Of a DNA stretch of 38,860 nt, positions 1 to 38,860 are shown piece after piece (position 1 is the stretch's first letter; every line of letters starts with the position of its first letter). Below the pieces are notes generated by a model. It searched no databases and was not told where the DNA came from. It worked only from the letters and a program-made list of their open reading frames with translations. The translations under genes were made by a program, and so were the position numbers. This DNA is from a virus (lineage: Duplodnaviria > Caudoviricetes). The stretch lies in the IMG/VR virus record IMGVR_UViG_3300011438_000156, positions 1 through 38,860 of that record. One strand, 5' to 3'.

Positions 1-33
1 ACCTCCGCCAGATCTAGGATCACCCTTTGCCAT
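1..33 (-). CDS. Partial CDS running off the window edge (MAKGDPRSGGG...)
   Basis: ATG at 33-31 lies 1 nt after the TAA of the upstream gene; frame is open to position 1. Confidence 0.55.
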   Translation of the reverse strand, partial: MAKGDPRSGGG

Positions 34-34
34 A

Positions 35-325
35 TTATTTCACCGAGAAGATAACCTTCGCTCCGACTTTATTATCGCCAGTCCACTCATGTTCAAATAC
101 TCCATTGAATTTAACAGAAAATGTTTCTTTGTTAATCCAACTAACTGCTACAATAGCTTTAGCACCTTGCTCATCAACTATACCAACAAATGTAAGCTTA
201 TCATCAGGATTAATATCACCAGATTCAATAGACTTCTTTACAACAGACGTTATAAATTCTTCGGTAAATACTTTAGGTTTATTAAGAGACCAATCATTCC
301 CTTCAGGTTCAACAAAACTACCCAT
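35..325 (-). CDS. Hypothetical protein, 96 aa
   Basis: Co-oriented ORF overlapping the end of its upstream neighbour in a tightly packed operon. Confidence 0.75.
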   Translation of the reverse strand: MGSFVEPEGNDWSLNKPKVFTEEFITSVVKKSIESGDINPDDKLTFVGIVDEQGAKAIVAVSWINKETFSVKFNGVFEHEWTGDNKVGAKVIFSVK

Positions 326-512
326 TATAGCTGTCCAAATATTCCTTAGCTTCTTTTCTTAATGCTAAAATAGATTCTCTTGATTCAGATTTAAATCCAC
401 CTAACCCATCTGGATATTGCATCATACCACCATTAGCCCAGGCAACAAACCATCCAAATGCTTCGTCTGGCATTGTAGCTAATGTTAATAAAAGTTTTAA
501 TCTATTATCCAA
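318..512 (-). CDS. Hypothetical protein, 64 aa
   Basis: Overlaps both neighbours by 8 nt, typical of translational coupling. Confidence 0.7.
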   Translation of the reverse strand: MDNRLKLLLTLATMPDEAFGWFVAWANGGMMQYPDGLGGFKSESRESILALRKEAKEYLDSYNG

Positions 513-1146
513 AATAATTATCCATTGGAATTTTCAAAGATTCACAGAGTTCACGTTTAACACGTTCTAATGCACCCTGTTCACCTAATGGTTTACCTTC
601 TGGTCCCATATAACAATTATGAAAATATCTACCAGCCCAAACAGAAACATCGAAATCAGCACCTTGTGGTCTACGTTCATAATCATGCTTTAACATATTT
701 TTTAATCGTTGAAATCCATTTTCATTATAACTAACCCAAGGAACTGTATTAGGCACTGAATTACCTCCACCTCCACTATTAGGTTTCTCTAACCAATCAG
801 AATCTTTATATCTAGCAATATCTACACTCCAACCAGATGCAGGAGGTTGATGATCTGAATTATATGGAGGTTTAGATTCAGCATTAGCAATAATATCTAC
901 TGCTTGATATAACTTATCTGGCCCAACAGGTTCTTTATAAAAAAATGCATCATTAGCATGACCATTATATTGAGTAGCACTACCAGACTTCTTTAAATGC
1001 CCAACCTTATCAAATCCTTTATTTCGAGCTTCTTCTACAAATGCTTCTGTATATAAACCACAACCAGAATTTTCAGTTAAATCAAATTCATCAGCCCTGG
1101 CTATGAAGAAATTATTTGCTAAAACGCGAAGTTCATTTGGAATCAT
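505..1146 (-). CDS. Putative papain-fold (CHAP/NlpC-like) hydrolase with a C-terminal domain, in the lysis cluster
   Basis: SGCGLYT ... NGHAND ... VDII gives a candidate Cys-His-Asp set; Gly linker NSGGGGNS separates two domains; lies next to holin candidate and endolysin. Confidence 0.45.
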   Translation of the reverse strand: MIPNELRVLANNFFIARADEFDLTENSGCGLYTEAFVEEARNKGFDKVGHLKKSGSATQYNGHANDAFFYKEPVGPDKLYQAVDIIANAESKPPYNSDHQPPASGWSVDIARYKDSDWLEKPNSGGGGNSVPNTVPWVSYNENGFQRLKNMLKHDYERRPQGADFDVSVWAGRYFHNCYMGPEGKPLGEQGALERVKRELCESLKIPMDNYFG

Positions 1147-1391
1147 AATCCTCCATTTTTGACAGCTAAAACAGATGCTATTTCTCTTTTCTCTGCTGCA
1201 TGTTCTCTTAACATTATATTTTCTCTTTGTAGAGATTCAATTTTAGCATTATCAGAACTTTTTTGACCATTCACATGAGCTTCAATCATAGCTAACTTTT
1301 TACCAGTAAAATAAGACGTAAGAGTTTTTTCTATAACTACACCAATAGTAGTTATTATTAATGCAACAGCAGTTGGACTCCACTCTCCCAT
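1143..1391 (-). CDS. Putative holin or other lysis membrane protein
   Basis: N-terminal hydrophobic helix AVALIITTIGVVI followed by a coiled coil; directly downstream of the endolysin. Confidence 0.5.
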   Translation of the reverse strand: MGEWSPTAVALIITTIGVVIEKTLTSYFTGKKLAMIEAHVNGQKSSDNAKIESLQRENIMLREHAAEKREIASVLAVKNGGL

Positions 1392-1392
1392 T

Positions 1393-1731
1393 TCATCTCC
1401 ACTCTTTTTCGGTCATTTCGTAATGATTCCCATCTTTCCATCTGCCACCCCATCTACATAATTTATGTTGTTTTTCCCAATATTCTCCAAGTAATCTATG
1501 TGACTCAGTTGAAGATAAGAATCTACCATCTTTAAATAAATTAAAATCTTGAGCTAATTTTTTAATATGTAGACTATTTTGAATCCCAACACCAAGTTTA
1601 GCTAATCTTTTAGCCTCTTCAGGACTTCTCCAAGCTTCACCATCAGTTAATTCATATCCGTGATCATAAGCAAATACAATTAACTTGGCTTTTAACCTAA
1701 CGAATAATGATTGTGTTTGTCTTAATGTCAC
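1393..1731 (-). CDS. Endolysin, peptidase M15 family (L-Ala-D-Glu peptidase-like)
   Basis: SLHIKKLAQD (SxHxxxxAxD), RWGGRW and DGNHYE Zn-peptidase motifs; start reassigned to GTG at 1731, just after the upstream stop. Confidence 0.88.
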   Translation of the reverse strand: MTLRQTQSLFVRLKAKLIVFAYDHGYELTDGEAWRSPEEAKRLAKLGVGIQNSLHIKKLAQDFNLFKDGRFLSSTESHRLLGEYWEKQHKLCRWGGRWKDGNHYEMTEKEWR

Positions 1732-1732
1732 C

Positions 1733-2686
1733 TTAAGTCTTTCTACAGAAAATAACACGAATAAATGCAGAACGATTATCAAATTGTGTTCCAGTAAATG
1801 ATGGTGTATTTATAGTTCCTGTTGCTGTTACTGTATGACCATGTGTTCCTAATGCACTACCTGTAAAGATTGGAGCTGTAATTGTTCCTACTGGTGTATA
1901 TGCTCCTATAGTTGGAATTCCAGCAGGCCATGCAATTGTTCCTTGACTAGTAATAGATACTGAACCAGAGGGAGTTCCTGCTGTAATAGCTTGAGATAAT
2001 AATACTGCTTGTGCAGTTGTTTGAGCAGCATTAGTTAATGACCTAACACCAGCTATACTAGTTCCAGTTCCATAACCTGCTGTTACTCTAGGAGTGGTTC
2101 CACCATGAAATGGTAATTCGTGTGCATGAGTAGCTAAAGCATTACCAGTAAATGATGCGGTAGTTCCAGTATGTGTAGGCACTCCAGCAGGCCAAGCTAT
2201 AGCTGGAGCAGACCAGGCATTACCTGTAAATGATAAACTATTAATAGTTCCGGCAGGCGTTCCAGCTGAAACATTATTAGTTGATGCACTAGAACCAGTA
2301 AATGCTAATGCACTATTAGTTCCAGCAGGAGTAATATTATCATTACCAGCAGTAGTTCCCACATTACCATTAGCTGCTAGTGTTCCTACTAATGTAATAC
2401 CATTTAACTCTGTAGCTTCATCAAATCCAGCAGGACATGAAGTAAGAGTTATAGTTATTAATCCAGCAGGTAATCCTCCACCACTAGCGGGTATAGGTTG
2501 TATTAAAGTCCAAGTATTAAGTGTAGTGCATTGATATATACCAATAGAGCCACTAGTTAATATAAATACATCACCTACTTGACAATATATTGGAATTGTA
2601 TTTCCAGTAGATACACCTTTTCTTTCTTGAGCTTCTGCAGTTATTGATAATAATACTGCTATTGTTACAATAATATTTTTAAACAT
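1733..2686 (-). CDS. Tail collar / fibre-like protein with an N-terminal signal peptide
   Basis: LPAGLITITLTSCPAGF..LNGITLVG resembles the tail collar domain; HAH and HGH His-x-His motifs; repeated FTG and IAWPAG units; C-terminus DNRSAFIRVIFCRK. Confidence 0.65.
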   Translation of the reverse strand: MFKNIIVTIAVLLSITAEAQERKGVSTGNTIPIYCQVGDVFILTSGSIGIYQCTTLNTWTLIQPIPASGGGLPAGLITITLTSCPAGFDEATELNGITLVGTLAANGNVGTTAGNDNITPAGTNSALAFTGSSASTNNVSAGTPAGTINSLSFTGNAWSAPAIAWPAGVPTHTGTTASFTGNALATHAHELPFHGGTTPRVTAGYGTGTSIAGVRSLTNAAQTTAQAVLLSQAITAGTPSGSVSITSQGTIAWPAGIPTIGAYTPVGTITAPIFTGSALGTHGHTVTATGTINTPSFTGTQFDNRSAFIRVIFCRKT

Positions 2687-3810
2687 TATGGCATCCTAGC
2701 TGTATGCACGTAGAAAACAATAACACCTGTTGATAAATTAGTTGCAGCACCAGTTCCAATATTTCCAGTTCCTGAAGTTAACCGTAATGACAAGATAGTT
2801 GGAGATGCCCATGATGGTAAATATCCACCCTGAATCATAGTAGCACGAGTCATATTAGCGCCTAAATCAGCATCAGCTAAACCACGTTGTATTAATGCAG
2901 CATCAGCATCGAAAGTTAAGAAAATATTAGTGGCACCAGCAGAAGTTCCTAAAGTAAATGATAAAGTTGTAGATGTGCATGTAGCTGAACATGCAAATAC
3001 TGTAGTTAAATCAGCATATACAGAAAGAATTCTAGTCTTAGCTGGAATTGTTCCAATAGTTACATCTGCTGTTGTAGCCGCAGCAATAAAATTAGTTCTA
3101 TCAATTGTTACTTTATATATCTGGTCATTAAGATTACCAGAATTACCAGCAACAGTTATACCTGTTCCACTTCCATTAGTGATTTGAGCATCAGTTGCAG
3201 CTAATGTAGCAGCACCAAAAGAGGTATTACTACCTCCATCTGCTCTCATTGCTATTAAACTGACACCACTGCGAACTAATGCAGGAAAAGATGAAGTAGT
3301 TCCTCCAAATTGTAGTCTAGTAAAATCTGTTTCACCATTATTTGATAATTTAATTACACCATCTGATGCTGAGTTAATTTTACTACGTGAAGCCCATGAT
3401 AGAGAAGATGCAGACGCAAGTTCTAATCCAGTAGAAGTTAAAGTGCTAATAGTAGCTCCACTAATACAATTTAAAATAGAAGGAGTAGAAGTAAAGGCAA
3501 TACCTGTAGTAGCTCCACCACTTAATCCTAATGATGGAGCAGCACAAGTAGAAGCAGGAATAGCTTGTGGATATGTAGGAGTAACAGTTCCAGTTAATAC
3601 TACTTGGAGTGCTCTACCAGCATCAGTTTTTAATATCCTTGATGCAAATATTCCTTGAGTAACAGGATTAGTTTGAGTAGCACTAGTGACTAATAAATAT
3701 CCATTTGCATCTGTTTTAACAATTAAAGTAGAAGGAGTTCCACTACTTTGGGTTAAAACTATAGTTCCAAGAACTAAAATTAGTAAAGTTGTTGAGATAA
3801 ATTTTCTCAT
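2686..3810 (-). CDS. Thr/Ser/Gly-rich virion accessory (fibre or decoration-like) protein with an N-terminal signal peptide
   Basis: MRKFISTTLLILVLGTIVLT-Q leader; KTDA internal repeat; beta-rich C-terminus TIPAKTRILSVY..F..LGT. Confidence 0.55.
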   Translation of the reverse strand: MRKFISTTLLILVLGTIVLTQSSGTPSTLIVKTDANGYLLVTSATQTNPVTQGIFASRILKTDAGRALQVVLTGTVTPTYPQAIPASTCAAPSLGLSGGATTGIAFTSTPSILNCISGATISTLTSTGLELASASSLSWASRSKINSASDGVIKLSNNGETDFTRLQFGGTTSSFPALVRSGVSLIAMRADGGSNTSFGAATLAATDAQITNGSGTGITVAGNSGNLNDQIYKVTIDRTNFIAAATTADVTIGTIPAKTRILSVYADLTTVFACSATCTSTTLSFTLGTSAGATNIFLTFDADAALIQRGLADADLGANMTRATMIQGGYLPSWASPTILSLRLTSGTGNIGTGAATNLSTGVIVFYVHTARMP

Positions 3811-3813
3811 AAT

Positions 3814-4188
3814 TTAATTACCCAGGTATGTAGCTGTGAGAGTTCCACCAGCAATTACAGTGGAAATACGGACACGTAATGCAGTGAATGTGACATTAGA
3901 GAATTGCATTTGTAATTCACCAGCCGCAGCAGGTCCAATATCTGCAGCATCAATAGGTCCACCACCTAAAGGTGCCCATACTCCAGTATAATTAGGATCA
4001 TTACTTGTTTCAATTTGAACTGCTCCCGTTATTGAGGCAGAAGATTTTAAAGTTATAGTATGATTCCTAATTCCTGAAGAAGGACAAACAACTGTTGATT
4101 TTGTTTCATCTACAGTCTGTGCATCTAAAATTAATATCTCTACACCCTTCAACGGAACCGTTGGGTTATAATCTGGTGTAAGTTGCAT
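3814..4188 (-). CDS. Small beta-rich virion protein, 124 aa
   Basis: RBS GAGGAG upstream; VQIETSND..W and LRVRIST pattern of small beta-sandwich phage proteins. Confidence 0.7.
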   Translation of the reverse strand: MQLTPDYNPTVPLKGVEILILDAQTVDETKSTVVCPSSGIRNHTITLKSSASITGAVQIETSNDPNYTGVWAPLGGGPIDAADIGPAAAGELQMQFSNVTFTALRVRISTVIAGGTLTATYLGN

Positions 4189-4197
4189 TTCTTCTCC

Positions 4198-4335
4198 TCA
4201 ATTAGTCAGTAAAGTCAGAGTTAAAGCAAATAATCCACCAGCAATAAGATTAAATTTACCACCAACATTAAAAGTTGCTAATCCAAATAATACTAAAGCT
4301 AATACAATAAGAATTAAATCTAGGTTTGCACTCAT
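4198..4335 (-). CDS. 45-aa two-TM membrane protein, not in the ORF track
   Basis: MSANLDLILIVLALVLFGLATFNVGGKFNLIAGGLFALTLTLLTN; RBS AAGGAG upstream; fills the gap exactly. Confidence 0.8.
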   Translation of the reverse strand: MSANLDLILIVLALVLFGLATFNVGGKFNLIAGGLFALTLTLLTN

Positions 4336-4345
4336 CTTTTCTCCT

Positions 4346-4726
4346 TCAAACATTCACGACTAAAGCTTGGCCTTTTGTTTCTTTAAATCCATATTTTTTT
4401 AAATGTTGTTCCCATTTATCATCTTGAACAAAAGCATGTAGTTGATCAAAACCTTTAGACGCTATAGACATTTTAAAATGATCTAATATAGCAAATAATG
4501 CTCTACGTCGTTCTTCAATATTTATATCTTTATTAGTAATAATTCTTGCTTCAGTAATTAACACAACTTGTCCGCCAACAATAATTTTATCATTATCATC
4601 AGTGACCACTAAAGAGGACAGAGCATTACCAAATAAATCATTAAAAGAAAATTCCTTCTCAAAGAATTTCTCGTGAATTCTTTTCAACTCATTGATATCA
4701 CTAGGATTAAGTCGCCGGGTAATCAT
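4346..4726 (-). CDS. GNAT-fold protein, positional analogue of T7 gp13 / P22 gp14
   Basis: ITRRLNPSD start, LVVTDDNDKIIVGG, QLHAFV ... LKKYGF GNAT pattern; start reassigned to ATG 4726. Confidence 0.6.
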   Translation of the reverse strand: MITRRLNPSDINELKRIHEKFFEKEFSFNDLFGNALSSLVVTDDNDKIIVGGQVVLITEARIITNKDINIEERRRALFAILDHFKMSIASKGFDQLHAFVQDDKWEQHLKKYGFKETKGQALVVNV

Positions 4727-4727
4727 A

Positions 4728-5066
4728 TTACTTAACTGTTTCGACACCATCAACCTTAATAGTTAATCCAGCACCAGAAGCTCCACCAACAAGAAAATCA
4801 GTTGATTCAAAACGATCTTGCATATAATAATCAACAGCAGTATTTGCTGGGACAGAAACATTGTAATACAATTCAGTTCCAGCAGCATTAGCTCCAGTTG
4901 CACCTTTATAAAGTCTAAATGTCAACGCACCAACAGTTGTATTAATAATATGAATACGAGTTATAACACCAAAAAGCAAAGCAGAAGCTGGATTATAAAT
5001 ATTAGTAACATAAGTTCCATTAGCTAATGCTACTGGTCCAGCAAGTGATCTAATTGTTCCTGCCAT
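4728..5066 (-). CDS. Small beta-sandwich virion protein, 112 aa
   Basis: RBS GGAGG; IYNPAS..ITRIHIINT..VSVPAN..VDGVE pattern of tail-region proteins. Confidence 0.7.
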   Translation of the reverse strand: MAGTIRSLAGPVALANGTYVTNIYNPASALLFGVITRIHIINTTVGALTFRLYKGATGANAAGTELYYNVSVPANTAVDYYMQDRFESTDFLVGGASGAGLTIKVDGVETVK

Positions 5067-5072
5067 TCTTAT

Positions 5073-6002
5073 CTACCTCCCAAAAACGTAAATTGTTCCA
5101 CCAGTTAAATTACCACCTGCACTACCAAACACTCTAATAGCATTTAAAGGTGTGGTAGTTGGAATAATATAATCTGATGTTGCACTTAAACTTTGAGCAT
5201 AATGTGGACTGCTGCCATTAAAATTTTTAATTTCAGTATAGCAAGTTCTAACAGCAGTTGCATTAGTTGAATGCATAATCATATTCGTTAAATTAGTTCC
5301 AACACCAGTATTAGCTAAACTTTGATAATCACCAGAAGTAGTTAAAAACGTAGCACCATTATCTGTGCTAACTCTTAAAAGTAATGTTCCTGAGATAGCT
5401 TTTGTAATAAATACAGCAAAAACAAATATTTCATTATATGCACTTAAATTAATAAAATCTTCATTTGCAGTAGCTGAACAAGGTCTAGCTTCAATTAATG
5501 TCCAACTATCTCCATCTCTACCTGATGGACCTGGTATTGGAAAACCATCCATACCATCTTCACCATTAAGACCCATTGGTCCTAAAGTTATTGGTCCTTG
5601 TGGTCCATCAATTCCTTGTATTCCTTGTATTCCTTGATTACCTGGAATTGGATATCCGGGTAATCCATCTTCTCCATCTAATCCCATAGGACCAACAGTT
5701 ATAGGACCAGCAGGACCAGGAATATTACTTATTCCATCAGCACCAACAGGACCAGTCTGTCCCGGAACTAAAGGTGCTAATCCATCATCACCGCTATCAA
5801 TAAAAGGATTAATAAACTGTTGTATTTCAGTAAGATTAGTTATTGAAGAACCACCACTACTGCTACCAACAGCTATTGATATCTCTTTTAACCTTTTAAT
5901 TAGTTCTTTAATTACTTCATATAAAGCAGTATCTCTAGAGGTAGTTTGTGAAATATTAAGGCGAGCGAGAAGTTGATCTAAACTATCTGATCTTGTAGCC
6001 AT
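5073..6002 (-). CDS. Collagen-like fibre protein with C-terminal beta domain
   Basis: Interrupted Gly-X-Y runs with a duplicated unit GPITxGPMGLxGEDG..G.PIPG; C-terminus GNLTGGTIYVFGR. Confidence 0.75.
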   Translation of the reverse strand: MATRSDSLDQLLARLNISQTTSRDTALYEVIKELIKRLKEISIAVGSSSGGSSITNLTEIQQFINPFIDSGDDGLAPLVPGQTGPVGADGISNIPGPAGPITVGPMGLDGEDGLPGYPIPGNQGIQGIQGIDGPQGPITLGPMGLNGEDGMDGFPIPGPSGRDGDSWTLIEARPCSATANEDFINLSAYNEIFVFAVFITKAISGTLLLRVSTDNGATFLTTSGDYQSLANTGVGTNLTNMIMHSTNATAVRTCYTEIKNFNGSSPHYAQSLSATSDYIIPTTTPLNAIRVFGSAGGNLTGGTIYVFGR

Positions 6003-6301
6003 TAACCTAATGGATAACCAGAGTAAATTGGTTTAACAAAAACAATAACATCACCAAATGAAAACCATTCATCAATCTCCTCTAATCCAAAATCAACTTG
6101 TATTTTTTGATTTTGAAAATTAGATAAAGTTTCAATTAATTTATCTGTATCTTCTTCTAATGTTACTGAGGCAGACTCATAAAATCTTTTATTATTTTGA
6201 CTAAAAGCAGTAACTGATAGACTTCCATCTCCAATAAAAGTGCCTCTAACTAATCCAAGATGATTAATATGAGCTGAATTAACAGTTTTCGACTTTGGCA
6301 T
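6002..6301 (-). CDS. 99-aa protein resembling the C-terminal beta-sandwich of a tail nozzle
   Basis: TAATG-coupled on both sides; alternating beta pattern ending KIQVDF..WFSFGDVIVFVKP. Confidence 0.55.
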   Translation of the reverse strand: MPKSKTVNSAHINHLGLVRGTFIGDGSLSVTAFSQNNKRFYESASVTLEEDTDKLIETLSNFQNQKIQVDFGLEEIDEWFSFGDVIVFVKPIYSGYPLG

Positions 6302-7446
6302 TAGAAAAATCCAGTTCTAAACCTAGGACGTGGAAACTTTAAATCAATTTCAGTAATAGGAGTAGTTCCTCTATTATAATATGTATCATGCCTTTGACCC
6401 CGAGTTAGCTGATATACTCCAGAACCATCTACTAACTGAACATTATAATTAGCTAGTGGAACCTCTCCAGTGAAAACACTACCTTCTCCAGTTCCAACAA
6501 GCATTAATCGTCTACCACCATATGGAATACCTAAATACTCTGGCATAATAAATCTTAATTCAACATCTGAAAGTGTTAATATTAATCTTCTTGGAATTAG
6601 AATACCACCAGTCCAACCTGGAAAAGGACCAGAATCTTCTTCTTCATCTCTTGTATCCCAATATATCTTAAATCCATCTGGATCAAATAATCCCATACTT
6701 CCAGTAGGACTTTCTAATACAGTTATATCTCCTGGAATTGCATTGGGAGTTCCAGTATTTGTATACTGAAATTGTAAAGTGTTATAAATAGCATATAAAT
6801 AAAAATCACTAATGACAAACTCAGGAGTCAATCCAAATGTAACAGCACTAGAAGTTACAGGGACTTCTATACCAAAAGTTTTCATTAATTGTAAAATACT
6901 CCAATGCGTAAAGAAACTAGGGATAATTGCACCAGCTCCAAACGCAGGAGTAGTTTGTCCACCCCAACTACCAGTTAAAGCCATAGTATTATAAGTAGAA
7001 CCAAAAAATTTCCAGTTTATACTTCCAATATCTCTTTCTCTAGCTGCATCAAATCGACCTAAACCATCCCACCATAATGCGGCTTGATTAATAGATAATC
7101 CTGCTGGAAAATCAGCATCTGTAAAATTTAGTGTAGCATCTGGTGGATCACTTAATGAGCTAGCAAAAAATTGTATACCTGTATGAGAAGGACTAAAGCT
7201 TAATTCATATGTATTTACACCAGGAGCATAAACACCACTACCACCTGGAGATTCAAAATCTCTACGAAAACAAGGTGCTACTGCATCATTAACTACTCTA
7301 GCAGCAAAATATGCTTGTAAATCAGCTTGCGGTCTAGTAGGCATAGGTGGAACATCAGAATTTAATGACCACCCATTTAATGCCTGAACAATAGTTACTT
7401 GATCTGGATAAATCTTAATAAATCCTTGCGGTGGTGGGACAGCCAT
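6301..7446 (-). CDS. Tail-associated protein, 381 aa, with a nozzle-like C-terminal segment
   Basis: Long ORF abutting the nozzle gene; ends DGSGVYQL..HD..RFRTGFF. Confidence 0.6.
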   Translation of the reverse strand: MAVPPPQGFIKIYPDQVTIVQALNGWSLNSDVPPMPTRPQADLQAYFAARVVNDAVAPCFRRDFESPGGSGVYAPGVNTYELSFSPSHTGIQFFASSLSDPPDATLNFTDADFPAGLSINQAALWWDGLGRFDAARERDIGSINWKFFGSTYNTMALTGSWGGQTTPAFGAGAIIPSFFTHWSILQLMKTFGIEVPVTSSAVTFGLTPEFVISDFYLYAIYNTLQFQYTNTGTPNAIPGDITVLESPTGSMGLFDPDGFKIYWDTRDEEEDSGPFPGWTGGILIPRRLILTLSDVELRFIMPEYLGIPYGGRRLMLVGTGEGSVFTGEVPLANYNVQLVDGSGVYQLTRGQRHDTYYNRGTTPITEIDLKFPRPRFRTGFF

Positions 7447-8982
7447 TTAAGTTATACCTATGTTTGGGTTGTCCATGCCAACAATAACGTCATCAATATT
7501 AACAACCATAATATAATTGACGATGACGTAGAATGATTGAGGAGACCAACAAATATTTTTATGATCTAATCCGTCGGCGTAGTCTCCAATTAACAATCTA
7601 CCATCAGGTAAAACAATGTAAATTAATTTTGTTGTAGGAACAATAATTAATTGAATACGTCTAAATAGATTCCTATCTTGATCCTTCCACAAACTACTTA
7701 TCTTATATGATAATTCTGGAAACATAAATTTACCATTAAATATCATTACCCCACCAAAATTAGCTACAATTAGAAAATCAACAGTAGTTCCACCAGAATC
7801 TAATACAGTAACAATACCATGAACAGGCCATCCTTGACCGCTATCAATTACAATAGGAACCCAACTAGATGGAACATCACCATTATCAACATATCCAATT
7901 ACTTTAGTTCTTCTACCTACGTAGAGAACATCACGTAATTCTTGTGAACAAGTTAAAGGACTACTTTCTGGAGTGAGAGTTAATAACCCATCAATTTGAT
8001 TAATTGCTTCTGGTTCACCAGGATTTGATACCAAACAAAGATTAATATCATCAAAAGTTGTATTTAAAACTAAACGATCTTTATAAATATTTAAACCACA
8101 TCCAGCTGGAATAGATGAATAATTATCAAATAAATGAGAAGCATCTTCAAGAAGTTCTGCATCATAGAAGCTAATATTAGCTAGAACAGTAGTAACATTA
8201 TCATTAATGACTGCACCAGGAATGTAAAATAAATCATATCCTTCCAAATTACCATTAAAACCTGTAATACTTATACTTGCTACAATATGTCTTTTAATCC
8301 ATTGTGCTCCAACAAAAACTGGAATATTTGAGAAACTAACAGAAAGAGCTGAACCAGTCGTAAATGTATTTAAAGCTATTGGAGGACTTAGATAACCAGT
8401 ATCAGTTTCACCTACAACTCCAAATATTTTTAAACCAGCATCAGTATGACCAGCAGCTCCATTAGCAATAGTTAATGTTCCAGCAGGAGTAGAACCAGCA
8501 GCTTTTCTAGCAGCTACTCCAGCACCTAAATAAACATAAAGAAATTCATTTTGTAATCCTTTTTGAATATTAATATCACCAGTTTGAAATGTTCCAAATG
8601 GACATATATAACCTCTTCCAGCATAAGGAACAAAAGCAAAATCAGTCATTCCAGCTTTAGTTAATATTGGTCCAAAAACAGTTCCAGTTCCATCATTAAC
8701 TATATGATAAATTTCACCATTTCCTGTTGTTTCATTCTCAACTAAAATAATTTCGTCATTAGATGTTAAACGAGGGAAATTATATCCTCTTTTAATGTTC
8801 TTTAAAGGAGCAACCACAGTTTGACTAATAGCAATACCTGGTCTATTAGTCCAATCTTTACCATCTCGAACTATATTATTAGCTCTCTCAAAATGATCTA
8901 ATGGAACATTTTCAGGATCTCCTCTTTGCCAAAGTCCTTTAAATGGTCCCATTGGTAATGGAGCATGATCTCTTACGCTCAT
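7447..8982 (-). CDS. Tail nozzle / hub protein (T7 gp12- or P22 gp10-like beta-propeller)
   Basis: FKGLW..ANNI..RPG N-terminus, YKDRLVL..VSNPGEPE, GWPVHGIV blades; follows the adaptor gene; start reassigned to ATG 8982 (ATGA overlap). Confidence 0.65.
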   Translation of the reverse strand: MSVRDHAPLPMGPFKGLWQRGDPENVPLDHFERANNIVRDGKDWTNRPGIAISQTVVAPLKNIKRGYNFPRLTSNDEIILVENETTGNGEIYHIVNDGTGTVFGPILTKAGMTDFAFVPYAGRGYICPFGTFQTGDINIQKGLQNEFLYVYLGAGVAARKAAGSTPAGTLTIANGAAGHTDAGLKIFGVVGETDTGYLSPPIALNTFTTGSALSVSFSNIPVFVGAQWIKRHIVASISITGFNGNLEGYDLFYIPGAVINDNVTTVLANISFYDAELLEDASHLFDNYSSIPAGCGLNIYKDRLVLNTTFDDINLCLVSNPGEPEAINQIDGLLTLTPESSPLTCSQELRDVLYVGRRTKVIGYVDNGDVPSSWVPIVIDSGQGWPVHGIVTVLDSGGTTVDFLIVANFGGVMIFNGKFMFPELSYKISSLWKDQDRNLFRRIQLIIVPTTKLIYIVLPDGRLLIGDYADGLDHKNICWSPQSFYVIVNYIMVVNIDDVIVGMDNPNIGIT

Positions 8983-9689
8983 ATTAGAATACCTCGTCGT
9001 TTCCACGCAGCTCTAAATGGACGACGACGATAAATAATGGATTGCTTACCTTTAATGCTTATCCCTAAGCTTCTATCTAATGCTAAGGACGCATTACTAT
9101 TAAGTGAAGTTGCTCTATTTGGATTCTCACCTAAAAACTCAGCACAAAGAGCAGCAGTTCTATACTGTAAAAATGAAGCTGAATTAATAATAGTTAAATT
9201 ATCATCAACATTATCAGAATCAATAATTGAGAAAAGAGTTTTAATATAATCTAATTTAATATCATTATCAGCACTGCAAGATAAAATACGTATTTCTTGA
9301 CTAAGCCAAGCCCATACACCAATAAATGCTATTTCTCCACTACCACTAAGTTCTTGGCTTGTTAAATATTCTTTTTTATCAACTCTAATCCAATTATTTT
9401 GTCCTTCTGGACTTGAAAAGAGTTCATTAATTTCAATTAAATCATCAGGTAAATAATCAACTCCAACAATAGGAGGATCAGGAGCAAATGTTATGGCTGT
9501 TGTTCCAGAAGGAACATTAATAACAGCCGATGACTCCTGAGAAGAAGGAATAGAGTTTAACTCAAACATCTCCTGTAACTCAGATAAAGCTATATTCAAA
9601 TACGGAAATTGACGAGCATTAGTATATTCACTCTTACTAACGTCGTTCAATAAGGCCGCTGAATTAGTCAGCACATCATCGTATGTCAT
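8979..9689 (-). CDS. Head-tail adaptor / tail tubular protein A-like
   Basis: MTYDDVL..ALLND..YT..YLNIALSEL helical start, YLPDDLIEI, C-terminal helices; position before the nozzle gene. Confidence 0.65.
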   Translation of the reverse strand: MTYDDVLTNSAALLNDVSKSEYTNARQFPYLNIALSELQEMFELNSIPSSQESSAVINVPSGTTAITFAPDPPIVGVDYLPDDLIEINELFSSPEGQNNWIRVDKKEYLTSQELSGSGEIAFIGVWAWLSQEIRILSCSADNDIKLDYIKTLFSIIDSDNVDDNLTIINSASFLQYRTAALCAEFLGENPNRATSLNSNASLALDRSLGISIKGKQSIIYRRRPFRAAWKRRGILI

Positions 9690-9698
9690 TAATCTATC

Positions 9699-10376
9699 CT
9701 AAGAAACAAATTTAATTTCTGGTCCCTTATAATTAGGATCAATAGCTTTGCAGTTTGAACAAACTGGAAAAGCTGGATTCTTTAATGTTCCACAAGCTTT
9801 GCAAGGAACAAGTTCAATAGTTGTGAAATCCATAAGCCAAGGTTTGTTATCTAAATTTAACTCTTTAGCAGCAAGTCTCATCTGCTCAGAAATGCAAAGA
9901 GGATTCCCATTAGCTCTAGCCCAAAGAGAATCAGCAATTCTAGTAAGCATCAAGAACCAATCTCTCTGTTTCCTATTAGCTTCTTCAAGAGTAGTTCTAT
10001 AACGCATTTTAATTTCAGTTAGATTCATTTCACCCGGAATAAAGAATAATCCAGGTCCGGCATCGACTGATGAAAAATCAAATTGAAGATCTTTAATAAT
10101 TGATTCAGCGATAGCAACAGAACTGATAGGAACTTCAATAGTAGGCCGGGTATCTCCACTATAAGACCACCATGAACTTGGACCTACTACTAAAATTGCT
10201 GGATTATCAAATCTACCAGCAGGAATTTCAAAAATACCAGGTTCAATAGTATTCTTAACTTCCCTAATAACTTGTGGATAAATAGATACAATAGTGGATT
10301 TATCTATTGGATTCTTCGGCATCCTAGTAGTAATAGGAGGACGTGGTGGAGGAAATTCTGCAACTTGGTTAGCCAT
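9699..10376 (-). CDS. Hypothetical protein with a C-terminal Zn ribbon
   Basis: CKAC-x10-CSNC. Confidence 0.8.
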   Translation of the reverse strand: MANQVAEFPPPRPPITTRMPKNPIDKSTIVSIYPQVIREVKNTIEPGIFEIPAGRFDNPAILVVGPSSWWSYSGDTRPTIEVPISSVAIAESIIKDLQFDFSSVDAGPGLFFIPGEMNLTEIKMRYRTTLEEANRKQRDWFLMLTRIADSLWARANGNPLCISEQMRLAAKELNLDNKPWLMDFTTIELVPCKACGTLKNPAFPVCSNCKAIDPNYKGPEIKFVS

Positions 10377-10971
10377 CTGAACTTACCTTTTCTGTTTTTT
10401 CAACAGAGTCTTTTTGCTGATCTTTATGAAACTCTATCTGACCAGCAGGATTTATGATTCCTTCCTTATAATGCACAGCATCCATAGTTTCTGTTTCATT
10501 ACCAAACAAATCATTCACCATAGTTTTAACTATATTAGCTCTGTATTCAGGGTCAACATCTGGATCATTATATTTTTTAGTTCCAGGTTTTTGACCAGAT
10601 AATCTAAGTAAGTTATCAATGGCAACACAACACATATCTAATCGAGGAGGAAGATAATTCTCTTTAGAATCCATGAATACATGAGCTGGTTCATATCCTA
10701 TCTTAACAGTTAAATCTGTATTATTAGTATCAATAGGAACTAACCGTTCAAGAATAAATTTACCTTGAATATATTGTTTATATTTAGGTAACTCTCTAAC
10801 TTCTGGATAAAGCAAATCAAATCCCTCATTAGTTTTATCAGTCCATCTCTTCTCAAATTGATCATCAGAAAATACAACACGAAAACGAGGCATATCATCA
10901 GCATATGGTTCATTACCATACATCTTTACTAACTGTTCGTTTATATAATCAATTGGTTCAACGAGTTCCAT
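10369..10971 (-). CDS. Hypothetical protein, 200 aa
   Basis: Long coupled ORF in the late operon. Confidence 0.8.
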   Translation of the reverse strand: MELVEPIDYINEQLVKMYGNEPYADDMPRFRVVFSDDQFEKRWTDKTNEGFDLLYPEVRELPKYKQYIQGKFILERLVPIDTNNTDLTVKIGYEPAHVFMDSKENYLPPRLDMCCVAIDNLLRLSGQKPGTKKYNDPDVDPEYRANIVKTMVNDLFGNETETMDAVHYKEGIINPAGQIEFHKDQQKDSVEKTEKVSSDG

Positions 10972-10973
10972 AA

Positions 10974-11306
10974 TTACAGCTTCCAGTAAGGAGAATTAAT
11001 TGGAACGTCAGATTCTAAACCACCATGTTCTTCAAGTATCTGTTGTTTCATTGATATTTGAGGTGGTCCTTTATGTTCATCTTCTTCTTTTTCGGATACT
11101 GAACCTTCAACTATCTCTCCAATTTTAGCGTCATCTGGTATATCCATAGTAATAACAGCATCAGGTTCGCCTTTCTTAGCAAATGGATTAAAGGTTACAG
11201 ATGGCACCGCTGGTTTATTTAATTCTTTATCTAATTTATCAGAAGCATCTTCATTAGCTTTTAAATCTCTAGCAAATTGTTCTTTTTCGTCTTCACTCTT
11301 TGACAT
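10974..11306 (-). CDS. Acidic low-complexity protein carrying an FNPFAKK motif
   Basis: RBS GAGGT before ATG 11306 (start reassigned). Confidence 0.75.
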   Translation of the reverse strand: MSKSEDEKEQFARDLKANEDASDKLDKELNKPAVPSVTFNPFAKKGEPDAVITMDIPDDAKIGEIVEGSVSEKEEDEHKGPPQISMKQQILEEHGGLESDVPINSPYWKL

Positions 11307-11317
11307 AATTACCTCAA

Positions 11318-11361
11318 TTAAGATTGGGTTTGATATTATCTCCCCCAACCTCAACCTTAAT
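11318..11361 (-). terminator. Intergenic stem-loop (terminator or processing site)
   Basis: Minus strand ATTAAGGTTGAGGTT ... AACCCAATCTTAAT forms an imperfect stem; no clear U tract. Confidence 0.45.
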
Positions 11362-11365
11362 AGTG

Positions 11366-12280
11366 TTACGCCGGAACTGTAATGATGTAAGCAGCAGTAT
11401 CAGTTACGAAATTTCTCCAAACATCAGTAGTTCCAGGCTTATAACCTTTAGCAATTGTTACATTTGCAGCTGCATCAGAGAAGTAATTTTCTAATACCAT
11501 ATTCAAATCACCTTGACCGGCGACTGCAACAAGGTTAATTTTGAAGTTGGTATCATTAGCAGCTTGATTGAGTATATTTCTCCAGAACAATCCTTGAGAT
11601 GAACTCATTCCAATAGCATTAGTATTACGTAAGAATAAATTATCTCTAACTATCCAACCAAGCGGAACAGCAGCACCAGTATTTAATCCCTTAATTCCAG
11701 TTGTTAATCCTTCAAATCTACACTGATCAACAAGAACCCTACTTGCTCCACCATTATCCTCAATACCAATTCCACCAGAAATTCCATTAGCACCAAATAA
11801 ACAATTATCAAATGAAGCATGAGAAGCATCAGTTGTATCAACGCTTGCACTTCTAGTCAAACGAATACAAGCTGAATTAGTATGTGGACTAAATTCAACA
11901 CCACTAATAGACCAACCAGCAGCACGTAATTCTAATAAAGGAGTAGTAGCTAAAGCACCACTAGCAGGAGGCATCCATGTAGCACCTCCACCAGTAGGAA
12001 CACCACCAGATGTAGCTTGTCTTTGTCTATTAGCAGCTCCAATAATAGTTACATCATAAACACCTAATGGAGCAACAGCTTGTTCGCGCAATACTCCACC
12101 AAGGATAATAGTATCTCTAGATTTTAAATTAGGAGCTAATGTAGTAAATGTAGTAAATGAACCTCTTGGCCCATTACCATCAGGAAATAAATACCAAGTA
12201 TTATTAAGCTGGCCAAAACCAGTTAATCCTGCTCGTTGATTATTTCCTCTTTGATCTCGCCAGAACCCTTCCATTGTCAT
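11366..12280 (-). CDS. Right-handed beta-helix (pectin lyase-like) virion protein
   Basis: RDTIILGG, VTIIGA, WSISGVEF, FDNCLF, VDQCRF, VRDNLF repeats; RBS GGAG. Confidence 0.75.
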   Translation of the reverse strand: MTMEGFWRDQRGNNQRAGLTGFGQLNNTWYLFPDGNGPRGSFTTFTTLAPNLKSRDTIILGGVLREQAVAPLGVYDVTIIGAANRQRQATSGGVPTGGGATWMPPASGALATTPLLELRAAGWSISGVEFSPHTNSACIRLTRSASVDTTDASHASFDNCLFGANGISGGIGIEDNGGASRVLVDQCRFEGLTTGIKGLNTGAAVPLGWIVRDNLFLRNTNAIGMSSSQGLFWRNILNQAANDTNFKINLVAVAGQGDLNMVLENYFSDAAANVTIAKGYKPGTTDVWRNFVTDTAAYIITVPA

Positions 12281-12389
12281 TTAGTTCTCCAGCTTAAAAA
12301 GCCAGTAAGTTCTTAATTAAACTTACCAGAGAGCCGTGTGCGTTTATTGTATACGACACCCCACATGCCAAAATGGCTAAGAATCATAG

Positions 12390-12707
12390 TTATTCAGGCA
12401 CAACAGCAGCAGCTTCAGCTAAAGCAGTTTTAAGATTATTTAACTGATCAGTAACAGCATCAAGAGCAGCAGCATCTTCAGTGCTTAAGCTTCCACCAGC
12501 TAAAAGCTTCTGAATATCAGCACTAATATTGTTTAATGATTCTCCTGCAGCTGAAAAAGCAGCAGTAGAAGCATTAACGAACTCTTGCATCTTTGACGAT
12601 AAAGCCATGAGTCTCTCTCCTTGTTGAATTTGTCTTGCTCTAATATCTTTAAGTAAAGCTAGAGATTCATCACTATGAACGAAAACATGAATCTCTAGCT
12701 TCTGCAT
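12390..12707 (-). CDS. Ala-rich coiled-coil protein
   Basis: RBS AAGGTG; possible second start at MALSSK after AGGAG. Confidence 0.75.
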   Translation of the reverse strand: MQKLEIHVFVHSDESLALLKDIRARQIQQGERLMALSSKMQEFVNASTAAFSAAGESLNNISADIQKLLAGGSLSTEDAAALDAVTDQLNNLKTALAEAAAVVPE

Positions 12708-12719
12708 ATAATCACCTTA

Positions 12720-13046
12720 TTAAACAACAGTCCAAGGATACCAGAGTTTAGTTCTTGGATCATAAGATAGAGTAATTGGACGATCAACAACAGAAGTATA
12801 AGCAATAGCAATACCATTAGTCTGAGCAACAACTCCTAATGCAGCATAAGCTGAGGAGAATACTAAAGTAATTTCACAATAACCAAGTGGATTAGGTGGA
12901 ACAATAGCAGTAAGCTGGACAGTTCCAGTAAGACGAGTAAATTTATGTTTAGGAGTAATAGTAGCAGCAGAAGCTTCTGTATTAGGAGCAGCTTGCTGTT
13001 CACTCTGAGCAGAATAGAAATCGAATGGGTAGAAGTCTCTTGACAT
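12720..13046 (-). CDS. Putative capsid accessory / decoration protein
   Basis: RBS AGGAG; small beta-rich ORF just downstream of the capsid gene. Confidence 0.6.
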   Translation of the reverse strand: MSRDFYPFDFYSAQSEQQAAPNTEASAATITPKHKFTRLTGTVQLTAIVPPNPLGYCEITLVFSSAYAALGVVAQTNGIAIAYTSVVDRPITLSYDPRTKLWYPWTVV

Positions 13047-13058
13047 TATTATCTCCTA

Positions 13059-13289
13059 TTAATCTGCAATGGTTACTGCGTAATTTCCGTTAGAGATAGT
13101 AACAGTCATAGTAGCTGGAGCATTTAAAGCTACTCTCATGACTTTGTTACTAGTATCAACCATAGTAAGAATATTAGTTTCTGCATCAATAGCAAAGGAT
13201 TTAATATTGCTAAAGACTTTAGCCTGAATAGCAATACCAGCACCAACAAATCCATCAACAGTTAAGGTTGCTACGTTTCCAAAAGCCAT
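13059..13289 (-). CDS. Small beta-rich protein downstream of the capsid gene
   Basis: RBS AAGGAG; 76 aa. Confidence 0.7.
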   Translation of the reverse strand: MAFGNVATLTVDGFVGAGIAIQAKVFSNIKSFAIDAETNILTMVDTSNKVMRVALNAPATMTVTISNGNYAVTIAD

Positions 13290-13301
13290 TATATAATCTC
13301 C

Positions 13302-14552
13302 TTAATAACCAGCAGGAACTGCCAGGTTGTCAATATATGCAGTAGCAGCAGGATTCATAACCCAAGTCTGGAATCCAATAACCATATAGAAAATATCCGC
13401 AGTAGCAACACCACCTGATGCACCACGAATTTCAAAAATCTTTCTACCATCTGAAGTATAAAATCCAATTGGAAGAATTTCAGCTCTACCCCAAGTTGAT
13501 TCATTAATAAAATCAATACGAGTTCTATTCCAGTTGAAGTGCGTCCTCATAGGAGCACCAGCCAACTGCATGTTATCACCAAAATAAAGATTAAGATTTT
13601 CATCCTTAGCCTGCTTATGAATAATAGAGATTAATTGACCAATCTCTTCATAAGCCTGAGCCTGAGCCGGATGAGTCCAAGCAGTTAATTTAACATTGTT
13701 ATCAATACCAACCCTATTACCAATCTTGTTAATAGCAAGTCTTGGACTAGGAAGTGATAAAGCAGAACCACCACCATTAACCCGATTTGAACGGATTTGT
13801 GGGGTAGCTCCACGATCATATCCTAACCAAGTTCCAGTGCTACTATTAGAGTGATGATAAGGAACACCAAATAAAGCAGGTAATGCAGCAGGATCATTAA
13901 GACCATCAGTAATTAGAACGTCAGTAGCAATAGCACTAGCAATAGCAGGAGTAACTTTGATTTGCTTATTCTCTGTATCCCAGAAAGTGATTTCACCCTT
14001 ACCACGATTAGTAAGAAGATCAGCAGAAAATACTTGAACAATCTGCTTCTCTCTAGTTAATCGAGCACCGAAACCATCTGTGTTAAGAGTATAAGTATCA
14101 ACACCACCTGAAGTTGCTACAGCACTAATAGTTCCAATTTGACCAGTTCCGGGCTGCTGAAGCTGGGCATCTAATTGACGTCTCATTTCAACTAATGCTC
14201 CGGCGGTTAATTTGCGAACTGCATTAATAACAGCTTTACGCTTATCATCAGTAGACCATTGAGCTAATTTAGTATATTCAATATTCTCTGACATGAATAC
14301 AGGTTGAAGAGTAGCCTTATCCCAGGTAGGACCAGAACCACGTCCCATATCTTGACCATTAGGTCCAAAATATTGAAAACGACCACCAGGAGAAATCTCC
14401 ATTGGTGCTCTCATTTCCCTATAACTAACTACTTCAACATTACGCTTCTTAATACTACTGTAGAACATATCATCACTCTCAAAGACTGTAGTGACCTTTG
14501 GAGTAACTCGTTCTAGTTCAGTAGCAGCTACAGCAGATTCATTCACTGGCAT
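13302..14552 (-). CDS. Major capsid protein (HK97 fold inferred)
   Basis: 416 aa; order portal-scaffold-capsid; long backbone-like helix AVINAVRKLTAGALVEMRRQLDAQL; C-terminus NPAATAYIDNL. Confidence 0.8.
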   Translation of the reverse strand: MPVNESAVAATELERVTPKVTTVFESDDMFYSSIKKRNVEVVSYREMRAPMEISPGGRFQYFGPNGQDMGRGSGPTWDKATLQPVFMSENIEYTKLAQWSTDDKRKAVINAVRKLTAGALVEMRRQLDAQLQQPGTGQIGTISAVATSGGVDTYTLNTDGFGARLTREKQIVQVFSADLLTNRGKGEITFWDTENKQIKVTPAIASAIATDVLITDGLNDPAALPALFGVPYHHSNSSTGTWLGYDRGATPQIRSNRVNGGGSALSLPSPRLAINKIGNRVGIDNNVKLTAWTHPAQAQAYEEIGQLISIIHKQAKDENLNLYFGDNMQLAGAPMRTHFNWNRTRIDFINESTWGRAEILPIGFYTSDGRKIFEIRGASGGVATADIFYMVIGFQTWVMNPAATAYIDNLAVPAGY

Positions 14553-14556
14553 TTGT

Positions 14557-15873
14557 TTAATCTCTACTTAAAAAATCCTCAACACTTTCTCCTTGTTTAC
14601 GTTCATTGGCCTTAGTAGTTTGCTGATGTGGCCTTCCAGCGTTTACATTTTTCCTCTCACGAGGAGTTTCTTCTTTTTCTTCTTCTTTTTCTTTACCCTT
14701 AGAACGATTATCTTTTAATACATTTGATCTTACTTCTTTTATAACATCAGCTAATACACCTCTAGCTTTACCAAGATAAGATTTTTTAATACCATTGAGT
14801 GAGTTTTCACTAAATTTATCACCAAAAGCACCTTTCCATAACCTATCTAAATTCTTCTTAAAGTTAATATCACCAGCTATCTTTTTATGAAGTTGATCAA
14901 GTGCCTCATTGACAGCATTTCTCTTTTCATAAGCCGTCATTAAACCACGAGGATCAATATACTCAGCAATTGTTGATTTAAGAACATTATCAACTTTAAC
15001 TGTTAAACTATCACGAGCAGACTCAAATCTTTCTTTCATGAGTTCAACTCGTTCTTGCTGAATCTTGTCTGCTTCTTCAGACTTCTCTTCTTTTACTCGA
15101 ACCTTTATAGGTTCCCACTTATCTGTATCAAAGAGAAACTCATGAAGTAATTTAGCAGCTTTGTCTAATTCTTTATCATCCTTGCGTTTGGCTAAATCAG
15201 CCATTCCCAAGATAATTTGTTTTGCAAAATTTCCAGTTACATCCTTATATGCTTCTGGGTCAATATCATGAAGTGTCTTGAGGTATGTATCAACAATTTT
15301 ATCAAATGCTTTAGGATCAGTTTCTTTTACAGTAGATAAAACATTTTTAGTATTACCAGATAAAAGTTCACTTTCAAATTCATTAAGACTATCTACCTTA
15401 GCATATATTGCCTTAGCTTCATCAAATGAACCAAACATTTCAGTGTAAGCTCTATCACGAAACATCATTTTATCGAAGAAAGGGAACTTCTTAAAAAACT
15501 CTGGAAACTCTTTTTCAATTTCTTTTCTACGTGGAGGAGCAATTATATCTTTTTCATTATCTTCCTTTAAATCTAATTTTTCTTTTTCTTCATCATCGTC
15601 ATCATCTTCTTTTAATTTGATTTCATCTTTCTTATCTTTATCATCCTTATCTTCATCATCTTCTTCAGATTTCTCTTTATCACCTTTAGTTTCAAGTTCT
15701 TCTTTATCGTCGTCATCTTCTACTTTAAGTTTACCTTTATCATCTACCTTATCATCATCTAAGAAGGATTCAATATCATCAGCACTTTGATTACCAGCAG
15801 GCTTACCTGCTTTGTCCTTAGAAGTGGACACTTCACCTTTAGGTGCAAATGGATTACTAAACGGGGTTGCCAT
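14557..15873 (-). CDS. Capsid scaffolding protein
   Basis: Very acidic D/E/K N-terminus, helical body, short C-terminal helix ESVEDFLSRD; lies between portal and capsid. Confidence 0.7.
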   Translation of the reverse strand: MATPFSNPFAPKGEVSTSKDKAGKPAGNQSADDIESFLDDDKVDDKGKLKVEDDDDKEELETKGDKEKSEEDDEDKDDKDKKDEIKLKEDDDDDEEKEKLDLKEDNEKDIIAPPRRKEIEKEFPEFFKKFPFFDKMMFRDRAYTEMFGSFDEAKAIYAKVDSLNEFESELLSGNTKNVLSTVKETDPKAFDKIVDTYLKTLHDIDPEAYKDVTGNFAKQIILGMADLAKRKDDKELDKAAKLLHEFLFDTDKWEPIKVRVKEEKSEEADKIQQERVELMKERFESARDSLTVKVDNVLKSTIAEYIDPRGLMTAYEKRNAVNEALDQLHKKIAGDINFKKNLDRLWKGAFGDKFSENSLNGIKKSYLGKARGVLADVIKEVRSNVLKDNRSKGKEKEEEKEETPRERKNVNAGRPHQQTTKANERKQGESVEDFLSRD

Positions 15874-18292
15874 TAGATTTATCCTTCATTTTTCCTGGTC
15901 CTTGACCTTTAGAACCAGAAGTGTTTTGATCCTTACCATTAGGACCAGTTTGTTGCGCTGCCTGAGTCATTTGCATAACAGCCATTTGTTTATTTAATTC
16001 AGCAATGTGTTGTTGATAATGTAATAGAACATTCATATAACCATCAGGATTTTTAACTTTAGCTAATCTACCAGCATCTCCTACTAACCAAGACCTATCA
16101 ATTTCAGATGCAACTTTATGATTATCAAGTATAGGATCAATTGGAACTGAAGGAGCAAATTGAGGTTCCATTGGTTGATTTGGTTGTTCTGGATTCTCTT
16201 GAACATTTGGATTCTCTTCCATTCCAGGTTCAACCATTGGCATACCAAGAGGAATAGGAACTGAATTAATAAGTTCTTTAATTTCCTCATATTCTTTTTG
16301 CCGGTCATCTTCACCAGGAAGTCTAAACTGGGGAATCCTAACAATCTTCCTAATCCAAGGTAGATTCTCAGGAGCAGCTAACGCTTCAAATACTTCAGCA
16401 TTATTTAAAGTCATTAACTGTAAGATTAAATCTCTTTGTTGCTCTTCTGTTATTGGAAGTTGTTCTGCATTCTCTAATTCCACTGAGCCGATAGTGCCAC
16501 TCAACTCAGCTTTCTCAATAAATACATTAACAAAATCACCTTGTTCATTCTTCTTAACAAACTTTTCATCTTCAACAATACATTTCATATAAGCAGGAAT
16601 AGCAACACCAAATACTTTCTTCCACCAAATAGTTAACATCTTCCAAGGAGTTTGAAGTCTTTGGAGAGACATTCCTTTAGCTTGTGCATATGCAGCGGCA
16701 GTTTCACCACCAGCACCTTGCATTGTTCCACCAAATATAGCTGGTAACGCACCAGAAACAAATTGACCTAATTCATTTATGATCTTATAGAATTGAAATA
16801 TTTCAGGACTAACACTTGCAGCCTGAGTAGCATAGAAAGCATCCGATACTTTTTTATTTCCCATTCCTTGTTTAATTGGAGAATAAGCACCAGGAATTAC
16901 TTCTCTTTGATTAATAGCATCAACAGCTACTACAGAAGGATCAACCCAATTCTCTGGGATTCCATGTTCAATCAATTGAAGTGTAAGGCTAATAAGATCA
17001 TTGATAATGTCTTGAATATTAACAAGAATCTCACCTAAAGGTTCGTGATTAAGATAATCACTTGTAGGATTCTGAGTGAGAACCCAATGATCGTCAAGAG
17101 ATTCAGAACAGACTTCAGCAATTACATCTTGAACAATTACAACTTTTACCCCGTTTGGATATTTCTTTTTAAGAGCTTGAGCTTTTTCTTTGGTCTCTAA
17201 CCAATTATAAGATGCTGGACGTAACCAATATGTTTTCATTGAAACATTATCATCAGGAACTGTGCCTCTATATTGAATATTTAATCTTGCATATTGTTCA
17301 ATAGGATCAGAACCTTGATTAGAAGCCCAACCAGATTTATCTATTTTATCCCATAAATCAGGATAAGCTTCTAGAACATTTACATATGAAGTCTCAAAGA
17401 ACCAACCTAAATATGGAGTATCAGCTTGCTTTTTAGCATAGTTTGCAACTTTAACATACAATCCACCATATACTTCCATGCAAACGCGAGACTTAGCTTT
17501 AGTAGTAGTTCCATTAAAACGTGGAATCATTAAAGTTGATTGAGCCAAATTAGGATCAATAGCAATAGCACATTCAGGACATACAACAGGTTCTAAAACT
17601 TCATCACCAAGATTTAATGGTTTTTCATCATCATAATCTTGTAATTCAACATCATTTTCATTTGGGTCAAATTTAACCTTCAACTGCTCACTTATCATCT
17701 TAGCTTGAATGACCATCTCTTCATCAAGCTGTTTCTTACAAGATGGACAGAAATAACCAGTTACTGATTCATCTTTATATTTCTTTTCTTTATAAGTTCC
17801 ATATTTTTCATCAGCATCAGTATAAACATACATAGCAATTAATCCCTCTGTGCAATATATGTATAATGCTTGGAGCCAGAGGAAAATTACGTTGTTATGT
17901 TTGTATAGGAGTTCACTTATTTTATTTCCAGCTTTAGCTGTTGCTATATCATTTGGATTATCAGCATCATCTGGGGCACAAGAGATTGCTGGTATATTAA
18001 CAGATAGAGCAGCAATGATTGTTTCTAAGAATGCTTTGAATACGTTGACTGGTCTATCATAATAACTTTGATCTTCAGCTCCAGCAGAATCAGCACCTTG
18101 ACCCCAAATTTTATATGAGTTCTCAGCTTCAGACCAAAAGACCTGTGAGAAATTATTCCAATAATATTTTAATCGTTTCCAATATCTAACTTGAATCTGC
18201 CGGGTAGACAGATCTTCATTATATGCTTTGTCACATATAGTTTTAAGATCTATTTTAATTGGATCTTCTTCAGTATACTTACCGCTTCCCAT
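15857..18292 (-). CDS. Portal protein (P22-like size) with a Zn-ribbon-like insertion
   Basis: 811 aa after the terminase; NVFKAFLETIIA..P..DIATAK, IQDIINDL..IEH, P/Q-rich tail; FCPSC and VCPEC pairs. Confidence 0.8.
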   Translation of the reverse strand: MGSGKYTEEDPIKIDLKTICDKAYNEDLSTRQIQVRYWKRLKYYWNNFSQVFWSEAENSYKIWGQGADSAGAEDQSYYDRPVNVFKAFLETIIAALSVNIPAISCAPDDADNPNDIATAKAGNKISELLYKHNNVIFLWLQALYIYCTEGLIAMYVYTDADEKYGTYKEKKYKDESVTGYFCPSCKKQLDEEMVIQAKMISEQLKVKFDPNENDVELQDYDDEKPLNLGDEVLEPVVCPECAIAIDPNLAQSTLMIPRFNGTTTKAKSRVCMEVYGGLYVKVANYAKKQADTPYLGWFFETSYVNVLEAYPDLWDKIDKSGWASNQGSDPIEQYARLNIQYRGTVPDDNVSMKTYWLRPASYNWLETKEKAQALKKKYPNGVKVVIVQDVIAEVCSESLDDHWVLTQNPTSDYLNHEPLGEILVNIQDIINDLISLTLQLIEHGIPENWVDPSVVAVDAINQREVIPGAYSPIKQGMGNKKVSDAFYATQAASVSPEIFQFYKIINELGQFVSGALPAIFGGTMQGAGGETAAAYAQAKGMSLQRLQTPWKMLTIWWKKVFGVAIPAYMKCIVEDEKFVKKNEQGDFVNVFIEKAELSGTIGSVELENAEQLPITEEQQRDLILQLMTLNNAEVFEALAAPENLPWIRKIVRIPQFRLPGEDDRQKEYEEIKELINSVPIPLGMPMVEPGMEENPNVQENPEQPNQPMEPQFAPSVPIDPILDNHKVASEIDRSWLVGDAGRLAKVKNPDGYMNVLLHYQQHIAELNKQMAVMQMTQAAQQTGPNGKDQNTSGSKGQGPGKMKDKSNGNPV

Positions 18293-18407
18293 TTTTCTTA
18301 TCTTTCTTTTTAAATGTGAAAAGCGATTTTTTATCCTTAGCAGATTTAGCTATGATTTCCTTCTCTACTTCTTTAGAAGGGCCAATAGATTTATGCTGGC
18401 TTTTCAT
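18279..18407 (-). CDS. 42-aa Lys-rich protein, not in the ORF track
   Basis: MKSQHKSIGPSKEVEKEIIAKSAKDKKSLFTFKKKDKKNGKR overlaps both neighbours and fills the gap. Confidence 0.55.
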   Translation of the reverse strand: MKSQHKSIGPSKEVEKEIIAKSAKDKKSLFTFKKKDKKNGKR

Positions 18408-18780
18408 CTACTAAACCTAATTCATTCTCTAGTTTTTCAATAGATTGTGGGGTAACGGCGTTAGATGATTGCTGGCCTTTAGATAAATCATCAGGCTTAG
18501 CTATATAAGGAGAGGTTCTAATTACATCAGTCTTAATTCTTTCAGACTGTTCAAGTAAACCTCTTCGCCTAGCAAATGTTAATGCTGATTGTTGAAGAGG
18601 ATTTAATATTTTAGTATCAACAGGCTGAACTACAACGGCAGGTTTAGTAAGAGCAAGAAGAGTCTCCATTAACTCTTTCTTCTCTGCGTTAGCATAATCT
18701 AATTGCATCTTTAAAGTCTCACATGATTTGCAAGACTCATAATCTTTAGCGCCAAAGATATAAAGTAGAAGGCGTATCAT
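18391..18780 (-). CDS. Hypothetical protein between terminase and portal
   Basis: TAATG-coupled to TerL; CKSC followed by a coiled coil. Confidence 0.75.
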   Translation of the reverse strand: MIRLLLYIFGAKDYESCKSCETLKMQLDYANAEKKELMETLLALTKPAVVVQPVDTKILNPLQQSALTFARRRGLLEQSERIKTDVIRTSPYIAKPDDLSKGQQSSNAVTPQSIEKLENELGLVDEKPA

Positions 18781-20468
18781 TACATTCTCCTTCTTGCAAA
18801 TCGACTTCGACGAACTCCAATTTGACTTTGATGTGTAGCACCAATAAGACTAGGAATAACTCCTTGATTACCTTGATCTATTCTTTCCATCTGCCTATAA
18901 AATCTAGTCATATCATTAGACTTTTCGAGTTCAGTAATAGCATTCTGCCTTGCAATGGCATTAGCCATATCTACTCCAAGCTCTCCGTCAATGAATTTCC
19001 TTGCAGTCTTACAAAGATAACGCAAGTTATCAATAGGATCGTCACCATCAAATTCTTGAATGTCTTCAGGATTTCCTTTGTCATCGTTATAAATACAAAG
19101 AGGAATTGTGTCTGTTAAAATGGTGCAGGTATTGAAGATTTGTAAAATCGGAATATTAGACTCAGATGGTTCATCATAAAACTGTTGCCTATATTTAAGA
19201 AGAGCATCTGTTCCGTAATTCCTAAATATCCAAGCTGCTTTGTCGAGATCATAGAATGCTTCTTTACTTTTAATTGGTATCTTGCTTTCAAATCTTAAGA
19301 AATCATGAATCGTTTGAAGTCCTGCAATTCTTGAACCCGGAGTGTTCTCTGATGAATTAGGAACTAAACCGGAATATCGTTGAAACTGATCAGCAATTGT
19401 CTCAGTTCCTCTTTCCTGCCAAGCACTACCACATATAACACAATAAGTAATAGATTCATTAGTTTCATCATTTATATCTCTTATTTCACTTGCCCAGAAT
19501 GGAATGTCTTTTCCCAACCATGATTTTTCTCTGTATATGTATATCCGCTTATCGGGAGAGATTGCAGCCCACATAGCATGGCACATTGCCCTCTTTCCCC
19601 AATCAATTGACAATAACCTTGGCCACCATTCGGGAATATCAAATGGTTCAATAACATGCAATGCGTTATCTGGTTCACTTGGAAATTTAATTGGTCTAAA
19701 AGTTGTGAAGACACTTCCCTTGAAGGCATGCCAATCACCAAATGCTTTAGCTCTGTATTCTGCTGGATTAGAGATTGCAAGTAGTTTGAGCTTGTTCGCA
19801 TATTCAGGATCATACTCTAAACCAGAAGGATTATCTTGAATGAGAGCTTTAATGAATGTTCTATAAAGACCAGTTCCTTTATCTCTAAAAATCTTTCCAC
19901 CAGTCTCATTATCTTTTACAAATCTATTATAAACAAAAGTTTGTCCTATGCCGCCCGGATTAGAACCATTCCTAACAAGAGCAACATTACACCCAGCAGA
20001 ACTAGGACGGACTCTAGAACCAACAATATAGAAATAAGATTTAGCTTCAAAGTGTGTTAACTCATCATAGAAAGCATAATTATACTGAGCAGAGTCATAA
20101 TCATAAATATTTTTAGTGTGTTGAATGTGACCGAAGTCGTAATAAGAATTATAAGCAGGCCAGAACCATGAGTGTTTATTTTCATTATAGACTCCCCCAG
20201 TTTGTGGGAAATATTCTTTAGAAAGTCTAATGTTCTCCCTTTCCATGTCGGGGAATTTACGACGAAACATAATAGCTCTAAAGCCATGATACTTATACCA
20301 TCCTCTTATTATTGGAAGGAGTGTAAGAATAAAACTCTTACCACCATATGCTGCTCCACCATAAAGAACTTCAAATATTTCATCAGGTAAGGATAGAAGC
20401 AATTCCTGTTTAGGATGTGGCTTTACTTCTTTAATAAAACCATTACCTTCACTATTGATGTCAGACAT
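18780..20468 (-). CDS. terL: Terminase large subunit
   Basis: PHPKQ, Walker A YGGAAYGGKS, Walker B FYDELTH, coupling motif SNPGG, nuclease LSIDWG and DDPIDNLRY. Confidence 0.95.
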   Translation of the reverse strand: MSDINSEGNGFIKEVKPHPKQELLLSLPDEIFEVLYGGAAYGGKSFILTLLPIIRGWYKYHGFRAIMFRRKFPDMERENIRLSKEYFPQTGGVYNENKHSWFWPAYNSYYDFGHIQHTKNIYDYDSAQYNYAFYDELTHFEAKSYFYIVGSRVRPSSAGCNVALVRNGSNPGGIGQTFVYNRFVKDNETGGKIFRDKGTGLYRTFIKALIQDNPSGLEYDPEYANKLKLLAISNPAEYRAKAFGDWHAFKGSVFTTFRPIKFPSEPDNALHVIEPFDIPEWWPRLLSIDWGKRAMCHAMWAAISPDKRIYIYREKSWLGKDIPFWASEIRDINDETNESITYCVICGSAWQERGTETIADQFQRYSGLVPNSSENTPGSRIAGLQTIHDFLRFESKIPIKSKEAFYDLDKAAWIFRNYGTDALLKYRQQFYDEPSESNIPILQIFNTCTILTDTIPLCIYNDDKGNPEDIQEFDGDDPIDNLRYLCKTARKFIDGELGVDMANAIARQNAITELEKSNDMTRFYRQMERIDQGNQGVIPSLIGATHQSQIGVRRSRFARRRM

Positions 20469-20484
20469 TAAGTTCTACTAAAAC

Positions 20485-21042
20485 CTACGCAGTTGCCTCT
20501 ACTTTACTTTCAACATCAATCACTTCATACTCAGTAATTTTACGCTGAGTCGGACAATAGAAGTGATAATGAATATTTTCATTACCTTTATTCTTGTCTC
20601 TCTCAAGTCTCTCTTTGCGTATGTCAGTAATTACTCGACTTGCTGAACTTATGATACTTGGTATGCTACTAACTTTAATTTCTTCTTTATCAACCTTCTT
20701 TTTTAAATAGTTTATGCTTCCAGTAAGAAGATCAAGAGCAGAATCATGTGCTAAGGCTAACTTTATCTTTGCATCAGCATCATTAACATCAAGAGAAGAG
20801 AAAGAAGAGTCAGAAGGTAAAGGTGAGGTTATCTTGGAAGGAACTACCTGAGGAAGATTTGGAATTTCTTTAGGAATTTCTCTAGAAAAAGAAACTTCAA
20901 CTCTTTCTTTCTCTTTATTTCCATTAGGAACAAACAAAGACATAGCATCTTTTTTAGGAGAAGTTAATCCTTCTCTCATTCTATTCAACAAATTGAGAGG
21001 ATTATTTAAGCGTTTCTCTACTTCTTTCTCGTCTATTAACAT
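20485..21042 (-). CDS. Putative terminase small subunit
   Basis: First late gene, immediately upstream of terL; helical; RBS GGAG. Confidence 0.5.
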   Translation of the reverse strand: MLIDEKEVEKRLNNPLNLLNRMREGLTSPKKDAMSLFVPNGNKEKERVEVSFSREIPKEIPNLPQVVPSKITSPLPSDSSFSSLDVNDADAKIKLALAHDSALDLLTGSINYLKKKVDKEEIKVSSIPSIISSASRVITDIRKERLERDKNKGNENIHYHFYCPTQRKITEYEVIDVESKVEATA

Positions 21043-21079
21043 TTAATTATCTCCACTTACACTTTCCCCATGCCCCGTT

Positions 21080-21108
21080 AGTATAAACTTTCTCATTCCA
21101 CTAGTCAA
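21080..21108 (-). promoter_or_regulatory. Sigma70-type promoter for the structural operon
   Basis: TTGACT-17nt-TATACT on the minus strand, 37 nt before the ATG at 21042. Confidence 0.75.
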
Positions 21109-21117
21109 TACCCGAAC

Positions 21118-21135
21118 TGTCATAAAAGGTGGTCA
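21118..21135. promoter_or_regulatory. TGTC-N10-GACA-like box, copy 1 (one mismatch)
   Basis: TGTC ATAAAAGGTG GTCA, 9 bp upstream of the late -35. Confidence 0.55.
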
Positions 21136-21398
21136 CTTTTTCAATTTTCGCCCGAACTATTCGATAAACGAAAATTTCGTTTTTAATTGTTATTTTTTAT
21201 TTTATTTTTTAATTGTTATGTTTATTTATTTATATTTAAGGTATGATTCTTTATTTAGGGTAAGCTCAATATTCCCCCGCGTAGAGTAGAAGAGACGTTA
21301 AAGTAAAAAGGGGCATATACCCGGCAGTCCTTATTATCCAAGCTATCCCCACTAGAATTATAACAAATGTAAAATCGTCCGGCCTCGAAAGAAAATAC

Positions 21399-21427
21399 TT
21401 GACAAGTATTTAGAACTGGCGTCTAAT
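21399..21427 (+). promoter_or_regulatory. Sigma70-type early promoter with a palindrome over the -35
   Basis: TTGACA-17nt-TCTAAT; AAATACTTG-A-CAAGTATTT at 21393-21411. Confidence 0.7.
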
Positions 21428-21445
21428 GGATAGTGAGGTTAACAT

Positions 21446-21619
21446 ATGCGTGTATATCGTATCTACAATCCGAGTAACCCTAACGCTATGTGGTGTGTTA
21501 AGTCAGGCGCTATGATGGTCTGGGATTACACCTTGACAGATAGGAGACAAGCTAGGCGAGCGGTTAGGATGGCTCGGAGATTAGGTTATTCAGTTATCTT
21601 TAGTGAGGTTAAGCAATGA
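21446..21619 (+). CDS. 57-aa basic early protein, not in the ORF track
   Basis: RBS GAGGT; MRVYRIYNPSNPNAMWCVKSG...; ATGA overlap with the next gene. Confidence 0.7.
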   Translation: MRVYRIYNPSNPNAMWCVKSGAMMVWDYTLTDRRQARRAVRMARRLGYSVIFSEVKQ

Positions 21620-21870
21620 CCTACGAATGTGAAATATGTTATGGAGTTAACCACTCTAGTAAGATGCAATGCTCGGCCTGTGGGACTATTCCAAAGCAAT
21701 ACAGCTTACTTAAAACTCCGGCCAGGTTATTACAAACAGACTTAGGAGATATGATTAACGGGTTTATTAGCGTGGTTAGTGCTATCGGAGTCGATAGAAC
21801 AGAACGTCATAGGACTTGTAAGAGAGTCCTGAGAACAGTTCCGGCAGATTATTACGCAAGCATTGATTAG
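21616..21870 (+). CDS. Zn-ribbon protein, 84 aa
   Basis: CEIC-x10-CSAC; RBS GAGGT. Confidence 0.75.
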   Translation: MTYECEICYGVNHSSKMQCSACGTIPKQYSLLKTPARLLQTDLGDMINGFISVVSAIGVDRTERHRTCKRVLRTVPADYYASID

Positions 21871-21871
21871 A

Positions 21872-21916
21872 GTTAGAGCCTAGGGCTTTAGTTAATCTAG
21901 AGCCTCTGGCCGTAAC
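21872..21916 (+). other. Long imperfect hairpin
   Basis: GTTAGAGCCTAGGGCTTTAG-TTAAT-CTAGAGCCTCTGGCCGTAAC; shares TAGAGCCTAGGG with the hairpin near 22573. Confidence 0.5.
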
Positions 21917-21927
21917 CCTTAATCGAG

Positions 21928-21984
21928 TGTCATCTAAAGGAGACAAAAATAGATGTTGACAAATTGACAGAGATATGAGATAAT
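21928..21984 (+). promoter_or_regulatory. TGTC-N10-GACA box (21928-21945) plus promoter
   Basis: TGTCATCTAAAGGAGACA, 10 bp, then TTGACA-17nt-GATAAT with extended TG. Confidence 0.8.
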
Positions 21985-22036
21985 GTATTTACAATAGTGA
22001 CGGGATAGACCTGTCACAAGAAAAGGACAAAGCTAT

Positions 22037-22525
22037 ATGAGCGAAGACCAGATTGCAGCCAAAGAGGCAACTCTAGAGGCAAAGCAAAAGGAAGTAGACG
22101 GCGAGAATGATAAGCGAAAGGTAGAAGGCAAGCTACCTAAAGGCACTCTGCTCCGCATGGGACAGACCAGAGGTAAGAATCCTCAGATTGTGACTTGGGA
22201 AGCATTCGATGAGTCACATCCTGAAACACTGCCGAAGGATATTGGCGAGTTTATGAATCTTACCGAAAAGTATGGTTCTGGAACTGAAGCTAATATGCTT
22301 AGCTGGGTTATTGACGGTTTTAACTCAAGTCAATATACAGCAGCCTCAGACCCTATTGCGGAATTTGTTGACGCCTCTTGGCCCGAAGAGATTCAAAAGG
22401 GCTTTAGGCTTGCAGTCCGTAATTACTCAGTCAATGCAATGGTATCTATTGAGGATGCCGTAGCATTGATTAAGCCCGGAATTGAAAAGGCTGTCGCAGC
22501 TAAGAAGACTGAAAAGCCTGCTTAA
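22037..22525 (+). CDS. Hypothetical early protein, 162 aa, with its own promoter and terminator
   Basis: RBS AAGGA; flanked by a promoter and a terminator hairpin. Confidence 0.85.
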   Translation: MSEDQIAAKEATLEAKQKEVDGENDKRKVEGKLPKGTLLRMGQTRGKNPQIVTWEAFDESHPETLPKDIGEFMNLTEKYGSGTEANMLSWVIDGFNSSQYTAASDPIAEFVDASWPEEIQKGFRLAVRNYSVNAMVSIEDAVALIKPGIEKAVAAKKTEKPA

Positions 22526-22573
22526 TTAGCGGAGTGAGATAGACTCGATAAGTCATACAAACGAGTCTTTAAT

Positions 22574-22616
22574 AGAGCCTAGGGTTTAAGTTTAAAGACT
22601 TAGACTCTAGGCTTTT
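22574..22616 (+). terminator. Rho-independent terminator
   Basis: AGAGCCTAGGGTTTAAGT-loop-ACTTAGACTCTAGGCTTTT. Confidence 0.75.
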
Positions 22617-22629
22617 CGTATTTAGATGT

Positions 22630-23100
22630 GTTTGGTTATTAAGGCTACTGCAGGTCTAAACACGCTATCGGTTGCTATTAAACGCTATCGCAGGCTATCT
22701 CACGCTGACGGTTGTTAAACGCACGTTTTTGCAGGCTTAAAACCCCAGTTAAGGCCAACAAAATCAAGGGTTTACGGCCGTTTTCAAGGTTTACGTGAGG
22801 AAGGGTATGGTGGTCTGGTAGGTGGCTCTTTTAGGGTCTTCTCTTCTTTCTCTTTATTATTATTTTATATATATTATATTATAATAATTAAAAGAAATGA
22901 AAAAATTACACAGCGTCCACAAAAGAGGACACTTGACATCGGTTCTCAGATGTGCTATAGTCTCTGACAGACAGATTTATACATGATACTGGAGTGGGTT
23001 AACCTATTGAGTTACAAGGGCTTACAGGCGTTAGCAGGTCATCCCGTGGTAACCGACAGGCGCCGACAGTCTACAATAGCCTACAATAGTAACCGACAAC
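22630..23100. other. Putative replication origin
   Basis: Non-coding; ACGCTATCG repeats on the left, CCGACA and CTACAATAG repeats on the right in roughly inverted arrangement; central AT-rich tract about 22853-22908; two related 25-bp sites at 22750 and 23000. Confidence 0.5.
22914..22961 (+). promoter_or_regulatory. CGTC-N10-GACA box (22914-22931) plus promoter
   Basis: CGTCCACAAAAGAGGACA, 1 bp, then TTGACA-17nt-TATAGT with extended TG. Confidence 0.75.
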
Positions 23101-23133
23101 ATGAAAACCTACACAATACAGGAGATAATTAAA

Positions 23134-23328
23134 ATGTCTACTAAAGATGAAATAAGGACTAATACGAGGTGTATTCTACAATCGTGGAATGTAAAGAGTG
23201 ATAAGAGTTTTACTCAGGTATACAATAGCCCGTCTAACGCGACTGTGGTAGTCGAGAGAAAAGCCACTGGGATAGTTGATAATGTTCGAGTAATAAGAAC
23301 AATAGAAGGTAAGACTATTGAATGTTAA
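23134..23328 (+). CDS. Hypothetical protein
   Basis: RBS AGGAG before ATG 23134 (start reassigned). Confidence 0.7.
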   Translation: MSTKDEIRTNTRCILQSWNVKSDKSFTQVYNSPSNATVVVERKATGIVDNVRVIRTIEGKTIEC

Positions 23329-23337
23329 AGGGTAAAA

Positions 23338-23721
23338 ATGATAACACATAAAGGTATTAAACTTGGTAAGCAAGTAATAAAAGAAAGAGATATTTTAGGC
23401 GAAAAGAATGATTGCATCGTTAGGGCTTTAATGGAGTCTCTAGAGATACCATATTTAGAAGCCTACGGTATGATGATTGGATTAGGTAGAAAGAGAAATA
23501 AAGGATTAAGGATAGAGGCTCTAGTAGATAATATTTGCGTAGGTAAATATCCACGGCCAAATATGATTGTAGAGAATTATGTGAGGTTTATTGCTCATAG
23601 TGGTAATTGGATAATTGAAATACGCGGTCATGTATTTGCTGTTATAGGTGGATGTATTAAGGATGAATTTCCAAGCGCAGTGCTAAATTGTCATGTTCTT
23701 AATTCTTGGAGAATGAAATGA
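23338..23721 (+). CDS. Small protein with a papain-like Cys-His-Asp pattern
   Basis: NDCIVRAL ... GHVFAV ... IKD. Confidence 0.6.
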   Translation: MITHKGIKLGKQVIKERDILGEKNDCIVRALMESLEIPYLEAYGMMIGLGRKRNKGLRIEALVDNICVGKYPRPNMIVENYVRFIAHSGNWIIEIRGHVFAVIGGCIKDEFPSAVLNCHVLNSWRMK

Positions 23722-23750
23722 ATAAAAATATAGTTTGGGGAAATTAAATC

Positions 23751-23981
23751 ATGAGTGAATTTAAAATTAATAATCAAGTTGTTGAACAGCTTGTTAAAAC
23801 TCCTATCTCTAATAGAATCTCAGATGAGATAATTAAGTGCTCTAAACAATATCAAGAAGGAGCTATAACAGCAGTAGAGTTTATTGCAAAGTGTAATCAA
23901 CTAACTGAAGAGAATATGGAAGAGATTATAAATGAATATGCTAAAGAAAAGGATTATTGGGAAAAGGTTAAGGTAAATTAA
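23751..23981 (+). CDS. Hypothetical protein
   Basis: Co-oriented ORF, GGGGA upstream. Confidence 0.7.
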   Translation: MSEFKINNQVVEQLVKTPISNRISDEIIKCSKQYQEGAITAVEFIAKCNQLTEENMEEIINEYAKEKDYWEKVKVN

Positions 23982-23982
23982 A

Positions 23983-24222
23983 ATGGAATTTAAAAAGGTA
24001 TTATCTAGATTCTATAGGCGATGGTATGATGATTGTTTAGGTTCTATTATATATTGTGAAGAGAATAATAGACCTGAAGATGCACAGAAGTATAGAGATA
24101 AAGCTGATGCTTATAAGAAGTTAATTAGTGAGAATACCGAGGCTATTGAATTTTTTAGTCAAGGTGATAATGCTCATTTGATAGATAAAGCATTGCCTGA
24201 GAAATTCAGAGGATATAAATAA
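23983..24222 (+). CDS. Hypothetical protein
   Basis: RBS AAGGT; starts 1 nt after the upstream stop. Confidence 0.7.
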   Translation: MEFKKVLSRFYRRWYDDCLGSIIYCEENNRPEDAQKYRDKADAYKKLISENTEAIEFFSQGDNAHLIDKALPEKFRGYK

Positions 24223-24579
24223 GTGGACGACAACCTGAAGAATGAATTACTTAAGAGTATTGAATTATCTGGAAGTGTGAATACTGATGATAGAAGAGTA
24301 AATATTATAATCAATGGTGAATTACATAATATTCTTGATAAATCTAGTGGAAAGACTCGGATTAGACCTTTCAAGGTAGGATTATTTAATCTTATCTTGA
24401 GTCAGCCTCTTAGTTTAAGTCGTTTATCTCCCTTTGAAATACGTTGTTTAAATTGTGGTAAAGTTATAAATTACCCTGCATGGTATTATGAATTGAGATT
24501 TGATAGAAACATATTAGTTTATTTTGTATGTTTCTCTGAAACTTCAAGTGATAGAGTGTCCTTAAATTGTAGGAGATAA
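24223..24579 (+). CDS. Hypothetical protein with a possible Zn site
   Basis: GTG start abutting the upstream stop; CLNC plus two later Cys. Confidence 0.65.
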   Translation: MDDNLKNELLKSIELSGSVNTDDRRVNIIINGELHNILDKSSGKTRIRPFKVGLFNLILSQPLSLSRLSPFEIRCLNCGKVINYPAWYYELRFDRNILVYFVCFSETSSDRVSLNCRR

Positions 24580-24594
24580 TTAGTTAAATAGTTT

Positions 24595-24641
24595 GATTAA
24601 GAGTCTAATGTTTATGGTAAATGTTAGACTCTTAATCTTTT
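24595..24641 (+). terminator. Rho-independent terminator
   Basis: GATTAAGAGTCTAATGTTTA-TGG-TAAATGTTAGACTCTTAATC-TTTT. Confidence 0.75.
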
Positions 24642-24656
24642 GTCGGAGAGTAGATA

Positions 24657-24983
24657 ATGGAAAGAGCATTTAAGAATAGTCCTCGTATCGTTACTATCGG
24701 TGGTAAAAGGATGATGGAAAAATACACTCATCAGCCTCTTACTTTCGATCATTTTGATACACATTGCCAAATTCAGGCTAACGGTAGAATTAAGCTTACT
24801 AAACCTGTCCTTGGAAGTGATGAATACGATGAAATAGAAGTCCCAGCTAGTTTGATTTTTAAATTAATGGGATTGCTCAAAGATACCCGGTCTGTTGAGT
24901 TTGTTGAAGTGCCAGATGAGTCTGCTAAGGCTAATCCTTCAGCAGTAGTCAAGGCACCAGAAACACTAAAACAGACTGATTAA
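24657..24983 (+). CDS. Hypothetical protein, 108 aa
   Basis: RBS GGAG. Confidence 0.75.
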   Translation: MERAFKNSPRIVTIGGKRMMEKYTHQPLTFDHFDTHCQIQANGRIKLTKPVLGSDEYDEIEVPASLIFKLMGLLKDTRSVEFVEVPDESAKANPSAVVKAPETLKQTD

Positions 24984-25053
24984 TTTGTGCTCGCTAATAC
25001 TACTATATTTCTCTAGAGGTAGGCGAAATAGAAAGTAGGAGAGCACAATTAGC
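24981..25053 (+). promoter_or_regulatory. Long mRNA hairpin sequestering an RBS and AUU start
   Basis: TTGTGCTC/GAGCACAA, CTACT/AGTAG, TATTTC/GAAATA and TCTA/TAGG stems with a GAGG loop. Confidence 0.7.
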
Positions 25054-25908
25054 TGGTATTGTAAGAAGTGTAAGGCTAATAACGCTAATGTGAATGAGAG
25101 GTGCTATCATTGCCTCTATCACATTGGCGTTATCGTATTTCGTGAGAATATAATTGATTTCTATGATGAAATTGATTATAGTTTAACGAAATATGAAATT
25201 TGGAAAACAGAACAAACTGAATTTGGATTGTTTATTGAGGAGCAGAGAAACATGCCACTAACAAACGAAGAAATTAATAACAATCCAAATATGTCAGAGA
25301 AAGAAAAGAAATTTGCTAGATGGTTTGCATCTGAGAAGATTCTAATATGTGATATGGATGATGGTAATTTAAGAGCACATATAGAAGAGTTACAAGACAT
25401 AGCTTCTGAAGCAAGAGCACGTCTTACAGCTTCTAATGATGAGGCTATGGAAAGAGGTGCTAAAAAGAAGAGAGATAGAGGATTCTCTACTTCTGTAGCC
25501 TCTGATGACTTTACAAGTGAAACAATAAATAATATAGCTGAACGCCAAAAGAAGATGAGTAAGGTTGAGAAAGAGATAGAAAGACTCGTCTCTATAGGCA
25601 TAGATAGAAAGGATGCTGAAAATATGTATAGAGCATCCACAATTAATCAAGTTCAAAAGGTTGGAACTTCTGCTGTATTAGGTAAGACTGGTGAAGTTAA
25701 AGATATTGTAAATAGTATAGTTAATCCTACTGAAGTAGGAGAAAAGAAAACATTTGTTAATCCTTTTGCTCCTAAGCAAGAGCCAATCTCTCAAGATATA
25801 CAAACACAAGCTCAAGTTACTGCAATATTAGTAGAGAAGAAAATCGAAGAAGAAATAAAGCAAGAAGAAAAACCAAAGTTTGTTAATCCATTCGCAAAGA
25901 AAGATTAA
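25048..25908 (+). CDS. RanBP2-type Zn-finger / coiled-coil protein with a probable ATT start (286 aa); a second start is possible at ATG 25252
   Basis: AGGAG-6nt-ATT AGC TGG TAT TGT...; WYCKKCKANNANVNERCYHC fits W-x-C-x2-C-x3-N-x6-C-x2-C; in-frame TAG at 25036 excludes an upstream ATG. Confidence 0.7.
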   Translation: MSWYCKKCKANNANVNERCYHCLYHIGVIVFRENIIDFYDEIDYSLTKYEIWKTEQTEFGLFIEEQRNMPLTNEEINNNPNMSEKEKKFARWFASEKILICDMDDGNLRAHIEELQDIASEARARLTASNDEAMERGAKKKRDRGFSTSVASDDFTSETINNIAERQKKMSKVEKEIERLVSIGIDRKDAENMYRASTINQVQKVGTSAVLGKTGEVKDIVNSIVNPTEVGEKKTFVNPFAPKQEPISQDIQTQAQVTAILVEKKIEEEIKQEEKPKFVNPFAKKD

Positions 25909-25909
25909 T

Positions 25910-26578
25910 ATGGAAAAGATTGATCTTTCTGGCGGCGGAATTATCATTATAGCTTACGGTAATCCAGTTACAATAAAAGAATTTGAAAACAATCCACAAG
26001 TAAAATGGGTTGATACTAAACTTATACCTAATCAAGAGATAGGTAATCATATTCCTGTGAATACCCGTCTTATTATTCTTAATGAGGGAATACCACATTA
26101 TCATTATCTCTGGTTAACTACTCATGCTCCTAAGATGAAAATTGTTTGGTTAATGCGTAAAAGTAGTCAAGCAATTTATGAAGTTTTAAAAGAATATTTA
26201 GGATCTAATGGTAATAAACCATCATTAGATGAAGTTAAGGATACTCAAGCAAAGGGTAAGTTACTAGCACTATTACCTTTTGTTGAATGGAATAAATCTA
26301 ACGCTGAGAATGCTAAAATTCTAATGGCTAAAGCTTTAGAGTTAGGTATTAAAACTAATGAAAATTCTTTAGCTCAATTCATGTCTGTTAAACGTAGAGC
26401 ATTAGGACATGGTGGAATAGTTAAATCTGTTAGAAATCAATTAGATATTTCAGTAGATATATTAGATGAAGCTATTAAGAATTTAGCAAATATAAGAGAT
26501 TTCCTAATCTCCACATCTGAAGAGAATAGGATGTTGAAATCAAAAGCTGAAAAACTTAAGAAAGTAATGGAGGATTAA
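25910..26578 (+). CDS. Hypothetical protein with a C-terminal coiled coil
   Basis: ATG 1 nt after the upstream stop (start reassigned). Confidence 0.75.
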   Translation: MEKIDLSGGGIIIIAYGNPVTIKEFENNPQVKWVDTKLIPNQEIGNHIPVNTRLIILNEGIPHYHYLWLTTHAPKMKIVWLMRKSSQAIYEVLKEYLGSNGNKPSLDEVKDTQAKGKLLALLPFVEWNKSNAENAKILMAKALELGIKTNENSLAQFMSVKRRALGHGGIVKSVRNQLDISVDILDEAIKNLANIRDFLISTSEENRMLKSKAEKLKKVMED

Positions 26579-26583
26579 TTATA

Positions 26584-26898
26584 ATGGAAGAAAATAACAA
26601 AGAAGATATTGAACGTATTAAAAAACTATTTGAGAGTGGACAAAATATTGGAGCTATTTTTACTTCTGATATTGATAGACTAATTGAAGAACATAAAAAT
26701 TTATTCACAGATGTAGAAGAAGCATACATAAACAAGCTAAAACTTAAGCAATTAGGTTCTGATATTTTAGGTATTTTATATGGAAATATTCATCCATTAT
26801 TGTGGTCTGAATTTCTTATGTTAATGAGTAGACATACAGAGTTAATGGCTAATGAAGCTATTAGAATTAGGAAAGAGAGTGATAAAGGTGAAATATGA
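26584..26898 (+). CDS. Hypothetical protein
   Basis: RBS GGAGG. Confidence 0.75.
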   Translation: MEENNKEDIERIKKLFESGQNIGAIFTSDIDRLIEEHKNLFTDVEEAYINKLKLKQLGSDILGILYGNIHPLLWSEFLMLMSRHTELMANEAIRIRKESDKGEI

Positions 26899-27104
26899 TT
26901 AGACTATTCTTAGTATACAGAGTAAATTTAGATAAACCTGAAAGAATTAGAGCAGAAGGTAATAGTAAAGAATATGTAACTGCTGTTCTCTTTGATATAA
27001 TTGAGAATATAGAAGTTTCAGCAGGAGAGAAACCAGTCAAGTGGCAAATTAGAAACACTACTGAGTCATATAAAAACGTTGTAGATTATACTTTGATGGA
27101 GTAA
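26895..27104 (+). CDS. Hypothetical protein
   Basis: ATGA overlap; RBS AAGGTG. Confidence 0.7.
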   Translation: MIRLFLVYRVNLDKPERIRAEGNSKEYVTAVLFDIIENIEVSAGEKPVKWQIRNTTESYKNVVDYTLME

Positions 27105-27107
27105 TAT

Positions 27108-27350
27108 ATGAAAATGACATTTATTAATAAAAAGACATATTCTATTCACGAAGTAGAAAACATTGTCTTAGCATACGAAGAAATACGTAAATTAGCTAGA
27201 ATATTTCAATTAAACGGTGAATTATCAGATAAGCTTGAGTGGGGTGATAATATAGTGATAGATGGATTTAAGTTTCTATTAGATGAATATAAAAAGAAAA
27301 TGTCCTTAAAAGAGGACATGTCATCTAAAGAGGACAAAAATAATACTTGA
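27108..27350 (+). CDS. Hypothetical protein whose 3' end overlaps the tandem boxes
   Basis: RBS GGAG. Confidence 0.7.
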   Translation: MKMTFINKKTYSIHEVENIVLAYEEIRKLARIFQLNGELSDKLEWGDNIVIDGFKFLLDEYKKKMSLKEDMSSKEDKNNT

Positions 27351-27375
27351 CAGGCTCGATAAGACATGATATAAT
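27301..27375 (+). promoter_or_regulatory. Two tandem TGTC-N10-GACA boxes plus a consensus promoter for the replication operon
   Basis: TGTCCTTAAAAGAGGACA TGTCATCTAAAGAGGACA, 10 bp, then TTGACA-17nt-TATAAT with extended TG. Confidence 0.85.
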
Positions 27376-27399
27376 GGATTTAGTTAGTGAGATAACAAT

Positions 27400-28980
27400 A
27401 TGTCTTTAACTTCTATAGTAAAATTAGAATGTCCCGTTTGTCATAAACTGGCTATTGAAGAATCACGTCTTAAAATTGGTAAGACTTCACTGGTTAAATT
27501 ACAGTGTGGTCATTTAACTAATTTTGAAATGTTGGTTAAAGAAGAGTCTGATTATGATAATCTAATCTTCGCAGATGGTGCTAAACCCAGACCATACCAG
27601 ATAGATGCTATTAAATTTGCTGAGAACTCTGGTATTAAATGTATTATAGCTGATGAGCAGGGATTAGGAAAGACAATTGAGGCACTCTGTTTAATTAAAC
27701 TCCATCCTGAAAAGCTTCTACCTCTTGTCTATGTTTGTCCTACCACAGTTAAATTACAGGTTATGCGGGAAATACACAGAATTTGTGGTCCTGCTAATTC
27801 ACCTGAATACTTAACACAAGTTATTCAATCTGGCAAAGAGAAAGCAATGCCAGGTTTTAAGATTTATATTATCACATTCGATATGCTCAAAAAAGAAGAT
27901 GTATTTGAGTATGTCCCTGATATTAAAACTATCATTATAGATGAGTGTCAGAGAATTAAAAATCATCTATCTGATAGAGCTAAAGCTGTTCAAAGGATAG
28001 CGAGTAAATGTGAACATATTATTCCTATGAGTGGCACTCCTATTAAGAACAATGCAGGTGAATATTTCACTGTTCTTAATTTGGTTGCTCCTACTAGATT
28101 TCCACACTATCAGACTTATCTTGATAGATACTGTAATGCATATGATGACTTCTATTCCACTAAGATAGGTGGATTGAAGGATGCTTCACGTTTCCATGAT
28201 ATGACTAAAGATATTGTCATTAGAAGGACTAAAGCTGAGGTATTACCCGATTTGCCTCCATTAGATAGAAAATTCTTTCATGTCGAATTGGATGCTAAAC
28301 TAAATAAAGCATATGCTAAAGCATTAGAAGAGTTAGATGAATTAATCTATGCTGAAGATGCTGATTCATTTAAAGACTCAGGAGCAATGATTGCTGTGAT
28401 GAGTAAACTTCGGCATATTACTGGTATAAGTAAGATACCAGATTGTGTTGAATTTACTACTGAGTATCTTCTATCTACTACAAGAAAGCTAGTAATATTC
28501 ACGCATCATACAGATGTTGCTGATATATTGAAAGTTAAATTAAATGATTATCTTAAGCCAATAGGTGATGAAGTCCTTCATCTTCATTCTGGCTTAGATG
28601 CTAATAAGAGAGCACAACTAGTGATGGATTTTGAGAAGAATAAGAACAGAGTAATGATAGCATCCACACTTGCAGCAGGTGAAGGATTAAATCTTCAATT
28701 CTGCTCAGATGCTATTATGCTAGAAAGACAATGGAACCCGGCCAATGAAGAACAAGCTGAAGCTAGGTTCCATAGATTTGGACAATTAAACAGTGTCACA
28801 GTTACTTATCTTCTGGCTTCTGGCACTATTGACGAGTATTTCACTGAGCTTGTTGAGAGAAAAAGAGCGATAGTAGCACAGACTATGGATAATAAAGAAG
28901 TGCAATGGGAACAAGCATCTTTAATGAAAGAGTTGGCTACTATGCTAAGCACAAAAGGCAGGGAGAAATGGAGATTATAA
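27400..28980 (+). CDS. SNF2-family helicase-like ATPase with an N-terminal Zn ribbon
   Basis: RPYQ, ADEQGLGKT, DECQRIKN, SGTPIKN, AAGEGLNLQ, QAEARFHRFGQ; CPVC...CGH. Confidence 0.93.
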   Translation: MSLTSIVKLECPVCHKLAIEESRLKIGKTSLVKLQCGHLTNFEMLVKEESDYDNLIFADGAKPRPYQIDAIKFAENSGIKCIIADEQGLGKTIEALCLIKLHPEKLLPLVYVCPTTVKLQVMREIHRICGPANSPEYLTQVIQSGKEKAMPGFKIYIITFDMLKKEDVFEYVPDIKTIIIDECQRIKNHLSDRAKAVQRIASKCEHIIPMSGTPIKNNAGEYFTVLNLVAPTRFPHYQTYLDRYCNAYDDFYSTKIGGLKDASRFHDMTKDIVIRRTKAEVLPDLPPLDRKFFHVELDAKLNKAYAKALEELDELIYAEDADSFKDSGAMIAVMSKLRHITGISKIPDCVEFTTEYLLSTTRKLVIFTHHTDVADILKVKLNDYLKPIGDEVLHLHSGLDANKRAQLVMDFEKNKNRVMIASTLAAGEGLNLQFCSDAIMLERQWNPANEEQAEARFHRFGQLNSVTVTYLLASGTIDEYFTELVERKRAIVAQTMDNKEVQWEQASLMKELATMLSTKGREKWRL

Positions 28981-29120
28981 GTTGGAGTTTTCTTTTCTGG
29001 TTTACTATAGGATATTTTACAATGCAAATAATTCGCTCTTATTTTAGAAAGAAAGTAAGAGAATCTAACGATAAACATATGCAAGAACGAATGAAAAGAC
29101 GTTATGAGCATCATGATTAA
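28968..29120 (+). CDS. Small single-TM protein
   Basis: MEIISWSFLFWFTIGYFTMQII followed by a basic tail (start reassigned). Confidence 0.6.
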   Translation: MEIISWSFLFWFTIGYFTMQIIRSYFRKKVRESNDKHMQERMKRRYEHHD

Positions 29121-29292
29121 TTATATTTACTTACGAGTCTTAATTAGCAATACTTGGAGTAAATATAAATTTAGGGATTTAGATAAAGCTTATGAGTGGT
29201 TGTCATGTAATAAATGGGACAAGTTTTCATTAACTAGCGATGTTCCTTACCTATTTGATGATAATGAATTTAATTTAATTGAAGTAAGTTAA
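29104..29292 (+). CDS. Hypothetical protein
   Basis: Coupled ORF. Confidence 0.6.
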   Translation: MSIMINYIYLRVLISNTWSKYKFRDLDKAYEWLSCNKWDKFSLTSDVPYLFDDNEFNLIEVS

Positions 29293-29296
29293 GAAC

Positions 29297-29446
29297 ATGA
29301 GACTAGAACAACTTTTCTTTTCATTCATTATTGCAATGATTATCTTCCTTACTCTCTTAGTTAGTGCCTCATATCATCATTGTCGAGATAATGGATTTAA
29401 TCGTAATCAATGTATTAACTTCTTAATCAGTAAGAAGATGAATTAA
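29297..29446 (+). CDS. 49-aa single-TM protein with a C-x9-C pair, not in the ORF track
   Basis: MRLEQLFFSFIIAMIIFLTLLVSASYHHCRDNGFNRNQCINFLISKKMN; TAATG-coupled to the next gene. Confidence 0.65.
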   Translation: MRLEQLFFSFIIAMIIFLTLLVSASYHHCRDNGFNRNQCINFLISKKMN

Positions 29447-29634
29447 TGAGCGAAATAAACATAGATAGAAATAAACTTCCTATTATAAATGCTTTTTATC
29501 TTTGGGAAAGAATATTGCTTATTGATCTATTATTAACTAAGAATCATTGTAATTGTATGGGATGCAAAAGTCAAGTAGCAAGACATATTAGAGAGATAAA
29601 AGAAGAATTGAAGAAAGTTGTTAGGCAGCCATAA
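29446..29634 (+). CDS. Hypothetical protein
   Basis: TAATG-coupled on both sides; HCNCMGC. Confidence 0.65.
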   Translation: MSEINIDRNKLPIINAFYLWERILLIDLLLTKNHCNCMGCKSQVARHIREIKEELKKVVRQP

Positions 29635-30533
29635 TGGCTAAAACAAACATAGTTTTTTCAGCATCATCCTTCAATCTCTGGGAATGGTGTGAGTGTAAAT
29701 ATAACTATGCTCATATCATGCGTAAAACCCTTCCAGTAGACCAGAAGCCAGAACCATTAGATAGAGGTGGATTAGGTCATATTGGAATGGAAGTGTATTT
29801 TAATCAATTAGCTACTGGTGTTCATTATAATGATAGAATGCATAATGCTATAATGAAAATTAAAGCAGCTGCCTCTGATGCAACTTTCTCTAATATAGAT
29901 ATGACTGAAGAGTTACCCATTCTTACTTCTAATTTTACTCAATCTTGCGAACATTGGCGATTTGAAGATGAGCACCTTGAGATTCTAGCAGTAGAAACTC
30001 CTTTTGATTATGTTATTTTTGAAGATGAATGGATTAGAATTATTATATCTGGAAAGATAGATTTAATGGTTAATAAGAAAGGTCATGGAGGTGAAGCATC
30101 TTATACTAATCTCCCTTATGACCATAAATTTGTTACAAGAGATTTCCCTGTAGATAGAACTGATAACCAATTCATAAATTATGCTCATGCTGTTAGTTCA
30201 AATTACATCATAGTAAATAAAGTAGGAATGCAGAAGACTCTCAAACCTGAAGAGAAATATAAGCGTATTCCTCTCTCTTATGACCCACTATTCATAGACC
30301 AATGGAAAGAAAATGTTATTCGTGTAGTTATTGACAAATATCTTCCTGCCCGGCTACGCAATCATTATCCAATGAGATTCTCTAATTGCAGAAAATTTGG
30401 TAGACTCTGCGAGTTTCATCCTGTTTGCAATTCTTCAGGTGAAGATGCAAAGAAGTGGAAACTTGAAAGTCAATATATTGATAGAGAACCTTGGGATAAA
30501 TATGCTGAGGAAGGTGAGGAAGGTGCTATTTAA
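29634..30533 (+). CDS. PD-(D/E)xK exonuclease, Cas4/AddB-like
   Basis: SASS..WCECKY, G..GH, AVETPF, SGKIDL..DHK, Q..NY, C-terminal C..C..C cluster. Confidence 0.85.
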   Translation: MAKTNIVFSASSFNLWEWCECKYNYAHIMRKTLPVDQKPEPLDRGGLGHIGMEVYFNQLATGVHYNDRMHNAIMKIKAAASDATFSNIDMTEELPILTSNFTQSCEHWRFEDEHLEILAVETPFDYVIFEDEWIRIIISGKIDLMVNKKGHGGEASYTNLPYDHKFVTRDFPVDRTDNQFINYAHAVSSNYIIVNKVGMQKTLKPEEKYKRIPLSYDPLFIDQWKENVIRVVIDKYLPARLRNHYPMRFSNCRKFGRLCEFHPVCNSSGEDAKKWKLESQYIDREPWDKYAEEGEEGAI

Positions 30534-30537
30534 ACTG

Positions 30538-30735
30538 TTTCGCCCAAAGACTAGAGACTCTAGCCAGGTAACTATGGTAGTTAAGTAGTGAGTAAGCCAT
30601 AGCGAAGGTATGACGAGTTAAATGGAGAAGGTGAAAAGAACCAAGTAACCTATTTCTCTAGCTAGTTAAGTAGGCGAAAAGGTGAAGGGTATGACTCAGG
30701 TTTTAGGACATATTTCCTAGCCTTTACCCTTCACC
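30538..30735 (+). ncRNA. Unclassified structured intergenic region
   Basis: TTTCGCC/GGCGAAA closes a multi-stem domain; a second hairpin has a perfect 11-bp GGTGAAGGGTA/TACCCTTCACC stem. Confidence 0.45.
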
Positions 30736-30750
30736 ACTTAGGAGAAGATT

Positions 30751-30948
30751 ATGAGTAATAATGACGACGATGATGATTTTGATTGGAGTAGTAATTTTGA
30801 CCCTGCAGATTATGATTCAGATGATGATAGAATTCAATGCATTGATTGTGAGAATAGATATTATATACCAACTATAAATAGATGTTTACTCTGTGATGAA
30901 TGGATTTGTATTGATTGTGTTGCTCAGCATGTTTGTCAAAATGAGTAA
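30751..30948 (+). CDS. Acidic protein with a two-Zn finger pattern
   Basis: RBS AGGAG; CIDC..CLLC..CIDC..HVC. Confidence 0.75.
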   Translation: MSNNDDDDDFDWSSNFDPADYDSDDDRIQCIDCENRYYIPTINRCLLCDEWICIDCVAQHVCQNE

Positions 30949-31186
30949 ACTATTTAAATCAATAAATGTTAGACCAATTCTTACTATAGGTGATATACTT
31001 TATGGAACTTCTCAACATAGAGATGGTTATTATATACATATTAGGAAGAGAAAGAAGCAATGGGTCAAAAGACATGGCCCTTTTAAAGACTTACCAGAAG
31101 CGGAAAGTTTTATCTGGAAAGCATTGAAAGAATACAATGCCGTCCGAGAAGCCCAAAATAGTAGAAAAGCACGTTCACAAATATAA
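30941..31186 (+). CDS. Hypothetical protein
   Basis: Start reassigned to ATG 30941, overlapping the upstream stop. Confidence 0.65.
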   Translation: MSKLFKSINVRPILTIGDILYGTSQHRDGYYIHIRKRKKQWVKRHGPFKDLPEAESFIWKALKEYNAVREAQNSRKARSQI

Positions 31187-31538
31187 AAGATTAGTGTTTA
31201 AGACTGGTAATAGTATTTATTTTTGCACTTTACCAGATTGTACTAATAAAATTAAACAGCCATTGGCTCTAGGCAAGAGGTCTATTTGCTGGAGATGTGG
31301 TAATCCATTTATTATGAATGAGTATGCTATTCGTTTAGCTAATCCTCATTGTGAAGATTGTCATAAGAGTAAAGATGGTAAATTAGTTGTCCCAAATAAT
31401 GCACACTTAGGTCAAGATGAAAATCAAAATCCTACTGTGATTAAAAATGAACCTATTTTAGCTCCATTAAGTGAAAGATTAAGAAAAGCAACTTCAATAC
31501 ATAACCACGTAGCAATTCCAGATGATGAGGAGTTATGA
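31137..31538 (+). CDS. Zn-binding protein
   Basis: HVH..C-x4-C..CWRC..CEDC. Confidence 0.75.
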   Translation: MPSEKPKIVEKHVHKYKRLVFKTGNSIYFCTLPDCTNKIKQPLALGKRSICWRCGNPFIMNEYAIRLANPHCEDCHKSKDGKLVVPNNAHLGQDENQNPTVIKNEPILAPLSERLRKATSIHNHVAIPDDEEL

Positions 31539-31897
31539 TTAAACATGGTATTCCACCGCATTTAGAATGTTCATCTAGAGGTGATAAAAGATTTAGTGCA
31601 TTCTTTGCTAGGATACAAAAGAGAAATGGTAGAACAATAGAAGAATTGTATCAGGGGCATAAAATTATTAATGGTATTACAGGTCATACTTGGAAAGAAG
31701 CTAAAGGAAAGATGGCAGACAATCAAGAAGAGTGTAATAGATTCTATAGCATCCTTTGGGATGAGTATATTAAAGAGAATCCTCATTTGTTAGAGATTCT
31801 AAAGAAAGCAGTTGGTCTATCTGATACATTTGGTCAGGCTAATCACTGCTGTCAAGCAACTGAATTATGGAGAATAAGAAATGCCCAAAGCAACTGA
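31535..31897 (+). CDS. NADAR-like protein (putative ADP-ribosylhydrolase fold)
   Basis: LECSSRGDKRFSAFFA...TIEELYQGHK...LWDEYI..NP.L..L.....LSD.F....CQA. Confidence 0.5.
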   Translation: MIKHGIPPHLECSSRGDKRFSAFFARIQKRNGRTIEELYQGHKIINGITGHTWKEAKGKMADNQEECNRFYSILWDEYIKENPHLLEILKKAVGLSDTFGQANHCCQATELWRIRNAQSN

Positions 31898-32723
31898 TAT
31901 AAAACCTGATTCTTATAATCAAATTCTTCTTAAAGGTGGTCCCGGTTTTGGTAAAACTTTAGCTGCTGCAACTTTTGCCCTTGAGGGACCAGTTCATATT
32001 TCTTATTTCGATAAGAAGAAGCCAGTCGAGCTTATATCTTTCTTTACAGAAAAGAGATTTGGTTCTAAAGCAAAACAGATTCTTGATAATATAGAATATA
32101 CAGTTTATGGTAGTAGGAATTGTAATGATTATCTTAATCGCCTAATAGACATGATTAATGGTAATAGTTGTCGCCTTTTCGCAGATATAACAGATTCTAC
32201 TACCTCATTAACAGCAGCCGCAGTAAATTGGTCAAGTGCATTTTCATCTACTGGTCAAGGTAAACAAGTAACCAAACCAGAAGATATTATCCCAGAATTT
32301 GATGATTATAAGGCAGAGACTGCTTTAATTACTCAGGCTCTTGATCTTTACCAAACTCTCCCATGTCATGTAATTTGGATTGCTCATCCTCTTCCTTCTA
32401 TTAAAATTGAAGGTAAGGGTGCATCCATGAAAGTTACCAAAACAAATCCAATCGTTACCTATGGAACTAAAGTAGCTGGTATGATACCAGCGAGATTTAC
32501 TGAGATTTATCATCTATCTCAAGAATCTACTTGGGATGCTTCTAAAGGTATGAATACTACTGATTATAAAGTTCATGTTAATTCCCCTGAAGATGATAAC
32601 TTTGCTAAATCATCAATCTTTGATAACTCCGGAATTAAGGAGTTTGACATAACCGATAAATTATTTTATGAGGTTTGGAAGAAGAAGATTAGTGAAGCTT
32701 TTAATAAAGATGTTATAACTTAA
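31881..32723 (+). CDS. Sak4-like (AAA_24) P-loop ATPase / recombinase
   Basis: ILLKGGPGFGKT, DS Walker B (ITDSTT), VIWIAH; lies between the exonuclease and SSB genes. Confidence 0.8.
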   Translation: MPKATDIKPDSYNQILLKGGPGFGKTLAAATFALEGPVHISYFDKKKPVELISFFTEKRFGSKAKQILDNIEYTVYGSRNCNDYLNRLIDMINGNSCRLFADITDSTTSLTAAAVNWSSAFSSTGQGKQVTKPEDIIPEFDDYKAETALITQALDLYQTLPCHVIWIAHPLPSIKIEGKGASMKVTKTNPIVTYGTKVAGMIPARFTEIYHLSQESTWDASKGMNTTDYKVHVNSPEDDNFAKSSIFDNSGIKEFDITDKLFYEVWKKKISEAFNKDVIT

Positions 32724-32778
32724 ATCATTCATTCATTCACTCAGTTAACAAAACAACAAGAAACAAAGGCAAAAACAA

Positions 32779-33204
32779 ATGCGTTCAATTCTCACTCCAG
32801 ATGATCTTCGCAAAGGTGATTTAGTTACTCCAGGTTGGTATCCTCTTGAGTTAGTTGAATACTCAGAGGAACCAGTTGGTAAAGAAGCTAAGAATCAAGG
32901 TTCAGTTAATTGTATTTTCAATTTTAAGGTTTTTGATGGTGAGTTCAAAGGTGTATCTCCTAGGACTCAGTATAATGAAGCAGCATTGGGATATGGTAAG
33001 TCTCTTTGGGCTGCTTTAAAGATTCCTTTTGATAAGGTTAAAGGTTATGAGCTTTCTACTGAGTTGTTTAAGTCTTATGCTGCTAATAAGGCTAAAGTTA
33101 AAGGTTATATTCGACGTGGTAAGAGTGATAGAGGTAAGGACTTCAATGAACTTGTTGAATTTATGCCTATTGATGCTACTCCTGGTGAAACAGCTAAAAC
33201 TTAA
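32779..33204 (+). CDS. DUF669-like single-stranded DNA-binding protein
   Basis: VTPGWY.LEL..FKVFDGEFKG..FNELVEF OB-fold pattern; follows the Sak4-like gene. Confidence 0.7.
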   Translation: MRSILTPDDLRKGDLVTPGWYPLELVEYSEEPVGKEAKNQGSVNCIFNFKVFDGEFKGVSPRTQYNEAALGYGKSLWAALKIPFDKVKGYELSTELFKSYAANKAKVKGYIRRGKSDRGKDFNELVEFMPIDATPGETAKT

Positions 33205-33241
33205 TTAATTTATTTTAGCTATTAAGATTTTATGGTTGCCT

Positions 33242-33508
33242 TCCTACAGGGTTAGGTCTGATTCAAGCCCAGACTTGCCCTGTAGGACTATTAAAGCCTC
33301 AAGGTTCAACGATTTTTTAGGTCACGACGACTAGTATCTAGAAAACGATCGTAAAGACATGAGGCTAGGATTTGGACGCTTTCTGCTTAACTTTTGCTAG
33401 GACTATGCTGAATAGGGATTATACTCCACAATCCTAATTAAGCTGGCAGTAGTTAGTGTGTCACCTTGGTTATCCGACATTAACTATCGCGGGAAGTCCT
33501 AGCATTTT
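33242..33508 (+). ncRNA. Unclassified three-domain structured intergenic region
   Basis: TCCTACAGGG/CCCTGTAGGA, AGCCTCA/TGAGGCT and TGCTAGGACT/AGTCCTAGCA closing stems. Confidence 0.55.
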
Positions 33509-33525
33509 ATTTAAGAGGATTAAGA

Positions 33526-33690
33526 ATGAAGAGAGAAGAATTACTTCACGTTAAGAAAGTTCTAGAGAAGATTACTAATCCTAGTCCTAATGTTACATTA
33601 GCTATGGCTTATATAGAAAAAGATTTAGCTCAAAGAGCTGCTCAAAGAGATAATTTCAAAGGTGATTATGAGGAAAGCCCAAATTGGTAG
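33526..33690 (+). CDS. 54-aa protein, not in the ORF track
   Basis: RBS GAGGA; MKREELLHVKKVLEKI...SPNW. Confidence 0.7.
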   Translation: MKREELLHVKKVLEKITNPSPNVTLAMAYIEKDLAQRAAQRDNFKGDYEESPNW

Positions 33691-33950
33691 AAGAGATAAA
33701 GCCAGAATGGTTAGATAGAGTAAAGAAAACATACTATCACCATGTTAAGGCTCTCAAAGAAAATCCTAAGCATACTATTGCTCAAACTGCAAATGAATTA
33801 AAAAGGTCAATAGGACCAGTAAGTGAAGAATTAAAAGTAGCAGAGTGGTTAAAGACTCATCAAATTCAATTATATAAGTTTGAACATTTTAGTGATGCTA
33901 TAGAATGGGTTAGGAAACAGAAGCATAAGAACTTGGATGAGAACTTATGA
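33684..33950 (+). CDS. HTH DNA-binding protein (ParB-like HTH)
   Basis: HTIAQTANELKRSIGPVSEELKVA; TTG start after GAGGA. Confidence 0.65.
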   Translation: MVEEIKPEWLDRVKKTYYHHVKALKENPKHTIAQTANELKRSIGPVSEELKVAEWLKTHQIQLYKFEHFSDAIEWVRKQKHKNLDENL

Positions 33951-34129
33951 TAGAAGAATCCACCTCAACAACTAAAATGGATTATACTTCGGCTGGTTCA
34001 TTTGAAAGACCAGAAAGATGTTGTATTTGTGATAATGAAATTCCTGTTGGTTCTAGAATATTAAGAGAAAAGAGAATTAAACATCCTATTTGTTCAGATT
34101 GTGCTATTGAAATTGCAAAGATTGTATGA
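33947..34129 (+). CDS. Small C4 Zn-finger protein
   Basis: CCIC ... ICSDC. Confidence 0.7.
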   Translation: MIEESTSTTKMDYTSAGSFERPERCCICDNEIPVGSRILREKRIKHPICSDCAIEIAKIV

Positions 34130-34359
34130 CTTATAATCCAGCAGATAAATTAAATAAGATAGCAGATTTACTTAGGGATATAGCTAAGTTAGAATTCCTT
34201 AACTCAGGAAGTGATATATTTGATGCTGTAATTATTATCACAGAGACTAATGGACATAAGTATAAAGCTGCTGTTAGAACTACATTAAATGATGAGAAAT
34301 TTGATAAGGTTTGTGAAGATGCAGTTAAAAATAGAATGAAATTAGAAGTAGATAAGTAA
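34126..34359 (+). CDS. Hypothetical protein
   Basis: ATGA overlap. Confidence 0.7.
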   Translation: MTYNPADKLNKIADLLRDIAKLEFLNSGSDIFDAVIIITETNGHKYKAAVRTTLNDEKFDKVCEDAVKNRMKLEVDK

Positions 34360-34587
34360 ATGACTTCTTTTGATTTACTTAAAACTCTAATTAGAATTTG
34401 GAATGATAGAAATAATCCCAACGCTAAAATTCTTATTGCCGAAGTTAATGTTATAGAAGAAGGAACGGATATTAAATTTTTTTCAAATATGAGCGATGAA
34501 CAAGTTATATTTATTATGGAACAACATATGAATAGAGTTAGATTAACAAATCCAAGTGCTTTTAATATTTTGGAATCTAAAGAATAA
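34360..34587 (+). CDS. Hypothetical protein
   Basis: Abuts both neighbours. Confidence 0.7.
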   Translation: MTSFDLLKTLIRIWNDRNNPNAKILIAEVNVIEEGTDIKFFSNMSDEQVIFIMEQHMNRVRLTNPSAFNILESKE

Positions 34588-37097
34588 TGCCAAACTACGT
34601 CCCTGGAGTTGGTCCATTTGAGCCTAAGCTAATGATAATTGGCGAAGCTCCGGGTAAATATGAAAATGATTCAGGCGTTCCATTCGTAGGACCAACTGGT
34701 CAAGAATTAGATAAGTGTCTCTTTAAGGCTGGTATTAGACGTGATGAATGTTATATAACTAATGTAGTTAAATATCAACCACCGTTTAATGATTTTGAGA
34801 AGCTTCATCTTATAGGAGTAGATTTAAACACTTCAATTCAAGACCTCTGGGATAATGAAATTAAAAAATTCAATCCAAACTGTATCCTCGCTGTTGGAGA
34901 TCGTGCTCTTAACGCTGTCACTGATTACAGCGGTATACTTAATCATAGAGGAAGTATTCTATTAGCTAAGGATGCTAAAACCAAAGTAGTTCCAACTATC
35001 CACCCGGCTGCTCTATTTCCAAAGAATAAATACGGAGATGAAAATGAGCATGGTGGAAAATCTGGAGCATTACCTTGGACTTACATGAAGTTAATTGAAC
35101 ATGATATTATAAGAGCTAAAGAGGAATCTGAATCTCCTATTCTTAATCTCCCTGCAAGAGATTTAATGATTGCTAATAACAGCCTTGATGTATTTCGTTT
35201 CTTTCGAGAATATGAAAAACTTGATAAAGCTGTCATTGATATTGAATCAATTAATTGCGTTCCTGTTTGCCTCGGATTCGCTTTTAATAAACATCATGCG
35301 TTGTCTATTCCTCTTATTAGGTCTATTGGTAATATACAGTTTACTGATATGGGTTTTAATGAGATGTGCGAGGTATATCGTCTTATAGATAAAGCATTAA
35401 GAACTCTTAAACTTATAGGTCATGGCTTATCTTATGACCATTATAAATTATCACTCATGGGATTCCAACTTAAATATGTTTATTCTGACACATTAACTAA
35501 GACCCGTGTTCTTTTTCCAGAATTACCAATTAAACGTCTCCATGTAGTTTCCTCAATCTGGACTAGAGAACCATACTATAAAGAAGAAGGTAAAGAATTT
35601 CGTGTAGGCAAGGATAGACCAGAGCAACTATTAAAATATAATGGTAAAGATTGTGCTGTAACTTATGAGGTTGATGAGAAACAAGATATTGATTTAGATG
35701 AAATAGGACTACAATATAATGTTCCACTTAGAGACTACTATTACAATTATCAAATGAAGAAACATTATTTCTATCTTAATATGTCAAATAATGGATTTAA
35801 AGTAGATTTTGCTAGGCAAAAAGAATTAAAGACCAAATATAAAGAACTTCAAAAGGAAGTTCATGCTCGATTAGTAGCTTCTATAGGTGATGAAATAAAT
35901 GTAAAATCTAATCCTCAGAAGAAGAAACTTTTTTATGATATTATGAAATTTAAATATATGAAGAGAAATCCTACAGCTGAAGAGACTATTGTTACGTTAA
36001 TTAATAATCATTGTAAGGGAAATAAGGCTAAATTTAAACCAATACTTGAAGATATACTTGAAGAAACTAGAATACGAACTCAACTTAGCAGGGATATATC
36101 TTTCAAAGAAGATTATGATTTGAGGTGTAAATCCACCTTTAATGTAATAGCGACTGAGACTTGTAGAACAAGCACTGGTATATTAAAAAATCCACTTAGA
36201 CCAAAAGGAATGAAGATTGGTTTAGGTTTTCATATGATGGCTAAACATGGACGATTAGGTAAAGATGTCCGGTCTATGCTTATATGTGATACTGATATGG
36301 TAATGATTAAAGCAGATTCTTCTCAAGCAGAAGCTAGAGTTGTTGCTGTTTTAAGTGAAGACTGGGAATTACTTGAAGCATTCGATAAAATAGACATTCA
36401 TAGAAGAACAGCAGGATTACTTAATCAATGGACTAAAAAACTTGAATTGGGAGTCGATTTTAAACATGAGATTATAGACTCTCTTGATAGAGATTCTCCT
36501 GAAAGATTTACTGGTAAGAAAGTCAGGCACGCCGGGAATTATGATATGAAGAAGCATACCCTTATGATTGCTTATAATACAGATGCCCAAAAGTTTGATA
36601 TTAAAGCAGATATAAGTGAATGGAAAGCAGGTCAAATGCTTGACTTATTTCATGCTGCTAGTCCATTAATAAGAAATAGATTTCATGCAGATATTAAAGA
36701 CTGTATTAATTCTACTCGCCTTTTAATTGACCCGTTTGGTGGTCCACGTGTATTCAATGGAAAGCTTGAAGATGATACATATAGAGAGGGTTTTGCTAAT
36801 ATTCCTCAAAGAACAGTAGCTCATTTAGTTCAAGGTGCAGCATTAAAGATTGAAGAAGAATTAAATAATGACCTTCCTAAAACCTATATGTGGATGAGTG
36901 AAGATCATGATAGTTTAACTCTTCAAGCACCAGCAAATAATTGGGAGCCATACGCAAAGCTTATGAAAAAACACCTTCAAACACCAATCGACTTCAATGT
37001 CTATTGCTCTCTTAAAAGAGATGTTAGATTAATTATTCCTTCTGCTATTGAAATTTCTGATACACATTATGGTGCATTTAAGCAGGTGAAGATATGA
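34587..37097 (+). CDS. polA: Family A DNA polymerase with N-terminal family-4-like uracil-DNA glycosylase and 3'-5' exonuclease domains
   Basis: UDG: IGEAPG, PFVGPTG, TNVVK, HPAA. Exo: IDIES, YD, YNGKD. Pol: ADSSQAEARV, R...KKVRHAGNY, PQRTVA, HDSL. Confidence 0.93.
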   Translation: MPNYVPGVGPFEPKLMIIGEAPGKYENDSGVPFVGPTGQELDKCLFKAGIRRDECYITNVVKYQPPFNDFEKLHLIGVDLNTSIQDLWDNEIKKFNPNCILAVGDRALNAVTDYSGILNHRGSILLAKDAKTKVVPTIHPAALFPKNKYGDENEHGGKSGALPWTYMKLIEHDIIRAKEESESPILNLPARDLMIANNSLDVFRFFREYEKLDKAVIDIESINCVPVCLGFAFNKHHALSIPLIRSIGNIQFTDMGFNEMCEVYRLIDKALRTLKLIGHGLSYDHYKLSLMGFQLKYVYSDTLTKTRVLFPELPIKRLHVVSSIWTREPYYKEEGKEFRVGKDRPEQLLKYNGKDCAVTYEVDEKQDIDLDEIGLQYNVPLRDYYYNYQMKKHYFYLNMSNNGFKVDFARQKELKTKYKELQKEVHARLVASIGDEINVKSNPQKKKLFYDIMKFKYMKRNPTAEETIVTLINNHCKGNKAKFKPILEDILEETRIRTQLSRDISFKEDYDLRCKSTFNVIATETCRTSTGILKNPLRPKGMKIGLGFHMMAKHGRLGKDVRSMLICDTDMVMIKADSSQAEARVVAVLSEDWELLEAFDKIDIHRRTAGLLNQWTKKLELGVDFKHEIIDSLDRDSPERFTGKKVRHAGNYDMKKHTLMIAYNTDAQKFDIKADISEWKAGQMLDLFHAASPLIRNRFHADIKDCINSTRLLIDPFGGPRVFNGKLEDDTYREGFANIPQRTVAHLVQGAALKIEEELNNDLPKTYMWMSEDHDSLTLQAPANNWEPYAKLMKKHLQTPIDFNVYCSLKRDVRLIIPSAIEISDTHYGAFKQVKI

Positions 37098-37336
37098 AAG
37101 TTAAAAGTATAATGTTAGGGTCACATTTTCTAACTGATATATTAACAAATGGTAAAGTATTTGATTTTAAAGTAATAAAAGGATTACCTGAAGGATGTAA
37201 ATTTCATTATTGTTATCAAGCTGGAAGTCATGGTATATATGCTGTATTTGAACATGAATTATTTGAAGATGTTAAAGATGGAGCACTTATACCAGAATTA
37301 CCACCAGTTGAATTTTGGGCGAATAATATAATATGA
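37094..37336 (+). CDS. Hypothetical protein
   Basis: ATGA overlap; RBS AGGTG. Confidence 0.7.
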   Translation: MKVKSIMLGSHFLTDILTNGKVFDFKVIKGLPEGCKFHYCYQAGSHGIYAVFEHELFEDVKDGALIPELPPVEFWANNII

Positions 37337-37587
37337 CAGCTCAAGAATTAAGAGATCACTTTAATAGAGTTTATGGTATTGAGCATCCTTGGCCTAAGAC
37401 GTATGAAGTAGATGCTGAAACGTATGCTAATTGTTGTCAGGCTGTATTTGATTGGTTTATTGAACATAAAGAAATTCATAGATTAGCTAGTAATGAAGAA
37501 CGAGGAAATTATTATATGATACATTTACCTATAGGATTAAATGGGGGATTAAAATTTAAAGGAGTGGAGCTAATACTAAAACCATGA
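37333..37587 (+). CDS. Hypothetical protein
   Basis: ATGA overlap. Confidence 0.7.
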   Translation: MTAQELRDHFNRVYGIEHPWPKTYEVDAETYANCCQAVFDWFIEHKEIHRLASNEERGNYYMIHLPIGLNGGLKFKGVELILKP

Positions 37588-37805
37588 TTTGTATAATCGC
37601 AACATCACATCAGAGAGCTAGGAACTGGGCTAATAATCAAGGTCTTGAACCTAGTGAATGGTTCTATGTAGATAAACCTGAACAGTTAATCTCCTATGCT
37701 AACTTTCATACAATAGTAATTGAACCATTTCCAGATTTTATGTTAGGAATATTTGAGAAAATTTATCATACTGCAAAACAACGTGGAGCTATTGGAAGGA
37801 AATGA
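37584..37805 (+). CDS. Hypothetical protein
   Basis: ATGA overlap. Confidence 0.7.
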   Translation: MICIIATSHQRARNWANNQGLEPSEWFYVDKPEQLISYANFHTIVIEPFPDFMLGIFEKIYHTAKQRGAIGRK

Positions 37806-37972
37806 AAAATTCTTTTGAGAAGATTAAAGTTGAATTAAGTCTTAATCTTAGAGAAATGCATGTTTTACAACATATTGTTGGCAATGTAGTCCCTGATGGT
37901 AAAGAAAAAGAAATTTTAGTTATATATGTTTATAATAAGTTGACAGAAGAAATAAATAATTTTGATAAGTAG
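37802..37972 (+). CDS. 56-aa protein, not in the ORF track
   Basis: ATGA overlap; MKNSFEKIKVELSLNLREM... Confidence 0.65.
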   Translation: MKNSFEKIKVELSLNLREMHVLQHIVGNVVPDGKEKEILVIYVYNKLTEEINNFDK

Positions 37973-38860
37973 ATGAGCGATTCCTTCATCCATGATATTG
38001 TAGCAGACCATCAGGATGTAGAGACACCTATAAGTTGGATTTATTGGGCTTCGGTTTATTGTATAAGTTCAGTAGCTGCGAATTCTTATACTCTTAGGAG
38101 TCTTAAAGGCAAAGTAACTTATTATCCAAATATATATGTAATGCTCTTAGGTGAGTCCGGTTTAGGTAAAGGTTATCCAGTGAATCTAGCTAAGCGTTTT
38201 ATACAAGAAACTAACTCTACTAGAGTCATAGCTGGACGTTCTTCTATTCAGGCTATTATTAAAGAAGGCTCTACAGCAAAATCCAGACCTAATGGTTTGC
38301 CTCCAATTCTTGATAGTAGAATGGCTATTATTAATGGTGAACTCTCAAGCGCAATGATAGGTGACCCGCAAGCTTTGGAAATCTTAACTGATCTTTTTGA
38401 TAGAAACTATCATGATAAACCTTGGGTTAATTTACTTAAAGGAGACGGAGCTGAAATTCTTAAGGAACCTTATGTTACTTGTTTATTTGGTTCAAGCCCG
38501 GCACATTTCTATAATTCTATTCCTCAGCATAACATTGAGGGTGGATATATTGCTCGTAATTTAATGATATATGAAGAAACTAGAGCTAGAGATTTAGATT
38601 TATTAGATTCAGAAGAAGAATCAGAATTAGAGGATTGGTTTACTGGAACAGCAATTAAGAAATATCTACCACATCTAAATAAAATAGCAACTCATAAAGC
38701 ACGTCTAATACCATCTGAAGAAGCTAGATTACATTTCAATTCTTGGAGACGTGACTGGAGAAATAATCAAAAATCATATAATGATAAGACAGGTTTTATT
38801 AATCGTGTTCCAGATCATGTAATGAAAGTTGCTATGTGTCTTTGCCTTTCTCGATATGAG
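37973..38860 (+). CDS. DUF3987/YfjI-like AAA+ replicative helicase, truncated by the window end
   Basis: MSDSFIHDIV..ETP..W..YPNIYVMLLGESGLGKG (Walker A), IINGELSS, LTDLFD, EGGYIAR; frame open to the end. Confidence 0.8.
   Translation, partial: MSDSFIHDIVADHQDVETPISWIYWASVYCISSVAANSYTLRSLKGKVTYYPNIYVMLLGESGLGKGYPVNLAKRFIQETNSTRVIAGRSSIQAIIKEGSTAKSRPNGLPPILDSRMAIINGELSSAMIGDPQALEILTDLFDRNYHDKPWVNLLKGDGAEILKEPYVTCLFGSSPAHFYNSIPQHNIEGGYIARNLMIYEETRARDLDLLDSEEESELEDWFTGTAIKKYLPHLNKIATHKARLIPSEEARLHFNSWRRDWRNNQKSYNDKTGFINRVPDHVMKVAMCLCLSRYE

What the first reader, a model, noticed from the sequence alone, without database searches (positions are those of the whole stretch)
24981..25110. AUU-initiated RanBP2-type Zn-finger gene locked in a switchable hairpin
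Seen: the ORF-track GTG start (25090) cuts a perfect W-x-C-x2-C-x3-N-x6-C-x2-C finger in half. Between the in-frame TAG at 25036 and the Trp there is no ATG, GTG or TTG, but AGGAG sits 6 nt before ATT (25048). RBS and ATT lie in the 3' arm of a 70-nt hairpin that begins at the upstream stop codon. The bulged GCTAAT (24993-24998) is also complementary to ATTAGC (25048-25053), giving an alternative pairing. The apex reads AGAGGUAG. Established: AUU starts are rare and IF3-sensitive (infC); some RanBP2 fingers bind GGU RNA, although this one lacks their NFARR residues. Inference: layered translational control giving a rare long isoform and a short isoform from GAGGAG/ATG 25252.
Basis: partly seen in the sequence, partly recalled or inferred. 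Interest (0 to 1): 0.78.

Follow-up and report, generated by a model that had tools for sequence, protein, structure and literature searches.

The report
Phage zinc-finger gene with ATT start
A phage gene of an uncharacterised family keeps an intact N-terminal zinc finger whose only candidate start is ATT, in the place where relatives have ATG, GTG or TTG, so it likely makes a little of a long form beside a main short form, while the hairpin in front of it is likely a feature of the upstream gene's end and not a switch.

Summary
The window is a phage contig. ATT 25048 lies two codons before an intact RanBP2-type finger. 25 of 26 related finger loci have ATG/GTG/TTG 1-4 codons before that Trp (control 11 of 114), and the extension is open in 31 of 31 loci. 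A contig from another study shows no change at ATT. A second, SD-led start is family-wide (M/V/L in 71 of 72), so two nested isoforms are likely.

The switch is not supported. The alternative pairing has probability ≤0.001 and is missing in the one relative sharing the hairpin (L017, TTG start). No family finger (0 of 82) has RNA-binding residues. Hairpins follow the upstream gene's stop in 21 of 29 loci, also where the finger gene lies far away; one clade has an uncatalogued covarying RNA motif there.

Best reading: a weak AUU start, opened when ribosomes terminate upstream and perhaps limited by RNase III-type cutting, gives a scarce finger-bearing subunit of a predicted dimer. Main rival: ATT is a decayed start. 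Known mechanisms in a new family; moderate interest.

The parts
24657..24983 (+). upstream conserved gene A (108 aa, no known family or fold); its stop is the anchor of the hairpin
24985..25048 (+). 64-nt spacer hairpin (basal stem 24985-92/25041-48, 7x2 internal loop, second stem 25000-04/25034-38, variable top); shared with L017 and partly seen in run X4
25037..25041 (+). SD-like AGGAG, 6 nt before ATT, largely paired
   Evidence: anti-SD duplex -7.3 kcal/mol
25048..25050 (+). ATT, likely start of the long isoform
   Evidence: contigs
25048..25908 (+). long isoform, 286 aa: finger + linker helix + core
25054..25113 (+). RanBP2/NZF-type C4 zinc finger
25079..25133 (+). second hairpin inside the finger-coding sequence (-27.3 kcal/mol), covarying in 6 near-clade loci
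25133..25196 (+). third long hairpin in the linker-coding sequence (-24.0 kcal/mol); conservation beyond L017 not tested
25237..25254 (+). GAGGAG and ATG 25252, likely start of the short isoform (218 aa)
25300..25455 (+). helical hairpin (residues 85-136), predicted self-dimer interface present in both isoforms

Best explanation
The ATT at 25048 is likely a real but weak start for a 286-aa zinc-finger form of a phage protein whose main 218-aa form likely starts at ATG 25252, and the hairpin likely belongs to the end of the upstream gene and would let ribosomes reach the ATT mainly when others terminate at that gene's stop. Step by step. (1) Shown: the family encodes a finger extension in frame with the core, with its start 1-4 codons before the Trp and a second start at the core. 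(2) Shown: finger starts are poor ones: 10 of 26 non-ATG, weak SD, more structure, often abutting the upstream stop. Inferred: the long form is normally made by translational coupling. (3) Shown: this lineage and L017 carry a 64-nt hairpin between stop and start that brings a strong SD, and both have a weak codon (ATT; TTG at 11 nt). Inferred: the weak codon offsets the SD and keeps the long form scarce. (4) Predicted: a ribosome on the stop melts the basal stem and lowers the cost of opening the ATT region from about 18 to 10-12 kcal/mol. (5) Inferred: the long stems after gene A protect its mRNA 3' end or are RNase III-type cut sites; a cut in the finger-coding stems would leave an mRNA that makes only the short form. 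(6) Predicted: both forms dimerise through residues 85-136, so a scarce finger-bearing chain would join short chains; the finger is more likely a protein-binding module than an RNA reader.
For: Start column: 25 of 26 distinct finger loci have ATG (16), GTG (5) or TTG (4) within 4 codons of the Trp, against 11 of 114 control Trp codons; a near-cognate codon at -2 occurs in 8 of 114 controls. 36 of 60 finger proteins have the Trp at residue 3, as ATT gives. Coding: extension open ≥34 codons in 31 of 31 loci vs 11 of 62 off-frame; pN/pS 0.39-0.42 vs core 0.36 in 13 far-clade loci; window vs L017 extension pN 0.23, pS 0.56. Not an error: run X1 (possibly the source) has 0 differences; a contig of run X4, another study, spans 24972-25095 with 3 other letters, no gap and no change listed at 25048-50. 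Internal start: M/V/L before the core motif in 71 of 72 extension-bearing proteins that match it, GTG where V could be read in DNA (L002, L043); SD -8.7 and opening cost 6.2 kcal/mol at 25252. Coupling: 13 of 27 loci have an upstream stop within -4..+15 nt; all 7 spacers of ≥40 nt that were folded are structured, z -1.65 to -7.4. Hairpin after gene A: 21 of 29 loci with z<-2 vs 7 of 29 inside gene A and 6 of 27 other stops of the window. Dimer: score 0.69, best control 0.00; the mark was reached by 20 of 30 solved pairs and 1 of 23 single chains; runs agree in ≥44% of contacts, pLDDT ≥66.
Against: No expression data; no raw reads seen. ATT was seen in only two contigs that are about 98% identical, so selection on it is not shown. 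Even with the ribosome modelled, the opening cost stays 10-12 kcal/mol against 0-6 in loci with abutting stops. In the near clade the extension's pN/pS is 0.65-0.66, higher than the core's 0.38. 98 of 158 homologue proteins have no W-x-C finger start (70 other or half-finger extensions, 28 core only), so the finger is dispensable in some lineages. 3 of the 8 loci where the finger gene lies >200 nt away show no hairpin after gene A (L009, L042, L051). The link between strong SD and weak codon is 3 of 5 vs 3 of 22, p=0.056. Loci are related, so p-values are optimistic. RNase III cutting is an analogy only.
Confidence: 0.55

Rival explanations
1. ATT is a recently decayed start. The long form is effectively off in this lineage, and the finger stays intact because the change is recent and the sequence is held by RNA stems.
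For: ATT is derived and seen only in near-identical contigs. SD and codon are buried (cost 18 kcal/mol). Many homologues lack the finger. Synonymous change in the finger between window and L017 is low (pS 0.21 vs core 0.64), consistent with RNA constraint or a recent transfer. AUG-to-AUU switches are very rare under selection (1 of 61,358; PMC5622118, passage).
Against: Near-cognate codon in the exact start column (control 8 of 114) with a 6-nt SD spacing; all ligands intact; L017 independently has a weak TTG; AUU mRNA with a good SD gave 28-74% of AUG output in E. coli extracts (PMC5499595, passages).
Confidence: 0.25
2. The 64-nt element is a sequence-specific regulatory RNA (protein- or ligand-binding) that gates the AUU start, not a generic 3'-end stem.
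For: Window vs L017: 1 difference in 33 basal columns, including the unpaired UAAUA and GA, vs 12 in the other 32 (region chosen after seeing the alignment). A third, partial copy in run X4 has a different upstream flank and the same 3' arm. The element and finger moved as a block (finger 83% identical to L017, gene A 60%). A far clade has a different conserved-loop motif at the same position.
Against: Only two full copies; 0 of 19 pairs compensatory; no Rfam match; no further copy in 37 loci, 27 records or 47 pattern hits; no second stable fold.
Confidence: 0.11
3. One reading: GCUAAU pairs with AUUAGC as a switch and the finger binds the AGAGGU apex to autoregulate.
For: The complementarity and the GGU are present; RanBP2-type fingers of the ZRANB2 kind bind GGU (PMC6384913, passages).
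Against: Pairing probability ≤0.001, +9.7 kcal/mol; not conserved in L017; 0 of 82 fingers have N-[WFY]-[AS]-[RKW]-R; the apex occurs in 2 of 27 finger loci; some RanBP2-type fingers do not bind RNA (PMC6384913).
Confidence: 0.05
4. Assembly error: the true sequence is ATG.
For: Low depth (7.1 in X1, 3 in X4); most homologues have ATG.
Against: X1 contig identical over 24500-26200; the X4 contig of another study shows no change there.
Confidence: 0.04

Closest known systems
AUU-initiated infC and pcnB of E. coli (PMC5472188, PMC5499595; passages)
   Same: AUU codon behind a good SD; expected to be weak and IF3-sensitive.
   Different: infC's AUU is conserved and closes a feedback loop. Here ATT is lineage-specific (homologues ATG/GTG/TTG), and it limits one isoform of a phage protein.
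Translational coupling by re-initiation or SD unmasking ('facilitated binding'; PMC2268962, passages)
   Same: Upstream stop abuts the start in 13 of 27 loci; in the window the stop sits at the foot of the stem that hides the SD.
   Different: The coupled start makes the long isoform of a nested pair; a 64-nt stem bridges stop and start.
Nested N-terminal isoforms: SigR/SigR' (PMC5472188), CheA-L/S (PMC13515050); T7 gp4A/4B and lambda S107/S105 (recalled, no call)
   Same: Two in-frame starts; the long form adds an N-terminal module (in T7 gp4A also a zinc-binding domain, recalled) to a self-associating core.
   Different: Unrelated protein family with no Pfam, PHROG or NCBIfam assignment; long form on a non-canonical codon.
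RanBP2/NZF zinc fingers (Nup153, RanBP2, TAB2/3, Trabid, ZRANB2, archaeal ArnA)
   Same: W-x-C-x2-C-x3-N-x6-C-x2-C; profile and model match.
   Different: Phage-borne; lacks the RNA-reading residues; loop consensus N-x-N-L-N or L-G-E-L-N; partner unknown.
RNase III processing stems such as T7 R1.1 (PMC1540722, passages)
   Same: Long intergenic stems after a stop; the far-clade motif has a 12-bp stem above an asymmetric 3x4 loop, like substrates cut once to leave a protective 3' hairpin.
   Different: Cleavage untested; the window's spacer hairpin is more interrupted; host and host RNase III unknown.

Membership tests
RanBP2/NZF-type zinc finger | W-x-C-x2-4-C-x3-N-x6-C-x2-C spacing | tested here: met
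   Window matches; Asn 45 of 60, third Cys 59 of 60, fourth Cys 52 of 60 in homologues selected only on W-x-C..C.
RanBP2/NZF-type zinc finger | profile or fold match to solved fingers | tested here: met
   Family profile: best E 0.0026 (Nup153), most of 43 rows are such fingers; model pLDDT 92-97 over residues 1-30; Foldseek top rows mostly rmsd 0.3-0.9 A but E ≥1.1. The window protein alone has no Pfam PF00641 hit at E ≤0.1; 6 of 150 members hit at E ≤0.05.
RanBP2/NZF-type zinc finger | binds zinc | not testable with these tools
   Needs metal analysis.
   0 of 82 four-Cys fingers.
infC-type IF3-controlled AUU start | AUU with SD in the start position | tested here: met
infC-type IF3-controlled AUU start | non-canonical codon conserved across homologues | tested here: not met
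   0 of 26 other finger loci have ATT as the only candidate start; one has CTG only.
infC-type IF3-controlled AUU start | initiation at the codon and IF3 dependence | not testable with these tools
   Needs Ribo-RET or reporters.
Two-state RNA switch | second fold of similar energy, conserved | tested here: not met
Known Rfam RNA (riboswitch, twister or other ribozyme) | match to a covariance model | tested here: not met
   Nothing at gathering score in the window; only chance-level rows to E 10 for the element; 20 related loci gave one tRNA only.
Intrinsic terminator | GC-rich stem followed by a U tract | tested here: not met
   The 24985-25048 hairpin is not among the 7 terminator-like sites of 20400-27400.
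Coupling by SD unmasking | stop within ribosome reach of the stem that hides the SD | tested here: met
   Stem starts 1 nt after TAA; modelled opening cost falls by 6.6-7.9 kcal/mol.
Coupling by SD unmasking | downstream translation depends on upstream translation | not testable with these tools
   Needs a dicistronic reporter.
RNase III processing site | helix of ≥11 bp next to the cut, about two turns in all | tested here: inconclusive
   Stems 25079-25133 and 25133-25196 are long enough; proximal and distal box rules were not scored; cleavage not testable.
H-NS N-terminal oligomerisation domain | Pfam PF22470 match | tested here: inconclusive
   8 of 150 members, best E 7.7e-5, not the window protein; fold search gave only generic helical hairpins, Z ≤5.7.

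The most novel reading that the evidence does not exclude
A widespread soil and freshwater phage family tunes a scarce zinc-finger isoform of a dimeric protein through exchangeable RNA cassettes placed at the upstream gene's stop. At least two are undescribed sequence-specific RNA motifs (the window's 64-nt element; the far clade's covarying 3x4-loop stem), and in this lineage the cassette plus an AUU codon makes the isoform ratio respond to host IF3.
Probability: 0.15. Interest if true: 0.72.

Novelty: new variant of a known kind. Interest (0 to 1): 0.42.

Why it matters
It is a well-supported candidate for a natural AUU start in a phage; only two E. coli genes use AUU (PMC5499595). All three gene calls on record for this contig miss it (P0001 at 25252, P0160 and the Atlas record at 25090), and four close homologues are also called in mid-finger. 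It defines an unannotated phage family (275 clusters at 50% identity) with a RanBP2-type finger on a likely minor isoform, and it points to uncatalogued structured RNAs at one locus. If IF3 or stress set the isoform ratio, it would be a simple model of a phage reading host initiation fidelity. The mechanisms themselves are known.

Tried and rejected
Alternative pairing and GGU autoregulation: rejected. Twister, lysine or preQ1 riboswitch likeness (recalled): no Rfam support, and a by-eye mapping to twister did not fit. More copies of the element: 0 hits in viral contigs with two patterns; one genome hit, L028, an archaeal secE-spt5 intergenic stem of other shape, chance; 47 hits of a looser pattern lack the basal stem (best 24 bits, L081); model R1 found nothing else in 37 loci or 27 records. 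The far-clade model R2 does not match the window or five near loci. Ribosomal hopping or readthrough from gene A: not needed, since homologues have separate stop and start, and readthrough meets TAG within 9 codons. Idea that the extension is non-coding RNA only: rejected. Function of the core and gene A: no family, no usable Atlas hit, no clear fold, no GenBank phage match. Single-sequence locus searches found nothing. Sequencing runs: no RNA holder listed. Only contigs were laid, so base-level read support at 25050 remains open. DNA for P0002, P0003, P0006, P0007 and P0010 was not obtained, so their start codons are unknown. Host not identified. Earlier findings: none. Paper searches listed nothing on this family; supplements were not read.

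Full report
Context. The window is a whole 38,860-nt virus record, 84% complete by the tool's estimate. It has a terminase, helicase, exonuclease, Sak4-like protein, DNA polymerase and endolysin. Structural genes run on the minus strand up to about 21 kb and replication-side genes on the plus strand after it. The finding lies in the plus-strand block, between a 108-aa gene A (24657-24983) and a gene of no known family. Strong sigma70-like promoters lie at 21956, 22933 and 27347. The host was not identified.

Observation. All coordinates check. The hairpin spans 24985-25048 (z -2.66; 4 of 200 shuffles). The proposed alternative pairing has probability ≤0.001 even when the basal stem is forced open, costs 9.7 kcal/mol, and arises in 7.9% of shuffles.

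The finger is coding. The family has 275 representatives at E ≤0.001. Of 158 homologues inspected, 60 begin with W-x-C..C, 50 of them with the Trp at residue 2 or 3; 28 begin at the core; 70 have another or a half-finger extension. In DNA, after dropping duplicates, the window's own contig (L016, L029), the chance hit L028, truncated loci (L011, L019, L027) and loci without the core (L036, L044), the in-frame extension is open for ≥34 codons in 31 of 31 loci, against 11 of 62 off-frame. In 13 far-clade loci the extension's pN/pS is 0.39-0.42, like the core's 0.36; in the 6 near-clade loci it is 0.65-0.66 vs 0.38 (pS near saturation). The family profile hits RanBP2/NZF fingers (best E 0.0026), and the model is confident there, with weak Foldseek support. 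PMC6384913 (passages) reports both RNA-binding and non-binding members of the fold.

ATT is in the start column. 25 of 26 finger loci have ATG (16), GTG (5) or TTG (4) within four codons of the Trp; L037 has only CTG. The control is 11 of 114 Trp codons, and 8 of 114 for a near-cognate codon at -2. Run X1, which may be the source, is identical. In run X4, another study, one 151-nt contig spans 24972-25095 with three other letters and no gap, and no change is listed at 25048-50, 45 nt from the aligned end. I infer ATT there from the absence of a row; depth is 3 and no raw reads were seen. ATT is derived: L017 reads ...CACAATCTCTTG TCT TGG where the window reads ...CACAATT AGC TGG. The simplest history, inferred, is an ATG weakened twice.

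Two starts. The residue before the core motif is M, V or L in 71 of 72 extension-bearing proteins that match the motif, with GTG in the two V cases seen in DNA. This is a start-codon signature. In the window ATG 25252 aligns with Met in P0002, P0003, P0011 and P0025, has the stronger SD (-8.7 kcal/mol) and opens cheaply (6.2). Over 27 loci the finger start has a weaker SD than the core Met (median -2.4 vs -5.6, p 0.05) and is more structured (11.2 vs 8.0, p 0.002; loci are related). In 13 of 27 an upstream ORF of ≥60 codons stops within -4..+15 nt. This fits re-initiation or SD unmasking as described in PMC2268962 (passages), which also reports that IF3 lowers SD-less re-initiation.

The hairpin. 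It recurs in L017 and partly in X4, but not in L018, L020-L022, where stop and start nearly abut. Window and L017 differ at 1 of 33 basal columns and 12 of 32 others, with 0 of 19 compensatory pairs. Gene A is closer to L018 and L022 (74%, 72%) than to L017 (60%), and the core is closest to P0002 and P0003, while the finger is 83% identical to L017. So the hairpin and finger likely moved as a block, or are strongly constrained. The wider pattern matters more: a strong stem follows gene A's stop in 21 of 29 loci, vs 7 of 29 inside gene A, 9 of 27 before it and 6 of 27 other stops in the window. It is present in 5 of 8 loci where the finger gene lies >200 nt away. Where no spacer exists in the near clade, the stem is written into the finger codons, with 5 of 16 compensatory pairs in 6 loci. 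Seven far-clade loci, chosen by eye, share another motif with 14 of 20 compensatory pairs and a 3x4 internal loop, not in Rfam; it has a second copy in one record. The stem therefore tracks gene A's 3' end. A protective 3' stem or RNase III-type site is the closest analogy (PMC1540722, passages: 11-bp minimum, internal loops give single cuts that leave a 3' hairpin); this is untested. Seven of the eight spacers of ≥40 nt were folded (L009 was not) and all seven are structured. Modelling a ribosome on the stop lowers the cost of opening the ATT region from 18 to 10-12 kcal/mol, still above the 0-6 of abutting loci.

The protein. Finger, linker helix, helical core (residues 84-210) and a low-confidence tail with two NPFA motifs. 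The core has no clear fold match. Two copies of residues 69-210 are predicted to bind through 85-136: score 0.69, best control 0.00; mark reached by 20 of 30 solved pairs and 1 of 23 single chains; runs agree in ≥44% of contacts, pLDDT ≥66. A weak H-NS N-terminal hit in 8 of 150 members may be only coiled-coil likeness. Both isoforms carry this interface, so mixed dimers would be possible.

Verdict. Shown: finger, ATT position, family-wide nested starts, hairpins. Inferred: initiation at AUU, coupling, processing, mixed dimers. AUU starts are rare (two E. coli genes, 28-74% of AUG output in extracts, IF3-sensitive, PMC5499595; 1 of 61,358 AUG starts switched to AUU, PMC5622118; infC and sigR, PMC5472188; isoform examples, PMC13515050). 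All seven papers were seen as search passages only, without supplements. T7 gp4 and lambda S are recalled. Eight answered paper searches listed nothing on this family. Interest 0.42.

Noticed in passing
L001:1408-1470, L006:3349-3404, L008:3896-3952, L010:1655-1712, L012:3322-3378, L035:396-452, L037:3305-3362; also G011 and a second copy at G006:C1:11730-11789: Uncatalogued structured RNA right after gene A's stop: lower stem, UGA/AAUU-type 3x4 internal loop, 12-bp upper stem; 14 of 20 pairs compensatory; no Rfam match; in 8 of 28 records searched.
   Followed up: partly
window 24595-24637 and 22574-22615: Near-perfect 19-20-bp hairpins followed by T runs (terminator-like); the first lies just before gene A with no strong promoter found after it, so gene A may depend on readthrough or an unrecognised promoter.
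   Followed up: no
window 25759, 25885 (+); 11189, 15855 (-): An NPFA motif occurs twice in this protein (conserved family-wide) and in two other proteins of the phage (10974-11354 and the likely scaffold-like 14557-15873); possibly a shared docking motif.
   Followed up: no
L001, L006, L009, L010, L012, L032, L042, L051 (between gene A and the finger gene): This junction is an insertion hot spot; L006, L009 and L012 carry an inserted ORF with long Asn/Tyr trinucleotide runs (NNYYY...) of varying length.
   Followed up: no
P0036, P0041, P0042, P0046 and others; L002:3754-4000: Many homologues replace the finger by a different conserved in-frame extension (E-x-E-L-G-x-F...A-K-x-x-N-K-x-x-C), so the N-terminal module is exchangeable.
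   Followed up: no
P0006, P0007, P0010, P0013; L037:3437-3455: Four near-clade proteins are called in mid-finger (P0013's cluster has a missed TTG, L017); L037 has only CTG behind a GCTGAA repeat. More non-canonical starts may be hidden here.
   Followed up: partly
window 34587-37097 (+): Family A DNA polymerase with an N-terminal domain that looks like uracil-DNA glycosylase (read from the sequence, not tested).
   Followed up: no
window 21956, 22933, 27347 (+): Three near-consensus extended sigma70-type promoters (11-12 of 12).
   Followed up: no
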